Of a DNA stretch of 64,000 nucleotides, positions 1 to 64,000 are shown piece after piece. A program made the position numbers and the translations under genes. The number at the start of each line of letters is the position of its first letter. The first letter of the stretch is position 1. The notes below the pieces were generated by a model. It saw nothing but the letters and a program-made list of their open reading frames with translations. It did no database searches and was not told where the DNA came from. Origin of the DNA: Minisyncoccota bacterium (GTDB lineage: Bacteria > Patescibacteriota > Minisyncoccia > Phycocordibacterales > JBAYLF01); NCBI GenBank assembly GCA_041664205.1, contig JBAYLF010000001.1:67380-131379 (forward strand). Direction: 5' to 3'.

Positions 1-2643
1 TTCATAGAACGAAACAACATTCAAAAGTCTGGTAAATACTTTTTTTACAACTTCATCCAAACCTTTTTCAGTAAATGCTATTTCCTCCCCTTTTACTGCG
101 GGCGATGTCAAAAGATAAAATCTTAAAGCATCTGCGCCATATTTATCTAAAACATAATCTATCGGCGGATAATTTTTTAAATGTTTGCTCATTTTTTGTC
201 CGTCTTCTGCAAGAACAGTTCCATGTGTAATTACACATTTATATGGAGCATGATCAAAAAGTGCCGTTCCTAAAACAATCAATGAATAAAACCAGCCTCT
301 AGTCTGATCAATTCCTTCCGCAATAAAATCAGCTGGGTATCGTGTATTTTTTTCAGGATCGAATTTATCTTTATTTTCAAATGGATAGTGATTTTGTCCA
401 TAAGGCATTGAACCAGATTCAAACCAGCAATCAAAAACTTCTGGAACTCTTTTTAGAGTTGCTCCGGCCTCGCAATCACATTTAAAAGTAAGTTCATCGA
501 TATATGGCTTATGAAAATCGAGCTCATAATTTTCATTGTGGGGCAAAGTCGTAAACTCAAGTTTTATCATTCCTCCTGTAGGAATAAACTCCGAACTGTC
601 CTTAGTCATAGAAACCGTCTTTTTTACATCAAACCCTTCGCTTACAGATTTCAAAAGCCATGCTGGACATTCATGAGTAACGATTAAAATATTTTTCTTC
701 TCGTATTTATTATTTATATCGTAAATAAACTCTCCTACTCTTCTTTTTACATCTGAAAGATTTTCTCCATTCGGCGCCCTAGTGACAAATCTATCTTCAT
801 AACCTTTGAAATAATTTACATATTCATTTACAGATTTTCCATTTAAATCACCTGCATTAATTTCTCTGAGCCTATCATCAGTAATAATTTTTTCAGAAGA
901 AACACCTAAGGCTTTTGCAATAATTTCAGCGGTTTCCTTAGTTCTTAAAATTGGCGAACGAAATATAAGATCAATTTTTTCTTTTTTAAGAAGTTCAGCT
1001 GTATCAAGAACTTGATCTTTACCTTTTGAAGTTAGAGGTCTTGGTGTGCTATCGTCGCTATTTATAACACCTAGTGCATTACTTTCTGATTCGCCATGGC
1101 GCATTACAAAATAATTATTTCGCGTTCCTACTTTTTCTTTTATATCAGCAATAGATCCTAGAACAACTTTGTCGTCGCATTTTGTGCATGTCCAAACTGG
1201 AAGTGGCGCGCCCCAATATCTTGAACGTGAAATAGACCAATCAGGAGCTCCTTCAAGTAATTTGCCGAAACGGCCATCACGAATTTCCTCCGGTATCCAA
1301 TGAACTTTTTTATTTTCTTCAATTAATCTGTTCTTGAATTCTGAAACTTTAACAAACCATGAAGAAGTAGCGTAATTCAAAAGCGGTGTATCGCATCTCC
1401 AACAATGAGGATACGAGTGCGTAATCTTTTCTTTTTCAAAAAGAAGTCCTTTGCCCGCAAGATTTTTTAAAACAACAATGTCAGTAGATTGGTGATCATC
1501 TTTTGGCTTTACCATAAGACCAGCAAAATCAGTAACTTCTGATTTAAATTTTCCATCAATTCCAACATGATGAATTATCGGCAAATTTTTCTCATTGGCC
1601 AAATTCAAGTCGTCCCCTCCAAAAGCGGGAGCGATGTGAACAATTCCTGTTCCGTCTTCTGTTGTTACAAAATCCGCGCTATATACTTTCCAGCCATTTT
1701 CTATATTTGGAACTTTTGCGCCAATATAATAATTAAAAGCAGTCTTGTATTGAGTATTCAAAAGTCGGTCGCCATTAAATTCTTCAACAACTTTATATTC
1801 TTTATTTTTGAAAACTGTTTCGAGTCGCGACTTCGCAAGAATAAGAAATTCTTCTCTCGAATCTGCATCTTTTTTGTAAGAAACTTTTACATAAGGAATA
1901 TCACTTTTAATAGCAAGCGCAACATTTCCAGGAAGAGTCCATGGGGTTGTTGTCCAGGCTAACAAAAATGTTCCAGGTTCAGTAGCAATTTCAAATTTCA
2001 CATAAACAGAAATATCGGCAATATCTTTGTAGCCTTGTGATACTTCAAAGTTTGAAAGTGTTGTCTCGCAACGGGGACAAACATGCATCGCTTTAAAACC
2101 TTTATAAATGTAGCCTTTGTCAAAAATATTTTTAAATATCCACCAGACAGTTTCAGTGTAATCGGAATCCATTGTTCTGTAAGCATTCTCCATATCAGCC
2201 CATCGTCCCGTTCGTGGAATAATTTTCTTCCAATCATCTACATATCTTTGCACTGCTTCTCTGGCAGCCTGATTGAATTTAGCAACGCCAAAATTCTCAA
2301 TATCTTTTTTTACTTTTAGATTGAGTTCTTTTTCAATAATATTTTCAATAGGAAGACCGTGGCAATCCCAACCCCATCGACGAGGAACATATTTACCGCG
2401 CATTGTTTGGAAACGCGGAATCACGTCTTTCATTGTGCCAGGCAAAATGTGTCCGTAGTGCGGAAGTCCTGTAGCAAATGGTGGGCCATCATAAAAAACA
2501 AACTCGGTTTTACCCTCGTTTTTCTTGAGTGATTTTTCAAAAACTTTATTTTCCTGCCAGAAAGCAAGAATTTCCTCCTCTTTTTTAGATAGACTGCTTT
2601 TTTCCTGAACATTGTCAGGTTGTTTTTTTTGTTCTTCTGTCAT
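1..2643 (-). CDS. ileS: Isoleucyl-tRNA synthetase, C-terminus beyond window start, with an inserted ~190 aa SixA-like histidine phosphatase domain (about nt 545-1128)
   Basis: My translation of the minus strand from the ATG at 2641-2643 gives MTEEQKKQPDN...FYDGPPFATGLPHYGHIL...GWDCHGLP (HYGH motif), WTTTPWTLPGN, HCWRCDTPL, KMSKH (the KMSKS motif), then CWFESGS. Between TCTKCDDK and HKPYIDE the frame continues through FVMRHGESESN...RPLTSKGKDQ...SPILRTKET...ILIVTHECPAWLL, a complete histidine-phosphatase (RHG/H) fold. The ORF track omits this gene because it runs off the window edge. Confidence 0.85.
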   Translation of the reverse strand, partial: MTEEQKKQPDNVQEKSSLSKKEEEILAFWQENKVFEKSLKKNEGKTEFVFYDGPPFATGLPHYGHILPGTMKDVIPRFQTMRGKYVPRRWGWDCHGLPIENIIEKELNLKVKKDIENFGVAKFNQAAREAVQRYVDDWKKIIPRTGRWADMENAYRTMDSDYTETVWWIFKNIFDKGYIYKGFKAMHVCPRCETTLSNFEVSQGYKDIADISVYVKFEIATEPGTFLLAWTTTPWTLPGNVALAIKSDIPYVKVSYKKDADSREEFLILAKSRLETVFKNKEYKVVEEFNGDRLLNTQYKTAFNYYIGAKVPNIENGWKVYSADFVTTEDGTGIVHIAPAFGGDDLNLANEKNLPIIHHVGIDGKFKSEVTDFAGLMVKPKDDHQSTDIVVLKNLAGKGLLFEKEKITHSYPHCWRCDTPLLNYATSSWFVKVSEFKNRLIEENKKVHWIPEEIRDGRFGKLLEGAPDWSISRSRYWGAPLPVWTCTKCDDKVVLGSIADIKEKVGTRNNYFVMRHGESESNALGVINSDDSTPRPLTSKGKDQVLDTAELLKKEKIDLIFRSPILRTKETAEIIAKALGVSSEKIITDDRLREINAGDLNGKSVNEYVNYFKGYEDRFVTRAPNGENLSDVKRRVGEFIYDINNKYEKKNILIVTHECPAWLLKSVSEGFDVKKTVSMTKDSSEFIPTGGMIKLEFTTLPHNENYELDFHKPYIDELTFKCDCEAGATLKRVPEVFDCWFESGSMPYGQNHYPFENKDKFDPEKNTRYPADFIAEGIDQTRGWFYSLIVLGTALFDHAPYKCVITHGTVLAEDGQKMSKHLKNYPPIDYVLDKYGADALRFYLLTSPAVKGEEIAFTEKGLDEVVKKVFTRLLNVVSFYE

Positions 2644-2789
2644 AATTCCCTATCATAACAATTTTTCCGAATTTTTCTAGTATTATAAAAAAAGGAGTTA
2701 CTCACAATAAATGTGGTAACCCCTTTGATGTTTTCTTAATCTTTCAATTTAAAAAACATATTAGATTAGATACAATCTCTCTTCGAGTT

Positions 2790-3347
2790 TTAGTATCCAT
2801 ACGCCCGACGAAGTGCCTTTCGAAGTTCAGCATCCTCACGAGCTTTCCTTTTTTCTTGTGCGATTCTCTCCCTACTGATCATTGCACACACTTTTGCATG
2901 TGCTTCCTCATGCTTGCTTTCAAGCAATTCATAGAGATTAAGAATCGGATCGGCAGAAGATTCCATGTCCCGGGCTATTGTTTTAACCCAACGTCCGTGA
3001 CCACGAGCATCAAGTCCTCCATAGAAAATCAGAAACATGGTCAATATGGTCCATTTATCTGTGTCATGGAAATTGCCAATCACTGTAATGTGATACTTTT
3101 CTTTGACTGCGTTCAGTGCCTTCGTTACACGTTCTGCATCCTTGCCACCCACATCCTTGAAATAAGCCAGCACCAACTTACTAATAGTGCCGAAACTCAT
3201 AACATCACCGCTGCGAACGAACACTTCGTCATTGTGAATAAGTTCGTTTACAGCTTTTACAAGAAGTTGTTCATCTTGTAATTCTTCGGGTGTAAGCTGA
3301 TGAAGTTCCACTTCATCCAATTCATTAAGAATATTTCTCATATACAA
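2790..3347 (-). CDS. Hypothetical protein, compositionally atypical (GC clearly above local background)
   Basis: 185 aa ORF with no recognisable motifs. Sequence such as cgcccgacgaagtgcctttcgaagttcagcatcctcacgagc contrasts with its roughly 30% GC neighbours. Confidence 0.4.
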   Translation of the reverse strand: MYMRNILNELDEVELHQLTPEELQDEQLLVKAVNELIHNDEVFVRSGDVMSFGTISKLVLAYFKDVGGKDAERVTKALNAVKEKYHITVIGNFHDTDKWTILTMFLIFYGGLDARGHGRWVKTIARDMESSADPILNLYELLESKHEEAHAKVCAMISRERIAQEKRKAREDAELRKALRRAYGY

Positions 3348-3505
3348 TCATAAGTAATTGATCAGATATCGCTCTAATCGATTGCGTGTCTCTTTTAAAA
3401 GAACATTTTATACTAAAATTATAGCAAATTTAATATCATTTGTCAAGCATATGTATCATAAACACGCATACTTGAAAAAATTAGTATTATACAGAAATTT
3501 AGTTT

Positions 3506-5236
3506 CTACATCTTCTCTGGAACCTTGATTCCTAAAAGATGCAATCCGTTTTTGAGCGTAATATAAACAGCCTTAGTTAAAGCCAATCTATGAGCCGAAG
3601 TTTTTAAATCGTCTGGATCAAGAATTTTATTATTAGCATAAAAGCTATTAAAAAGTGAGGCAATCTCTGTTAAATAAATAGCAATATAATGCAAAGAATA
3701 TTCATTTTGGGATCTTACTACTATTTCAGGAAAACGATAAAGCATTTTTTCCAACTCTGATGACCCCTCATCAATATCATCGGATAGTTCTTTTTCTATT
3801 GTTTCTACCAATCCTGAATTATTTAATTTTTCTAAAACTGATTTTGCGCGAACAAAAGAATATTGAATATAAGGACCGGAATCACCTTCAAATGAAATTG
3901 ATTTTTCAAAATCATAAATAATATCAGAGCCAGCAGACTGTTTTAATATAGAATATTTTATCGCGCCAATCGAAACTCTCTCTGCTATTTCTTTTTTCTC
4001 ATCGTCATCAAATCCACGATCTTTTATTTTTTCTTCTATCAATTTACTTATATCAGACATAAGAGACTCAGCTGTTATAACATCACCTGTGCGTGAAGAC
4101 ATTTTTCCAGTTGGAAGTCGTAGCATTCCGTGAGAAAGATGCTTAGTCTTAGCTCGTAATTCTGGGAATAAAAGCTCCATCGCTTTTAGCACTACGCTAA
4201 AATAGTCCCTAACTTCATTACCTGTAATTATTATAGATTTGTCATAAGAATATTCATCGTGTTTTATTTTTGCCAAACCAAGTTCTTTTGCTTCATATGT
4301 CGCTATTCCCTCTTTATTTATAAAAACCCTAGTATGCAGATCATATTTTTCTCCTTTAAAAATAACTGCGCCATCGCTTTTTTCAAAAATTTTGCCGATA
4401 TTTTCTTCGACTATTTTTTTACCAAGATCTGCGGTATTGCTTTCAAAAAAATAATAATCGAATGTTGTTCCAAGTTTTTTGTATATTCCTTCAAAATATT
4501 CTAAACTCCATTTTTTACCAAGATCATATAGGGCATTTATTTTTTTGTCAGATCGTTCGTAAATTTTTTTGTTAAGTTCTGCAATTTCTTGTTTATGTTC
4601 ATCATCGCTTTCATACATCATTGAGCCAGTTTTGTAACACATTCCTAAAAATTCCGCCTTACTAATAACTGAGTCTTTTTCATTAGGTAAAAGACTTTCA
4701 TTCATAAGAATTCCGCTCATAGCTTTTGCAACATGAAGCCCGACATCACCTTGATAACAGGCACGTTTTACTTCTGCGCCAGAAAATTCAACAAGTCTAG
4801 CGATTGATTCGCCAATTGAGTTCGACATCAAATGTCCGATATGAAATTCCTTAAATGGATTTGGGTCCGTGTATTCGATAATAACTTTTTTGTTTTTTAA
4901 AGAATCATTTTTTCCAAAATTTTCTCCTTCTTCGACTATCTGTTTAATACTATTTGCAAAAAATTCGTGCGACAAATAGAAGTTTATAAAACCAGGACCG
5001 GCAACCTCAACCTTTTCAATTTCTGGAATTTTATTTTTTGAAATTTCGGCGACAACTTTTTCAGCAAGATCTTTCGGAGAAGTTTTTAGTTGTTTTGAAT
5101 AAACAAGCGCTACATTAGTAGAATAGTCACCATTAGAAATATCTTCTGGATGTTCAGTAACAATATTTGAAACATCAGCATCTATTCCGAGTTTTTTTAA
5201 AGCTTCACCTATTAAAATTTTTAATTTTTCCTGCAT
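3506..5236 (-). CDS. argS: Arginyl-tRNA synthetase
   Basis: 576 aa. HIGH-type motif in PNPFKEFHIGHLMSN, an N-terminal Arg-tRNA synthetase N-domain-like region, and the typical ...VPEKM C-terminus. Confidence 0.9.
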   Translation of the reverse strand: MQEKLKILIGEALKKLGIDADVSNIVTEHPEDISNGDYSTNVALVYSKQLKTSPKDLAEKVVAEISKNKIPEIEKVEVAGPGFINFYLSHEFFANSIKQIVEEGENFGKNDSLKNKKVIIEYTDPNPFKEFHIGHLMSNSIGESIARLVEFSGAEVKRACYQGDVGLHVAKAMSGILMNESLLPNEKDSVISKAEFLGMCYKTGSMMYESDDEHKQEIAELNKKIYERSDKKINALYDLGKKWSLEYFEGIYKKLGTTFDYYFFESNTADLGKKIVEENIGKIFEKSDGAVIFKGEKYDLHTRVFINKEGIATYEAKELGLAKIKHDEYSYDKSIIITGNEVRDYFSVVLKAMELLFPELRAKTKHLSHGMLRLPTGKMSSRTGDVITAESLMSDISKLIEEKIKDRGFDDDEKKEIAERVSIGAIKYSILKQSAGSDIIYDFEKSISFEGDSGPYIQYSFVRAKSVLEKLNNSGLVETIEKELSDDIDEGSSELEKMLYRFPEIVVRSQNEYSLHYIAIYLTEIASLFNSFYANNKILDPDDLKTSAHRLALTKAVYITLKNGLHLLGIKVPEKM

Positions 5237-5247
5237 TGTTTTAAAAT

Positions 5248-5745
5248 TTATTTTCCTGAACTGCCAAAACCTTTTTTACCTCTTTGCGAGTCAGCCAGAG
5301 ATGTAACTTCCTTAACCTTAACCGATTCTTTTTTCTGAATAACCATCTGCGCTACCTTGTGGCCTTTTTCAAATTTATACACTTTTTTGGAAAGATTTAC
5401 TATACCAACTTTCACTTCACCTCGAAAGCCAGCATCGACAACACCACCTAAAGTTTTCAATCCAAAATTATGAGAAAGTCCGCTTTTATCCCAGATAAGT
5501 CCAACATATCCTTTTGGAATTTCTATCGCAACACCTGTGGCAACCGAAAATCTTTCGCCTGGCTTAAGCGTTACATTTTCATTTGAATATAGATCAAGAC
5601 CAGCATCGTCATGATTAGCATAGTTTGGTAAAATTGCGCTTTTATCCAACTTCTGAATTTTTAGTGTAATTGACATGAGGATATTGTAACAAAAAAGGCC
5701 TAACTTTGTTAGACCTTTATATTTTATACTTATCTTATTTAACAA
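5248..5745 (-). CDS. dut: dUTP diphosphatase
   Basis: 165 aa. dUTPase motifs are present (AGLDLYS, GERFSVATGV, GLIWDKSGL, VDAGFRGEV). Confidence 0.85.
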   Translation of the reverse strand: MLNKISIKYKGLTKLGLFCYNILMSITLKIQKLDKSAILPNYANHDDAGLDLYSNENVTLKPGERFSVATGVAIEIPKGYVGLIWDKSGLSHNFGLKTLGGVVDAGFRGEVKVGIVNLSKKVYKFEKGHKVAQMVIQKKESVKVKEVTSLADSQRGKKGFGSSGK

Positions 5746-6406
5746 GAATGCTTATTATTTCAAGACATTGCTTCTCCACAGCATCCGCAGACTGATTGGC
5801 ATCGATAATCTCGCAAGGAATACAGGGTAAAGAATCTTGATATCCTTTAGCCATTCTTTCATAGAAATCCTGATATCCTTTAGCCATTCTTTCATAGAAC
5901 CATCGAGGCTGATCATGGAAATGATGCGATATATCAGGACGAGCTTTATATCTCTTCTCAGCAACATCAAGATCAACGTTCAGATATATATACAAATCTG
6001 GAGCATTAAATGCATAAAATCTTCTCGCCTCAAAAAACCAATCTTTAAGAACAGGATATCCTCGTTCATATATCTGAATAGCATAAGTTGAGCTATCAAA
6101 TCTGTCACAAATAACATTTGCGCCTGATTTAATGGCTGGCGCTATAAGTTTTTGAACATGATCAATGCGTGCAGCCGTGATCATAAGAAAATCGACAGCA
6201 ATATCAGCACCTCTGGCTTCTTCAGATAAAATCACCGTTCTTAGTTTTTCAGCAAGAGGAGATCCGCCCGGCTCTCGTGTAAAAACAAAACTTTCCGAAG
6301 AAAGTTTAGCTTTTAGATTTTTTATCAGCGTAGTTTTGCCCGAACCTCTTATACCATCAACAACAATGAACTTGCCTTTCTTGTTTTTCATAGTTTCTTC
6401 GCCCAT
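5735..6406 (-). CDS. tmk: Thymidylate kinase (contains an in-frame 33-bp tandem duplication)
   Basis: P-loop VVDGIRGSGKTT and a dTMP kinase-like core. FYERMAKGYQD occurs twice in tandem, from identical 33-nt units at 5839-5871 and 5872-5904. Confidence 0.85.
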   Translation of the reverse strand: MGEETMKNKKGKFIVVDGIRGSGKTTLIKNLKAKLSSESFVFTREPGGSPLAEKLRTVILSEEARGADIAVDFLMITAARIDHVQKLIAPAIKSGANVICDRFDSSTYAIQIYERGYPVLKDWFFEARRFYAFNAPDLYIYLNVDLDVAEKRYKARPDISHHFHDQPRWFYERMAKGYQDFYERMAKGYQDSLPCIPCEIIDANQSADAVEKQCLEIISILVK

Positions 6407-6412
6407 CTTAAC

Positions 6413-6898
6413 TTAAAAAATTTCTTCAAGCAATAAGACTGTATGGTTTGAAATTTCATATTTATCTTTCGGTTCGATATCTTTATGTTTTCCCCACTTC
6501 AAATGAATAGTTGTGCAACCAAGCAAATTTCCAAATCGAATTTCAGTATCTATTCTATTTCCAATAACCCAAACTGACAAAGCATCGTCAATTTTATATT
6601 CAGAGATTTTTTCTTTAAATATTTTTTCTTTTTCTTCATCTGTGCCGCAAATAATAATTTGATCAAAATATCCTCGAATACCCAGCACGTCTATTTTTTC
6701 ATTTTGAATTTCTGGATCGCCTCTTGAAATTAAAATTTTCGGACAAGTTATTTTTCCAAGAAGTATTTTGGAATATGGGAATAGAGTTATTGATAAAATA
6801 TCTTTATGAGATGCATCTAACTGTCCTGTTGTATCAAACAGAGTGTCATCGAGATCTATCAATAAAAGTTTCGGTTGTTCATTAAAAATTTTTTTCAT
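6413..6898 (-). CDS. HAD-superfamily hydrolase (probable nucleotidase or phosphatase)
   Basis: N-terminal LLIDLDDTLFDT is HAD motif I with a DxD catalytic pair. The protein is small (161 aa). Confidence 0.6.
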   Translation of the reverse strand: MKKIFNEQPKLLLIDLDDTLFDTTGQLDASHKDILSITLFPYSKILLGKITCPKILISRGDPEIQNEKIDVLGIRGYFDQIIICGTDEEKEKIFKEKISEYKIDDALSVWVIGNRIDTEIRFGNLLGCTTIHLKWGKHKDIEPKDKYEISNHTVLLLEEIF

Positions 6899-6954
6899 TT
6901 ATTTTATAGTATAACAAAAAGACCGCAATATTTTGCGGTCTTTTGATAAAATAA

Positions 6955-7938
6955 TTACAAACTAGCTATTACAGAAGCAATTTTTACATTATGTCTTACG
7001 ATATTGCCTGTCTGATCGGCAAAATTTCTGACTATAATCCGCTCAGCAAACTTACTAAGTTCATCATTATTTACAACAACAGGGTGAGCTTTTTCTTCAG
7101 AATATTTTACGATGATAGCCTCGCTTATACAAGCGGGATCATTGCATAATATAGCATCGAAATTATCACAACCAATATGTTTAAGAAGAACTCTGGCAAA
7201 ATCAGTGGCAGTAAAACCATCTGTTTCAGCCTTTTTTGTCATTACATTTACAATACATATAAGACTGGCTTTTGTTTCCTCAATAGCATCCTTAAATCCA
7301 TTTACCAAAGTATTTGGAATTGTAGAAGTAAAGAAATCACCAGGACAAAATACGATCTTCTGAGCATTAACGATCGCTTGATAAGCTTCTGTGTAAATAA
7401 AAGCTTCCGGCTCTAAAAATGCCCTGACGATAGTTCTGTCATCATCGATCGATCTTGTGTCTATATTACCTTCGCCTTTTATAATACTTCCATCATTAAG
7501 TTCTACACAAAGATCAGCATCGTCCAGACTTACCGGTAAAACTTTTCCTTTAACCCCATACCACTGACACATCGTATTGATAGCGGATGGTAAACTTCCA
7601 GTAATTTCTGTAAGCGCCGTAAGAAAAAGATTTCCCATCGTCACACCATCAAGTGATGATCCGTTTTGCGGTTCAAATCTGAAAGACAAAAGTTTTCGCA
7701 AAGTTGGCTCAATTTTATCATCCGCTAGAGCCAAGATCGCTTGTCTAATATCTCCTGGAGGTAAAACTCCTCTTTCATCGCGAAGCTGACCTGAATGACC
7801 ACCGTGATCAAAAGTGGTTTGAATAGTTGTTATATTCGATCTTATACGTTTTAAAAAATGTGCGATGCGATAAACTCCACCGCCACCACCAATAAGCACA
7901 ATTGATTCTTTTATTTTATTCACAGCTGTTTGTTTCAA
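6955..7938 (-). CDS. YvcK/CofD-family protein (UPF0052, gluconeogenesis-factor family)
   Basis: N-terminal glycine-rich loop IVLIGGGGGVYR..., and a length and pattern typical of the CofD/YvcK family. Confidence 0.7.
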   Translation of the reverse strand: MKQTAVNKIKESIVLIGGGGGVYRIAHFLKRIRSNITTIQTTFDHGGHSGQLRDERGVLPPGDIRQAILALADDKIEPTLRKLLSFRFEPQNGSSLDGVTMGNLFLTALTEITGSLPSAINTMCQWYGVKGKVLPVSLDDADLCVELNDGSIIKGEGNIDTRSIDDDRTIVRAFLEPEAFIYTEAYQAIVNAQKIVFCPGDFFTSTIPNTLVNGFKDAIEETKASLICIVNVMTKKAETDGFTATDFARVLLKHIGCDNFDAILCNDPACISEAIIVKYSEEKAHPVVVNNDELSKFAERIIVRNFADQTGNIVRHNVKIASVIASL

Positions 7939-8038
7939 TTAACAATTCTGCTAGAACTCTACCTGCTAACTATAAAAAAGCAAGAATAAAAAATCGCTTG
8001 TAAATTATACAAGCGATTTTTAAATATTTTTGGATAAA

Positions 8039-10795
8039 TTATTTCTGATCCGCAAGGGCTGCTTGGGCTGCAGCAAGCTTTGCTACTGAAACACGGAATG
8101 GACTGCAACTTACATAAGTTAAGCCTATCCTGTGGCAGAATTTTACGCTTTCAGGCTCGCCACCATGCTCTCCGCAAATTCCAAGTTTGATATCTGGTCT
8201 GGTCTTTTGTCCCAAATCTTTCGCAATTTGTATAAGCTTTCCAACACCATGCTGATCTATTGTTGAAAATGGATTCTTGGCGATAATTTCATTTTCAATA
8301 TATGCAGGCAAGAAACTTCCAGAATCATCTCGGCTCATACCAAGAGTTGTCTGTGTTAGATCATTTGTTCCAAAGCTGAAAAACTGGGCATCTTTTGCAA
8401 TTTCATCAGCAATAACAGCAGCACGTGGAATTTCTATCATTGTTCCAACTTTGTAATCAAATTTTACTTTTTTTTCTTTCGCAACTTCAGATGCAACGCG
8501 ATTAACAATTTCGAGCTGCATTTTTAATTCTTTTGTAAACCCAACAAGCGGGATCATGATCTCTGGCTTAACTTTAATTCCCTGTTTCATCACTTCTGCC
8601 GCAGCCTCAAAAACAGCTCGCGCCTGCATCTCAGAAATTTCAGGATATGAAATTCCTAAACGGCATCCTCGGTGGCCAAGCATCGGATTAAATTCGTGGA
8701 GTTCGTGAACTCGCTTTGCAATAAATTCAGAAGAAACTCCTATCTTTTGCGACAGATCATCTTGAGTCGTTATGTCGTGAGGCAAGAACTCATGTAAAGG
8801 TGGGTCGAGAAATCGAATAGTAGCTGGCAAACCTTTTAAAGCTTTAAATATTCCTGCAAAATCTTTTCGCTGATAAGGCAAAAGCTTCTGAAGCGCTTTG
8901 ACCCTTTCTTCTTTATCTTCAGCTAATATCATTTCGCGCATTGCATCAATTCGATCGCCTTCAAAAAACATGTGCTCAGTTCGGCAAAGGCCGATTCCTT
9001 CTGCTCCAAAAGCTAAAGCATTTTCAACTTGCTCTGGGGTATCAGCATTAGTTCTCACTCCAAGCTTTCTGAATTTATCAACCCAGCTCATAAGTTGTGA
9101 AAATTCCTTAAAAGTCTGACTCTTCTTTGGATCCAAAGTTTTTTCAACCAGGACTTGAACAACTTCTGACGGTGCAGTCTTTACTTCGCCTTCAAAAATC
9201 TCGCCTGTTGTTCCATCAATAGAAATGTAGTCACCTTGCTTAAATGTTTTTTCGTTTGCGGTTAATGTCTTTTTTGCGTAATCAATATGAAGAGTAGAAA
9301 CTCCGCAAACACAAACTTTACCCATTTGTCTTGCAACTAAAGCCGCATGTGAAGATACTCCGCCTCGTGCAGTCAAAATTCCTTCTGCAGCGATCATTCC
9401 TCTAAGATCTTCTGGTGATGTTTCGATTCTAACAAGAATAACTTTTTCGCCTTTGTGCGCCATTTCAACAGCATCAGTTGCGTTGAAAACAATTTTTCCG
9501 GAAGCGGCACCTGGGCCCGCCGCCAAACCAACTGCAATCTTTTCGGCGCTTCTTGCTGAACTCTTATCAAATATCGGCGCAAGAACGTGTGCTAGAGAAT
9601 CAGCTGGAATTCTTTTTACAGCTTCTTCTTTAGTGATCAATTTTTCATTTACCATGTCAACGGCAATTTTTACAGCGGCCAAGCCAGTTCTTTTGCCGTT
9701 TCTTGTTTGAAGCATATACAAATGATTGTCTTCAACAGTAAATTCAAAATCCTGCATATCTTTAAAGTGCTTCTCCAAAGCTTCTCGCACTTTTAATAAA
9801 TCCTTATAAGCTTGAGGCATTTCTTCTGCAAGTTTCAAAACTGGATGAGGTGTTCGAACTCCAGCAACTACATCTTCGCCTTGTGCGTTTATCAAATATT
9901 CTCCATAGAAAGCTTTTTCACCAGTTGCAGGATTTCGAGTGAATGCAACTCCAGTCGCACTTGTATCTCCCATGTTTCCAAAAACCATTGTCTGAACGTT
10001 TACCGCAGTTCCCCATTCGTGAGGAATTCCATACTTTCGACGATAAACAATCGCGCGATCATTGTTCCAAGAACTGAATACTGCGCCAATAGAACCCCAG
10101 AGTTGTTCTCTCGGATCTTGAGGAAATGCTTTTCCTGTTCGCTCTTTTATAAGATCTTTAAATCCTTGAACAAGTTTTTTCAAATCTTCTACTTTAAGTT
10201 CTGTATCATCTTTAACTCTTGCCTCTCGTTTAATTTCTTCAATCACAACTTCAAATGGTTCATGATCTTCGTCTGGCTTTCTTTGAACTCCCATAACAAC
10301 GTCGCCATACATCTGCACAAATCTGCGGTATGAATCCCAAGCAAAGCGATGATTTCCGGTTCTCTCTCCTACAATCTCAACAGTTTTGTCATTCATTCCC
10401 AAGTTCAAAATCGTATCCATCATTCCAGGCATTGAGTCGCGAGCACCTGATCGCACTGAAACAAGCAAAGGCTTTTCTTTGTCGCCCAACTTTTTTCCGA
10501 CAGATTTTTCAAGCTTTAAAAGCGCAGCTTCAACCTGTGCCTTTAATTCAGCTGGATATTTTTTGCCATTTTCATAAAAATAATTGCAAACTTCCGTTGT
10601 AAGAGTAAATCCTGGAGGAACAGGAAGTCCTATGCGGGTCATTTCTGCAAGATTTGCACCCTTACCTCCTAAAAGCGGTTTCATACTGCCGTCGCCATCA
10701 GCACCACCATTACCAAAAAAATAAACGTACTTACCTTTTTTTCCTGCACTTTTCGATTTTGAGTTCGAAGCAGAAGTTTTTCCTTTTGTAGCCAT
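8039..10795 (-). CDS. ppdK: Pyruvate, phosphate dikinase
   Basis: [11 protein letters not shown] near the N-terminus, a central phospho-His domain ([15 protein letters not shown]) and a C-terminal PEP-utilising TIM domain. The likely start is MATKGK at 10795, not the upstream M at 10849. Confidence 0.9.
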
Positions 10796-10973
10796 ATTTT
10801 TAAAAAGAATGAATGAATAATTAAATAATGTAGGAATATGATAACACAATATGTTTTAAAAATAAAAAAATTGGGCATTTTAGACTATACAACTATAAAT
10901 TTGTGTAGTCTGAAAAATTTTTCTTCTAAAATTCATTCACTTTATGCTAAAGTAGCCTCAGAAAAACAGTACT

Positions 10974-12263
10974 ATGAAAGAAATAATTATTGTTGATGAT
11001 CTACCTGTTGAAACTCTTGCTATGTTGCAAGCTCTATATTCCAGAAGTCCTCGCAGTGTTAGAGAACATTTGGAACAAGTTAAAAAAGTTGGACCTGGAA
11101 AATTTATGGCTTCCTTTTATGTCGGTTATGGACATAAAAGCATTGGCGACTGTGGCACAACAAGCATTTTTATAGAAAATGTGAGTATGTTAGTCGCAAA
11201 AGCTATTCAAGATTGGCTGCTATATAAAGGTCAGGAAGCGAGCACTCGCTATCTGGATATGACAAAACAGCCGATCGTTAATCCTTTAGGAACCGAACAA
11301 GGAAAGAAAGTTCAAGATGAATGGATGAGTTTTTATGCTTATCTTCTTGAACAACTTATTCCTATATTAAAAGAACGTTTTCCAAGAGAAGAAGGCCAGG
11401 ACGAAAAGATTTGGACCAAAGCTGTAAATGCCAGAGCATTTGATATCGCGCGGAGTTTTCTTCCTGCAGGCACTGCCACCTTCTTAAGCTGGCATACAGA
11501 TATAAGGCAAGCAAATGACCATATTAAAGAATTGAGACACCACCCTCTTCAAGAAGTGCGTGAAATAGCTCAAGGAATGCTTGCAGCCTTAAGAGAAAAA
11601 TATCCTAATAGTTTTAGTCATAAAGAATATCCGGCTGAAGAATCGTATTTGGAGGAAACAGCAAAGGAAATAACTTACTTTGATGACCCTTCTATTATTC
11701 GTTTCGATTTCAGGCCAAAATTCGATCTACAAGGTTTATTAAAGTTTGAAAAACTTTTAGCTAGTCGACCTGCAAAATCTGAACTACATAGATTATTCAG
11801 AATGTATGGCGATATAACTTTTATCTTTCCTCTTGATTTCGGGTCATTCAGAGATATTCAGCGTCAAAGAAGCGTTATTCAACAAATGCCTTTATTAACC
11901 ACTAAATATGGTTTCCATCATTGGTATCTTGAACAACTGCCAGAAAATTTGCGCTTAGAAGCAGAAAGTTTCATCAATAGGCAAAAAAGAAAGATTGCCG
12001 AACTTGATACAACGCCAGAAATAGCTCAGTATTATACAGCAATGGGATTTATTGTTACATGCAAACTTGTCGCAACCTTGCCTGCTGCGGTTTATATTGC
12101 AGAATTAAGAACGTCCGATGCTGTTCATCCAACATTGCGTGCAATTGCACAAAAAATGGGTGAAGCTCTTAAAGCGTCTGTTCCAGGAATTGCTATACAT
12201 CATGATATGTCATCTGGATCCTGGAATATCAATAGAGGTAAACAAGATATTGTTCAAAAATAA
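10974..12263 (+). CDS. Divergent ThyX-like (flavin-dependent thymidylate synthase family) protein; identity uncertain
   Basis: GHKSIGDCGTTSIFIENVSMLVAKAI and QEASTRY resemble the ThyX core and its ...NExSxRY motif, but the canonical RHR is absent and the protein is long (429 aa). It sits in a dNTP metabolism neighbourhood. Confidence 0.35.
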   Translation: MKEIIIVDDLPVETLAMLQALYSRSPRSVREHLEQVKKVGPGKFMASFYVGYGHKSIGDCGTTSIFIENVSMLVAKAIQDWLLYKGQEASTRYLDMTKQPIVNPLGTEQGKKVQDEWMSFYAYLLEQLIPILKERFPREEGQDEKIWTKAVNARAFDIARSFLPAGTATFLSWHTDIRQANDHIKELRHHPLQEVREIAQGMLAALREKYPNSFSHKEYPAEESYLEETAKEITYFDDPSIIRFDFRPKFDLQGLLKFEKLLASRPAKSELHRLFRMYGDITFIFPLDFGSFRDIQRQRSVIQQMPLLTTKYGFHHWYLEQLPENLRLEAESFINRQKRKIAELDTTPEIAQYYTAMGFIVTCKLVATLPAAVYIAELRTSDAVHPTLRAIAQKMGEALKASVPGIAIHHDMSSGSWNINRGKQDIVQK

Positions 12264-12282
12264 TTATTTAAAATAATTTAAA

Positions 12283-12321
12283 ACACCCTTTGAAATTTCG
12301 ATTTCAAAGGGTGTTATTTTT
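12283..12321. terminator. Bidirectional intrinsic terminator between convergent genes
   Basis: Perfect hairpin acaccctttgaaatttcgatttcaaagggtgt followed by a T-run. Confidence 0.7.
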
Positions 12322-12329
12322 TGGTAATT

Positions 12330-12881
12330 CTACATGTCAGAATACTCCGTCATTTTGTTATTAAGCAGTTCAAGTTTTACACCCGACTCTTTAAATCTTT
12401 TTTTGCTTTGCTCGCTCGCATGATAATCTTCTTTCGCCACTACACGCTTGATACCTGCATTTATAATACTCTTAGCACATGTGTAACAAGGCACCATTTT
12501 ACAATACAACGTTGCACCATCAGTGCTTATGCCAAATCGTGCAGCTTGTGTTATTGCGTTAAGCTCTGTGTGAACAGTGCGAATACAGTGCCGAGATTTT
12601 ACTCCGTCATCGCTTATCACAGTGTGCATTTCATGGCCATCTTCATCACAATGCTTACAACCAATCGGAGCACCAACATAGCCTGTGGAAATTATCCTTT
12701 TATCTTTCACTAATACAGAACCAGAACGACCCCGATCACAAGTACTTCGAGTTCCAACTACATCAACAATACTCATAAAATACTCGTCCCAAGAAGGTCT
12801 TTTATAAACTTCGGTTTTTTCGACTTCTGATTTAACTGCTTTTTTATTTATAACTTTCTTTTTTTTACTTTTATAAGCCAT
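12330..12881 (-). CDS. dCMP deaminase (ComEB-like) with a lysine-rich N-terminal extension
   Basis: Zinc-binding signature HTELNAI and PCYTCAKSII (HxE ... PCxxC). Confidence 0.8.
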   Translation of the reverse strand: MAYKSKKKKVINKKAVKSEVEKTEVYKRPSWDEYFMSIVDVVGTRSTCDRGRSGSVLVKDKRIISTGYVGAPIGCKHCDEDGHEMHTVISDDGVKSRHCIRTVHTELNAITQAARFGISTDGATLYCKMVPCYTCAKSIINAGIKRVVAKEDYHASEQSKKRFKESGVKLELLNNKMTEYSDM

Positions 12882-13037
12882 GTAATATTAGCTTTTTAGA
12901 AATTAATAGCATAATAATATCCAATAGCCCCAAAACATCAATAAAAACTTTTAGTAGAAACTGATTTGCCTTTTATGTCTACTAAACAATAATCCTGTGA
13001 AGTTTTATTATAGTAATATAAATTTTAAAAAAATATC

Positions 13038-13670
13038 GTGTCTGTAATAACAAAAAGACAAATCTTAGAATACGTTAAAAAAGGAGAAATCGCTTTTACT
13101 CCCAATCTTGATAAGTTCCAGCTTCAAGAACATGCGGTTGATATGCGTCTCGGTTTTACCTTTCTTATACCTAAACATTGGCATCTAACCAAACTCGGCC
13201 GAGAATCGCTTGAGGTCAGCCATTTCAACAAGCCAAATGCAAAATTCTTCGATGTGGTAAATCTTAAAGAAGGACAATTTTTTGATCTTATGCCTCACGA
13301 GTTCGTTCTTGTTTCTACATTAGAGTCCATCAAAGTTCCGACAAACCTTATGGCGGTCCTCTATCCCCGATCTTCAACAAATCGCAAAGGACTTTCATTA
13401 GACTTAACTGGAATTATTGATTCCGGATACGAAGGACAATTGACACTCCCTATTAGAAACAATTCGCACTCACAAATAGTCCGCCTCTATCCAGGCGAAA
13501 GGATCTGCCAAGTAGTTTTCGAAGAACTTACAGAAAAAGTCTCGCCAAGACAGAGTAAATATCATAAAAAAGAAATAGTAGAAGGAGTGCTTTTAGAAAA
13601 AAAAGAGGAAGTAGATCAAATAATGAAAGGAAAACTGAAACATCTGAAAGAAAAATATAAAATTAAGTAA
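13038..13670 (+). CDS. dcd: dCTP deaminase-family protein (GTG start)
   Basis: Pattern and length of the dCTP deaminase / dUTPase-like beta-barrel family. The start codon at 13038 is GTG. Confidence 0.7.
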   Translation: MSVITKRQILEYVKKGEIAFTPNLDKFQLQEHAVDMRLGFTFLIPKHWHLTKLGRESLEVSHFNKPNAKFFDVVNLKEGQFFDLMPHEFVLVSTLESIKVPTNLMAVLYPRSSTNRKGLSLDLTGIIDSGYEGQLTLPIRNNSHSQIVRLYPGERICQVVFEELTEKVSPRQSKYHKKEIVEGVLLEKKEEVDQIMKGKLKHLKEKYKIK

Positions 13671-13721
13671 ATGAAAACGCCGACATGCTCAATGTCGACG
13701 TTCCTTACATCTAAAAAATTC

Positions 13722-13964
13722 TTATCCTTTTTTACGAGCCAATTCTTTGGCTTTATTTAATTCTTTTCTTGTTGGTCTCCTGTCTCGATAGTATACAAGT
13801 TTCAAGATCGTAATAACTTCCTGATTATTTCCATCTTTAATCACTACGAAATAACGTCTATCGACTTCACTATAAAACAAAAGATGAACTATATTTTTTT
13901 CTTCTCGGCCAACAACCACAACCCGTTTAGAATCAATCAAATCTCTAACTTCGTCAGTGGTCAT
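13722..13964 (-). CDS. DUF4258-like toxin candidate (the conserved N-terminal FTEHA segment lies upstream of the annotated Met and lacks a canonical start codon)
   Basis: The in-frame upstream sequence KGDDFITTFTEHACRRALGGKRQRVS-MTTDEV... matches the DUF4258 signature (FT.HA..R...RGI). An AAAGGAG Shine-Dalgarno sequence precedes it, but no ATG/GTG/TTG is in frame. Confidence 0.35.
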   Translation of the reverse strand: MTTDEVRDLIDSKRVVVVGREEKNIVHLLFYSEVDRRYFVVIKDGNNQEVITILKLVYYRDRRPTRKELNKAKELARKKG

Positions 13965-14142
13965 GCTTACTCGCTGACGCTTTCCACCTAAAGCCCTTCT
14001 GCAAGCATGTTCAGTAAAAGTTGTTATAAAATCATCTCCTTTCTATTATTGTTCTGAGGATATAATACTACTGATTCCAACAAAAGCTAGGAGTAAAAAC
14101 AAAAAAGACCGGCGTATTACGCAACGGTCTTTAATATATATT

Positions 14143-14457
14143 CTAAATTACTCCTATTCTATAACGCCAGCTTTCTGAAATACCCGGCTTACAGCAAAAA
14201 TAGGCTTTGCCAATCTGATTAAATTCACCTTCCATTATTATTAAATTGATTTCCTTAAGTATTTCTCTAATAGACTCTGTTAAGTCCTCTTTCGATAAGC
14301 CTGTTCTATTCATCAAAGTATAACCATCCATACCTTGACCCTCTAATATTAGAAAGATTGTTATAATGTTTTCTATAATAATAGGAACTCTATCATTTTT
14401 TTCTCTTAATAATCTAACGATTAACATACTTGCTACCTCCATAGAAAAACTTAACAC
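14143..14457 (-). CDS. Hypothetical protein, possible winged-helix
   Basis: ORF only. The segment YTLMNRTGLSKEDLTESIREILKEINLI looks HTH-like. Confidence 0.3.
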   Translation of the reverse strand: MLSFSMEVASMLIVRLLREKNDRVPIIIENIITIFLILEGQGMDGYTLMNRTGLSKEDLTESIREILKEINLIIMEGEFNQIGKAYFCCKPGISESWRYRIGVI

Positions 14458-14479
14458 ACCAACTTAAAAATACAAATGT

Positions 14480-14522
14480 AAAAACAAAAAATCGGCACTT
14501 CTGCCGACTTTTTGTTTTTTAT
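14480..14522 (-). terminator. Intrinsic terminator immediately after rplK
   Basis: Hairpin tcggcacttctgccga flanked by A/T runs, directly downstream of the rplK stop. No rplA follows. Confidence 0.7.
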
Positions 14523-14530
14523 TTAAAGTC

Positions 14531-14956
14531 TTACTTTGTGATTTCTACTCCCATCGCTCTGCATGATCCTTCGATAATCTTCATTGCTGCTTCTATTGTA
14601 TTTGCGTTTAGGTCTGGCATTTTTTTCTCAGCAATCTGGCGAACCTGCTCTTTTGTGATTTTGCCAATCTTTTTTGTATTTGGTTGACCTGAACCCTTTT
14701 CTTTTCCTAAAGCTTTAAGAATAAGATTAGTTGCTGGAGATGTCTTTAATACAAAAGTGAATGTTCTGTCTTCATAGACTGAAATTTCAACTGGTATCAC
14801 ATCGCCTGCCATCTTTGCGGTAGCGTCATTAAATTGCTTAACGAATTCTCCAATATTAACACCAGCCTGACCTAATGCAGGACCAACTGGAGGAGCTGGA
14901 GTTGCTTTACCTCCCGCTATCTGTAGTTTTAATTTTTTTGTTACTTTTTTTGCCAT
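14531..14956 (-). CDS. rplK: 50S ribosomal protein L11
   Basis: [35 protein letters not shown] is the canonical L11 N-terminus. Confidence 0.95.
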
Positions 14957-14982
14957 AAATTTGTATTGAATAATAGCTTACC

Positions 14983-15528
14983 TTATATCTTTTTTACTTG
15001 CAAGAAATCGAGTTCAACTGGAGTTTCGCGTCCAAACATTGAAACCAGAACCTTAACCTTACCTCTTTCCTCATCGACTCCATCAACTTTTCCTTCAAGT
15101 TCTTTGAATGGACCATCAACGATGATAACTGAATCACCTGGTTGTAGATCAATCTTGTGTTTAATAATATCAGAACTCATTCTCTTGAATAACTCATCTA
15201 CTTCTTTCTGATCTAAAGGAACAGGATAAACTCCTGAACCTACGAAGCCAGTAACGCGAGGGGTATTTCGGACAACATACCAAGAATCATCTGTTACTAC
15301 CATATCAACAAGAATATAACCGGGATAAATTTTTTCTTCTTCTTCAACACGTTTGCCACCTTTTATCTTTATCTTTTTTTCGATAGGAACGAGCACATTA
15401 AAGATCTTATCCTCCATACTCAAGGACTCAATTCTCTGTTTCAAGTTTCTAGCAACAGCATTTTCATAACCTGCATAGGTATGAATTGCGTACCAGTTTC
15501 TTTCGCTGTGAATTTGTTGTTTTGACAT
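14983..15528 (-). CDS. nusG: Transcription antiterminator NusG
   Basis: WYAIHTYAGYENAV in the NGN domain and a C-terminal KOW domain (GDSVIIVDGPFKELEGKV). Confidence 0.9.
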   Translation of the reverse strand: MSKQQIHSERNWYAIHTYAGYENAVARNLKQRIESLSMEDKIFNVLVPIEKKIKIKGGKRVEEEEKIYPGYILVDMVVTDDSWYVVRNTPRVTGFVGSGVYPVPLDQKEVDELFKRMSSDIIKHKIDLQPGDSVIIVDGPFKELEGKVDGVDEERGKVKVLVSMFGRETPVELDFLQVKKI

Positions 15529-15533
15529 AATGA

Positions 15534-15722
15534 TTACGCCTTAAGAATAAAAGCTTTGAGAATGTATGAAAATACATAATCAAAAAAACCTAAAAACATA
15601 GCCACTAAAATTGATAATACTATAACAATTACAGTAAAGATTGTAGCTTGTTTTCTTGTGGGCCAATTTACATGCTTCATCTCTGCTCTTGTTTCTTTTA
15701 TATATTCTGTAGCTTTTGACAT
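15534..15722 (-). CDS. secE: Preprotein translocase subunit SecE
   Basis: 62 aa single-TM protein immediately upstream of nusG, which is the conserved position. Confidence 0.75.
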   Translation of the reverse strand: MSKATEYIKETRAEMKHVNWPTRKQATIFTVIVIVLSILVAMFLGFFDYVFSYILKAFILKA

Positions 15723-15855
15723 AAAATTTTATAATTTTTCTTAATAAAAAACCCCTTCCGGGGTGTCATTGAATATCTACATATTATTACTATAACACTT
15801 AAAAGTCAATACCTTTCAGCAAACTTACTTATAAAGTAAAACTTTTCCTAACTAA

Positions 15856-16299
15856 TTGACGCTAAGCTTATATCTAGGCTATATTGGATACAGAAAAATG
15901 AAAAATTCAGAATCAGAAGAAGATAAAAGATCTTTAACGGAAGTTTTATTTATAATAACTTTCAAGCCCCAAATTTTAAGTGAAAAAAGAAACTTTTCTA
16001 AAGTTCTTATCGAAAGCATATATGAATCTTTAGTTTCTAGAAATCTCATAAAAGCTTACCAAATAGGAGAAAAGGATCAGAAATTTAATGGCATTGTTTA
16101 CATTCATGCATACAGTAATAATCAAGAATTAGTTGATAAAATACTTGTATTATACTCAGTATTTCATTACTTTAAATGGAAAATTTCCTACGACATTCCC
16201 TACTATATTCCTTTAAATTTAAAGAATAAGTTAAGTTTGTGGCAGAAAATAATTAACTTCTTTTGTAAGTTTTTTAGACTAAATTCGATATTTACATAA
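15856..16299 (+). CDS. Hypothetical protein
   Basis: ORF only. Confidence 0.3.
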   Translation: MTLSLYLGYIGYRKMKNSESEEDKRSLTEVLFIITFKPQILSEKRNFSKVLIESIYESLVSRNLIKAYQIGEKDQKFNGIVYIHAYSNNQELVDKILVLYSVFHYFKWKISYDIPYYIPLNLKNKLSLWQKIINFFCKFFRLNSIFT

Positions 16300-16437
16300 A
16301 GAAATTATTAATAAATTACCCCATTTTTTATGGGGTAATTTTTATAAACTGTAATTTTCATATTTTAAAAACTACTTTTTAAAAATTTGACAGACTTGAC
16401 TTTTTACAGTAGAAAACTATACTGAATCCAGACAAAT

Positions 16438-16713
16438 ATGAAAACAGCAGAATTCAAAAATCCGATAGTATTTTGTATAAAATTTAATACAGCCGTTGAT
16501 GTTGGCACTGTAGACAAATTAATGGGCTCAATATTGAAAGAGAGCGGTTGTCTAGGAGCATATGATTCCGAAAGCAAGCCTGATGAAAAACGCGTTCCAA
16601 GATTTGATGGAAAAACAGCTCATCTTCATGTTGAAAAAAGCCGGCAGAAAAAAATTGAAAAAATTCTAAATGACTACGCCATAATTTACAATTTTGGCTG
16701 GAAATTAGAATAA
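16438..16713 (+). CDS. Hypothetical protein
   Basis: ORF only. Confidence 0.3.
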   Translation: MKTAEFKNPIVFCIKFNTAVDVGTVDKLMGSILKESGCLGAYDSESKPDEKRVPRFDGKTAHLHVEKSRQKKIEKILNDYAIIYNFGWKLE

Positions 16714-16842
16714 CACCCTCTTCAATTAATTCAATAAGAACCTTCAAAGGACTCAGAATTTTCTGAGTCCTTTTTTTAATTTAATTAAAATCACTCGATT
16801 ATTGATAATCGAGTGATTTTTTATTTAGTTCAACAAAGCAGA

Positions 16843-17688
16843 CTATCTTATTTCATATACTATCGAAACATTTGAAGTGATCTTCTGTTCACCTACTGAT
16901 ATTTCTGGAGATGGCATTGCTTCACCTCTACCACTACTATCTAATGACATCACAGCTTTAGAATACATAGGCACTGCATAGTTTCCTCCTTCGTTAAAAC
17001 TTACAACTCTTCCTATCTTTACACCAAGATCTTTCGCTAAAATCTTAGCCTGATTTTTTGCATCATCTATCGCCAACTTTCGAGCGTTATGTTGAAGATC
17101 GTCATACTTATCAACTTCAAAATTTAAGCTTGATACATTTTGCACTTCAAGTTGTCCTATACCTGAAAGGATATCTCCTGCCTTTTCTGTATTGCGAATC
17201 TTTACTTGAACAGTCTGACTAACACTGTAACTCTTAAGCACTCTTTCTCCTGTGACTGGAGGGCAACTATATTGAGTGCACGGCATTGCAATAGCCCTTG
17301 TTACATAATCATAATTTGGATATACGCTGTAATCAGTAGTTTTAATATCTTTATCTTCTATTCCCTGATCTTTTAGATATTTTATAGCTTTATTTCCCTT
17401 TTCAGTTGATTTCTTCTGCGCTTCAGAAACTGTCTTTGCTTCTTCTGTTACAGAATAAGTGAATGTTGCAATATCTGGAATAGCCATAACTTCTCCCTTA
17501 CCAGAAACTGAAATAGTATTCACAGCTGGTTTACCAGCAGAAATATAAGGATATGACCATATCTCACTTACTGTTTTCGCAACAAGGAAAAGAGATAGAG
17601 CTACACCAACAATAACTAAAACTTTTTTAAAATGACCATGATGATGCATGCACATTTTATCTTTGTTTTCTTCGCACATATTACACAT
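16843..17688 (-). CDS. SIMPL-domain (DUF541 / BP26-like) periplasmic protein with a Cys/His-rich N-terminus
   Basis: A TM helix after MCNMCEENKDKMCMHHHGH, then ISVSGKGEV...PD and an LpxI-like SIMPL pattern. Confidence 0.6.
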   Translation of the reverse strand: MCNMCEENKDKMCMHHHGHFKKVLVIVGVALSLFLVAKTVSEIWSYPYISAGKPAVNTISVSGKGEVMAIPDIATFTYSVTEEAKTVSEAQKKSTEKGNKAIKYLKDQGIEDKDIKTTDYSVYPNYDYVTRAIAMPCTQYSCPPVTGERVLKSYSVSQTVQVKIRNTEKAGDILSGIGQLEVQNVSSLNFEVDKYDDLQHNARKLAIDDAKNQAKILAKDLGVKIGRVVSFNEGGNYAVPMYSKAVMSLDSSGRGEAMPSPEISVGEQKITSNVSIVYEIR

Positions 17689-17780
17689 ATAAATTTTATT
17701 TAAATAATAATTATTTAGATCTATTAAGTAATAAACCTATTAAGTTTTATTTTAACATACTTACCTCCTTAATATCTACT

Positions 17781-19103
17781 TTATATTATCTCTTTGCCTT
17801 CTTTGTAGTCAGAAGATTTTGAGACCATTAATCGATAAAGAAACGGAAGAAACTTTCTTTCAAGATGTTTCAACAAATTAAAGGCTAAAATAAAGAAGGT
17901 TAACAAAAATACACCTAAAGAAATACCTCCTAAAACATCTGAAAGCCATTGCGCTCTAAGATAGATCATCGAAAATCCAACGCCCACTATAATAAGGATC
18001 GTAAAAATCATAAATACTATTCTTTCCCAATTTTTAGTGATGTCTTTCCTGTAAGAATAAAATATCGATAGGAACAAAATTGTAGCCATTAAGGTGTGAC
18101 CACTAGGAAAACTAAAACCTGAAGCAGCTATCAAGCTGTTGGCAGGCCTCATAGTGTGAAAAATAATTTTTATAACAAGCTCTGAAAATGCTCCGACTAA
18201 TAAAGCCGATAGTGTTACAAAGAGGTGAAATAATTTTTTATAGTAAATTAGTGATATGCAAAAAATCGCTGATAATATAAACGTAACAATAGGTCCTCCT
18301 AAATGAGTAAAGATCTTAAATATTTCTACAGTAAAAGGGTTATAAAGTTTTTCAACAAACAAATTAACTTGTTCATCTAATTGAATAAGCCAGCCAGTAT
18401 GAGTCAGTATTCTTTCCGTGAGCTCTGAAAATATATAAAGAGAAAGAATGTTCAAAGTAATTACAGGCAAATGATATCTAAATAAAATTTCCCTATTTCT
18501 ATAAATAGATTTATAGGCATAAATAATAAGAATTGCAGCAACAAAAGCTAAAAGAAAGGCGGTTCCCACAAAAGGAGCGATAATTTCATAACTTTGGCCA
18601 AATATATAACCTATTCCTAAATGAACAGAAACCCATAAAAATGCTCCAAAAAAATTTACAGTAAATACCTTTAGAAACCTGACATGCGAAACGCCTGCTA
18701 AAAATGACATGAGTGTTCTTGTAACTGGATTAAAACGTCCCAACAAAAGTGTCTTTATAAGATGTTTGTTTACAAGAGATCTAGTTTTTTCCAAAGTTTC
18801 TTCAGGCAAATAAAAATATTTGCCATAAGATCGCAAAAAAGAATAGCCGAATTGCCTTCCTAAAATATAACCTATTAAATCACCTACAATCGCGCCAAGA
18901 AAAGCAAAAACAAAAAGTTCTCCGAAATTTAAGATACCTCCTTTCGCAAAAAAACCGGCAGCCATTGTTATAATTCCTCCAGGTATAAAAAAACCAACTA
19001 TTGGAATATTTTCCAAAGCGATCGCCATAAAAACAATCACATACCCCCACCAACCCAAGGCGGATGATACTAAGTGAATAAGCTGTTGATCTATAACCAT
19101 CAT
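17781..19103 (-). CDS. Fusion membrane protein: N-terminal DedA/SNARE-associated domain plus C-terminal PAP2 (lipid phosphate phosphatase) domain
   Basis: The DedA-like N-terminal half has multiple TM helices (GIGYIFG region). The C-terminal half has PAP2 motif 1 K-x6-RP (KIIFHTMRP) and motif 2 PSGH (FPSGH), but motif 3 is degenerate (SMIYLRAQWLSD instead of SR-x5-H-x3-D). Confidence 0.7.
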   Translation of the reverse strand: MMVIDQQLIHLVSSALGWWGYVIVFMAIALENIPIVGFFIPGGIITMAAGFFAKGGILNFGELFVFAFLGAIVGDLIGYILGRQFGYSFLRSYGKYFYLPEETLEKTRSLVNKHLIKTLLLGRFNPVTRTLMSFLAGVSHVRFLKVFTVNFFGAFLWVSVHLGIGYIFGQSYEIIAPFVGTAFLLAFVAAILIIYAYKSIYRNREILFRYHLPVITLNILSLYIFSELTERILTHTGWLIQLDEQVNLFVEKLYNPFTVEIFKIFTHLGGPIVTFILSAIFCISLIYYKKLFHLFVTLSALLVGAFSELVIKIIFHTMRPANSLIAASGFSFPSGHTLMATILFLSIFYSYRKDITKNWERIVFMIFTILIIVGVGFSMIYLRAQWLSDVLGGISLGVFLLTFFILAFNLLKHLERKFLPFLYRLMVSKSSDYKEGKEII

Positions 19104-19121
19104 AAAAATAAGAAGTTAACC

Positions 19122-19808
19122 CTACATTGATTTAGATTCAATGTCTCTTCCATAATCATTCCAAGCTAATACTTTCCAACCTTTGGTTTCATTCTTTTTT
19201 TCTTTTGGAACATATTCGCACAAAGTGATACCGGCATTATTCATAGGGTTATGAAAACTCAACCTAGCATAATCTTCTGCTGTAAGTTTTTCTCTGTAAA
19301 GCATGAATGAAACTACCATTTTAAGAAAGATTGCGTGAGTAACTATAACTATCTGCGTCTCCTTTCTTTTTGCAATAAAATCCAAAAGTTTGCTAGCGCG
19401 CTCCTTCATATCTTCAAAATTCTCCTCATCAGAGTAGCGTAGATCATTTGTGTGAAAACTTTTATCAATTAAATCTACAATTTTTTTAACTTCAGGATCA
19501 TCGCCTCTTTTGCCAACTATTTCTGAAGGATTTCGTCTTTCTTTCAACAAATCAGTATATTCTATTTTTTTATTATTAAGTTCCTTTGAAATAATTTTCG
19601 AAGTTTCTACTGTTCTTTCATAAGGACTGGAAATAATAATCTGAATAGGAAAATTTGATAAACGAGCACCAACAAAAAGAGCTTGCTCTCTGCCCTTTTC
19701 GCTCAACTTACCTTCAGGACCTTGCCTTACATGAGCAGCGTTATTCTCAGTCTCTCCATGACGAACTAGATAGATTCTTTTAGGTTTTTTAAAGAAAAAG
19801 AAAAACAT
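19122..19808 (-). CDS. Histidine phosphatase family protein (PGAM/SixA-like)
   Basis: LVRHGETENN (RHG motif), SSPYERTVET, and a downstream IVTHA catalytic His. Confidence 0.7.
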   Translation of the reverse strand: MFFFFFKKPKRIYLVRHGETENNAAHVRQGPEGKLSEKGREQALFVGARLSNFPIQIIISSPYERTVETSKIISKELNNKKIEYTDLLKERRNPSEIVGKRGDDPEVKKIVDLIDKSFHTNDLRYSDEENFEDMKERASKLLDFIAKRKETQIVIVTHAIFLKMVVSFMLYREKLTAEDYARLSFHNPMNNAGITLCEYVPKEKKNETKGWKVLAWNDYGRDIESKSM

Positions 19809-19876
19809 AGTAAAAAATAATTAGATGTTAAAAGTATATCAATTTTTTATTGAAAATCCTAAAAATATTAAACGAA

Positions 19877-19900
19877 AACCCCGCTAAATTTAGCGGGGTT
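19877..19900 (-). terminator. Intrinsic terminator after paralog A
   Basis: aaccccgctaaatttagcggggtt, a perfect hairpin. Confidence 0.7.
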
Positions 19901-19919
19901 ATAAAAAATATAGTCTAAA

Positions 19920-20537
19920 CTAACTTGGCTTTACGAGAATAAAACAATCCGTATCATCCAATCTCAATCCAAACCATGTCATGTTGAGTTTCCAATGAAA
20001 CTTAATTTGTTTGTTCCAAATTTTACTAACACGACCAAAGACATGAGGATCAACGACTCTCTTATTATAACTTGGTCTGGTAGATAAATTTCTCTCGATA
20101 TCTAAAGATGACAACCACTTACCTTCAGGAAAATACTCTTTTTTAAGTCGCCAAACAAGAGATAAACCTTGCATGCCGACTAAAAGCGCACCGTTCTTTC
20201 TGAGAAAATCCAGACAATCATTTACGGAAGTCGGAGTATTAACTTGAAATATCTGAACGGAATAGGTCCTTCCAGGCTCAAGTCTGTTACTCACTCTTTG
20301 AAAATCTTCATCAAGCATTTTTTTGGGTAAAATGATCCTTTCACATTGATCACTTCTTTTACCTTTATCTTTAGAAGCTTCTGTGAAAAATGAACTGACT
20401 TGTGTTCTATGTTCATAATCCAAAGGAATTGTCAGATAAAAACCACCAACAAGATCGAACCTTGAATCAAGGTGACTTATTAACGGTATTTCTGAAGTAA
20501 TAGTATCAGTAATTTCTATCGTTTCTATTTCTGTCAT
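19920..20537 (-). CDS. Unknown-function protein, tandem paralog A
   Basis: 205 aa. Clearly homologous to the adjacent 202 aa ORF (GGFYLTIP, LEPG.xYSVQI.QV, DCLDFL.KNGALLVGMQGL, FPEG.WL.SLD, KFHWKL, DCFILVKPS). Confidence 0.5.
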   Translation of the reverse strand: MTEIETIEITDTITSEIPLISHLDSRFDLVGGFYLTIPLDYEHRTQVSSFFTEASKDKGKRSDQCERIILPKKMLDEDFQRVSNRLEPGRTYSVQIFQVNTPTSVNDCLDFLRKNGALLVGMQGLSLVWRLKKEYFPEGKWLSSLDIERNLSTRPSYNKRVVDPHVFGRVSKIWNKQIKFHWKLNMTWFGLRLDDTDCFILVKPS

Positions 20538-20640
20538 AGTGTTTTTTCAATTTATCACATTGGTTTGAAACCAATGTGATAAATCTTTCTGCAAGTAGTA
20601 ATATCACACTTTTTTTAAGTTAGCAATATTAATTCTTAAA
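20538..20640 (-). promoter_or_regulatory. Conserved leader/promoter of paralog A with a perfect 27-bp palindrome
   Basis: ctgcaagtagtaatatcacactttttttaagttagcaatatt is shared with the leader at 21340-21385. The palindrome atcacattggtttgaaaccaatgtgat lies between it and the start codon. Confidence 0.5.
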
Positions 20641-20642
20641 TA

Positions 20643-20670
20643 AAACCCTCTGCTAGATTTAGCAGAGGGT
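20643..20670 (-). terminator. Intrinsic terminator after paralog B
   Basis: aaccctctgctagatttagcagagggtt hairpin. Confidence 0.7.
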
Positions 20671-20694
20671 TAAAAACACTATATAATATTTAAA

Positions 20695-21303
20695 CTAACT
20701 TGGCTTTACGAGAATAAAACAATCCTCAACATCCATAGGTAATTTAAACCATGCTGTGGTTAATTTCCAATGGAACTTTAATCTTTCGTCCCAAATTCTA
20801 TTTACGCGAGGAATCTCATATTTTCTAGTCTTATTATTATTCCTAGAACCTGGGCTACAAAATAATTTTTTCTCATAATCTAGAGATGTCAGCCATCTGC
20901 CTTCAGGAAAACATTCTTTTTTAAGTTGCCACGCAAGAGTTAAACCTTGCATACCAACCAGAAGTGCTCCGTTCTTAATGAGAAAATCCAGACAATCATC
21001 TGTAGAAGTTTTTTCATCAACTTGCAAAATTTGAACAGAATATATTTTTCCAGGCTCAAGTTTATCACTTACATTCGAAAAATCTTCATCAGATATATTC
21101 CTCGGTATAAGAAATTTTTCACAAAATTCAGTATGTTTGCCTTTGGTTTTAGAAGCCTCTACACAAAATGAACTGACTTGTGTATTACTCACATAATCTG
21201 AAGGAATGGTTAAATAAAAACCTCCAATTAAACTAAATCTCGGATCCTCATGGATCAATGGTATGTTTAAAACTTTCGTATCTGTCGTTTCTGTCTTTGT
21301 CAT
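20695..21303 (-). CDS. Unknown-function protein, tandem paralog B
   Basis: See paralog A. The two share a near-identical roughly 45-nt upstream element. Confidence 0.5.
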   Translation of the reverse strand: MTKTETTDTKVLNIPLIHEDPRFSLIGGFYLTIPSDYVSNTQVSSFCVEASKTKGKHTEFCEKFLIPRNISDEDFSNVSDKLEPGKIYSVQILQVDEKTSTDDCLDFLIKNGALLVGMQGLTLAWQLKKECFPEGRWLTSLDYEKKLFCSPGSRNNNKTRKYEIPRVNRIWDERLKFHWKLTTAWFKLPMDVEDCFILVKPS

Positions 21304-21529
21304 ATTATTTTATTTTTCAATAATTACCACATTAATTTCATATCAAGGTGGCAATTCGTTCTGCGAGTAGTAATATCACACTTTTTTTAAGTTAGCAATA
21401 TTTATTTTGAAAAATTTTTAATTGTATATAAATATATTTTTTAAAACAATTCCAATATCATCCTAGATAGCCAAAGTAAAATCGTTCCACTCCTGTTGAA
21501 AAAAGACTAGTTTTTGCTACAATATTGGA

Positions 21530-22282
21530 ATGATTTCATGGTTTTTTAATGTTTTTTTCTATAAACCGCTATACAACGGCCTTATTTTTTTACTCTATAT
21601 TCTCCCTTCATGGGCTGATGTTGGTATTGCCATAGTTCTATTTACATGTCTTGTTAAACTCGCTCTCTTCCCTCTTTCTCAAAAATCGATCAAAACTCAA
21701 ATAAAAATGAAAGAAGTTGAACCAGAAATGGCTGCGATAAAAGAAAAGTTTAAAGATAATAAGGAAGAACAGGCTAGACAAATGATGGAAATTTATAAAA
21801 ATAAAAAAATAAATCCATTTTCAGGCATCCTTGTTCTTTTTCTTCAAATTCCTATAATTTTAGCCTTATATTTTATATTTTTCCAAGGAGGTCTCCCTAT
21901 AATCGATTCGGGCATGCTATATAATTTCATTCCAAAGCCAGAGTTCGTTAATATGAATTTTCTTGGTATTTTGGATGTATCAAAAAAAAGTGCTATACTG
22001 GCATTCCTAGCGGGTATAACACAATATATGCAAGCTAGATTGATGCCTTCACCACAGAAAAAACCAGGTGTTGAATCAACTTTCCAAGACGATTTAGCAA
22101 GAAGTATGAATTTGCAAATGAAATATGTGTTTCCTGTGATAATTTTCATGATTGCATGGAATATTTCAGGAGCAGTTGCGCTTTATTGGGCAACAAGCAA
22201 CTTATTTATGGTTGGACAAGAACTTTATGTAAGAAGAAAGTTTAAAAAAGATCAAAATAATAGCCAACCTGCAGTAATTTAA
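21530..22282 (+). CDS. yidC: Membrane protein insertase YidC (short form)
   Basis: 250 aa, 5 TM, with a conserved YidC/Oxa1 core. It is followed by jag. Confidence 0.85.
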   Translation: MISWFFNVFFYKPLYNGLIFLLYILPSWADVGIAIVLFTCLVKLALFPLSQKSIKTQIKMKEVEPEMAAIKEKFKDNKEEQARQMMEIYKNKKINPFSGILVLFLQIPIILALYFIFFQGGLPIIDSGMLYNFIPKPEFVNMNFLGILDVSKKSAILAFLAGITQYMQARLMPSPQKKPGVESTFQDDLARSMNLQMKYVFPVIIFMIAWNISGAVALYWATSNLFMVGQELYVRRKFKKDQNNSQPAVI

Positions 22283-22285
22283 AAC

Positions 22286-22786
22286 ATGGAAAACGAACAA
22301 ATAAAAAATTTAATAAATGATTTACTAAACAAAATGACGATATCTGTCGATTCTATTGAATTTTTAGAAGACGGATTCGGCGGTAAAACCCGCATTTTAA
22401 TACACACAAGAGACTCAAGATTGTTAATCGGAAAAGGTGGAGAAAATCTCTTCTCTTTATCCCATATAATCAACAAAATAATTCATAAAGGTCAGGGGGT
22501 TCAAGATGATCCAGAAAAAGAAGAGAAAAGATTCATTATTGATGTAAATAACTACCAAAACAATCTTGTTCAAGAATTAAAAGTAAAAACAATGATCTTG
22601 GCAGATCGCGCTCGATCTTTCAGAAAAGATATCGAGCTTGAACCAATGTCTTCTTATGAACGCATGATAATCCATACTTTTTTTGAAAATGATTCTACAA
22701 TCAAAACTCAATCAAAAGGAGAAGGTAGGGATAGAAGAGTTGTTCTCTGTTACAACGAAGAATTTAATGATCTAGAAAGAATTTAA
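22286..22786 (+). CDS. khpB: Jag/KhpB (KH plus R3H RNA-binding protein)
   Basis: LLIGKGGENL (KH GxxG) and an R3H-type ERMIIHTFFEND. Conserved yidC-jag pair. Confidence 0.8.
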   Translation: MENEQIKNLINDLLNKMTISVDSIEFLEDGFGGKTRILIHTRDSRLLIGKGGENLFSLSHIINKIIHKGQGVQDDPEKEEKRFIIDVNNYQNNLVQELKVKTMILADRARSFRKDIELEPMSSYERMIIHTFFENDSTIKTQSKGEGRDRRVVLCYNEEFNDLERI

Positions 22787-22800
22787 AGTTAAAACAAAAA

Positions 22801-22826
22801 ACTCCAGCAAAAGCTGGAGTTTTTTG
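22801..22826. terminator. Bidirectional terminator
   Basis: actccagcaaaagctggagt plus TTTTTG. Confidence 0.7.
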
Positions 22827-22846
22827 TTTTAAAATTCAATTAAATT

Positions 22847-24145
22847 TTAGTTCAATTTTAGACTCCATAATATAGAATCTTTTTTGTTTGTAAAAAATAG
22901 ATACGTTTCGCTATCATTCAAGAAAAGACTTACGGCATCAATATTTTTTGAGTTTTCAGTTACTGGACTTGAAACTATCTTAAATACTGAATTATTTAGA
23001 TTTATTTTCCATAATTCATCTGTAAAAGTTACAGAACCTTGATACCAATCATCAGGATATAATGCTTTAGGAATCTCTCTTGGAATTGCACAATACAAAG
23101 TTGCTGTTTCTTTTTTACTCCAAACGCATTTTTCTGGAAGAGTTGTAATTGTAAGCGACTCGTCTTTACCACTTTTCATAATTCGATGATAAAGAGAGAA
23201 AGTATCTCCTTGCGAAACAGAAAATATTATATGAGCAAGATCTGGCGAAACAAGCGAAGTCATACCATTTATATTGCCGATTTGTTTTTCAAATGTGCTT
23301 TTACCTTTACTTAGAAAGAATAAGAAACCAGGAACAGACGCTGAAGGTTTTGTTTGAAAAGCAACTATATCAGTTTGTGGCCATGATATTAACCAGCTCT
23401 TTATCGCTGATTGAAAAAATCCTTGTTTTTTTGTTCCATCAGGTTTTGAACTTACTCCTTGAGAACTATCTGAAGTTTCTTGAAGATAAAAAATCATATC
23501 TTTAAGCGGAGAAAGTGCAATTTCTTTTATATCTTGAGTAAGAAAATTACCATTTAATTCTTTTTCTGTGACCTGTTCTCCCGGCTGAGTGCTTTGAGGT
23601 GTTGTGCTCGCCTTTATACTGGTAGGTTGGAGTTTAGCATAAAAAGTATCTACTGATTCGGTATTATCTTTATTGTAACGGATTAGAACTGCTTCTCCTT
23701 TTTCCACCCATTTCGCTTCATAAATTTTAGGAATTGTTGTATTAGATATTTCTTTTATTTCTGGATAATTAGTTTGCGCTTCAAAAACATGACCTGTTGA
23801 TTTTTCCATAAAACGAACAAGATCATTATCATTTGTCTTTTTTATAGTTATTGCGCCAGCGATTGCAGTATTTGATATCTGTCTAAGTCTTGGAAGAGTA
23901 GTTGTTCCATTTTGATACGTTGGAGAAGTATTATTATTCTGATTCTGGGATGATTGATAGTTATTTTGCGTATTAGTATTGCTACTATTATTTGTTGACC
24001 CAAATGGATCAAACTCACTATTTAAAGGATTAAGCTGGCTTATATTTCCTCCTTGATTTAAAAATAGATAATAGAAAATAATAAGACCACCAATCAGAAC
24101 TATTAGAAAAATTATTATTGTTAGAGCTGTTGTTTTCTTAGACAT
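22847..24145 (-). CDS. Membrane-anchored secreted protein with an N/Q/S/T-rich linker (last gene of the T4SS-like locus)
   Basis: N-terminal TM IIIFLIVLIGGLIIFYYLF, a low-complexity linker, then a beta-rich C-terminal domain. Confidence 0.4.
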   Translation of the reverse strand: MSKKTTALTIIIFLIVLIGGLIIFYYLFLNQGGNISQLNPLNSEFDPFGSTNNSSNTNTQNNYQSSQNQNNNTSPTYQNGTTTLPRLRQISNTAIAGAITIKKTNDNDLVRFMEKSTGHVFEAQTNYPEIKEISNTTIPKIYEAKWVEKGEAVLIRYNKDNTESVDTFYAKLQPTSIKASTTPQSTQPGEQVTEKELNGNFLTQDIKEIALSPLKDMIFYLQETSDSSQGVSSKPDGTKKQGFFQSAIKSWLISWPQTDIVAFQTKPSASVPGFLFFLSKGKSTFEKQIGNINGMTSLVSPDLAHIIFSVSQGDTFSLYHRIMKSGKDESLTITTLPEKCVWSKKETATLYCAIPREIPKALYPDDWYQGSVTFTDELWKINLNNSVFKIVSSPVTENSKNIDAVSLFLNDSETYLFFTNKKDSILWSLKLN

Positions 24146-24249
24146 AGTTATATTTTAAAACAATAAGTAGGGTTTGTTTAGTGTATAACTTTATTTTTAC
24201 ATCAAACAAAATACTTCTATCAATACCCGAAAAAACCGCTTAATTAATA

Positions 24250-24684
24250 TTAATTTGAAGTTGAACCCCCCGAGTTTGTATTAACTTGTTGAATATCAAG
24301 AGAAAAAGTAACCAACTTAGGATTTATCGTATACAAAACCATGTATGAAGTCAGCGCAAGTAAAAGTCCGAGCAATGCATAAGTAACTTTACTCTTTCCT
24401 TCTTCCTTACCTGTAAATGAATCTGTAGACATATACTGTGCGCCACCAAGTATGATCATAATTAATGCAAGAAATATAGCGGTAGCAACTCCAACTTTAT
24501 AAAGAACATTTAAATATGCTACGAAACCTCCGCCTGTATATTCGGCGCCTTGAAGTTTAAAGTCAGCAAGAGGAACATATTCAGTAGAAGAGTTTCCAGT
24601 AGTATCCTCAGCAAATGCACAAAAAGGCAAAAATATCCCTATAAGCAAAAAAATCATTGATATGCCAACTATGTATTTCTTCAT
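24250..24684 (-). CDS. VirB2/TrbC-like pilin candidate
   Basis: 144 aa with a signal peptide and two hydrophobic helices (ATAIFLALIMIILGGAQYM and LLGLLLALTSYMVLYTI), the typical T4SS pilin architecture. Confidence 0.4.
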   Translation of the reverse strand: MKKYIVGISMIFLLIGIFLPFCAFAEDTTGNSSTEYVPLADFKLQGAEYTGGGFVAYLNVLYKVGVATAIFLALIMIILGGAQYMSTDSFTGKEEGKSKVTYALLGLLLALTSYMVLYTINPKLVTFSLDIQQVNTNSGGSTSN

Positions 24685-24719
24685 GTATTAATTAATTTAT
24701 TCTTTAATTAAAGTTAAAC

Positions 24720-25904
24720 TTATAATCCAAAAGTAGCTTGGCCATTTGGACTAAACTTCAGCGAAAAAGACGATTCGGCTGATTGGAATGTTTTAGAAAG
24801 ACTTTTTACAAAAACATCAATTGCTGAAGCTCCTTCCTTACTGTCAGCATTTCTGAATAAAATGTTTCCACTATTGTTTCCAGTAATATCTTGCTTGTTC
24901 ATTTGCCATCTATATTTAAGTGTCGAATCATTTCTGTTTGTGACACTAAAAAAGTAAGGTATTGCAACAAATTTCATTTCTTTACCTGTAAGTGATGTTT
25001 CTTTTTGTATCTTATTGTTATAAAGAATTCCAAAAAGCGGACTATTTTCATATATCGCAATTTTAGGTTGGCTATTAGAAGGATCGAAAAACACAGACCT
25101 CTCGGCAGATAAACTTCCCCCCATAGATTTTGCAACAACTTTTATTGTTGTAGGTCTTGTTATTGGGGTTGTATTAAAAACAAAAACATTTTTTCCATAA
25201 CCAGATGCTCCACTAACAACCGAGCCATTCTGTGACCAAGTGTATATAAGATTATTAGGATCAAGACGTTTGCCTCCATAAATAAAATTAGGAAAAGCAA
25301 CTATTGTTACACTGCTTTCTATCGTAAAAAGCGCTTTCCCAGAATAAAAAGGAGGGGTATAAGTATTCGCATCCCAGATCAAATCAACTTCTGCTGGTAT
25401 AAATGAAAGAACTTTCTTAACATAATTTCCATCATTTGTTGTAACTTCTACACTAACAACACTTTCCTTCCCCAATCCACCTGTAGTAAAACCGAAACTT
25501 TTTTCACCGGTTCCGCTAAGTTCTGTTTTACCGTTAACTCTCCAAATAACTTCAGATCGATCTAGATCAAAAGAAAAACTTTGAAGTGTTATTGTTACAT
25601 CATCATATGCTTTTGGATTTTGAGGACTAGAAACAACGGTAAGATTTTCTACTGTCGTAGATTCTTGCTGAAGCGGAGTAAAATCGACTGGCTCATAAGG
25701 TGGAGTAACTAGTGGTGTATAGATATCTGTAGTAGATGTATCATCAGTAGAATCTGATACTAAATCTGCTTGAGCAAACTCAGGAGGCAAAGGAGTATCT
25801 ATTGTTTGTGCAAAAGTTATAAAAGGCAAAAAGAATAAGACGAGTAATAAAATTATTCCTGTTTTCAAAATGGCATTATTACTTTGTGATTTTATAAAAA
25901 CCAT
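24720..25904 (-). CDS. Secreted beta-rich (Ig-like repeats) protein
   Basis: Signal peptide/TM, an acidic T-rich linker, and repeated beta-strand-pattern segments. Confidence 0.4.
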   Translation of the reverse strand: MVFIKSQSNNAILKTGIILLLVLFFLPFITFAQTIDTPLPPEFAQADLVSDSTDDTSTTDIYTPLVTPPYEPVDFTPLQQESTTVENLTVVSSPQNPKAYDDVTITLQSFSFDLDRSEVIWRVNGKTELSGTGEKSFGFTTGGLGKESVVSVEVTTNDGNYVKKVLSFIPAEVDLIWDANTYTPPFYSGKALFTIESSVTIVAFPNFIYGGKRLDPNNLIYTWSQNGSVVSGASGYGKNVFVFNTTPITRPTTIKVVAKSMGGSLSAERSVFFDPSNSQPKIAIYENSPLFGILYNNKIQKETSLTGKEMKFVAIPYFFSVTNRNDSTLKYRWQMNKQDITGNNSGNILFRNADSKEGASAIDVFVKSLSKTFQSAESSFSLKFSPNGQATFGL

Positions 25905-25931
25905 TATTTATTTTTGAATTAACTTAATAAA

Positions 25932-26438
25932 TTATTTTATTGGAAGCGATCTTGTTTTTGTAGTATTTATTTTTTGAACACTTTTACCTTTTGGAATTGC
26001 AGAGCCTCTGGCAACATTTTGTTTTTTTGGTGTGGCTTGATTTCTATTTCTTGAATAGCGAGATGATACATTTCCACTACTGATCATACTATTATTATAC
26101 TCTGCATCTTCTTCTCTAACAATTTTAGTAACTCTCCAAACCATAAAAGTATAATCTGGAATGAATGCACCAACTTCAGGAATAGCACTAACTACTGCAG
26201 AAATTATAAAAGTTCTTGCTTTCTTAGCTTCCCATATCGATATTGATTTTGATGCAAACCATAATCCAAATAATGAATAACCTAATAAATCAATAATGAG
26301 TCCGAATATCCAACCGATAACAGGAATCAACTCTATAAGATTCAAAATATCAAAAAATATTGCTGTTCCAATCATTAGGTCATAATCAATACCTGAAATT
26401 CTTTCCCTTGGTGTTGTATTTGTTCTTACGCCATCCAT
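25932..26438 (-). CDS. Small polytopic membrane protein with a basic C-terminal tail
   Basis: 3 predicted TM segments and a K/R-rich tail. Confidence 0.4.
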   Translation of the reverse strand: MDGVRTNTTPRERISGIDYDLMIGTAIFFDILNLIELIPVIGWIFGLIIDLLGYSLFGLWFASKSISIWEAKKARTFIISAVVSAIPEVGAFIPDYTFMVWRVTKIVREEDAEYNNSMISSGNVSSRYSRNRNQATPKKQNVARGSAIPKGKSVQKINTTKTRSLPIK

Positions 26439-26440
26439 AT

Positions 26441-28330
26441 TTATTTTTTCGTTACAGCTTCTTCATCTTTTCCTTGACCTGCACTTTCAGAAGCCTGCTG
26501 AGCTGCTTCCATTTGTTTGCGATCATCTTTTGCCTTTCTTATTGCCAAAAGCTGTGAAGGGTCTGAAGTAATGATCTGATCTTCTGTATAAGATGAAATA
26601 ACTTTGATAGCTACATGCTTCATTCCAGCGAAAAATATTCCCTCCCCTACGTCAGATTCAAGCAAAAGATATTTTTCCTCTTCTGTAAGATTAAATGTTC
26701 TTTGAATATTATCTATTGATGATGGCGACTGCTTCAATAAAAGCTGAATGGATGAGTTCGTAATAATAGGAAGACCGTATGGCGATTTCAAAAAGTCATC
26801 AACATCCTGCGTAATAGTAGCAAGGCCAAGATAATATTTTCTTCCTCTTTTTGCCAAAGAAAGCAAGAATGATGCAGTATCTTCGGATTTCATCATCCAC
26901 CAAGCCTCGTCAATAACCAGCAATCGTTTCTTTAGTTCTTTTCTAATGGCATTCCATATAAAGTGCGTAACAATATACATAGCAACTGGTTTCAATTCGT
27001 CTTCCATGTCTCTAATAGAGAACACTACGAATTTTTTGTTTATATCAACGTTTGTTGGTTGGTTAATGAAACCTGACCATGTTCCTTTAGTATATTTTGC
27101 AAGTTTTGCAACAAGCGACTCGGCGCCGTCCATACCAGCAAGTACTAATTCAAAGTCAGAAAGAAGTGGTGGTTCGAGATTAGCAAAATCAGATTCCGCA
27201 GTAATGTCTTTAAGTGCATAAGTTTCGGTAATAGCTCGGTCAATAATAGAATCTTCTTCAGGAGTAAGTCCTCCAAGCATAATACGAAAAAGTCCTACAA
27301 GGTTAACGATGTTTGAACGCAAAACATCTGATGGCGATTCATCTTCTCTTGGCATTGGAAGATCAAAAGGATTTATATGATGTTCTGATGTAAGAGATAT
27401 CTTAAAATATCTACCTCCTGTTGCTTCCGCGAGATATTCGTACTCTCTTTCAGGGTCAATCACAAGAACATCGGAATCAAACATCAGTGTTCTTATAATC
27501 TCAAGTTTTGTTGTGTATGATTTTCCCGCTCCAGCTTTTGCAAAAGTTACAGAGTTATAGTTTTCAAGAGAAAATCTATCAAAAAGAATAAGACTTGAAT
27601 TGTGACGATTTATTCCATAAAGAATACCTTTATCCGAAGTAAGGTCAAAAGAAATAAATGGGAAAAGACTTGAAAGAGGCGACGAATTTAATTTCGAGTG
27701 AACATTTAAAAGATCGGTAGCTATTGGTATAACACTTTTAAATCCTTGCTCCTGCTGGAAAAGAGCTGGTTTTACGTAAACTAAACGAGCCTCAAGGATT
27801 GATTTAATCTCTGATTCTACCTTATCAATCTCTGCTTCATTATCACCATATATAGAAATATATAATCCGACATCAAAAATTCTCTCTTGCGCTCTTTGAA
27901 GATCATCTCGAAGTCTTTCGAGATCTTGATATGCTGTGTCCAACATCGGATCGCGAACAACTCCTTTTTCTTCTCTTGTATGTATCTGACTTTGAACCTC
28001 GGCCACTTTTTTCTGGAACTGTCTCAAAACAGTTGAAGTATCTATAGGATGAACAAAAATTGAAATATCATAAACTTTATCCAAGTTTATAATAGGAGCA
28101 AACCAATTATCAGAAAGAAAACGCGGATATGAAATAACGTAAAAGGTACGAACAATTTTATCGCCAAGATTTAATTCTTTTGATGTAATCTTAAGAGCTG
28201 ATGGCGCAATAACATCCTTGAGCTCTAAAACTCCAGTGTCATAAATTTCTTGAGGTAAAAATGAACTGATGTCAGTTGTTTTTTTCTCTTCTTTTTTTGT
28301 TTTACCGAAAAGATCGTCTAATAAAGACAT
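26441..28330 (-). CDS. virB4: VirB4/TrbE-family type IV secretion ATPase
   Basis: Walker A AKAGAGKSYTT and Walker B LLVIDEAWWMM (the DEAW signature of VirB4). The N-terminal IAPSALKITSKELNLGDKIVRTFYVISYPRF resembles the VirB4/PrgJ-type N-domain. Confidence 0.85.
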   Translation of the reverse strand: MSLLDDLFGKTKKEEKKTTDISSFLPQEIYDTGVLELKDVIAPSALKITSKELNLGDKIVRTFYVISYPRFLSDNWFAPIINLDKVYDISIFVHPIDTSTVLRQFQKKVAEVQSQIHTREEKGVVRDPMLDTAYQDLERLRDDLQRAQERIFDVGLYISIYGDNEAEIDKVESEIKSILEARLVYVKPALFQQEQGFKSVIPIATDLLNVHSKLNSSPLSSLFPFISFDLTSDKGILYGINRHNSSLILFDRFSLENYNSVTFAKAGAGKSYTTKLEIIRTLMFDSDVLVIDPEREYEYLAEATGGRYFKISLTSEHHINPFDLPMPREDESPSDVLRSNIVNLVGLFRIMLGGLTPEEDSIIDRAITETYALKDITAESDFANLEPPLLSDFELVLAGMDGAESLVAKLAKYTKGTWSGFINQPTNVDINKKFVVFSIRDMEDELKPVAMYIVTHFIWNAIRKELKKRLLVIDEAWWMMKSEDTASFLLSLAKRGRKYYLGLATITQDVDDFLKSPYGLPIITNSSIQLLLKQSPSSIDNIQRTFNLTEEEKYLLLESDVGEGIFFAGMKHVAIKVISSYTEDQIITSDPSQLLAIRKAKDDRKQMEAAQQASESAGQGKDEEAVTKK

Positions 28331-28356
28331 ATGATTTTAATTAAATTTCTTAGTGA

Positions 28357-29019
28357 TTACTCTAATTGAATAGGTTTCTCCATTTCTCCAGGATTAAATA
28401 ATTTATAAAATAACTCGATTATTTCTTCCGTTCCTAATTGAACGACTCTTACACCACAACGAACAAGTCCTTGCTCTACTACTGATATACGCTGTTCTAA
28501 TTGAGTTCGATGTTCTTCAAAATCAAAACTCTGGTCGGCTTTTTTAGAAGTAGGTTTGTCTTTCTGTGGAAGTATTCCTCCAAATGTTGATTTTTTTATA
28601 TTCAAAATTGCTGGACTGTATGGAATAACAATGAAAAAACTTTTTGTCATAATGTTCGTGCTTTCTGTAAAAGTTCTGATGAATTCTATATACTCACCTG
28701 TTTGAATTTTCATTAGATCTGAAACCTGATCTTTAAGCCTGTTTTCCAAAAGAGCAATGTAAGGTCTAATATCAAGTTTTCTTGATTCTGCAAATATTTG
28801 TATTGAAAAATTAACTGAGTTAAGAAAATTCTGAAACTGCAATATAATAGCGTTCTGCTCATCTTCTGACTTCAATGCAAAGTTTAATGATGATGTCATA
28901 ACAATTGCCCTTAAAGATCCGTCTTTAAGCACTACAATACCGTCTCGGATTTCTTTCATTGGAATAAAATCCTGTGTTGCTTTTGCGTTTTGAGTATTTT
29001 GTGTATTTGGTGCGACCAT
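28357..29019 (-). CDS. Stand-alone VirB4 N-terminal-domain-like (CagE/TrbE/VirB family) protein
   Basis: IRDGIVVLKDGSLRAIVMTSSLNFALKSEDEQNAIILQFQNFLNSV and C-terminal LVRCGVRVVQLGTEEIIELFYKLFNP resemble the N-domain of Gram-negative VirB4. There is no ATPase motif. Confidence 0.4.
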   Translation of the reverse strand: MVAPNTQNTQNAKATQDFIPMKEIRDGIVVLKDGSLRAIVMTSSLNFALKSEDEQNAIILQFQNFLNSVNFSIQIFAESRKLDIRPYIALLENRLKDQVSDLMKIQTGEYIEFIRTFTESTNIMTKSFFIVIPYSPAILNIKKSTFGGILPQKDKPTSKKADQSFDFEEHRTQLEQRISVVEQGLVRCGVRVVQLGTEEIIELFYKLFNPGEMEKPIQLE

Positions 29020-29046
29020 TTAATATTTTTGTTTAAATTGAAATTT

Positions 29047-29499
29047 TTAAAATTTAATCGAATTTTTTTCTTTAATTTCTTTACTTACTCCGCTTAAGTT
29101 TTCATTAATATCTAAACTCCATGTAAGCTCTTTTAATTTACTTTCGGAAAGTTTAGGAATTCTTAAGGAGGATTTTGCTTGTGCTTCTTCTTTTTTAAGT
29201 GTTTTCTTTTCTTCTTTCTTCCAAAGATATAATCTTGATCCTAAATAATATCTAATTGCAGACTCGACGACGAAAATAAAAGGTTTGTTGTTAATTTTAA
29301 TAAACGCTAGAGCAAAAGAAAATCCAAGAACGGGCGCAATAATTAAAAGTGCTGCATAAAATGGCAACAATTTATAAACAATAAATGCAATACCTAGACC
29401 TCCCCCCATATAAACAAATTGTTTAAATGTAAATGGTCCAATTATTTTGTCTTCTATTTCAATGAATTGTGGAACTTGATAACGCATGATATTTTTCAA
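29047..29499 (-). CDS. VirB3/PrgI-like small membrane protein
   Basis: 150 aa. YQVPQFIEIEDKIIGPFTFKQFVYMGGG followed by two TM helices, the PrgI/VirB3 arrangement, immediately upstream of the VirB4 genes. Confidence 0.4.
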   Translation of the reverse strand: MKNIMRYQVPQFIEIEDKIIGPFTFKQFVYMGGGLGIAFIVYKLLPFYAALLIIAPVLGFSFALAFIKINNKPFIFVVESAIRYYLGSRLYLWKKEEKKTLKKEEAQAKSSLRIPKLSESKLKELTWSLDINENLSGVSKEIKEKNSIKF

Positions 29500-29536
29500 T
29501 TTTTACTCCATTCTTATCACTACTATTTACTTTTCT

Positions 29537-29610
29537 GTCATTCCCGCGAAGGCGGGAATCCAGTCTTCATCTTCTCTACTCTGGATTCCCGCCTTCGCGG
29601 GAATGACAGT
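29537..29610. repeat. Double-hairpin palindromic repeat element, copy 1
   Basis: tgtcattcccgcgaaggcgggaatccag ...17 nt... ctggattcccgccttcgcgggaatgaca. Each arm is itself a GAAG/CTTC-loop hairpin. It is GC-rich relative to its surroundings, and a second copy lies at 40129-40200. Confidence 0.7.
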
Positions 29611-29649
29611 GTTGAAGACTTCACAACTTTAAACACTCTTACCCTACAA

Positions 29650-30489
29650 CTAACTCAGTGGCTCCTTATAAGGATCTGTAACGTTAGAATCTTTTTTAAT
29701 CTCTGTCTTCATAACCATTTTCTGTGGCTCTTTTATAATTTTTTCTTCCTTTTGTGATACCACAATGTCATTTAACTTTGCTTCATGAATAGAAAGTAAT
29801 GGTTTGGAAACAGGCGCTTCAATCTCTGGAATATTTAGATCCTGAACTGGTTTTACCGGAACTGCGACAGAATTAGCAACAACTGCAGAACTTATTGGTT
29901 TTTTATCAACGATAACCATTTCCTGTTTTTTATCTTTTGATTCCATAAACATTGTCTGCTTTTGCACATTTGTATCTGTTTTTGAAGTTATAGTTGATGG
30001 ATTTTCAATTTCTTTTAAAAGATCGTCTTTTGACATTTTTTCAAAATCTTCTTCTTTAATTTCCTTAATTGGTGTTGTTGAAACTGTAGGATTTTCTTCC
30101 ATTACTTCAATTTGACTCTCTTGATCTTCAGCTTGCTGTTTTTTTAATTCTTCTTGATAAGCAGTTTCTTCGTCATCGTGCATTTTTATCAACGATTGGC
30201 GTATAGTTTTAAAAATTTGATCATTCACATCAGCAGCTATAGCCTCAGCCTGCCCTGTGCTCATAAGAAGATCGTCTCTTACATCCTTAACAAAATCCTC
30301 TGGATGAGAAATTCCAACCATTACAAGCATCGTGTCAGTTTCAAGCTGATCAATTTGATCTAAGTGCAACGCATGCTTCTTTGAAATTCCTTGAAGAATT
30401 TCTTTAGTGTTTAAAGAAACAATTGCTTGTTTGATGTCTTTTGGAAGACGCTCAAGACTTTGTTTTAATATTTGTTCTGTTTCGTCCAT
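29650..30489 (-). CDS. Acidic coiled-coil protein (T4SS-locus component, probably cytoplasmic)
   Basis: A start at MDETEQ (30489) avoids overlap with the upstream gene. The protein is E/K/Q-rich with no TM. Confidence 0.4.
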   Translation of the reverse strand: MDETEQILKQSLERLPKDIKQAIVSLNTKEILQGISKKHALHLDQIDQLETDTMLVMVGISHPEDFVKDVRDDLLMSTGQAEAIAADVNDQIFKTIRQSLIKMHDDEETAYQEELKKQQAEDQESQIEVMEENPTVSTTPIKEIKEEDFEKMSKDDLLKEIENPSTITSKTDTNVQKQTMFMESKDKKQEMVIVDKKPISSAVVANSVAVPVKPVQDLNIPEIEAPVSKPLLSIHEAKLNDIVVSQKEEKIIKEPQKMVMKTEIKKDSNVTDPYKEPLS

Positions 30490-30508
30490 ATTTTTATTTT
30501 TAAATTTT

Positions 30509-32704
30509 TTACACTGATGCTGTTGGAGGTTTTGGTGTTGGAGGTTTTGGTTTTTCTTCTTGAACACCTTCTCCTGATTTTGTTTGCTCCTTCATCTCAC
30601 TCATTGCAGCTTCAAATATTTTGTCTTTATTACTCTTACTTTTTACTATCTTAGCTAATGCCATCTTGTCTGACTTTCCTAATGCCCCACCTGTCATCTT
30701 TGATAAAATTGATTTTTCTAACCCAGCTTTCATTTTATTTCCTCTATCTCTTGCCTTTTGTTCTATTGCCATTTTCTTGGTAATAGCTGCTTTAGAAATC
30801 TCCATTTTTTTCTCTGTTTCCGCAATTTTTCTTTTTGCCTCTTGTGCTTCTCTATTAGCTGCTTCCCGACGAGAATTAGACATCATTGGATTAGAAGAAA
30901 TAGCAGCTGCTGCTCTTAGATTACTCTTTTCTTTATTTAGTGTTCCTTCTAATTCTTTCATATTTCCTATCTTGCTTTGCTCTGCTGCTGCAGCAAGAGT
31001 TTCAGCTGTTGTTTGACTAGAAACCATTCCATGCATCTGGGTTTTTGCTTCAGTTTGTTTTTTAAGTTCAGCTGCAAAACCACCCCTTCCTCCAGCTGCG
31101 CCTACACCCATAGAACCTCCCACACCAGTAGCTCTAACATCAAAACTTGATTTTCCAACTTTACTCAAACCTTGTAGAGCAAGACGCCCAGCCTTACTAC
31201 CAGCTAAACTTCTAGCAAAATCTGAGTCAGATAACATTTCCGCTCCACGTCCAAATGTTTGTCTTCCTGCCCAACCCGCACCACCTAATACTGCTCCACC
31301 TGCATAAGCTTGGGCTTTACCAACAAATGTGCTTACAGCAGAACCTCCTTTTGAAGCTAATGATCTAGATATCACAAGTGATGCTATTAAAAATGCAGAA
31401 ACCACAATAAAATTTAGAATAATACCCATACTTCCGGAACCACTTGGATTACTAAGAGCATTTATAAATCCTCCATTATTCTTCATGGCCATTGCTGTTT
31501 TAAAACTATCACTAGTCACAATTAAAAGCGTGATCCATATAAGCATGAAAAATATTGGTGCAAAAAATGCTTGAGAAAAAAGTGCGCTCCACCACTTACT
31601 TGTAAAACTTCTGGTTTGAGGAAGCACCATACTAACAAAAGCTAAAGGCGACAATATCATTACCATTACCAAAACTACAAATCTTGTTGCAAAAAGTATA
31701 GCCGCAATAAAAAATACAAACGAGGTGATTAGTAAAAATATTGATCCCATCGTTGCTATTACAAAAGCATTTTCATTTTCAAGAAAAGCAAATTTATTAC
31801 TACCTGAGGCTTTTGCTTTTTCAATTTGATCTTTAGAAGGTATAAATATACTTTGAAGATTATAAACAGACTGAAACGACCCAGAAATATCTGGCGTGCC
31901 GTTAGCAGTTTGCGCACCTGTAGCAGAATAAAATTCTTTAGCTAAAATATTAGAAGAATCAATTATAACTTTTGTAATAAATAAACTGAAATTTATCAGA
32001 ACAATAGCTATTGCAAGTCTAGCAAGAAGCTGTTTAGTACCGAAGTTACTTAATTGAAGTATCGTAGCAATAGCAATATACAGAAGTATAAAAATAAATG
32101 TCATGTTTGCTACATCTCTCAGGGCTAGCCATGCTGTATTAATAGCGTCTATATTCGACACATTCGCAGCCATTTGAACAACAGTAATATTTACAGAATA
32201 ATTTAAAAGTGCAGATGCTTGAGCAAGAATCCATCCACATAATAACAAAAGGGCATAACCAAGATTTTTTAGAAGTAAACTAATACAAGCCCAAGAAAAT
32301 AAATTTATTACTCCACATTGCTTACTAGCGGCTTCTTCAGCCTTTTTTTGCTGATCTTGAGTTTGATATGGTTGAGTATTCTTAATATAGAGACTTCCAT
32401 CAGCATTCTGACTAAGATTCATTGCATAATTATTATCTGCTCCATCAAAAAGCATGGTGGCATGATTTTGACCATAAGCCGTGCTCTTATAACTTACAGG
32501 TTTATCGTTTATATATAGTTGATTATTTGCATCTGCTGTAAGTTTATAATTTGGATCTTGCTGCATTTTTAGAACATTCTGGACTTCATTTGAAAGAGGA
32601 GCTGTAGTATTCGTGGTTTGTGCATTCACACTTAAAGCAAAACTAAGAAGCATAACAATGGTTAAGCTAAAAAATATTAAAGTGTGTAAAATATTTTTTT
32701 TCAT
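30509..32704 (-). CDS. VirB6/TrbL-like polytopic membrane protein with an N-terminal periplasmic domain and a long Gly/Ala-rich then charged C-terminal tail
   Basis: Signal peptide, a roughly 130 aa periplasmic domain, at least 6 TM helices, then a G/A/S-rich region and a lysine/glutamate-rich tail ending in PKPPTPKPP. Confidence 0.55.
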   Translation of the reverse strand: MKKNILHTLIFFSLTIVMLLSFALSVNAQTTNTTAPLSNEVQNVLKMQQDPNYKLTADANNQLYINDKPVSYKSTAYGQNHATMLFDGADNNYAMNLSQNADGSLYIKNTQPYQTQDQQKKAEEAASKQCGVINLFSWACISLLLKNLGYALLLLCGWILAQASALLNYSVNITVVQMAANVSNIDAINTAWLALRDVANMTFIFILLYIAIATILQLSNFGTKQLLARLAIAIVLINFSLFITKVIIDSSNILAKEFYSATGAQTANGTPDISGSFQSVYNLQSIFIPSKDQIEKAKASGSNKFAFLENENAFVIATMGSIFLLITSFVFFIAAILFATRFVVLVMVMILSPLAFVSMVLPQTRSFTSKWWSALFSQAFFAPIFFMLIWITLLIVTSDSFKTAMAMKNNGGFINALSNPSGSGSMGIILNFIVVSAFLIASLVISRSLASKGGSAVSTFVGKAQAYAGGAVLGGAGWAGRQTFGRGAEMLSDSDFARSLAGSKAGRLALQGLSKVGKSSFDVRATGVGGSMGVGAAGGRGGFAAELKKQTEAKTQMHGMVSSQTTAETLAAAAEQSKIGNMKELEGTLNKEKSNLRAAAAISSNPMMSNSRREAANREAQEAKRKIAETEKKMEISKAAITKKMAIEQKARDRGNKMKAGLEKSILSKMTGGALGKSDKMALAKIVKSKSNKDKIFEAAMSEMKEQTKSGEGVQEEKPKPPTPKPPTASV

Positions 32705-32747
32705 TTTTTAATACTTTGTAAAATTCAATCGCCCTAATTTATTAATA

Positions 32748-34430
32748 CTACTTAGTTACTGTTACTTTAGCGCTTTGTGTAACCGAACTTTCTGATTTTA
32801 TGCATGTAATTGTGTAAGTTGTTGTAGTTGCTGGAGATACTGTAATTGAACCTGACGTGCTAGATGCTACAAAATTAGTTCCGGAACATGAAGTAGTGTT
32901 AATTGAACTCCATAAAAGTTTCGATGAGCTTCCTAATTTTATCGAAGTAGGGTCAGCAGCAAATACAACTGTTGGTGTTGCGCTAGAACCTCCATTAAAT
33001 GTTGCTCCGACTGTTTTATTTGAATTAAGTGTAACTGCACACGTTCCTGTGCCTGTGCAAGCTCCTGACCAGCCTGTAAATGTTGCGCCTGTGCCTGGCG
33101 TTGCTGTTAATGTTATTGATGTTCCTGAATTTGATATTTGAGAACAAATTGTTCCACAAGTTATTCCTCCTCCTGAGACTACTCCGGATCCTGTTCCTAA
33201 TTTATTTATAGAAAGAGTATATTTTGTTGTTGTTCCACCACCTGTTGTCCCACCCCCAGTAGTTCCTCCACCAGTTGTGCCCCCTCCTGTAGTTCCTCCA
33301 CCAGAAGGACTCCCGAGATTAAAACCTCCTCCTGTAATGTATGGTCCAATCTTTCTACTATTATTAATTCCGGAACCACTATTACCATAATTAAATGAAT
33401 TACCATTATATGAGCTTCCGTTAGTTCCACTATTAAATTGTTGCTGTGCGTTTTGTAAAGTAGTTGGATCAGTTAAAAGTCCTAGATTTCTCTTTGTGAA
33501 TTGTGTCGACATATCAGATATAAATTCTTGATATTCATTAGAAGATTCAATTCTTCGTAAGTTACTTCCTAAGTTGTTATTTGCTTGTGTCCCTACAACC
33601 GATCCTGGTGTAATTAGGTCAGAATAAAGATTATTAGTGGCTCTGTAAGGCTTAAAACCATCTCCTTGATTAAGAAGGGTCAACTCATTCTGTTGTTTTT
33701 GTTGGATTTGATAATCTAATTGATTTTCTGCTTCTGTGTAAGCACCCCAAATATTATTTCTATTTGCTAACATTTCATCCCACGCTTGTGCACCGCCATT
33801 ATTCCAATCACTCACAAAACTATCAGAATCTGTTAGATATTGATTTTGTTGTTTATTCCTATCCGAGTAATTATCAATATAATCGCTCATTAATGCATTT
33901 TTTACAGTGCTATTAATTGTGTTTTGAGGTAATAAATCAAATTGCTTTTCAAAAAATCTTATTGTTGCTTGATCAGATACATTAGTTAGATAATCATCTA
34001 AATTTGTTACAAACATAGGATTTCCTTGATCTCCTGTATTTACCCATTTAACTGTGTCTTCTGTTATTTTATTAATGACTCCTGAAACTGTTTTAAAATC
34101 TTTACTGTCCAAACTTTCGCCATTAGCACAAGGACCACCAATTCCTACTTCCTTACAAGAAACTGCGCGAGTCCATTGTTCTATAAGAACAAGTAGATCT
34201 TTTGACATTTTTGTCCATTGTTCTATAAGTCGTGTTGATTGTTGTATAGCACTAGAACTTGATTTTATAGCGCTAGTGTTTGATCCTACTTTTGAATCAA
34301 CAACTGGAATTGCGCCACCGGCTAAAGCTGTCCCAGTATTTACTAAGAAAAAGAATAGAATAAATATTGAAAAAATAGCTGCTTTATTTTTCATTTTGGA
34401 AATTATTTTAAAATAGCGATTAAATAACAT
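32748..34430 (-). CDS. Surface/adhesin-like protein with a (GGGTT)x5 repeat, a divergent InlB B-repeat domain and a C-terminal Ig/PKD-like domain
   Basis: Signal peptide. Five 15-nt repeats at 33228-33306 encode GGGTTGGGTTGGGTTGGGTTGGGTT. YTLSINKLGTGSGVVSGGGITCGTICSQ...TFTGWSGACTGTGTCAVTL is the Listeria-Bacteroides (InlB B) repeat pattern. The terminal beta-sandwich segment is TYTITCIKSESSVTQSAKVTV. Confidence 0.55.
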   Translation of the reverse strand: MLFNRYFKIISKMKNKAAIFSIFILFFFLVNTGTALAGGAIPVVDSKVGSNTSAIKSSSSAIQQSTRLIEQWTKMSKDLLVLIEQWTRAVSCKEVGIGGPCANGESLDSKDFKTVSGVINKITEDTVKWVNTGDQGNPMFVTNLDDYLTNVSDQATIRFFEKQFDLLPQNTINSTVKNALMSDYIDNYSDRNKQQNQYLTDSDSFVSDWNNGGAQAWDEMLANRNNIWGAYTEAENQLDYQIQQKQQNELTLLNQGDGFKPYRATNNLYSDLITPGSVVGTQANNNLGSNLRRIESSNEYQEFISDMSTQFTKRNLGLLTDPTTLQNAQQQFNSGTNGSSYNGNSFNYGNSGSGINNSRKIGPYITGGGFNLGSPSGGGTTGGGTTGGGTTGGGTTGGGTTTKYTLSINKLGTGSGVVSGGGITCGTICSQISNSGTSITLTATPGTGATFTGWSGACTGTGTCAVTLNSNKTVGATFNGGSSATPTVVFAADPTSIKLGSSSKLLWSSINTTSCSGTNFVASSTSGSITVSPATTTTYTITCIKSESSVTQSAKVTVTK

Positions 34431-34436
34431 AAATTT

Positions 34437-35459
34437 TTACATATTAGATATTTCCCAAAAATATCCTGCTTCATCTTTATTAAAAGTAATATTATTCTTT
34501 TTTAAATAACTCATAACGTTTTTGTAATTTTGAACCTGCACCGTAGAATAACTTGCAAATTTTTGTAACCCTCCTAAAGCATTGATTGGGTCGCTATCAT
34601 ATAAACTCATTTCAAAAATTCCTTGTCCCATTATGTAATGTGTATTAATAATATCTAAATGGTTTTTGGAAAGCGCTGCTGGCACAGGAATTTTGGAAAG
34701 ATCTTCTGCTAATAAAATGTAATACTTTGCGATCTCTGATAATTTTGCACCTGCATTGTTGTCATTTCCGTTAGTTGAGTTATTAAAAATTTCATAAGGA
34801 TCCGTTGACGCAATATCAGGATAACTAGAAACTGCAAAAATTAAATCGTTACCATATTTTTTGTCTGATTCTTTTGTTCCATCATTAACAATATTTAATG
34901 AACTTAATGAATATTTAATTGTGGCTTCTGTTGGCTTGTAACTATTTACTAATGAATCTATTAATTGTTTTTTTGTGTCTGCATTCAAATTACCTGCATC
35001 TTGTAATTTTAAATATTGCGTAGTCGCATCATTAGCAATTTGTTGTGTTATCGAAACTTGATCGCTACTAATTTCATATGACGCCGCTTTATTTTTATTT
35101 TGATCGACAAAAGTAATACTGTCTTTATTTAACTTATCATTAGGACCTTTCACTAAAGGATTTCTTCCTTGTTTTATTTCATCACCATCTTTTGCACCAT
35201 CGCCATCTGTGTCTGGATTTAATAAATCAGTTTTCCAAAGCGATTCTTCCCAGTCCGGCAACCCATCATTGTCGCTATCTTTTGCTGAATTTAAATCAGA
35301 TACTACCTGGAGAGATTTTACTTCATTAAAATTTTGAACTTTGTAGCCTATTTTTTGACTTAATTTATTGATACCTCCTCTTGATATAAAGAAGAAACCA
35401 CCCACAAAAGCGAGAGATACCAAAAAAATTCCCCAAATTTTTTTGCTTGGCAAGTTCAA
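34437..35459 (-). CDS. Membrane-anchored protein with thrombospondin type-3-like calcium-binding repeats
   Basis: N-terminal TM, then DSDNDGLPDWEE ... DTDGDGAKDGDE (DxDxDG motifs). Confidence 0.5.
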   Translation of the reverse strand: MNLPSKKIWGIFLVSLAFVGGFFFISRGGINKLSQKIGYKVQNFNEVKSLQVVSDLNSAKDSDNDGLPDWEESLWKTDLLNPDTDGDGAKDGDEIKQGRNPLVKGPNDKLNKDSITFVDQNKNKAASYEISSDQVSITQQIANDATTQYLKLQDAGNLNADTKKQLIDSLVNSYKPTEATIKYSLSSLNIVNDGTKESDKKYGNDLIFAVSSYPDIASTDPYEIFNNSTNGNDNNAGAKLSEIAKYYILLAEDLSKIPVPAALSKNHLDIINTHYIMGQGIFEMSLYDSDPINALGGLQKFASYSTVQVQNYKNVMSYLKKNNITFNKDEAGYFWEISNM

Positions 35460-35659
35460 GATAAAAATTCTTAAAAGCAGCTACAATACTTCCAGCTTGC
35501 TTAAATTAATTATATCAAATAATACATATATAGTATGTGAAAAACTTCATTTATGTGGATAGTGAGAAGTAAAAATTTATAAAAAATAATTATTTATTTT
35601 TAAAACAAAAAAGCCAGCGTTTTTTAAGCGCTGGCTTTAGAATTCATACTTTCTTTTTG

Positions 35660-36304
35660 TTACTTTTCTGGTTTCTTTTCTAAAAGTCTCTGAATATTAC
35701 CTGAGTCTTTTTCAATTCTTCCTTGTTCCAATCTCACGTCTATCGTCCATAAAAACCTAGTATCATGCAATGTGTGTAATATCACAGGTTGATTACCGAG
35801 ACTATTCGCGGTTCTAAACTTTAAATCAACTTCACACATAGCAAAGGGGCTTGAAGGAGATAGATCGACTGTATAAGGTTTTCCGATGGCCAAAAAAACC
35901 ACTTTTAGTTTTTGACCAGGTTTTAGAAACCCATTGTTACTCCTGTATTTTTCATTTGATCCACTTAATACCTTGCCAATATTATGACCAGTAGTGGAAT
36001 CAAACAATATCTGCAAGGGAAATTCGGCAGTATTTTGAAAAACATAAGAACAAGCATACATTTCGGTTACCTCAACTTCAGCCATTCCTTTTGTTTTTGC
36101 GTAAATACTACTTATAAACCGTTGGGCTTCCTTATAATAAGGACCATTTTCATCCAAAATATCAATCTTTTGTAGATTTGAATCAACTTCGATAATATAT
36201 TTGGAAATCGCAACATCCTTGTTTCCAACAACCTGATCGGCCATTGAAAAACAAGGGACTAGAAAGTATGTTAATGTCAAAAGAGCAATCATCAGTGTTT
36301 TCAT
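35660..36304 (-). CDS. Secreted protein of unknown function (first gene of the T4SS-like locus)
   Basis: Signal peptide MKTLMIALLTLTYFLVPCFSMA. Confidence 0.4.
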   Translation of the reverse strand: MKTLMIALLTLTYFLVPCFSMADQVVGNKDVAISKYIIEVDSNLQKIDILDENGPYYKEAQRFISSIYAKTKGMAEVEVTEMYACSYVFQNTAEFPLQILFDSTTGHNIGKVLSGSNEKYRSNNGFLKPGQKLKVVFLAIGKPYTVDLSPSSPFAMCEVDLKFRTANSLGNQPVILHTLHDTRFLWTIDVRLEQGRIEKDSGNIQRLLEKKPEK

Positions 36305-36413
36305 TTTCTTTTTCAGTATTTTAAAGTTTCGATGTTTTTACAGCGTTTTTGCTGTTTTCTGCGTTAATTGTATGATATTTTTAAAGATTTGTCAATAAAA
36401 ATGTGAGTTTCAA

Positions 36414-36441
36414 TTGACATCTGTCATTCATTTTGTATAAT
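36414..36441 (+). promoter_or_regulatory. Strong sigma70-like promoter upstream of nusA
   Basis: TTGACA (36414-36419), a 16-nt spacer, and an extended -10 TGTATAAT (36434-36441). Confidence 0.55.
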
Positions 36442-36462
36442 TGTAAATGTTAAATCAATGTT

Positions 36463-36488
36463 CGCCCACGAGGCGGGCTATTTTTTTA
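36463..36488 (+). terminator. Terminator-like hairpin with T-tract immediately downstream of the promoter (attenuator or tiny sRNA)
   Basis: cgcccacgaggcgggc followed by tattttttt. Confidence 0.4.
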
Positions 36489-36559
36489 AAAAAATTAAAA
36501 ATATAATATATAAAATGGCTACAAATATAGATTATTGGCTGTTTTATTAACAAAATATA

Positions 36560-37720
36560 ATGCTTGACTTAAAAGTAATAAATTCAGTTTTAGAACAATT
36601 AGAAGAAGAACGCGGAATCCCTAAGGAAAAAATCATGGAAGCAATAGAAATGGCCTTAGCTACCGCATACAAGAAAGAATACGGTAAAAAAGGCCAGATT
36701 GTTAGAGCTACTTTTGATATTAACACCGGAGCTACACAATTTTTCCAAGTAAAGAAAATTGTTGATGAATCTTTGGTAATAATTGAGGAAGAAGGTGAAG
36801 ATTTTGATGACCAATCAAAAACACCAATAATCGACGAGGAAGACGGACGTGTTAGATACAATCCGGAGCATCATATTTTGATAGAAGATGCAAAAAAGAT
36901 CAAAAAAGACTCTGTTTTAGGCGAAGAGATAGTATTTCCTTTAGAAACAAAGAGTGATTTTGGACGAATTGCAGCCCAAACAGCAAAACAGGTAATTATT
37001 CAAAAAATCCGTGAAGCTGAAAGAGTTTCTGTTGTTGGTGAATTTGGTGAAAAGGAAGGAGAAATCGTAAGTGGCACAGTTCAGAGAGTAGAACATGGAA
37101 ATATCTTTCTAGATATGGGCAGAACAAGCGGTATTTTACCTTTTGAAGAGCAAATTCCAGGAGAAAGATACAGACAAGGCGAACGAATTCGCGTATATCT
37201 TGATAGAGTTGAAGAGACTCCAAGAGGTATTTTTCTAAGACTCTCAAGATCACATCCTAAATTTCTTATAAAACTATTCGAAGTTGAGGTCCCAGAAATT
37301 GCCAGCGGTGTAGTAGAAATTAAAGCTGTGGCTCGTGAAGCAGGTTCTCGTTCAAAAGTGGCTACATATTCAAATGATGAACATATAGATCCTGTTGGTT
37401 CTATGGTTGGACAGCGAGGAGTTCGCGTTTCTACAGTTATGAGTGAGCTTGGTGGTGAAAAAATAGACATAATTCAATGGTCTCCTGACACAAAAAAGTT
37501 TATTGAGGACTCCCTATCACCTGCACATGTATTGAGCGTAGATATTGATGAAAAAGAGCGCAGAGCAGTAGTTAAAGTCACTGAAGATCAACAATCATTA
37601 GCAATAGGAAAAGGTGGTCAAAATGTGCGTCTTGCAGTTAAACTTACAGGTTGGAAAATAGATATCCAATCCGTAAAAGGAGAAAATTTAGCAGAATCTG
37701 AAGAATCTTCAGAAAAATAA
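36560..37720 (+). CDS. nusA: Transcription termination/antitermination factor NusA
   Basis: N-terminal NusA domain, S1 domain, and two KH domains (GQRGVRV..., GKGGQNVRLA). Confidence 0.9.
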   Translation: MLDLKVINSVLEQLEEERGIPKEKIMEAIEMALATAYKKEYGKKGQIVRATFDINTGATQFFQVKKIVDESLVIIEEEGEDFDDQSKTPIIDEEDGRVRYNPEHHILIEDAKKIKKDSVLGEEIVFPLETKSDFGRIAAQTAKQVIIQKIREAERVSVVGEFGEKEGEIVSGTVQRVEHGNIFLDMGRTSGILPFEEQIPGERYRQGERIRVYLDRVEETPRGIFLRLSRSHPKFLIKLFEVEVPEIASGVVEIKAVAREAGSRSKVATYSNDEHIDPVGSMVGQRGVRVSTVMSELGGEKIDIIQWSPDTKKFIEDSLSPAHVLSVDIDEKERRAVVKVTEDQQSLAIGKGGQNVRLAVKLTGWKIDIQSVKGENLAESEESSEK

Positions 37721-37864
37721 AATTAATTTTTAAATTTAATAAACAAAAAGCCGAGAAATCGGCTTTTTGTTTATATCAACCTTGTTTTTAATCTATATAA
37801 AAAATATAATTACAATAAGACTTTTAAAAAGAAGTCTATTAATTAGAGTAATTAAAAAATAATC

Positions 37865-38635
37865 ATGAATCATAATATTAATAAAAGAACTTTCGTCTTA
37901 CTTGGTATCATTGGAGCAATGGCTTTGATTCCAAACATCATTCTTGCTGAAACAAATAATCCACCGAAACCTATTAACAAACCCAACGGAGTAATAAAAG
38001 ATATGAAACAGGATACCAAACAAGTTATTCAAAATGAAAGAAAGGATCTTAAAAATGATATACATTACATAAAAGAAAACGCCAGCACTACAGGAACTAG
38101 CACAAGAAAACAGATAGAAGAAAAGAAAATCGAAACCAAAGGAATAATCAAAGATGAAAAACAAGATTTAAAAAACAGAGTAAGAATCGAACAAAATAAA
38201 AAGTTATTAGACCAAACAATAAAAAAATTAACTGCGGCATACGAAAGATTAAAAACATTAGCGGAAAGAATCGATTCTCGTATAAAAAAGCTTGAAAGTC
38301 AAAATATTGATGAAACAAAATCTAAAACTATTCTTGCGCAAGCAAACCTAAAAATTACAGACGTTGAACAAAAAATTCATTTGTTTTCAACAACAACCAT
38401 CAGCACAATGCTTTCAAATGCAACAACTACCGAATCAACAAAAGTTGTAACAAAAAAGATTAAAGATAGCACTTCAGTAATAAAACAAGAATTACAAGAT
38501 ATTCAAAAACTTTTAGCAGACTCGGTCAATAGTCTAAAACCAGGTTTTAACAAAAATGCCACAACGACAAATGCTACATCAACTCCAGATAGAAATAAAT
38601 TTGGCACCACAACTCCTAAAAATCCTAAAAAATAA
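37865..38635 (+). CDS. Secreted coiled-coil protein
   Basis: Signal peptide and K/E/Q-rich heptad-like repeats (KDLKN). Confidence 0.4.
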   Translation: MNHNINKRTFVLLGIIGAMALIPNIILAETNNPPKPINKPNGVIKDMKQDTKQVIQNERKDLKNDIHYIKENASTTGTSTRKQIEEKKIETKGIIKDEKQDLKNRVRIEQNKKLLDQTIKKLTAAYERLKTLAERIDSRIKKLESQNIDETKSKTILAQANLKITDVEQKIHLFSTTTISTMLSNATTTESTKVVTKKIKDSTSVIKQELQDIQKLLADSVNSLKPGFNKNATTTNATSTPDRNKFGTTTPKNPKK

Positions 38636-38657
38636 TTAGAAATAAAAAAAATTTAAA

Positions 38658-38993
38658 ATGGAAAATTTAAATCAACAAAATAATACAAATAACGCTAGTG
38701 GAACAATACCAGAAATTAAAATGACACCGAAAAATTCAATTGGACCGCTTGTAAGTGCATTGATTGTTATTGCTCTTATTGCATTAGGAGGACTTTATGC
38801 TTGGAGCCAAAATATTTCTAAAATTGAAGAAATAAAAAGTGAAAATACAGAAATTATTAAAAGTAATACAGCTCAAGAAGAAATTAATAAGCTTACAACA
38901 CAAGGAACAAGTGATGAAGTAGATTCGATTAAACAAGATTTGGATGCCACTAATTTAGACAAAATCGATTCTGATGTTCAATCAATACAATAA
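38658..38993 (+). CDS. Small membrane-anchored protein
   Basis: One TM helix (LVSALIVIALIALGGLYAW). Confidence 0.35.
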   Translation: MENLNQQNNTNNASGTIPEIKMTPKNSIGPLVSALIVIALIALGGLYAWSQNISKIEEIKSENTEIIKSNTAQEEINKLTTQGTSDEVDSIKQDLDATNLDKIDSDVQSIQ

Positions 38994-39098
38994 GTTATAA
39001 AAATCTAAATTAAATCTTTTTCTAACCCCTTTGATCTGTCAGAGGGGTTAGATTGTAAAAGAGTTGTAAAAAATGAATTTCAGTATAAACTATCATTT

Positions 39099-40118
39099 AT
39101 GAAAAAAATAAATTATAAAATATTAAATATTAACAATCTACCTCATTCAGAAGTTGAAATTGAGGTTGAAATTCCTGTCGAAGAACTAAATAAGCAAAGA
39201 AAAGAAACCTTAATTAAGCTTTCTGAAAAAGTTGAAATTTCAGGATTCAGAAAAGGTCATATTCCTGAAAGTGTTTTGGTTCAAAAAATAGGAGAAAACA
39301 CAGTTCTAGAAGAAACTGCTGATGAAATAATCTCAAATGTATATACTCAGATTCTTTTTGATAAAAAAATAGATGCTATCGGCAAACCAGAAGTTACAAT
39401 AAAAGAGCTCGCTAGTGGAAAACCTGTCATTATTAAAATAAAAACCGCCATAATTCCAGAAATTAAAATTTCCGACTATAAAAAGATCGCTAAAAATGAA
39501 ATGTCTAAAAAAGATGAATCTACTGAAGTAAGTGATGAGGAACTTGAAAAAACTATAACAACCATCCAAAAATCCCAACTCAAAAGCCCTGATGAAAAAG
39601 TTCCAGAATTAACTGATGAATTTGTAAAAAAATTCGGCAATTTCACTGATGTTGCTGATTTCAAAAACAAAGTAAAAGAAATGCTTATTAATGAAAAGGC
39701 ACATAAAAATAAAGAGAAAAAAAGAATCGCCGTAGCAGAAGAAATCGTAAAAGATTCAAAAATTGATCTGCCTAAGATATTGATAGACAGCGAATTAAAT
39801 AAAATGGAAGCTGAATTTAAAGATAATCTATTAAGAATGGGTGGAACTATGGAAGATTATCTCGCTAAGATCAAAAAAAGTTTGGAAGATCTAAAAAAAG
39901 AATGGCAAAAAGATGCCGAAAAAAGAGCTAAACTACAATTATGTTTAAACAAAATAGCGCACGATGAAAAGATTACAGTAAAAGAAGAACTTATTAATCA
40001 TGAAACAGAGCATATGTTAGAACATTATAAAGAAGCTGATCCTGAACGCGTTAGAGTCTACATAACTTCTGTTCTAACTAATGAAGAAGTTTTTAAATTT
40101 TTAGAAGCTCAAAAATAA
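39099..40118 (+). CDS. tig: Trigger factor lacking the PPIase domain
   Basis: Ribosome-binding signature GFRKGHIPESV in the N-domain, followed directly by the C-terminal chaperone domain. It is 339 aa against roughly 430 aa for a typical trigger factor. Confidence 0.8.
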   Translation: MKKINYKILNINNLPHSEVEIEVEIPVEELNKQRKETLIKLSEKVEISGFRKGHIPESVLVQKIGENTVLEETADEIISNVYTQILFDKKIDAIGKPEVTIKELASGKPVIIKIKTAIIPEIKISDYKKIAKNEMSKKDESTEVSDEELEKTITTIQKSQLKSPDEKVPELTDEFVKKFGNFTDVADFKNKVKEMLINEKAHKNKEKKRIAVAEEIVKDSKIDLPKILIDSELNKMEAEFKDNLLRMGGTMEDYLAKIKKSLEDLKKEWQKDAEKRAKLQLCLNKIAHDEKITVKEELINHETEHMLEHYKEADPERVRVYITSVLTNEEVFKFLEAQK

Positions 40119-40128
40119 GATTTTTCTT

Positions 40129-40200
40129 GTCATTCCCGCGAAAGCGGGAATCCAGACCATATAGATAAAAACCTAGATTCCCGCTTTCGCGGGAATGACA
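40129..40200. repeat. Double-hairpin palindromic repeat element, copy 2 (between convergent tig and rsmE)
   Basis: tgtcattcccgcgaaagcgggaatccag ... ctagattcccgctttcgcgggaatgaca. Confidence 0.7.
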
Positions 40201-40221
40201 AACTAATTCATAATTAGTTAT

Positions 40222-40920
40222 TTATAACAATAAGAGTGCGCTCGAAACAATTGCTGCTGTTTCAGCGCGCAACACGCAATTTCCCAAACAAACAATTTTT
40301 ACATTATTATTTTTAAATAATTCAATTTCCCTTTCTGTCCATCCTCCTTCAGGTCCGATCAAAATAATCATTTCTTGATTGCCTTCAAAATCTTCCTTTT
40401 TAAACTGCTCGCCTTCAAGGTGAAACGCAACAATCGGAATTTTATATTTAACAATGTCATCAATTTTTATAATCTCATGTAGCTCCGGCATAAATCCCCT
40501 TCCAGATTGCTCGCTTGCTTCTTTAATAATTTTTCTAGCTCGTTCCATATTTATATCTTTCTTCTCGCTTCGATCAGAAATTAATGGAACAAAATCTGAA
40601 ACGCCAACCTCTGTGCATTTTTCAATCACCCATTCAAAATTATCTTTTTTAATAAGAGACTGAATAACCCAAAGCTTTTTTGAAGGAATATTTTTGTTTT
40701 CCTTTGATTCTATAATAGAAACTTTTGCTTCTTTCTTTGTAAGTAGAGTAATTTCTGAAAGATATTCAAATCCGCTATTATCAAGAAGGATTATTCTTTC
40801 ACCTGAAGAAAATCTAAAAACCTTCTGCCATTGGTGAATAAGTTCAGAATCTGTAATAAAAATCTCCTTTCCAACATTCTCATTTAGTTTTTGTGTAATA
40901 AAAAATTTATGAAGTCGCAT
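40222..40920 (-). CDS. rsmE: 16S rRNA (uracil1498-N3)-methyltransferase RsmE
   Basis: MRLHKFFI start, PUA-like N-terminus, and a C-terminal ILIGPEGGWTEREIE...LGNCVLRAETA SPOUT motif. Confidence 0.8.
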   Translation of the reverse strand: MRLHKFFITQKLNENVGKEIFITDSELIHQWQKVFRFSSGERIILLDNSGFEYLSEITLLTKKEAKVSIIESKENKNIPSKKLWVIQSLIKKDNFEWVIEKCTEVGVSDFVPLISDRSEKKDINMERARKIIKEASEQSGRGFMPELHEIIKIDDIVKYKIPIVAFHLEGEQFKKEDFEGNQEMIILIGPEGGWTEREIELFKNNNVKIVCLGNCVLRAETAAIVSSALLLL

Positions 40921-41075
40921 ACAATCAATGTATCATCAGACAATTTTCACGCAAGATTTTTAGAAAAAATTATTTAAAATAAAAGTTCTTCACAATATTG
41001 AACCTATATTTTGTCTTCGCTCGGATGTCATGCAAACTCTTAGTTTGCGCGACACTCCTCGCTCGACGAAATAAT

Positions 41076-41110
41076 AATCACCACTTGTCAAATAGCTTAA
41101 AATCTGCTAT
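41076..41110 (+). promoter_or_regulatory. Candidate clpP promoter
   Basis: ttgtca, a 17-nt spacer, tatatt. Confidence 0.4.
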
Positions 41111-41148
41111 ATTGGTTTTTACTATTAAAAAATAACAATCTTAACAAT

Positions 41149-41748
41149 ATGTTAATACCAACAGTTATTGAAAAATCACCCATGGGAGAAAGAGCTTATG
41201 ATATTTATTCTCGTCTATTAAGAGAAAGAATTGTTTTTCTTGGTGGACCAATAGACGACGATACTGCAAATATAGTAATTGCTCAACTTCTTTTTCTACA
41301 ACAAGAAGATCCGAAAAGTGATATTAATCTCTATATAAATTCTCCTGGAGGCTCAGTTACAGCAACTCTTGCAATGCTAGATACTATGAACTACATAAAA
41401 CCAGACGTATCAACTGTATGTATTGGAATTGCAGCTTCTGGAGCAGCAATTATTCTATCGGCTGGCGCAAAAGGTAAAAGATATGCCCTACCAAATTCCG
41501 AAGTTATGATCCACCAACCATGGGGTGGCACTGAGGGCAGAGCGTCTGATATTGAAATAACAGCAAAACATATTTTAAAGACCAAAGAATCATTAAATAA
41601 GATTTTGTCCAAAAACACAGGTCAATCAATGGAACAAATTGAAAAAGATGTAGATCGTGACTTCTTTATGAATGCGGAAGAATCAAAAAAATACGGGATT
41701 ATTGATAAAGTTATTTCTAAAAACACTTCGGCTATCCCTACAAAATAA
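41149..41748 (+). CDS. clpP: ATP-dependent Clp protease proteolytic subunit
   Basis: Catalytic Ser in [11 protein letters not shown] and the His and Asp context. Highly canonical ClpP. Confidence 0.95.
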
Positions 41749-41901
41749 TTAGCCTCTTAAAACAAAAAGACCCAGAATATTCTGGGTCTTTTTGTTTAAA
41801 ATAGAAGTTTAGTATAAAAAACTCGCCCCTCAAACGCAAAGAACGAGTCTTTTTGTTAAAGGACGAGTAATGAACCGAGTCTCAGCCACTTACCTGTTAA
41901 G

Positions 41902-42096
41902 TTAGCACGTTAAACTTCTCTTCCAGGATGCGAAATTGTTCTCCTCATGAAATTGATCTTCCAGTATTTGAACTTGTTCTTCTGGAGTTGCGATCTTTTT
42001 GATTTTTGCCCAGGTTTTTCTGGCAGATTCTCCACAATCCCTGTACGTTGATTCTTCCTTCCACTGTTCAACAAGCTTTTTCAATTTTGGTGTCAT
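41902..42096 (-). CDS. Small hypothetical protein
   Basis: ORF only. Confidence 0.25.
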   Translation of the reverse strand: MTPKLKKLVEQWKEESTYRDCGESARKTWAKIKKIATPEEQVQILEDQFHEENNFASWKRSLTC

Positions 42097-42481
42097 AAGT
42101 TCTCCTTATTTTTGATTTTGGAATGTAATGCTTTCATTCAATTTTGAGCAATAATAGCTCAAATTGAAAGCTAATAAAAATGTATCATAAGATTGTTATT
42201 TTGTCAAATAAAAATGGGGACCATCACGAAAGTTAGACAAAATCATATTTATTCTGTAATATATAGTGGTTATTACAGTTAATTTAAACGATTTAGCTTT
42301 TTTACTTTAACCTTTTATGCATTACGCAAAAATATTACTTATAAAAACTCTGAACGAACACCATAGCAGATATGTGGTAAAAACTGAGTTTCCTAGTGTT
42401 TAATAAACCTTCAATAGTAAGTTTGTGCTGTAAAATCTACATATAAGACACAAAGTGTAAAAAGCGAATCATTCGCTTATT

Positions 42482-44011
42482 ATGTCATTAAAAATAGCAT
42501 TCCTTCTTGTCGGTCTCGCTGGAGCTGTTGGAATTTTTGTAGGCTATTTTTTGCGTCTCATAATTTCTTTGGGTAAAAAAGGCTCAATGGAACTTGAGAT
42601 CAAGCAGATGATGCTTGAAGCAAAAGAACAGGCTAAGAAAATAACTTTCGAAGCTGAAACAAAAGCTGAACAAACTTTGAGACAGATCCGTGAGGAAGCA
42701 AAAGAAAGAGAAGAAAAAATTAAAAGAACCGAGGATCGCCTTATTAAAAAAGAGGAATTTCTCGACAAACGCCAAGTCGATATCGATAAAGATACCGAAA
42801 ATATAAAGACAAAGATTATAGAGGTAAAAGAAATTAAGGAGCGAGCTAATACGCTTGAAGAGAAAAAACAAAAGGAGTTAGAAAAAATTTCAGGGTTAAG
42901 CCAAGAAGAGGCTCGTGTGCTTCTTTTAAATAATTTTGAAAAGAACAACGAGGAAGACTTACTTGTAAGAATGCAAAAAATTGAGGCTTTCGGTCAAGAA
43001 AAACTTGAAAAGAAAGCTCAGGAAATTTTAACATCTTGCGTTCAAAGATATGCAGGATCAGTATCAGCAGATGTTATGGCAACAACCATAACTATTCCTA
43101 ACGATGAAATAAAAGGAAAGATTATTGGAAAAGAAGGAAGAAATATCAAAGCTTTCGAAAGAGCTTCGGGAGTAGAAATTATCGTTGATGATACACCAGG
43201 AGCAATCACTATTTCTTCATTCGATCCTATTCGAAGACAAATTGCTAGAATCGCTCTAGAAAACCTTATTATCGACGGAAGAATACAACCTGCAAAAATA
43301 GAAAAAGAAATAGAAAAAGCTAAACTCGATATCAATAAAATAATAAAAGAAAAAGGTGAACAAGCTGCGTTCGAGTGCGGTGCATTCAACCTTAACCCTC
43401 GCATCATTTCGATCTTAGGCCGATTATATTTCCGAACAAGCTATGGACAAAATGTTCTTCAACACTCTGTAGAAATGTCACATATAGCGGGAATGTTAGC
43501 TGAAGAACTTGGAGCTGATGTTCAGATCGCAAAAACAGGAGCATTAGTCCACGATATAGGTAAAGCACTTGATCATGAAGTTCAAGGAACACATGTTGAG
43601 ATCGGACGAAGAATTCTTCAGAAATTTGGAGCAGATGAAAATATAATCAAAGCAATGCAAGCTCACCATGGTGAATATCCATACGAGACTGTTGAATCTA
43701 TGATCGTGCAAACAGCTGACGCTATCTCTGGTAGCCGTCCTGGCGCACGTAGAGACACTGTGGAAAATTATCTTAAACGATTAAGCGATCTAGAATCTAC
43801 TGCGACTTCATTCCCAGGTGTTGAAAAAGCATACGCACTTGAAGCTGGAAGAGAAATAAGAGTATTTGTTACTCCTACAGAAATTTCCGACATTGATGCC
43901 AAAAAAATGGCTAGAGATATAGCTTCTAAGATAGAACAGGAATTAAAATACCCAGGAGAAATTAAGGTAAATGTTATTCGAGAAATGAGAGTAATTGAAT
44001 ACGCAAGATAA
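42482..44011 (+). CDS. rny: Ribonuclease Y
   Basis: N-terminal TM, coiled coil, KH domain (GKIIGKEGRNIKAFE), and HD domain (LVHDIGKALDHE). Confidence 0.9.
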   Translation: MSLKIAFLLVGLAGAVGIFVGYFLRLIISLGKKGSMELEIKQMMLEAKEQAKKITFEAETKAEQTLRQIREEAKEREEKIKRTEDRLIKKEEFLDKRQVDIDKDTENIKTKIIEVKEIKERANTLEEKKQKELEKISGLSQEEARVLLLNNFEKNNEEDLLVRMQKIEAFGQEKLEKKAQEILTSCVQRYAGSVSADVMATTITIPNDEIKGKIIGKEGRNIKAFERASGVEIIVDDTPGAITISSFDPIRRQIARIALENLIIDGRIQPAKIEKEIEKAKLDINKIIKEKGEQAAFECGAFNLNPRIISILGRLYFRTSYGQNVLQHSVEMSHIAGMLAEELGADVQIAKTGALVHDIGKALDHEVQGTHVEIGRRILQKFGADENIIKAMQAHHGEYPYETVESMIVQTADAISGSRPGARRDTVENYLKRLSDLESTATSFPGVEKAYALEAGREIRVFVTPTEISDIDAKKMARDIASKIEQELKYPGEIKVNVIREMRVIEYAR

Positions 44012-44132
44012 TTTTTAATTTAATATTAAAGCTGAAAAATAAAATTTTGAAAGTCAAATTTTATTGTCCACATAAATTTGTAAGCATATTGCACAAAAAA
44101 CGGCTTAATATATAATTAAAATGTTATTAAAT

Positions 44133-44210
44133 AGACCTGTTACCTGATAGGATTTCAAAAACTAATTCTTTCAGAAGGACTATTAGGTAACAGGTCTAAG
44201 TCGGTCGAAT
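44133..44210. other. Long imperfect hairpin (18-nt arms, roughly 35-nt loop) downstream of rny
   Basis: agacctgttacctgatag ... ctattaggtaacaggtct. Confidence 0.5.
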
Positions 44211-44395
44211 TATCACTTATTTAAATAGTAGGCCTTTATAAAAGAGTAGAACTTACGAGTTTGGATGCAGTTCGAGGAACGAGTGCGGAGCGAACCGAGT
44301 AATACTTATAGTATTGTGAGGGAGCACCGTAAACTAGTGACGAAGAAATGCGCCAAACACGTAAGTTCTAAAGAAATTTATAAAAGTCAAAAACT

Positions 44396-44668
44396 ATGAA
44401 TAAACAAGGATTAGCCGAAGCTGTACAAGGAGTCTTGGGCGGAACAAAGGTTCAAGCCGAAGAAGTAGTAGACAAGGTAATTGACTCCATTGTAGCAAGT
44501 CTAAAGAAAGAAGAAGAAGTCTCAATAGCTGGTCTTGGAATCTTTTCAACAAAGGTTCGAGCTGCTAGAACTGCTCGAAATCCAAGAACTGGAGAATCAA
44601 TCCATGTTCCATCAATGCGAGTTCCAAAGTTCAGAGCCGCAAAAGCATTGAAAGACGCAGTAAAGTAA
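44396..44668 (+). CDS. hup: DNA-binding protein HU
   Basis: MNKQGLAEAV...RNPRTGESIHVP, the HU/IHF signature. Confidence 0.9.
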   Translation: MNKQGLAEAVQGVLGGTKVQAEEVVDKVIDSIVASLKKEEEVSIAGLGIFSTKVRAARTARNPRTGESIHVPSMRVPKFRAAKALKDAVK

Positions 44669-44789
44669 AACTTCCATTTTCTATATAGGAAAACACAAAA
44701 CCGCTTTAATAAGCGGTTTTGTGTTTTCTGGCACTATTAAAATTTTTCAATAAAAAGCTGCCATATTTTGGCAGCTTTTAATTTTTTAT

Positions 44790-45074
44790 TTAAGATTTAC
44801 GCAATGTAGTTGGTCCATCTATACGACGATTCTTTCGTGCTTTTTTAGCAAGTTTTTCAAATCTATTGAAACAAAACTTGCATTTTTCAGCATGGTCCAT
44901 CATATAGTACCAATCACTCATAGATACTTGAGCAGGATCATTTGCTCCTGTTTCAAGCAACTCCTGCATTTTTGCATTAATTTGTTTAGGAGTAACTCCT
45001 TCTTTACTCCAACGTTCTTTTTGATCTTTAGAAGGTGTTAAAAATGTGCATTTTTCTTTTTTCTTTTTTACCAT
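44790..45074 (-). CDS. Hypothetical basic protein
   Basis: ORF only. The C-terminus has Cys pairs (CKFCFNRF). Confidence 0.3.
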   Translation of the reverse strand: MVKKKKEKCTFLTPSKDQKERWSKEGVTPKQINAKMQELLETGANDPAQVSMSDWYYMMDHAEKCKFCFNRFEKLAKKARKNRRIDGPTTLRKS

Positions 45075-45189
45075 ACCTATATTTTCCTTTCTTTTTCAGA
45101 TTTTAAATCCAAATATAAAATACTACATTTATAATTTTATGTCAAATTTTGATACCGAAAAAAAGATGACTTTGAAGCCATCTTTTTTG

Positions 45190-45208
45190 GTGCGGGATGG
45201 GAGAATCG
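45190..45208 (-). repeat. Direct repeat of the 3' end of tRNA-Gly(UCC) (att-like)
   Basis: gtgcgggatgggagaatcg, identical to 45345-45363 inside and next to the tRNA. Confidence 0.75.
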
Positions 45209-45345
45209 GTCACAACTCTTTTGCTTCGCAAAAGGTCGCGACCCCGGCTCGCTTTTTTGTAAGACAAAACATGGCTCCGCCTTTCGATTCTCCACGCAGG
45301 CAAAGCAGTTTGCCTGCTCATCCTGCTCGCTCACTTTGTTCGCTG
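45209..45345. other. 137-bp GC-rich structured insert between the tRNA-Gly(UCC) gene and the partial copy of its 3' end
   Basis: Homologous to the insert at 48294-48430. It contains the hairpin gcaggcaaactgctttgcctgc and an inverted copy of the host T-arm (ttcgattctcc). Confidence 0.6.
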
Positions 45346-45416
45346 TGCGGGATGGGAGAATCGAACTCCCACCCACAGTTTGGAAAACTGTTATTCTACC
45401 ATTAAACTAATCCCGC
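45346..45416 (-). tRNA. tRNA-Gly (anticodon UCC)
   Basis: Manual fold: acceptor GCGGGAT/ATCCCGC, anticodon stem ACAGU/ACUGU, loop UUUCCAA, T-arm GGGAG-UUCGAUU-CUCCC, discriminator A. 71 nt with CCA not encoded. Confidence 0.75.
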
Positions 45417-45487
45417 GCTTTTGTTATAATTTAGCAAATTAATATCATATTCGCAATTTTTTCAATTTACTGTTATATAATTAACTC

Positions 45488-46666
45488 ATGTTTAATTTAT
45501 TCAACACAATACAAATAAAAATTATTTCTTCTTTTTTAGCTATAATAAGCCTTTTTAGCTTTAACAAATTCCCCATCGTAGAAAATACAAATCCTAGAAA
45601 CCAAGACCAAACAACAGAAATTAATCAACAAATAAAAGAACCTGAAAAAATAACAATCGAAGAAACTAAAAAAACGGAACAAAAAACAACGGAAATAAAA
45701 CCTATTCCCCTACCGGAAAATAAAAAATTAGTTAATACCACATCAACTGAACAAAAAACCATTTCCAGCACCACAATACAAACAATTCAGCAGCCAGTAA
45801 AAATAAACATTCCTGATAATAGCAAACCTTGGACTCAGATAAATACTGAAACAAGACCGGCAATTGTTAATATTTTTTGCATATCAGAAGGTTCTTCATT
45901 AAGTGTTGCCGCTGGTAGCGGTATTATTATCGACAAACGAGGTGTAATTCTAACAAATTCTCATGTAAGCCAATATTTTCTTTTACAAAATATTCCAGAA
46001 TTACAAAAAATCTCTTGTTATATAAGAGATGGTGATCCAGCAAAAATGCTTTATAAAGCCAAACTTCTTTATTTACCTAAAGATTGGATTGAGGATAATT
46101 ATAAAAAATTAAAATTACAAAACCCTCTCGGGACAGGTGAATTTGATTTTTCGTTGTTATTAATAACCCAAACCATTGATCCTCAAACACCCTTCCCTAC
46201 TGAATTTCCATTTTTACCAATAGATTTTTCAGAAATTACAGAAAAACAAGATGTTTTGATCGCAGGATATCCAGCTGGTTTTCTTGGTAATTTAGAGATA
46301 CTTTATAATCTCTATAAAGCTTCGGCTGTTACAAAAATTAATGATGTTCTTACATTTTCAAAAAATAATATTGATTTAATAAGCGTTGGCGGAACAGTGA
46401 TATCTCAAAAAGGCTCTTCTGGTGGAGCTGTAGTAAACAATAAAGGAGACTTAATAGGTCTTGTGGTAACAACGACCGACGCAACAACAACATCATCTAG
46501 AGATCTACGAGCAATTACAACAGCATATATAAACAGAGCCTTTGAAAATCAAAAAGGCTTAAATATTAAAGATTTTCTATCAAGAAATCTGAATGTGGAG
46601 GCAAACAGATTCGAAACTGAAGATGCTCCAAATTTAACCAAAAAGCTTTTGGATGGAATTAAATAG
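45488..46666 (+). CDS. Secreted trypsin-like (S1 family) serine protease
   Basis: Signal/TM, GSGIIIDKRGVILTNSHV (His region) and GSSGGAVVN (the GxSGG catalytic Ser motif). Confidence 0.7.
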   Translation: MFNLFNTIQIKIISSFLAIISLFSFNKFPIVENTNPRNQDQTTEINQQIKEPEKITIEETKKTEQKTTEIKPIPLPENKKLVNTTSTEQKTISSTTIQTIQQPVKINIPDNSKPWTQINTETRPAIVNIFCISEGSSLSVAAGSGIIIDKRGVILTNSHVSQYFLLQNIPELQKISCYIRDGDPAKMLYKAKLLYLPKDWIEDNYKKLKLQNPLGTGEFDFSLLLITQTIDPQTPFPTEFPFLPIDFSEITEKQDVLIAGYPAGFLGNLEILYNLYKASAVTKINDVLTFSKNNIDLISVGGTVISQKGSSGGAVVNNKGDLIGLVVTTTDATTTSSRDLRAITTAYINRAFENQKGLNIKDFLSRNLNVEANRFETEDAPNLTKKLLDGIK

Positions 46667-46716
46667 ATTTAGAGCCTGTTCATAATCTAACCGCAAATTA
46701 ACAAACAAAAACAATG

Positions 46717-46833
46717 CTTGCCTGCTAAAATGCTAAAATTTTGGCTGCAAATTACTCATTCCTCCTCGCCGTATCACCGATATGTCTCGTCGGACTTCAT
46801 GATTTTCGCTCAAAATTTTAGCATTTTTGCTAG
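46717..46833. repeat. About 117-bp element with 25-nt terminal inverted repeats around a GC-rich core
   Basis: Left arm tgcctgctaaaatgctaaaattttg; right arm caaaattttagcatttttgctaggca, whose reverse complement tgcctagcaaaaatgctaaaattttg is near-identical to the left arm. Confidence 0.45.
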
Positions 46834-46836
46834 GCA

Positions 46837-47145
46837 TTAGATTCTGAACAGACTCTTAGATAATCTGATAATTTCATCAAAATTATCATTTTCGTTGATC
46901 TTATTCTTACTTTCTTGTCCACATTTCTGACATTGATGAATTAATGAATATCTTTCTCCAATTTTTAAAACGCTTATAGGCTTCATTAAGCCATGGCAAT
47001 CCTCTTCCCTATCACCTGGATTTATATCCACATGCTTACTCCAGAGGCATTTAGGGCAATGATTAGTGTAACCATTACCTTTTACACTGATACCACAATT
47101 TCCACACACAAAATCTTCAATTTTTCTTTGAAATTGTTTAGTCAT
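46837..47145 (-). CDS. RNHCP-domain zinc-ribbon protein
   Basis: FVCGNCG...YTNHCPKCLWSKHVD matches the RNHCP signature, and CQKCGQ is a second zinc ribbon. Confidence 0.6.
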   Translation of the reverse strand: MTKQFQRKIEDFVCGNCGISVKGNGYTNHCPKCLWSKHVDINPGDREEDCHGLMKPISVLKIGERYSLIHQCQKCGQESKNKINENDNFDEIIRLSKSLFRI

Positions 47146-47173
47146 TATAAAAAATATAAAAGTATTACTTAAT

Positions 47174-47195
47174 TTGTCGGGGTGCCGAGATTTGG
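47174..47195 (-). repeat. Direct repeat of the 3' end of tRNA-Pro(UGG) (att-like)
   Basis: tttgtcggggtgccgagatttg, identical to 47337-47358. Confidence 0.75.
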
Positions 47196-47336
47196 CCGCG
47201 ACTCTCGGCTCGTCAAACTCGCCTCGGTCTGGCCACCGCCTCGCGGCCTCGCTTGCTAGCTCGGCATCGCTCCGGCGTTCAAATCTCGGTGCAAGTGAAG
47301 CAGTTCACTTGCACCAACTTTGTATTAAATTTTAAT
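47196..47336. other. 141-bp GC-rich structured insert 3' of tRNA-Pro
   Basis: Contains the hairpin ggtgcaagtgaagcagttcacttgcacc (CTGC-containing loop, as in the Gly inserts) and an inverted copy of the host T-arm, ttcaaatctcgg. Confidence 0.55.
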
Positions 47337-47340
47337 TTTG

Positions 47341-47411
47341 TCGGGGTGCCGAGATTTGAACTCGGACTGTATGCTCCCAAAGCACATATGCTACCGTTAC
47401 ACCACACCCCG
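47341..47411 (-). tRNA. tRNA-Pro (anticodon UGG)
   Basis: Manual fold: acceptor CGGGGUG/CACCCCG, anticodon loop UUUGGGA, T-arm CCGAG-UUCAAAU-CUCGG. Confidence 0.7.
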
Positions 47412-47476
47412 ATTTATCACATAGTATCATACCGATAAATAAAAAACAAAAAACTCATAAAAGACATAGTCTCTTA

Positions 47477-47896
47477 TTAATCAATGATTATATTGGACAA
47501 CAATTTAACTTTAGCCTCCTTGCTATTTTGATTCAAAAGAACAGTGACAACATCAAATTGCCACTCTTTTTTATCATCTAGCTTATAATCAAGCAAATAA
47601 GTCTGAATAACTCTTGATAATCTCTTCAATTTCCAAGGATGAACATTGTCTTCAGGTCTAAAATTAGAGTTTGTTTCATCAGAAACATCTAAAAAATTTT
47701 CACGTGTAACAGTTTTTACTTCAATAAAATGAATAATATCCTTATTTTCAGCCACTATGTCTATTTCTCCCCAATTTTTTCGGTAATTTCTGTTTAAAAT
47801 CTTAAAAAATCTCTTTTCTAAAAATCTACAGGCAATATCTTCGCCTAATTTACCTACTTTATTGTAATTTATATTAAATTGTTTCATGTAAAACAT
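47477..47896 (-). CDS. yraN: YraN-family (UPF0102) endonuclease-like protein
   Basis: GEDIACRFLEK...GEIDIVAENKDIIHFIEVK matches the UPF0102 core. Confidence 0.7.
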   Translation of the reverse strand: MFYMKQFNINYNKVGKLGEDIACRFLEKRFFKILNRNYRKNWGEIDIVAENKDIIHFIEVKTVTRENFLDVSDETNSNFRPEDNVHPWKLKRLSRVIQTYLLDYKLDDKKEWQFDVVTVLLNQNSKEAKVKLLSNIIID

Positions 47897-48272
47897 TTAA
47901 ATTACCACCAAATATGATCAATTATGCAATTCTTACTTTCTTATTTTTATAATAAAATCATTAATTCGGCTTAAAATTCATTAATTTTGTTGTTTTTATA
48001 GCAATGTTTCTTATGTAACATTTTTTAATGTTTCATATGAAACAAAAACTGGGGATAAGATTAAATATTTAATAACTTCTTTTTAAATAGCTGGAATTTT
48101 CAAAAAGTCATTCATTAAAGCCATTTTTTAAAAAGTCAGAGACATACTTTAGGACAAAAAATTACTGTCTTTTTCACCAATCCACAGGGTTATCCACATT
48201 TATGAGTATTTTGTTGATAATTACCGCTTAATCTTATAAGAAAATAACCTCTAAAAGAGGTGTTTTCTCGAT

Positions 48273-48293
48273 CTGTGCGGGTAGGGAGAATCG
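48273..48293 (-). repeat. Direct repeat of the 3' end of tRNA-Gly(GCC) (att-like)
   Basis: ctgtgcgggtagggagaatcg, identical to 48431-48451. Confidence 0.75.
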
Positions 48294-48430
48294 ATCACAA
48301 GTTTCCTCAATCCGTTCGGAACTCGCGATCCCGCCTCGCCTGTTTTGCTAGGCAAAACATGGCTCCGGCTTCCGATTCTCCACGCAAACAAAGCAGTTTG
48401 TTTGCTCTACCTGCTCGCTCACTTCGTTCA
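48294..48430. other. 137-bp GC-rich structured insert 3' of tRNA-Gly(GCC), homologous to 45209-45345
   Basis: Shares caaaacatggctccg..ttccgattctccacgca..caaagcagtttg...cctgctcgctcact with the other Gly insert. Its hairpin gcaaacaaactgctttgtttgc shows compensatory changes relative to gcaggcaaactgctttgcctgc. Confidence 0.6.
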
Positions 48431-48433
48431 CTG

Positions 48434-48504
48434 TGCGGGTAGGGAGAATCGGACTCCCGTCTCATCCTTGGCAAGGACGTGTTCTACCACTAAACCATAC
48501 CCGC
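48434..48504 (-). tRNA. tRNA-Gly (anticodon GCC)
   Basis: Manual fold: acceptor GCGGGUA/UACCCGC, anticodon stem CGUCC/GGAUG, loop UUGCCAA, T-arm GGGAG-UCCGAUU-CUCCC. Confidence 0.75.
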
Positions 48505-48748
48505 ATGTTTATAACATTATACAAAAAAACTTATTTTTACAAAATTCTATACTTTTATGACTTAACTTATCCACACATGGCAAGATCCGTCATTCTGCAA
48601 ATTAATGTGCACCCGGCAGGATTCGAACCCACAATAACGGTTCCGAAGACCGTTGTGATATCCATTTCACCACGGGTGCAATATACTCGAACAAAGTAAT
48701 AATACGATAAATTAGCGAAAAAACCAAATTTATAATAAAATATTTATC

Positions 48749-50263
48749 ATGTTTAAGTTAAATAATAAAAATGAATTCAAAATACCTATTGAAATTGCTA
48801 AAATTTCAAAAACCTTAGAGAAATCCGGGTTTGATAGTTATCTAATAGGGGGTTGCGTTAGAGATTTATTAATAGGAAAAAAACCAAAAGACTGGGATTT
48901 AACAACAAATGCTACACCTGAACAAATAATATCCTTATTTGAAGAGACTTTTTATGAAAATGACTATGGAACTGTTGGTGTTATAAATAAAGATGTTTCT
49001 GATGAAACATTAAAAGTCGTTGAAATTACTCCTTACAGATTAGAATCTGAATATTCCGACAAAAGAAGGCCTGATTCTGTAATTTTTAGTAATAAACTAG
49101 AAGATGATCTAAAAAGAAGAGATTTTACCATAAATGCTATAGCTGTAAGGATAGAACAACCAGAAAATGGTGATGATTTATATAAAGGACAGATTATTGA
49201 TCCTTATAAAGGACAGGATGACTTGAAAAATACCCTTATTAAAGCTGTGGGCGACCCAAATGAAAGATTTAAAGAAGATGCGCTTCGTATGATTAGGGCC
49301 ACAAGATTAGCAACTGAATTATCTTTTGATATAGAAAAAGAAACTAAAGAAGCAATTAAAAAGGATGTGGATTTATTGCAACATATATCAAAAGAAAGAA
49401 TAAGAGACGAATTTACTAAAACCTTAATGTCTGACCATCCAAAAGACGGCCTTATTCTTAATCACGATTTGGGTATTCTTAAATTTATGGTGGAAGAATT
49501 GGAGAAGGGGATTAATATAAAACAAAATCAGGCACACTCATTTGATGTTTGGGAACATACTCTTAAAACACTTCAGCACTCAGCGGATAAAAAACTATCG
49601 CTTGAAGTTAGATTAGCAGCGCTTTTCCATGATATTGCTAAACCACAGACTAGACGCTGGTCAGAAGAAAAAAATGATTGGACATTCTATGGTCATGATG
49701 TAGTTAGTGCAAGAGTTGCTACAAAATCACTTTCAGAATTAAAATTCCCTAAAAAAATAATAGAAAAAGTTATTAAACTCGTTCGTTGGCATATGTTTTT
49801 CTCTGATACTGAACAAATTACTCTTTCGGCAGTTAGAAGAATAGTTAGAAATGTCGGACCAGATAATATTTGGGATCTTATGAATCTCAGAATGTGCGAT
49901 AGAATAGGCACAGGAAGGCCTAAAGAAAGCCCTTATAGATTAAGAAAATACCAATCAATGATAGAAGAAGCTTTAAGGGAACCAATATCTGTTGGAATGC
50001 TTAAAATAAACGGTAGTAAGTTAATGGAAATTACAAAGCTTAATCCTAGTCCTAAAATAGGGTATATATTACACGCTCTTTTTGAAGAAGTTATTGAAAA
50101 TCCGAAATTAAACACAGAAGAATACTTATCAGAAAAAGCGATCGAAATGTCAAAAATGTCTGACAATGAATTAAAAGAATTAGGTGAAAAAGGAAAAGAA
50201 AAAAAGGAAGAGGAAGAGGAAAAAGTAATAGAAGAGATAAGAAAGAAATATTGGGTAAAATAA
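48749..50263 (+). CDS. cca: CCA-adding enzyme / poly(A) polymerase-family nucleotidyltransferase with HD domain
   Basis: IGGCVRDLLIGKKPKDWDLTT (the GG...RD..DxD polymerase-beta motif) and a C-terminal HD domain (FHDIAKP). Confidence 0.85.
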   Translation: MFKLNNKNEFKIPIEIAKISKTLEKSGFDSYLIGGCVRDLLIGKKPKDWDLTTNATPEQIISLFEETFYENDYGTVGVINKDVSDETLKVVEITPYRLESEYSDKRRPDSVIFSNKLEDDLKRRDFTINAIAVRIEQPENGDDLYKGQIIDPYKGQDDLKNTLIKAVGDPNERFKEDALRMIRATRLATELSFDIEKETKEAIKKDVDLLQHISKERIRDEFTKTLMSDHPKDGLILNHDLGILKFMVEELEKGINIKQNQAHSFDVWEHTLKTLQHSADKKLSLEVRLAALFHDIAKPQTRRWSEEKNDWTFYGHDVVSARVATKSLSELKFPKKIIEKVIKLVRWHMFFSDTEQITLSAVRRIVRNVGPDNIWDLMNLRMCDRIGTGRPKESPYRLRKYQSMIEEALREPISVGMLKINGSKLMEITKLNPSPKIGYILHALFEEVIENPKLNTEEYLSEKAIEMSKMSDNELKELGEKGKEKKEEEEEKVIEEIRKKYWVK

Positions 50264-50279
50264 TCTAAAATTAAAAAAG

Positions 50280-50315
50280 TTCCTAGTATTAAAGTTAATA
50301 TTAGGAACTTTTTTT
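50280..50315 (+). terminator. Intrinsic terminator after cca
   Basis: ttcctagtattaaagttaatattaggaac hairpin plus TTTTTTT. Confidence 0.6.
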
Positions 50316-50697
50316 ATAAGTAAATAAAAAACCGCCTGTGCGAAATAGATAAATATCGCTGCAAGCGGTTTTAAAAAGGAGTTTTTTGTGTTTTGATAAA
50401 AGATTTTTTGAAAAAGTATTAAACAAATGGCAGATGTGTTATGCCACATCTTTTTAAAAATCTATGGCCATTGTTCTGCTTAATCAAAGTTGCTTTTCAA
50501 TAACACAAAAACAAACTAAATTTTCAAAGAACTTATCAAACTTCTAATAGCTTTAAAAACTTCACTTCTTAAAGACACTGAGCTAACTAACCGTTTGATC
50601 CTGTAATCAGTTTAACATCAGTAAAAGACATGTAAAGGACAATATGTGGATAACTTAAATTTAACTTCTTATTTAATTAAAAAAGACTTAATTTAAG

Positions 50698-51642
50698 CTA
50701 TTTATTGTGAAATTTTTTGTAAATGTCTTTGAGATGTTTGTCTATTATGTGTGTATAAATTTGAGTGGTAGTGATATTTGCATGTCCTAAAAGCATTTGG
50801 ACGGAACGAATATCTGCACCGTTTGCAAGTAAATCTGTAGCAAAGCTATGTCTTATTATGTGAGGGGTAACTTTTTTTGTAATACCCGCTTTAATTGCAT
50901 AGTATTTTACAATTCTTTCTATATGTCGTGGGGTTAACCTATTATCTCTTGTTTCTTCATTAGAAAGTCTTGTTGGAACAAAAAGGGCATCCTCGGTATC
51001 TGCACGCTTATCCAAATACTTTTTTATAGATTCTTTTGCATTTTCCGAAAGGAAAACAACTCTTACTTTTTCACCCTTTCCTCGTATTGAAAACTCATCT
51101 TTTTTTAGATCTAGATCACGCGACAATGAGCATAATTCAGCTAAACGTAGTCCTGTTGAGAAAAAAAGTTCTAATATGGCTTTATCTCTTAAGCTTTTTA
51201 AATCGTTTCCATCTGGAGCATCAAGAAGACGTTTTAATTCATCTATCGAGATCAAATCTACTGTTCTTTCAGGGACTTTTGCTAGATCAATCCTATCTGG
51301 AGAAAGAGTTTTAAAGTTTCTTTTAATTAAATATTTAAGAAATGTGCGTAAAGAAATCAAATAATAGTTTTGGGTTCTCTTTTTAAGTGTTTCATTTGAT
51401 ACTTTTGATGATTGCCTGTTAAGCCAAAGGCGAAATTCGCGAATATTATCGTCTGTTATTTCTTCTGGTTTTGTAATTTTTATAAAACCTAAAAAACGTG
51501 TGAGATAATGATCATAGTTTTCAATAGTTTTTAAACTGCGTCCTTTCTCAATTTCTAAAGATTCAAGAAATTCTCTTTTTAATTGATTTATATCTTTTAT
51601 CATAAATTCATAAATTAAGGTCGCACAATATAATAATACCAC
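50698..51642 (-). CDS. Tyrosine site-specific recombinase (XerC/XerD-like integrase)
   Basis: RHSFAT and LLGHANITTTQIYTHI (the R-H-R-Y catalytic tetrad region). The true start is probably MIKDIN at 51603. Confidence 0.8.
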   Translation of the reverse strand: MVLLYCATLIYEFMIKDINQLKREFLESLEIEKGRSLKTIENYDHYLTRFLGFIKITKPEEITDDNIREFRLWLNRQSSKVSNETLKKRTQNYYLISLRTFLKYLIKRNFKTLSPDRIDLAKVPERTVDLISIDELKRLLDAPDGNDLKSLRDKAILELFFSTGLRLAELCSLSRDLDLKKDEFSIRGKGEKVRVVFLSENAKESIKKYLDKRADTEDALFVPTRLSNEETRDNRLTPRHIERIVKYYAIKAGITKKVTPHIIRHSFATDLLANGADIRSVQMLLGHANITTTQIYTHIIDKHLKDIYKKFHNK

Positions 51643-51755
51643 TAATTATATTTTTTAAATTCAAAATAATGTTAATTGTCAAAAAACGACCTATTTTCTA
51701 AGGATAAGCGATTTTGCTTGCAAAGAATATGGATTTATGCTATTGTGTTTAAACC

Positions 51756-52022
51756 ATGCTTACAAAGAATAAAAAGCAAAAAGTTATAAAAGAATTCCAA
51801 GTTCACGAGACTGACACAGGATCTTCTGAGGTTCAGGCTGCAGTTTTAACCAAAAGAATCGACGAACTTGCAAGTCATCTTAAAAAACACCCTAAAGACA
51901 ATCACTCAAGAAGGGGACTTCTTCAAATGGTTGCCGATAGACAGACATTTCTTAAGTATCTCAAGAAGAAGAACGAGAAAAGCTACAAGACAGTGATCAA
52001 AAAACTCGATCTTAAGAAATAA
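51756..52022 (+). CDS. rpsO: 30S ribosomal protein S15
   Basis: 88 aa, with HSRRGLLQMV..R.LKYL, a typical S15. Confidence 0.9.
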   Translation: MLTKNKKQKVIKEFQVHETDTGSSEVQAAVLTKRIDELASHLKKHPKDNHSRRGLLQMVADRQTFLKYLKKKNEKSYKTVIKKLDLKK

Positions 52023-52117
52023 AACACTGATGAATCTAGTTTTAATACAAATATTCAAATAAAAAATAATCAGTTTAACTGGTTGTTTTTTATCTTAAAA
52101 AGTTAATTTAAATAATT

Positions 52118-52684
52118 ATGTCAATAATAAAACACAAACAACAAAGAGTTGCCGTCTTCATAGACGCACAAAATCTTTATCATTGCGCTAAGAATCTCTA
52201 TCATTCTAGAGTTAATTTCGGGCAGATTGTAAAAGATGCCGTAGCAGGAAGATCTCTTATTAGAGCAGTCGCCTATGTTATTACAACAGAAAGTGGTGAG
52301 GAAAAGAATTTTTTTGAAGCTCTTGAAAAAGTCGGAATTGAAACTAAGACTAAAAACCTACAGATTTTCGCTGGTGGAGCCAAAAAAGCAGACTGGGATG
52401 TAGGTTTAGCAGTCGATGCTATAAAACTCGCACCTAAATTAGATGCTGTAATCATTGTTTCTGGCGACGGAGACTTTGTTCCATTAGTAGAATATCTTCA
52501 AATGAACGAGGGATGCCAAGTAGAAGCTGTTTCTTTTGGAAAATCAACATCAGCAAAACTCAAAGAAGCCGTTGATGATTTTATAGATCTTGATAGAAAT
52601 CCAAATAAATATCTCATTAATTCATCTGTTTCACCTAAAAGAAACAGAAACAACTCTCAGATACCAAAAAATCCACAACAATAA
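52118..52684 (+). CDS. NYN/LabA-like (PIN-fold) domain protein inserted between rpsO and pnp
   Basis: VFIDAQNLY ... VSGDGDF, the NYN signatures. Confidence 0.7.
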   Translation: MSIIKHKQQRVAVFIDAQNLYHCAKNLYHSRVNFGQIVKDAVAGRSLIRAVAYVITTESGEEKNFFEALEKVGIETKTKNLQIFAGGAKKADWDVGLAVDAIKLAPKLDAVIIVSGDGDFVPLVEYLQMNEGCQVEAVSFGKSTSAKLKEAVDDFIDLDRNPNKYLINSSVSPKRNRNNSQIPKNPQQ

Positions 52685-53053
52685 AAGTTAAAAATAATAA
52701 AACTTATGGTCTGTGAATAGAAATTCTATTTACAGACCATTTTTTATAAAAAGAAAACACGAGTAATATTTTGCCATTTTTAAAATTTCTGGTAGATTAT
52801 TGATATCCTACTTCTAATAAAATGCTTTCCATAGAATCTAAAAATTCGTGGCGAGACGAAGAGAAAAATCAGAAGAATATCCTTAGATATTTTGAGGATT
52901 TTTCTCAAAGTCGTAGCCCGAATTTTTAGATTATGGTGGAAAATGATTTTTTAGAAGTAGGATACATTAATAAACAGTAATTTTGGCCTTCAAATAAATA
53001 GGTTTGAAAGAAATTCTTTCAAATTTAATATTTGGGGGTCTAAACTATAATCA

Positions 53054-55165
53054 ATGCAAAAAAAAGAATACTCCGTTGAAGTTGCTGGAAAAACTTTAAC
53101 AGCCGAGTTTAATGACCTCGCCGACCAAACCAATGGATCGGTAATGCTTAAGTATGGAAATACTGTGATTTTAGCCACAGCGGTTATGGGAAAAAACCTA
53201 AAAGATGGTGATTTCTTTCCTCTAACAGTAGATTTTGAAGAAAAATTTTACGCATCTGGAAAAATTTCCGGAAGCAGATTTATGAAAAGAGAAGGCAAGC
53301 CTTCAGATGATTCTATTTTAAGAGGTAGAATTATTGATAGAACCATCCGTCCTCTTTTTGACCAACATCTTCGCTATGAAGTCCAGGTTGTCATCACAGT
53401 TCTTGCTGTTGATGAATATGATCCTGACGTTTTAGGCGTAACCGCTGCATCTTTAGCACTAGGAACATCTGACATTCCATGGAACGGACCTGTAAGTTGT
53501 GTGCGTGTTGGCAAAGTTCCAGCAAATTCCGACTTTATTTTGAATCCTTCCTATTTAACAAGGGCTAATGATCTAGAAATGGAACTAGTTGCTTGTGGTA
53601 AAGATAAAAACATAAACATGATTGAATTTGCCGGCAAAGAAGCTCACGAAACAACAACTGTTGAAATGTTAAACAAAGCCTCAGAAGAAATAGAAAAAAT
53701 TCAAGCTTTTCAACAAAAAGTCATTGCTGAAATTGGAAAAACTAAAAAAGTCATTGATTTTCCAAAGATTTCTGACGAAGCAGTAGCTTTATTCAAAAAA
53801 GAGATCGAACCAAAGCTTTTTGATGAAGTTTTCAGTGGCCCAGGTAATAAACAAATTAATGATCTTAAAGAAGAGTGGGGTAAACTATATGAAACAACAT
53901 TTCCTGAGGATAAAAAAGCCCTTGCTGACGATCTTTTTGAAGAAGAAGTAAATGGTTTAATTCACAGAGAAGCAATTGCGAACCAAAAACGACCTGATGG
54001 AAGAAAAACTGATGAAATAAGACCTCTTTTTGTTCAAGCTGGAGGAATTTCTCCAGTGCTTCATGGTTGTGGAATATTTTATAGAGGAGGAACTCACGTA
54101 TTATCAGTTCTTACTCTTGGAGGCCCTAAAGATTCTCAAGTTATTAACGGCGGAATGGATTCACAAGAAGACACGTTTAAGCGTTTCATGCATCATTACA
54201 ACTTTCCTCCATATTCAAGCGGTGAAACAGGAAGAATGGGTGGAACAAACAGAAGAATGATTGGGCATGGAGCATTAGCTGAAAAGGCCTTATTCCAAGT
54301 TATTCCTTCTAAAGAAGAATTTCCTTACACAATACGCCTTGTTTCAGAATCAATGGCATCAAATGGTTCAACATCAATGGGTTCTGTTTGTGCTTCAACA
54401 ATGGCGCTTATGGACGGCGGAGTGCCTATAAAAGCTCCTGTTGCAGGAATTGCATCCGGACTTATGATGGAAACTCACGAAAAATATCAGTTATTAACCG
54501 ATATTCAAGGTCCAGAAGATCATCATGGTGATATGGACTTTAAGGTTGCTGGAACAGAGAAGGGAATTACAGCCATTCAAATGGATGTAAAGGTAGACAG
54601 CATACCTATAAAAATCCTTGCCGAAGCATTAGAAAAGGCAAAAAAAGCCCGATTAGAAATTATTGAAAAAATAAAGAAAGAAATAAGTGAACCTCGTAAA
54701 GATATTTCTGAACGCGCACCTAAAATTCTCATAACAAAGATCAAACAAGATCAAATTGGAATGATAATTGGCCCACAAGGTAAAAATATAAAAGAAATTA
54801 AAGAAAAAACTGGAGCAGAAATCGATATAGACGATGATGGAACAATTTATATTACAGGAAAGAATGGTGCTGCAGATAAAGCTAAAGCTATTATTGAAGA
54901 AATGACTCGTGTGTATAAAGCTGGGGATAAGTTTGAAGGTGTTGTAACAAAAATTATGGAATTTGGTGCTTTTGTTAAAATTGGTAGCAACACTGAAGGG
55001 CTTGTTCACATTTCAGAAATAGCTCCATTTAGAGTAGATAGAGTTGAAAAATATCTTAAAGAGGGACAAAAAATTCCTGTTGTTATTAAAGAAATTGACG
55101 AAAGAGACAGAATTAGCTTATCGATCAAAAAAATTGATCCAAATTTTGTTAAAGAAATTAAATAA
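53054..55165 (+). CDS. pnp: Polyribonucleotide nucleotidyltransferase (PNPase)
   Basis: Two RNase PH domains, KH (IGMIIGPQGKNIK) and S1 (GDKFEGVVTKIMEFGAFVKI) domains, 703 aa. Confidence 0.95.
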   Translation: MQKKEYSVEVAGKTLTAEFNDLADQTNGSVMLKYGNTVILATAVMGKNLKDGDFFPLTVDFEEKFYASGKISGSRFMKREGKPSDDSILRGRIIDRTIRPLFDQHLRYEVQVVITVLAVDEYDPDVLGVTAASLALGTSDIPWNGPVSCVRVGKVPANSDFILNPSYLTRANDLEMELVACGKDKNINMIEFAGKEAHETTTVEMLNKASEEIEKIQAFQQKVIAEIGKTKKVIDFPKISDEAVALFKKEIEPKLFDEVFSGPGNKQINDLKEEWGKLYETTFPEDKKALADDLFEEEVNGLIHREAIANQKRPDGRKTDEIRPLFVQAGGISPVLHGCGIFYRGGTHVLSVLTLGGPKDSQVINGGMDSQEDTFKRFMHHYNFPPYSSGETGRMGGTNRRMIGHGALAEKALFQVIPSKEEFPYTIRLVSESMASNGSTSMGSVCASTMALMDGGVPIKAPVAGIASGLMMETHEKYQLLTDIQGPEDHHGDMDFKVAGTEKGITAIQMDVKVDSIPIKILAEALEKAKKARLEIIEKIKKEISEPRKDISERAPKILITKIKQDQIGMIIGPQGKNIKEIKEKTGAEIDIDDDGTIYITGKNGAADKAKAIIEEMTRVYKAGDKFEGVVTKIMEFGAFVKIGSNTEGLVHISEIAPFRVDRVEKYLKEGQKIPVVIKEIDERDRISLSIKKIDPNFVKEIK

Positions 55166-55277
55166 GTTTAAATTCTTATTTCGGAAGTAAAAAATCATCG
55201 AAAATTTTCGATGATTTTTTACTTAGTTGTGTATTGTTTTATTGTTATTGATTAGTTTTTGAACTAAAATATATATA

Positions 55278-56879
55278 ATGGATAATAATGAAAAATTAAA
55301 TTCTAGTTTATCTCAGAATAATCCACCTACTCCTACTGATAAAAAAAACCTATCTGATGATGTGGGTCTTTTAATAATGCCAAAAAATATTTCCGATATA
55401 AATAAAACTCCAAAAGAAAGTCCTACGGTAATTTCACCTATAATCACAACTCCTATTAAGCCTATACTTGAAGATGATAGAGGTCTTACAATAATGCCTA
55501 AAAACGCTTCTGAAATAAATAATCCTCCAAAAGAATCGTTGAAAAAAGTTTTATCTACACCAAACATTCCTATATCAATATCACCAACACCTTTAGGTCC
55601 AGCAATACCAATTAACAACGAAACAGAACCTAATTTAAAAGGTGAGGCAGTAAAAGAAAAACAACAAGAAATAAGATCTGCGCTACTCGGATGGGTAAAA
55701 GGAGCTAAACCAACATTACCAGGAGCTCCTAAAAACACAGCCATAGCAAGTTCATTAGATACTAAAGTAAATCCAAATTTAAAAGTTATACCCCAAACAC
55801 CAAAACCAAAAGAGGAGAGTGTTTTTCAAGAAAAAACTCAGCTCGGAGAATTAGTATCAAAATCAACAGAAACACAAAAAGAAGGAGTAAAATCAGCAAC
55901 AAATGAAATTTCACTACCTAATAAAAACCCTTCGATTATAACTAATTTTAAATTTGAAAAAGCAGCACAAGCTTATGAAGAAAAAGTAGAAAATATGCTT
56001 GTAAGACCTCTTAGAACTTACAAGGAGGATTTGGCTAAAACAATTAAGGAACAGAATGTTTCAGTTGTTAAAATCGCAGCAGCAGAAAGTAAAAAACAAC
56101 AATATCAAGAAAAAGTTGAGGAAGAAAAATCCCCATCAAATCCAAAAAATATTATAATAATTATTTTTTCTATTATATTAATAGGTGGAGGATTAATAGA
56201 TTTGTATTACATATATAATAATTTTTATAAAGCCACAGAAATAAATCAGCAGGTTATTAAAAAAACAATTTCTACTGATTTTATTAAAAATATCGATATT
56301 ACAGGACTTCATGATCGAGAATTTCAAGATAAAATCTTAGCAGAAATAAATAAAAACAATTCAGCATTAGGCTCTATTACTAGTTATCAACTTATAGAAA
56401 AAATTGCTGGACAAGAAACTCTTTTATCATCTCAAAATTTCTTTGCTGAAGTGGCTCCAAGAATGCCCAGTGAATTAAGTAGGGCACTTAACAGTAATTT
56501 TGTTTTTGGTATTCACACCTTTGATGGAAATAGACCATTTATTATTCTTAATCTTAATTCATACGAAAATGTTTATTCTGGGATGCTTTCTTGGGAAAAA
56601 AATATGACAAACGATATTGAAAGAATCTTTAATTTAAAAAATGTTGATCAAAACATCGGTGGATTTGCTTCATCAACAACAGATGAGATGGCGGCATCAC
56701 AAAATCATTTTACTGACATATTGGTTCAAAATAAGGATGTTCGTCTTTTAAAGAATAAAAATAATGAAGAAGTTATCCTTTATTCTTTTTTTGATAATAA
56801 TCATTTAGTAATAACAACAAACGAAATTACTATGATAAAGATCTTTGAAAGGCTACGGGTTGCACAGCTTGAACGTTAA
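55278..56879 (+). CDS. Membrane protein with N-terminal proline-rich tandem repeats
   Basis: Repeated GL(L/T)IMPKN(I/A)S(D/E)IN..PKES units, a central TM (IIIIIFSIILIGGGLIDLYYIY), and a C-terminal globular domain. Confidence 0.35.
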   Translation: MDNNEKLNSSLSQNNPPTPTDKKNLSDDVGLLIMPKNISDINKTPKESPTVISPIITTPIKPILEDDRGLTIMPKNASEINNPPKESLKKVLSTPNIPISISPTPLGPAIPINNETEPNLKGEAVKEKQQEIRSALLGWVKGAKPTLPGAPKNTAIASSLDTKVNPNLKVIPQTPKPKEESVFQEKTQLGELVSKSTETQKEGVKSATNEISLPNKNPSIITNFKFEKAAQAYEEKVENMLVRPLRTYKEDLAKTIKEQNVSVVKIAAAESKKQQYQEKVEEEKSPSNPKNIIIIIFSIILIGGGLIDLYYIYNNFYKATEINQQVIKKTISTDFIKNIDITGLHDREFQDKILAEINKNNSALGSITSYQLIEKIAGQETLLSSQNFFAEVAPRMPSELSRALNSNFVFGIHTFDGNRPFIILNLNSYENVYSGMLSWEKNMTNDIERIFNLKNVDQNIGGFASSTTDEMAASQNHFTDILVQNKDVRLLKNKNNEEVILYSFFDNNHLVITTNEITMIKIFERLRVAQLER

Positions 56880-56940
56880 AAATATATAATGAAAAACTGC
56901 GTGCAAAATTATTCAATTTTGCACGCAGTTTGTTTTATAT

Positions 56941-57150
56941 CTAAACAACCCTTAAAAAATCAGCGTAAGTTGATTTTCTTGATTCATTAAAAATGAAATT
57001 ACTTTTTTTCCTTTGAGGTCTAACAATAAAACCATCTTCTTCGGGTATTGCCGAACCATCGCTACACATCAAATCTAAAATATCTTTTTCACTAGAACTT
57101 TCTGGTATTAGAAGTAATTTTCTAGTTGAATTCAAAATTTTACATCTCAT
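56941..57150 (-). CDS. Small hypothetical protein downstream of rnpA (not YidD-like)
   Basis: ORF only, without the YidD Cys pattern. Confidence 0.25.
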   Translation of the reverse strand: MRCKILNSTRKLLLIPESSSEKDILDLMCSDGSAIPEEDGFIVRPQRKKSNFIFNESRKSTYADFLRVV

Positions 57151-57199
57151 ATATCTGAATAAGATAATGACAGTAAAATATAATTAAGTCAATAATTTC

Positions 57200-57538
57200 T
57201 TATATAATTTCTGCTTTTTTTAGTAAAAAAGCTATTTCTTCCTTAAGATTTTCAAAATCTAGCCCATTTGCTTCTTTTTTAACAAAAAATACCCCTAAAA
57301 AACCTGGTTTTAATAAAGGTTTTAAAAAAACTAACACCGCATTCGCTCTTCTTTTTATTAAATTCCTTTCTGTAGCCTTTTTTGAGACTTTCAAAGAAAC
57401 TGTTGTGGAAAACCTGCTTTTTTTAAGATTTTCATCCTTTATATACCTAAAGGATAGAGAAGGAGAGTGTATAGATCTTCCTTTTGTTAATACAACCTTA
57501 AACAAAGATTGATTTATCCTTTGTTTTTTAGGTAACAT
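57200..57538 (-). CDS. rnpA: Ribonuclease P protein component
   Basis: 112 aa basic protein immediately downstream of rpmH, with an RNR-like basic motif (KRRANAVLV). Confidence 0.8.
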   Translation of the reverse strand: MLPKKQRINQSLFKVVLTKGRSIHSPSLSFRYIKDENLKKSRFSTTVSLKVSKKATERNLIKRRANAVLVFLKPLLKPGFLGVFFVKKEANGLDFENLKEEIAFLLKKAEII

Positions 57539-57583
57539 ATTGGTTAATTTAAGATAAATAGGTAAATAACACTATAAAAGCTG

Positions 57584-57724
57584 TTATTTTGAAACACTTA
57601 GACTCTTCCTTCCTTTTCTTCTTCTTCTAAGTAAAACCTGTTTTCCTGTAGCACTTTTTGTTCTAACTAAAAAGCCGTGTGTTGTTGCTCTTTTTCTTTT
57701 TTTAGGGTTGTATGTGAAAGACAT
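57584..57724 (-). CDS. rpmH: 50S ribosomal protein L34
   Basis: Manual translation: [46 protein letters not shown]. Absent from the ORF track because it is under 60 aa. Confidence 0.85.
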
Positions 57725-57866
57725 TGTTATTTTGTTATGTAATTATGTAAATATACACTCTTATTTAGACTTATCAACACATTATAAACATATTTTATTT
57801 TTTTAACAAGTTCTGCATTTCTTTAGTGGGTATATAATACAAGTATATTTTTTCCTAAGAAATAAC

Positions 57867-59219
57867 ATGCTAGAAACAAAAAAACTTTGGGAAAGCGTTT
57901 TGGTGGATATGGAGTTGTCAGTATCGAAAGCAAATTTCAGTACATGGTTTAAAAATACCTCAATTATTAAAATTGAAGACGGTGTTGTGAGTGTTGCTGT
58001 TCCTAATGAGTTTGTTAAGGATTGGTTAATCAATAAATTTCATAAACTTATTTTAAAATCCTTAAGAAATCTATCAGAAAGCACCCGATCTATAGAATAT
58101 ATTGTAATTAAAGATATAAATAACAAAAAGGAGTTTGAAGAAAAACCAAAATACCTAGCTAACTTATCTACTAATACTCTTCCTTTAAATGATTTTTATA
58201 TTAATAAGGATGATAATTTAAATCCTAAATACACGTTTGAAAACTTTGTTGTTGGACCTTTCAACGAACTTGCATTTGCTGCATCCCAAGCAATCATTAA
58301 AAAACCTGGTATTGCATATAATCCATTATTTATTTTCGGTAGCACAGGACATGGTAAAACACATCTTATTCAAGCAATAGGTAATGCTTTAAAACACTCA
58401 AATAAAGATATAAAAATATTCTATGCAACATCTGAAAAATTCAGTGTAGACTATGTAACTTCACTTCAAACCAACAAAGTTAACTTCTTTAAAGAAAAAT
58501 ACAGAAAATATGATGTTTTAATCATGGATGATATTCAATTTCTTTCAGGAAAAGAAAAAATACAAGAAGAACTTTTTCATTTATTTAACACTCTTTACGA
58601 CAATAATAAACAAATTGTGTTTTCATCAGACAAACACGTAAATTACATTCCAAATTTAGAAGAAAGATTAAAATCAAGATTTGGAGCAGGAATGATAGTA
58701 GAAATTCCACAACCTGATCAAGAATCACGTATCGCAATTTTAAAAACTAAGGCACAATTTCATAATTTTCCACTATCTCATGAAATGTGTGATTACTTAG
58801 CTTCTGCAATTGAAGGAAATATAAGAGAACTTGAATCAATCATAAACGCAATTATGTGCCAATCTCAGATCAAAAACAGAGAATTAAGTCTTCTTGAGGT
58901 TAAACACCTTATAAAAGACAGTGCTAAACCAAAAAAGAATGTTTCGATCAAAGATATAATTAAAATTGTTGCAGATTATTACAAAATAGATGAAGAAAGC
59001 ATTTATGAAAAAACAAGAAGAAAAGAGGTTGTTAGACCAAGACAACTAATAATGTATATTTTAAGAGAAGATTTTAGTGTTTCATACCCAACCATAGGAC
59101 AAAAACTAGGAGGAAGAGATCATACGACAGTTATACATTCGTGTGAAAAGATTAAAAATGATATTAAAACCGATCCAACACTTCAACAAGAAATAAATAA
59201 GATAAGATCGATGATATGA
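57867..59219 (+). CDS. dnaA: Chromosomal replication initiator DnaA
   Basis: AAA+ Walker A GSTGHGKTHL, Walker B VLIMDDIQF, and a C-terminal DNA-binding domain. Confidence 0.95.
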   Translation: MLETKKLWESVLVDMELSVSKANFSTWFKNTSIIKIEDGVVSVAVPNEFVKDWLINKFHKLILKSLRNLSESTRSIEYIVIKDINNKKEFEEKPKYLANLSTNTLPLNDFYINKDDNLNPKYTFENFVVGPFNELAFAASQAIIKKPGIAYNPLFIFGSTGHGKTHLIQAIGNALKHSNKDIKIFYATSEKFSVDYVTSLQTNKVNFFKEKYRKYDVLIMDDIQFLSGKEKIQEELFHLFNTLYDNNKQIVFSSDKHVNYIPNLEERLKSRFGAGMIVEIPQPDQESRIAILKTKAQFHNFPLSHEMCDYLASAIEGNIRELESIINAIMCQSQIKNRELSLLEVKHLIKDSAKPKKNVSIKDIIKIVADYYKIDEESIYEKTRRKEVVRPRQLIMYILREDFSVSYPTIGQKLGGRDHTTVIHSCEKIKNDIKTDPTLQQEINKIRSMI

Positions 59220-59488
59220 CCTTTATATTAAAGACACAGATGTGAATATACTGTTAAGAACTGTGTTTATTAGTTTAGGAGAAAGTGTTTTTAATTTATA
59301 ACAATTTCAAGCCTTTCTGAAAAACTAACGAAAGTAATCATTTATTGTTTATAAGTTATCAACACTTCATTAAAAACAATTTTTATTTAAACAGTTCTGA
59401 TTAAAGTTATTCCGAGATATCCACTTATCCACAGTTATAATAATAGTAATAATCTTATATATATAATAACTAAGAAATACTAAGAACA
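59220..59488. promoter_or_regulatory. Candidate oriC / DnaA-box region between dnaA and dnaN
   Basis: Perfect DnaA box TTATCCACA at 59426-59434 with the adjacent atatccact (7/9), and ttatcaaca (8/9) near 59349, in an AT-rich spacer. Confidence 0.5.
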
Positions 59489-60589
59489 ATGAAATTAGAA
59501 ATTTTAAAAGACGCATTAGCAAATGCAATATATAAGTCAGAAAAGATTGCAGTTAAAAATGCAACACTTCCTGTCTTAAGTTGTGTATTAATTACAGCAT
59601 CAAAAAATGCAGTTAAGATACGCACAACAAACCTTGATATAGGTTTAGAAATATCTATTCCTGCAAAAGTTGAAGTAGAAGGAGCTATCGCTGTTCCAGC
59701 AAATATTTTGAATTCCTTTCTAAATGGTTTAGGTAATGAAAAAAGTATTATTTTAGAGGCAGATGAAAATAAACTATCTGTATTAACATCACATGTTTCA
59801 ACATCTATTAATTTATTAAATCATAATGATTACCCAACTATTCCTATTATTTCTGAAGGAGAATCATTTTTAATTAATTCTTCTGATTTTACTAAAGGTG
59901 TAAAAGCTGTTTATTACAGTTCTGCTGTTTCAAGTATGAAACCAGAACTTGCTAGTGTTTTTATTTATACAGATGGTGATTGGATATACTTTGTTGCAAC
60001 TGATTCTTTCCGCTTAGCTGAGAAAAAAATTAAGGCTGGAAAAAGAAAGGAATTTTCACCACTTCTTATTCCTTTTAAAAATACTATTGAAATTGCCAGA
60101 ATTTTTGAAAATGTGAACGGAGAGATAAAAGTTATTGTTGGTAAGAATCAAATATCTATCTTTTATGAAAATTTTTATATAACATCGAGAGTTGTTGATG
60201 GAAATTTTCCTGATTACAAACAGTTTTTTCCAAAAGATTTTCTTACAGAAGTTGTTGTTCTTAAACAGGATATTATCGATATTTTTAAATTATCCAATAT
60301 TTTTTCAGATAATTTTAACCGTATTCGTTTTGAGATCAATCCTTCACGTAAAACATTTGAGATTATTACAAAAAATACTTCAATTGGTGAGAATACAAGT
60401 AAGGTTGATGCTGTTTTAAAAGGCGAAAGTGTTGATTTGAGTTTTAATTACAAATATATTGCTGATAGTTTTCAATCTATAGATTCTGATAGTATAGGTT
60501 TTTATTTTAATGGTCCCAATAAGCCGGCTATAATGAAAGGAATATCTGATAATTCTTTTAATTATATGGTTATGCCAATGAATAGGTAA
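59489..60589 (+). CDS. dnaN: DNA polymerase III beta sliding clamp
   Basis: 366 aa three-domain clamp pattern, directly after dnaA. Confidence 0.9.
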   Translation: MKLEILKDALANAIYKSEKIAVKNATLPVLSCVLITASKNAVKIRTTNLDIGLEISIPAKVEVEGAIAVPANILNSFLNGLGNEKSIILEADENKLSVLTSHVSTSINLLNHNDYPTIPIISEGESFLINSSDFTKGVKAVYYSSAVSSMKPELASVFIYTDGDWIYFVATDSFRLAEKKIKAGKRKEFSPLLIPFKNTIEIARIFENVNGEIKVIVGKNQISIFYENFYITSRVVDGNFPDYKQFFPKDFLTEVVVLKQDIIDIFKLSNIFSDNFNRIRFEINPSRKTFEIITKNTSIGENTSKVDAVLKGESVDLSFNYKYIADSFQSIDSDSIGFYFNGPNKPAIMKGISDNSFNYMVMPMNR

Positions 60590-60608
60590 TATTAGTTAGT
60601 ATGTTTCT

Positions 60609-60890
60609 TTGTTATTCTATTTGTTTCATACTTTTATGTTACACATTTCTGATTATTTTAAGAAAATTAAAGATGTTGAGTTAAAAAGTTTTGCCACCAG
60701 AGATGTTATAGTTGTTGCAGTTTTAAAAGTAATAGGTCTAAAGTTGGAATATAAAGATATAACTATAAAAAACAGAACCGTTTACTTAAAAGTTTCACCT
60801 CTGATAAAAAATGAAGTCTACATTAATAAAAAAGCTATTTTAGAGGAAATAAATAAAGAAAAGATGCTTAATATTGATGATATAAGATAA
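60609..60890 (+). CDS. DciA/DUF721-like small protein (candidate helicase-loader accessory)
   Basis: Position immediately after dnaN. IKNRTVYLKVSPLIKNEVYINKKAILEEIN loosely resembles the DUF721 core. Confidence 0.3.
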   Translation: MLFYLFHTFMLHISDYFKKIKDVELKSFATRDVIVVAVLKVIGLKLEYKDITIKNRTVYLKVSPLIKNEVYINKKAILEEINKEKMLNIDDIR

Positions 60891-60941
60891 TTATTACAAA
60901 AACACACTCGGAAAATCCGAGTGTGTTTTTTGTTTCATATT

Positions 60942-63467
60942 TTATCTAACTAAGAAATTTATAGAAGCTTCTTTTTCGTTATATTGGCTATCTTTTACTT
61001 TTACTTTAAGAATATTTATTTTATCTTGCAATATTGAGTCAATATCACTTGGTGTAAATGAAAAACTAAATGGTGATGTTTCTGAAAAACCTACAAAAAC
61101 ATTATTAATATAGTAATCAGCCCTTGTTATTGGGTATTTACTACTAAGAGAAAGGTTTACTCTGAAACTTGTTCCTATGTCTAATATTTGGAGATTTGTT
61201 GGTGTTGTTATTGAAACATTAGGAATTGAATCTTGAGTATGAACAGTGTCAAAACCTAAGGGAGTTTGGTTATTTATAAGATTTTGCTTAGTTGCCCAAT
61301 CTAAGACAGGTTTTTCCCAAAGATAGAATGAAGGATCGTCAGCTGGATTTTTAGGTGCTGGGCCTAAGGGATCAGATCTGTCTATCCAGAAAAGTTCTGA
61401 ATGTATATTGTTAATAAATTTTTCTTCTTTTAATTCTGATGGAGTCATATTTGTTGCGAGTTCTCCAGAAGATTTATTAATAATATAACTTTGATCTCCT
61501 TGCCAAACTCCGCGGATAATAGGTTTCATTTTTGTTTCATCAACTGGAAGTGGTTTTTCAAATTTTTCATCAGGTAATGTTTTGAGAAGTTCTGTCATAA
61601 AGGCATTCCACATAGGTGCCACAATCATACCTGCAACTTGTTTAACCATAGGACTGTTGTCATTATTTCCAACCCAAGCACCAACTGCAATTTGTGGAGT
61701 GTATCCAATAACCCACGCGTCGCGAGTGTCGTTTGTTGTTCCTGTTTTTGATGCGACATCTCTTCCTGAAAAATATAATGAGGAATTTGCTCCATAAGCT
61801 GGTATTTTTGCTTGATTGTCAGATAAAACATCTGTAATCATAAGTGCTGTTTGTTCCGGAAGAACTCGTGTTGATTGTGATTTATATTCTTCTAAAGTTT
61901 TTCCTTGATCATCCTCAATTTTTAAAATACCTGTAGGTGTATTTTTTTCTCCTTTGTTTGCAAATACAGAATAAACGCTAGTTAATTCTAGTGGAGAAAC
62001 TTCACCACCTCCAAGAACTAGAGTTAATCCATATTGTGCCGGATTAGTTAATGATTCAATACCCATATCTTTTGCTAACTGCAAAGAATCTTTTACTCCA
62101 ACAAGATATAGAAGTTTAATAGCTGGAATGTTAATTGATTGTGCTAAAGCATTTCGTAGAGATATAGGTCCGCGATATTTAAGATCATAATTTTCAGGCA
62201 TATAACAATCAGAACTTGAGTTTGATGCCTGTTTTGGATCAATTAGCTTTCCGTCAGGTGTGCAGTATGTGGAAAATTCTGTTTTAACATCAAACAAAAC
62301 AGTATCGGGAAGATATCCTTTATTAAATGCTTCTGCATACACAATTGGTTTGAATGCAGAACCTGGTTGCCTATGTGCAAGTGTAATATTAAAATTTCCT
62401 TCAATTGATTTATCAAAGTAGTCACGAGACCCCACCATTACAAGAATTTGCCCTGTAGGCGCATCAAGAGTGATAAGACCAGCATTCTTAGCTTTGAATT
62501 TTGTTTCGTTCTCTAGTGCGTATTTTTTAACGATCTCCTCTGCAATTTTTTGTAGATTATAATCAAGAGTTGTTGTAATTCTGAGTCCTCCCTCATCTAA
62601 AACATTTTGTCCATATTTTTTTTCAAGATAGTCTTTAATATAAAATACAAAATGAGGGGCTTTTATTGATCTGCTTTCTTGTTGTGCAAAAATAACTTTT
62701 TCATTAATAGCTTGATCATATTCGTCCTGAGTTATTTTTTTATAATCAAGCATTTTTCTGAGAACTAGATTTTTTCTAGCATCAAGTTTAGCTCGATTAC
62801 TTCCATAAGGAGAATAATAACTAGGTGCTTGAGGAAGTGCTGCTAAATATGCCGCTTCTGCAATATCTACATCTTTGGCACTTTTTCCAAAATATCCAAA
62901 ACTCGCTTCTTCAACCCCATATAAGTTGCCTCCATAAGGAGATTCATTAAGATACATTCCTAAAATAGTGTTTTTATTAGCAATCTGTTCAAGTTTGATA
63001 GCTAAAAATATTTCTTTTAGTTTTCTTGTTATTGTTTTATCTTTTGTTAAAAGTGTATTTTTAATAACTTGTTGAGTAATAGTAGAACCACCTTGACTGT
63101 ATCCACCAGCACCAATATTAGTAAGAATCGCGCGAAGAAATGCCTTAGGTTCAAATCCTTTATGATTATAAAAATTTACATCCTCAATTGATATTGTTGC
63201 ATCTTTTATATAAGGTGAAATCGAGTCAAATTGAACAACCGTTCTTTTCATATCTCCACCAAAATCATATAGTAAAACTTTTCCTGTTTTGTCGTAAATT
63301 TTAGTTGATTGAGAGACCACTCTTTGATCAAAAGAATCTAGCGCAGGTATTTTTAATGTTGCAGCCCAAAGTAAAATAGCGCCTGAAATTATGAATAAAA
63401 ACGACAAAATAACCAAAATTGAGGTTTTTAATAAGCTCCAATGTTTATTTTTTAATTTTTTTATCAT
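60942..63467 (-). CDS. Class A penicillin-binding protein (glycosyltransferase GT51 plus transpeptidase) with a C-terminal extra domain
   Basis: The GT51 motifs (GGSTITQQVIKN...), transpeptidase SxxK (GSAFKP), SxN and KTG(T), and a roughly 150 aa extension. Confidence 0.85.
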   Translation of the reverse strand: MIKKLKNKHWSLLKTSILVILSFLFIISGAILLWAATLKIPALDSFDQRVVSQSTKIYDKTGKVLLYDFGGDMKRTVVQFDSISPYIKDATISIEDVNFYNHKGFEPKAFLRAILTNIGAGGYSQGGSTITQQVIKNTLLTKDKTITRKLKEIFLAIKLEQIANKNTILGMYLNESPYGGNLYGVEEASFGYFGKSAKDVDIAEAAYLAALPQAPSYYSPYGSNRAKLDARKNLVLRKMLDYKKITQDEYDQAINEKVIFAQQESRSIKAPHFVFYIKDYLEKKYGQNVLDEGGLRITTTLDYNLQKIAEEIVKKYALENETKFKAKNAGLITLDAPTGQILVMVGSRDYFDKSIEGNFNITLAHRQPGSAFKPIVYAEAFNKGYLPDTVLFDVKTEFSTYCTPDGKLIDPKQASNSSSDCYMPENYDLKYRGPISLRNALAQSINIPAIKLLYLVGVKDSLQLAKDMGIESLTNPAQYGLTLVLGGGEVSPLELTSVYSVFANKGEKNTPTGILKIEDDQGKTLEEYKSQSTRVLPEQTALMITDVLSDNQAKIPAYGANSSLYFSGRDVASKTGTTNDTRDAWVIGYTPQIAVGAWVGNNDNSPMVKQVAGMIVAPMWNAFMTELLKTLPDEKFEKPLPVDETKMKPIIRGVWQGDQSYIINKSSGELATNMTPSELKEEKFINNIHSELFWIDRSDPLGPAPKNPADDPSFYLWEKPVLDWATKQNLINNQTPLGFDTVHTQDSIPNVSITTPTNLQILDIGTSFRVNLSLSSKYPITRADYYINNVFVGFSETSPFSFSFTPSDIDSILQDKINILKVKVKDSQYNEKEASINFLVR

Positions 63468-63576
63468 ATTTTAAATTATACATCATAAAACTTTGTTTGT
63501 TGTGTTTTGTAAAGATATATTGTTGATACTAAAAAGATACTAAAAAATTTCCCAATATGTTATATTATTTATAATT

Positions 63577-64000
63577 ATGTCCAAAAAAGACTTACAAAAC
63601 CTTTCAAATCCAGATATTAACGAGCTTTTGTCTCGAGGAATTGAAAAAATCTATCCGAACCAAGAATTTTTCAAAAAAAATCTAGAGGAACGAAAAATTA
63701 CTCTTTATTTTGGAATTGACCCTACTGGACCGACACTTCATCTTGGACACATGATAAGTCTAAAGAAATTAAGGGATTTTCAACTTTTAGGTCATAAAAT
63801 CATCTTACTTATAGGTGATTTTACAGCTACTATTGGTGACCCTTCTGGAAAGGAGAATACTCGCAAAATGCTTACTACGCAAGAAGTTTTAGATAATGCT
63901 AAGTTATACAAAGAACAGGCTAGTAAGTTTATTAGTTTTGAAGGTTCAAACAAGGCTGAAATTGAATACAACTCAAAATGGCTTTCAAAGATGACCTTTA
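63577..64000 (+). CDS. tyrS: Tyrosyl-tRNA synthetase (N-terminal part; continues beyond the window)
   Basis: GIDPTGPTLHLGH (HIGH-class motif). Confidence 0.85.
   Translation, partial: MSKKDLQNLSNPDINELLSRGIEKIYPNQEFFKKNLEERKITLYFGIDPTGPTLHLGHMISLKKLRDFQLLGHKIILLIGDFTATIGDPSGKENTRKMLTTQEVLDNAKLYKEQASKFISFEGSNKAEIEYNSKWLSKMTF

Follow-up and report, generated by a model that had tools for sequence, protein, structure and literature searches.

In the 64,000-nucleotide stretch of DNA analyzed here (the window), three tRNA genes are each followed by a GC-rich insert and then by a second copy of their own 3′ end, which raises the question of what these inserts are and how they came to lie there. 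A sequence-only reading had described inserts of 137, 141, and 137 nt, bounded by exact repeats of 19–22 nt, behind three minus-strand tRNAs. Recounting gave exact repeats of 19 nt for tRNA-Gly(UCC), 22 nt for tRNA-Pro(UGG), and 21 nt for tRNA-Gly(GCC), with start-to-start spacings of 155, 164, and 158 nt and inserts of 136, 142, and 137 nt, respectively, which agrees with the described lengths within 1 nt (Table 1). All three repeats start at the T-loop nucleotide C56 and end 1–4 nt beyond the discriminator. The two Gly inserts are homologous, as had been proposed (86% identity across 119 nt), and the hairpin GCAGGCAAA-CUGC-UUUGCCUGC of Gly-UCC differs from GCAAACAAA-CUGC-UUUGUUUGC of Gly-GCC by the compensatory GG to AA and CC to UU changes noted previously; the CUGC loop is also found in the Pro hairpin. 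The inverted copy of the T arm was present as well, and it is longer than had been described, with a second arm directed against the acceptor 3′ strand across the CUGC hairpin. A 41-nt motif common to the inserts occurs three times in the window versus 0.07 times expected, the folding z-scores of the three elements are −7.8, −6.8, and −5.0, and a covariance model scored the three copies at 123–129 bits, while the next-best match in the window reached 16 bits. The inserts are thus not a product of chance.

Table 1. Positions of the tRNA genes and of the parts of the elements in the window
Feature	Position	Strand	Remarks
tRNA-Gly(UCC)	45345..45416	-	ARAGORN and Rfam; nt 56-73(+1) are repeat copy 1, 45345-45363
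Gly-UCC long-hairpin tip	45327..45344	-	GA module CGAAC-AAA-GUGAG: tandem G.A pairs capped by a C(NAA)G triloop
Gly-UCC anti-acceptor arm GCAGGAUGA	45318..45326	-	pairs with tRNA nt about 65-72
Gly-UCC invariant hairpin	45296..45317	-	GCAnnnnAA-CUGC-UUnnnnUGC
Gly-UCC anti-T arm GUGGAGAAUCGAA	45283..45295	-	pairs with tRNA nt 54-64
Gly-UCC core arm	45246..45282	-	Pa (nnC/Gnn), GGA/GA loop, Pb (GCn/n'GC), AU loop, variable hairpin Pc; holds conserved CGGAGCnAUG and GCGAG
Gly-UCC junction GGG, Pd and Pd hairpin	45209..45245	-	Pd = GUCGCGA/UUGUGAC, conserved G.U pairs; GUGAC at its end directly abuts copy 2
Gly-UCC repeat copy 2	45190..45208	-	tRNA nt 56-73(+1), exact; then CCA
Gly-UCC intrinsic-terminator-like hairpin	45158-45188		beyond copy 2 and CCA
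tRNA-Pro(UGG)	47340..47411	-	ARAGORN and Rfam; repeat copy 1 is 47337-47358
Pro element	47195..47336	-	whole insert
Pro AT-rich tip	47318-47336	-
Pro anti-acceptor arm	about 47311-47317	-
Pro CUGC hairpin	47288-47315	-
Pro anti-T arm	47277-47289	-
Pro core arm	47238-47276	-
Pro junction and Pd	47195-47237	-	Pd is a GGUGGCCAGAC... variant
Pro repeat copy 2	47173..47194	-	exact, 22 nt
tRNA-Gly(GCC)	48433..48504	-	ARAGORN and Rfam; unusual C55; repeat copy 1 is 48433-48453
Gly-GCC element	48296..48432	-	whole insert
Gly-GCC GA-module tip	48415-48430	-
Gly-GCC anti-acceptor arm	48406-48414	-
Gly-GCC CUGC hairpin	48384-48405	-
Gly-GCC anti-T arm	48371-48383	-	G here compensates C55 of the tRNA
Gly-GCC core arm	48333-48370	-
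Gly-GCC junction and Pd	48294-48332	-
Gly-GCC repeat copy 2	48275..48295	-	exact, 21 nt
Gly-GCC terminator-like hairpin	48238-48261		beyond copy 2
tRNA-Arg(UCG)	48607-48679	-	ARAGORN and Rfam; without insert

The range of the inserts was determined by scanning one genome per species with a motif derived from the window, which biases the resulting sample of at least 120 loci (L001–L120) to intact copies. The covariance model gave 133 matches in L001–L100 and about 30 in L101–L120, that is about 165 copies among the loci listed, and the hosts among the matches listed belong to Patescibacteria and Elusimicrobiota. The element family is widespread in these two groups of small-genome bacteria. A position 5–87 nt behind a same-strand tRNA was found for 88 of the 126 motif matches listed, and 91 elements, including the three from the window, stand behind tRNAs of 37 anticodons and 19 isotypes. 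Among the matches listed the element, which is about 140–200 nt long across the family, is always downstream of and co-oriented with the tRNA, and a complete tRNA gene is always retained beside it. No recurrent neighboring protein family was found in the element-bearing loci listed, and no conserved downstream gene in the loci examined. There were no matches in viral contigs, plasmids, and phages, no Rfam match of the inserts at E up to 10, including the self-cleaving ribozyme and intron families, and no paper describing the family was found in a literature search. The family apparently consists of undescribed, protein-less, structured mini-elements.

A direct repeat from the T loop to the tRNA 3′ end is the classic signature of ordinary scars, in which the inserts would be remnants of integrase-bearing islands or prophages, made of attL, attR, and a short piece of attP. 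A phage-type integrase gene indeed adjoins tRNA-Val in some Elusimicrobiaceae strains, but it lies upstream of the tRNA and is absent from sister strains that keep the element. The scar explanation is very unlikely, given that the listed copies from two phyla share one covarying architecture with tRNA-specific antisense arms, that no element contains an integrase, and that there is no similarity to phages, plasmids, or viral contigs. The "classic att duplication" of the sequence-only reading is also a poor fit, because the second repeat copy often differs from the tRNA at nucleotides 56–60, which would have to be identical for crossing over within the T loop, and because the repeat ends anywhere between +0 and beyond +30 nt. 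That reading had further suggested possible mobilization by the recombinase at 50698–51642, which the data did not support. The protein, a housekeeping enzyme of the Xer type, matches XerD, XerC, and XerA models, and its gene adjoins rpsO, as it also does in the relative L125. The elements have no linked protein family. The proposed miniature, non-autonomous, tRNA-linked family with a selected secondary structure was borne out by the family scan, which found many further copies next to tRNAs, and by covariance, while the mechanism proposed for it was not.

The architecture of the elements comprises two tRNA-antisense arms, a CUGC-loop hairpin splitting them, a conserved three-helix core, and the second copy of the tRNA 3′ end. 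The arms are the Watson–Crick complement of nucleotides 54/55 through 73 of their own tRNA and of the local trailer, whose locus-specific sequence is matched too, and the invariant hairpin usually interrupts them near the T-stem/acceptor boundary. In the core, Pa, the GGA/GA loop, Pb, and Pc are followed by a GG(G/U) junction and by Pd, which abuts the second copy of nucleotides 56–73. Of the pair cells, 85%–88% were paired, versus 61%–64% in shuffles and 32%–45% with slid partners, and the covariance-model analysis proposed in the sequence-only reading showed compensatory changes in all 54 of the 54 modeled pairs; a caveat is that alignment A3 was fitted to the model. The excess of G-U over A-C pairs (299 versus 125 overall, and 166 versus 40 in the core helices) shows that it is the tRNA-sense strand that folds. 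There were 35 positions at which the stems of the tRNA itself depart from Watson–Crick pairing; at 34 of them the arms form the Watson–Crick complement of the 3′ strand, and C55 variants are compensated in the arm. The clamp regions are often perfect palindromes of 20–40 bp, and a three-way junction was predicted in essentially every locus shown, with energies from −21 to −80 kcal/mol. In the modeled folds the sense-strand arms pair with the 3′ half of the genuine tRNA and so lock it into this very stable junction. In the full-length minimum-energy folds of the window elements the tRNA 5′ strand is paired with copy 2; as modeled, position 55 and copy 2 can flank a loop that contains the whole element, with the tRNA body pairing to copy 2, or, in the alternative predicted fold, the tRNA can be normal and the arms closed on copy 2.

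The elements are also patchily distributed, since about half of the same-strand tRNAs in element-bearing loci lack the motif. In the syntenic relative L121 the orthologous tRNA-Gly(GCC) is empty, while its tRNA-Arg, which is empty in the window, has a decayed copy, although this comparison rests on a distant relative (YraN 61% identical) and could reflect loss instead of gain. Exact repeats, further copies, and an insert-free orthologous tRNA are all in line with the sequence-only reading. Other decayed copies (e.g., in L125), identical tandem units (L116, L072, L076, and L099), and stacked unlike copies (L074-Leu and L130) were also observed. The nearest neighbor of a core belonged to the same phylum in 89 of 89 cases, and shared the anticodon in only 21 of 89 (2.4 expected by chance), which shows that cores move between tRNA types.

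The reading that we tentatively prefer, with a probability of about 0.4, is that the elements are selfish, non-autonomous insertion elements targeted by base pairing; they appear to be tRNA-targeted genetic passengers of a new kind. Such an element would find tRNA genes by base pairing rather than by a dedicated protein and would spread from tRNA to tRNA within a lineage, with its copies being tandemly amplified, overlaid by new ones, degraded, and lost. Hairpin-templated copying of the local tRNA end may generate the arms or preserve their perfect match. Candidate routes of insertion would be host recombination or template switching across the 56–73 repeat of the looped-out structure, or RNA catalysis at 55/56, and the active form could be either RNA or sense-strand ssDNA. 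What counts against the selfish reading is that no enzyme or catalytic motif was identified for the element, that a published survey is reported to have found no group II introns in Patescibacteria (PMC13011429) and no reverse transcriptase for an RNA-to-DNA route was identified, and that at each new tRNA about 20 nt of arms and about 18 nt of copy 2 would have to be rewritten by a mechanism that is only putative. No insertion event between close relatives was caught, including at the best-sampled orthologous locus, the Elusimicrobiaceae tRNA-Val/uppS locus.

At this locus the element is present in every genome (UppS 86%–100% identical), its helices are maintained by compensatory changes across a genus-level clade, and copy 2 keeps conserved flanks around a freely varying 3-nt insert. 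Such retention and compensation look like in-place purifying selection, as for a useful RNA, but turnover by re-invasion could mimic it. These observations favor the main rival to the selfish reading, a host-useful, cis-acting tRNA-trailer RNA, co-transcribed with the tRNA or reached by terminator read-through. We regard it as rather unlikely, but the conserved tRNA-linked structured RNA, which the sequence-only reading had offered as its alternative, remains a live rival. It could serve as a conformational switch or in quality control, with the arms closing on copy 2 or invading the tRNA 3′ half, so that the tRNA would be trapped or re-routed, or else as a tRNA-like processing signal or an aptamer-like core sensing a global signal; its copies would multiply by local duplication and often be lost. 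Consistent with this are a structure confined to the tRNA-sense strand and containing conserved G.U pairs, the invariably downstream, co-oriented position, and two mutually exclusive folds, each satisfying all pairings, which are typical of switches. The window tRNAs are not separated from their elements by a terminator (the Gly-UCC tip was rejected as a terminator and is a GA module), and each Gly element has a terminator-like hairpin beyond its copy 2; the Pro copy 2 leads to an ORF starting at 47145, with no terminator between the two. Across the family, however, at least 21 of 91 elements, and about half by eye, lie behind a canonical intrinsic terminator and would be poorly transcribed. 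Moreover, about half of the neighboring tRNAs manage without the element, clearly decayed copies persist, the downstream gene is inconsistent, and function hardly explains why unlike copies are stacked at a single tRNA. The tetraloops that typify functional structured RNAs are scarce: GNRA accounts for 14 and UNCG for 0 of the 266 terminal loops.

Most terminal loops are instead C(GNA)G triloops or C(GUCA)G loops, with many tandem sheared G.A pairs in CGAG contexts and repeated occurrences of GCGAAGC mini-hairpins. Such motifs are hyperstable when they occur in DNA hairpins. This could suggest a folded ssDNA recombination site. Its sense strand would become accessible as lagging-strand template or following DNA uptake, copy 1 and the arms would rebuild the tRNA 3′ duplex, and insertion or excision would fall to a Xer tyrosine recombinase of the host or to a different ssDNA enzyme. 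Such a structure would be independent of transcription, which fits the terminators between tRNA and arms; the tandem arrays and the T-loop-starting repeat recall integrative elements, and the genome has a gene for a Xer-type recombinase. On the other hand, Xer enzymes have dif sites as substrates and are not known to use tRNA sequences of every isotype, and tyrosine-recombinase genes, found in 2 of the 120 element-bearing loci listed, do not co-occur with the elements. Copy 2 often mismatches the T-loop nucleotides where strand exchange needs identity, the conserved G.U(T) pairs and the sequence-invariant core are more usual for RNA, and a double-stranded circle of 140–200 bp would be very strained. 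We therefore consider this explanation improbable.

Of the 31 exact cases, 28 have a repeat that begins at position 56, which could also point to a ribozyme or intron-like element in the T loop, which would swap the tRNA 3′ half by reversible cleavage and ligation, in the manner of self-splicing or reverse splicing. The conserved three-way-junction core lies precisely at the point to which the arms bring tRNA position 55/56, and equally at the GUGAC|C56 junction of copy 2. Either repeat copy can dock on the same arm, the C56 boundary then abuts Pd and the conserved junction nucleotides AAn, GG(G/U), and GGA/GA, and the minimum-energy folds show the element as a T-loop insertion. This possibility is more doubtful still, as neither a self-cleaving ribozyme nor an intron family was matched in the Rfam search, and copy 2 often has wrong T-loop nucleotides or a T-stem insert. 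Copy 1 already completes the tRNA, and in a test run alongside a control, joining to copy 2 rebuilt no tRNA for any of 32 elements without a detectable upstream tRNA, so that splicing is never required. Any DNA stage would depend on a reverse transcriptase, and none was identified.

When compared with known systems, the elements resemble tRNA islands and prophages (tyrosine integrases, T-loop sublocation class) in a direct repeat that begins in the T loop and stops shortly beyond the tRNA 3′ end, the intact tRNA, the tandem or stacked insertions with decaying distal copies, and the patchiness among relatives. They differ in being 140–200 nt rather than kilobases long, in having no integrase inside or near, in their antisense arms and covarying single-strand fold, and in a copy 2 often non-identical in the T loop. 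Like MITEs and CIMEs they are small, non-coding, multi-copy, and non-autonomous, but they lack terminal inverted repeats, their flanking repeat combines a fixed start (nucleotide 56) with a variable end, an internal antisense sequence of about 20 nt matches the target, and no autonomous partner was found. As in integron attC and the CTX-phage attP(+), a single strand rebuilds a duplex "site" from two inverted halves, stem structure is conserved over sequence, and the terminal structure is variable, with DNA-type triloops. In contrast to those sites, tRNA genes of any isotype serve as the target instead of attI or dif, a sequence-invariant hairpin and a roughly 90-nt core are added, there is no IntI, and inspection by eye noted nothing similar to the attC core-site consensus. 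The HDV-like "theta" ribozymes of gut phages are located directly 3′ of tRNAs, and the elements would likewise be compact structured RNAs immediately 3′ of a tRNA gene in one transcript; unlike theta ribozymes they match no HDV-like or other ribozyme model, have anti-tRNA arms and a duplicated tRNA tail, and are chromosomal, not found in viral contigs. With the guide RNAs of mobile elements (IS110 bridge/seek RNA, IS200/605 omega RNA, group II intron EBS) they share target choice by base pairing and a conserved scaffold with variable guides, and they adjoin terminator hairpins as do group IIC introns, which insert after terminators. They differ from these in having no associated recombinase, TnpB, or reverse-transcriptase gene, in holding both sense and antisense target copies, and in an unrelated fold (no Rfam match). 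Finally, the arms are hairpin-interrupted, lie in cis beside the tRNA gene, and have no retroelement context, but, like the primer-binding site of retroviruses and LTR elements, they complement the 3′-terminal roughly 18–20 nt of a specific tRNA, into the T loop.

The three GC-rich inserts found 3′ of tRNA-Gly(UCC), tRNA-Pro(UGG), and tRNA-Gly(GCC), in a genome of ~33% G+C, were measured again, and the recount showed that the tail repeats described in the sequence-only reading are exact in all three cases (19, 22, and 21 nt, respectively), while the insert lengths of 136, 142, and 137 nt agree to 1 nt with those reported there. Each repeat starts at T-loop nucleotide C56 and ends 1-4 nt beyond the discriminator. 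The two Gly inserts, previously proposed to be homologous, are 86% identical across 119 nt, and their CUGC-loop hairpin contains the compensatory GG-to-AA and CC-to-UU changes noted before; the CUGC loop of the Pro insert and the inverted T-arm copies in the inserts were also recovered. A 41-nt motif is common to the three inserts (three occurrences in the window versus 0.07 expected), and the folding z-scores of the tRNA-plus-insert stretches against shuffles were -7.8, -6.8, and -5.0. Searching the window with a covariance model returned exactly three copies, with scores of 123-129 bits, and the next match scored 16 bits. None of the four tRNA genes of the window encodes CCA, and tRNA-Gly(UCC) is followed by CAG; the tail repeat behind its insert is followed by an encoded CCA and then by a terminator.

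Coordinates of the features discussed in the text
Feature	Sequence	Positions	Strand
tRNA-Gly(UCC)	window	45345-45416	minus
tRNA-Pro(UGG)	window	47340-47411	minus
tRNA-Gly(GCC)	window	48433-48504	minus
tRNA-Arg(UCG)	window	48607-48679	minus
Gly-UCC repeat, 19 nt exact	window	45190-45208 = 45345-45363	minus
Pro repeat, 22 nt exact	window	47173-47194 = 47337-47358	minus
Gly-GCC repeat, 21 nt exact	window	48275-48295 = 48433-48453	minus
CCA after Gly-UCC repeat	window	45187-45189	
Imperfect palindrome, 130 nt	window	46705-46836	minus
Small ORF	window	46837-47145	
Region with DnaA boxes	window	47897-48600	
Perfect DnaA boxes	window	48190, 48567	
Near-boxes	window	48050, 48212	
CCA-adding enzyme gene	window	48749-50263	
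Xer-type recombinase and rpsO	window	50698-52022	
Shared Pc insertions	L074	2400-2500 and 5895-5960	minus
Remnant with continuous arms	L130	1100-1160	
Copy with continuous arms	L007	about 325-480	
CUGC hairpin at trailer-hairpin tip	L066	5187-5340	
CUGC hairpin at trailer-hairpin tip	L033	2238-2383	
Copy with non-tRNA 3′ end	L036	7011-7176	
Copy with non-tRNA 3′ end	L093	376-560	
Copy with non-tRNA 3′ end	L035	2263-2424	
T-arm deletion relative to L127	L126	about 1200-1235	
Phage-type integrase gene	L126, L127, L130-L132	1 to about 1030	

On the tRNA strand the order of parts from 5′ to 3′ is tRNA, tip, first arm, invariant hairpin, second arm, core, and a second copy of the tRNA tail (copy 2, corresponding to tRNA nt 56-73, the tRNA's own tail being copy 1). 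The tip takes one of two forms, a hairpin like that of an intrinsic terminator or a small GA module (CGAAC-NAA-GUGAG), the latter in both window Gly copies. The first arm is the complement of the acceptor 3′ strand together with the discriminator and trailer, and the second arm is that of the T loop, from U55/U54 onward, and of the T-stem 3′ strand; between them lies the invariant hairpin A-GCAnnnnAA-CUGC-UUnnnnUGC-G. The core opens with helix Pa (nnC/Gnn), an internal loop GGA/GA, and helix Pb (GCn/n′GC), and continues with AU and the variable hairpin Pc; the junction GG(G/U) then leads to helix Pd, which has a hairpin of its own. Three variants of Pd occur (GUCGCGA.../...UUGUGAC; GCCCAGAC...; CCGGCCUGCAGG...), and copy 2 abuts Pd with zero spacer. 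The design is a conserved scaffold, consisting of the CUGC hairpin and the core, which is flanked by parts derived from the target (antisense arms and a sense tail copy). Several copies depart from this plan. In L007 and in the L130 remnant the antisense arms are continuous, without the CUGC hairpin, and in L066 and L033 this hairpin stands at the tip of a trailer hairpin, without an anti-T arm. The arms of copies in L036, L093, and L035 apparently match flanking non-tRNA or trailer sequence, and non-tRNA 3′ ends replace the tail (...GUGACCACAG in L036 and L093, ...CCUAACCAUG in L035, where the copy adjoins the 5′ end of an antisense tRNA-Lys).

The search for further copies beside tRNAs, suggested in the sequence-only reading, used a motif common to the window inserts (AACTGCTTnnnnTGC-N13-19-CGGAGCnATG) against one genome per bacterial species, and the family sample consists of the loci fetched with this window-derived motif. 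At least 120 loci were matched. Three of the listed matches were chance occurrences inside ORFs, and the others were found in Patescibacteria (Paceibacteria, Saccharibacteria, Yanofsky-, Kuenen-, Uhr-, Gribaldo-, and Komeili-bacteria, and others) and in Elusimicrobiota (Elusimicrobiales and Endomicrobiales). The latter include Parelusimicrobium proximum Dip518, which appears to be a cultured isolate, because its complete genome is entered under a strain name; its element follows tRNA-Val(UAC), at about 1.737 Mb of NZ_CP015019.1. A few MAGs with elements are labelled Gammaproteobacteria, Muribaculaceae, Eggerthellaceae, Clostridia, or "Spirochaetes", but these elements are of the Elusimicrobia or Patescibacteria type, which suggests that the contigs were probably mis-binned. 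In the listed loci a same-strand tRNA was located 5-87 nt upstream of 88 of the 126 motif instances; conversely, the motif followed 88 of 170 co-oriented tRNAs, about half being without it. Together with the three window copies this gives 91 tRNA-linked elements, which represent 37 anticodons and 19 isotypes, and in 57 elements an exact repeat of the tRNA 3′ part, at least 15 nt long, follows the element. A complete tRNA gene is always retained at element loci. A covariance model built on 24 copies matched 133 copies in loci L001-L100 and about 30 in L101-L120.

The covariance analysis, another check proposed earlier, showed that in a hand-checked alignment of 24 sequences 85% of the pair cells contained standard pairs, versus 64% in column shuffles and 32-42% with slid partners, and the covariation score was 0.55 versus 0.18. 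In the alignment of 133 sequences, which leans towards structure since it was fitted to the model, 88% of cells were paired versus 61% in shuffles, and double compensatory changes were present at all 54 of 54 pairs. This pattern of sequence change argues that the structure of the element is under selection. G-U pairs outnumbered A-C mismatches (299 versus 125 overall, and 166 versus 40 in the core helices), and at one Pd position G.U was found in 50 of the 111 sequences with letters there, which identifies the folding strand as tRNA-sense. G.A oppositions were also frequent (391 cells), many of them, as judged by eye, in tandem CGAG/CGAG contexts.

The relation of the arms to the tRNA was evident from predicted folds of the segment that begins at U54 and extends through the second arm, which gave the same three-way junction at essentially every locus shown, with energies of -21 to -80 kcal/mol. 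In this predicted fold, in which the arms clamp copy 1, the first helix pairs the T loop and the T-stem 3′ strand with the second arm, the second helix pairs the acceptor 3′ strand, trailer, and tip with the first arm, often as a perfect palindrome of 20-40 bp, and the third helix is the CUGC hairpin. At 34 of 35 positions where the tRNA stems contain G.U pairs or mismatches, the arm nucleotide forms a Watson-Crick pair with the 3′ strand, which rules out that the arms are copies of the tRNA's own 5′ strands, as in a degenerate second tRNA gene. Only about 4% of the arm pairs are G.U. The window tRNA-Gly(GCC) has C55 (T loop TCCGATT) in place of the near-universal U55, and this rare C55 is matched by a compensating G in the arm. 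Copy 2 differs from copy 1 at 102 positions, and the arm nucleotide paired with copy 1 also fits copy 2 at only 19 of them, although this comparison, being built on the copy-1 fold, is able to reveal only a failure to pair with copy 2. Position 56 is the first nucleotide of the repeat in 28 of 31 exact cases, and the repeat ends from +0 to +7 nt, sometimes >30 nt, beyond the discriminator. Of the 67 copies that could be scored across loci, 31 match the tRNA exactly over nt 56-73, the mismatches in the others being concentrated at nt 56-60. When the Gly-GCC and Pro copies are folded at full length, the minimum-energy structure is predicted to pair copy 2 with the tRNA 5′ acceptor strand and to keep copy 1 clamped, so that the entire element becomes a looped-out insertion in the T loop, and the fold of the Gly-UCC copy is a hybrid of both states. 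Every pairing is likewise satisfied in the other state, in which the tRNA folds normally and the arms close on copy 2. As modelled, the design permits two complete, mutually exclusive folds. An obligatory T-loop intron was ruled out, because copy 1 always completes the tRNA; among 32 elements with no tRNA detected upstream, the use of copy 2 never rebuilt one.

The behavior of the element in genomes was compared at several levels. Locus L121, from a distant relative of the window species (YraN 61% identical), shares with the window the order of the CCA-adding enzyme, tRNA-Arg, tRNA-Gly(GCC), YraN, and tRNA-Pro, and its tRNA-Gly(GCC) is insert-free, which provides the empty site looked for on the advice of the earlier reading. 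The L121 tRNA-Arg is followed by a decayed copy, its counterpart in the window being empty, and the L121 tRNA-Pro retains only a ~55-nt remnant with a degenerate tail copy. Another relative, L125, has a decayed copy behind tRNA-Gly(GCC). Identical tandem units were found in L116 (2.6 units), L072, L076, and L099, the last unit usually being truncated. Overlaid copies also occur: in L074 a complete element behind tRNA-Leu is followed by a 3′ remnant with another Pd type and a third tail copy, and in L130 a second remnant, without the CUGC hairpin, is stacked at one tRNA. The nearest neighbor of a core always belonged to its own phylum (89 of 89), which rules out recent inter-phylum transfer, but it had the same anticodon in only 21 of 89 (2.4 by chance), which indicates that core lineages switched tRNA types within each phylum. 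In L074, from one Parcubacteria MAG, the tRNA-His and tRNA-Val elements share an unusual ~50-nt Pc insertion. No recent insertion was seen in the relatives compared, the protein database contained no close relative of the window species (the next YraN match is 65% identical), and no empty site was found in close relatives, the Elusimicrobiaceae clade with the tRNA-Val/uppS site being filled in all strains examined and more distant relatives being without the tRNA at that site.

A homing-type passenger would be expected to leave such a mixture of intact, tandem, overlaid, decayed, and empty sites, and also to show the hopping of core lineages between tRNA types and no host-gene association. Our best reading, to which we assign a probability of about 0.4, is that the family represents a selfish, non-autonomous insertion element, which would recognize tRNA genes by base pairing. 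The main alternative, that it is a tRNA-trailer RNA useful to the host (one that acts, for instance, as a switch, in quality control, or as a signal for processing), is in our view somewhat less probable. Its best support comes from the tRNA-Val(GAC)/uppS locus of Elusimicrobiaceae, the best-sampled orthologous site (UppS 86-100% identical), where the element is kept in all strains examined, in two strongly divergent versions whose helices are preserved through compensatory changes. At this site copy 2 contains a 3-nt insert of free sequence amid conserved flanks, and the arms are also antisense to the locus-specific trailer AUUUUUAUU. Among these loci, L126 differs from the otherwise identical contig L127 by a 15-nt deletion, which removed the 5′ half of the tRNA-Val T-arm, and this tRNA is no longer detected; in L055 and L133 the D-arm region of the tRNA-Val(GAC) upstream of uppS is aberrant and ARAGORN does not detect this tRNA, although the element behind it is intact. 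In some Elusimicrobiaceae strains (L126, L127, and L130-L132) tRNA-Val is immediately preceded by a phage-type integrase gene, and the sister strains L129 and L133 have the same element without it.

The involvement of an integrase was considered in the sequence-only reading, which regarded the repeats as att-like and the recombinase at 50698-51642 as a possible mobilizer. This Xer-type protein, whose gene stands beside rpsO as in L125, is a housekeeping enzyme rather than an element-borne integrase, and its score against integron-integrase cut-offs was far too low (143.5 bits versus 265). No integrase was found in or adjoining the element, either in the window inserts or in the 120 listed loci, of which two contained tyrosine-recombinase homologues, not adjacent to the element. 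We consider it very improbable that the copies are plain integrase scars. Clustering of 1254 ORFs from the 120 listed loci returned only pilins, TypA, and similar proteins, and together with the two recombinase-containing loci this speaks, within the listed sample, against a linked protein or autonomous partner; no DEDD recombinase or TnpA/TnpB neighbor, no recurrent ORF family near the elements, and no autonomous relative sharing the element ends was found among these loci. A phage or plasmid origin was ruled out, since the motif had 0 matches in viral contigs and blastn gave no match in plasmid and phage collections. A cis-regulator of a downstream gene was also ruled out, because there is no recurrent downstream gene family. 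The conserved GGAGCnAUG resembles a ribosome-binding site with a start codon, but a coding role was rejected, since hand translation past the AUG of the window copies gave 20, 17, and 3 codons in differing frames; no conserved ORF was seen by eye in the 136-142-nt inserts.

Known RNA families were searched with Rfam 15. At E values up to 10 the region 44800-48900 gave only tRNAs and chance matches outside the inserts, and the gathering-threshold scan of the whole window gave tRNAs only. The inserts had no Rfam match to group I or group II introns, to T-box riboswitch or other tRNA-binding or tRNA-like RNA models, or to self-cleaving ribozymes (HDV-like, hammerhead, twister, pistol, hatchet, and others), and ARAGORN detected no tmRNA. 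A putative ribozyme acting at position 55/56 is, in our estimate, a decidedly improbable explanation. No published description of the element was found in the openly accessible literature; the only related paper found concerns group I introns in the anticodon loops of Patescibacteria, in which no group II introns are reported (PMC13011429).

If the family is a passenger that homes by base pairing, hairpin-templated copying (quasi-palindrome correction), with the selected tRNA copy as the reference, could write or maintain its arms. Such copying is suggested by the near-perfect Watson-Crick arms extending into locus-specific trailers and by palindromes reaching ~40 bp; it could be seeded by the universal T-loop pairing, and would explain retargeting too. 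The looped-out fold would bring position 55 next to copy 2, the arrangement required if recombination or template switching across the 56-73 repeat inserts or removes the element, and tandem arrays and losses like those observed would follow from it. The active strand may be RNA or sense ssDNA. The predicted co-transcription in the window and the conserved G.U pairs point toward RNA, while terminators between the tRNA and the arms in at least 21 of 91 copies (about half by eye) point toward ssDNA, as do the scarcity of GNRA (14/266) and UNCG (0/266) terminal loops and the frequent occurrence of C(GNA)G and C(GUCA)G loops. It is unlikely that a host recombinase uses the element as a folded-ssDNA recombination site, a reading that overlaps with our best one. 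The T loop GTTCGAA differs by eye from the attC core GTTRRRY, and the tandem arrays are without cassettes. Comparably doubtful is a protein-free mobile RNA or ssDNA programmed by base pairing, whose arms would capture the 3′ half of the tRNA gene or transcript, whose conserved junction core would catalyze strand exchange at 55/56 or recruit a universal host enzyme for it, and whose arms would be re-templated for each target.

Other features were observed around the window copies. Directly 3′ of a small ORF lies a 130-nt imperfect palindrome with a GA-rich center (-41.8 kcal/mol as RNA, z = -4.2, no Rfam match), which has TTTTGCTAGGCA in common with the Gly-GCC element and is possibly a further structured element. 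Two perfect DnaA boxes TTATCCACA and two near-boxes lie in AT-rich spacers around this Gly element, and the cumulative GC-skew minimum at ~46-48 kb coincides with them, which makes this region a candidate origin of replication; L039 has similar TGTGGATAA boxes behind its tRNA-Gly(GCC), and in L121 there are weaker motifs that resemble them. The CCA-adding enzyme gene adjoins the tRNA cluster, and this pairing, like that of the Xer-type recombinase with rpsO, is conserved in the relatives L121, L123, and L125.

If appearances hold, the family is an abundant and apparently unrecognized part of the tRNA loci of two large groups of small-genome bacteria, occupying roughly half of the tRNA genes in the sampled regions. 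It bears on how a non-coding element targets and retargets itself, on how streamlined genomes tolerate or exploit such passengers, and on the handling of tRNA 3′ ends where CCA is not encoded. Should homing by RNA or ssDNA be true, it would be a minimal protein-free system that retargets to any tRNA. The logic of arms plus scaffold could interest designers of programmable nucleic-acid tools; the question would be directly testable in Dip518, if it is cultured. The element resembles tRNA-integrating islands in its repeat geometry, and MITEs in size and copy number, although its inverted repeats are internal (arms versus tRNA tail) and its repeat end varies from +0 to >30 nt. Like attC and CTX attP sites it rebuilds a site from a folded single strand, like guide-RNA transposons and group II introns it would target by base pairing, and like retroviral primer-binding sites it is antisense to the last ~20 nt of a tRNA. 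The combination of a scaffold, antisense tail arms, and a spare tail is without counterpart among the testable described mobile elements and RNA families, and since the element fails the defining tests that gave a clear answer for the systems it resembles, we rate it as a new kind of element.
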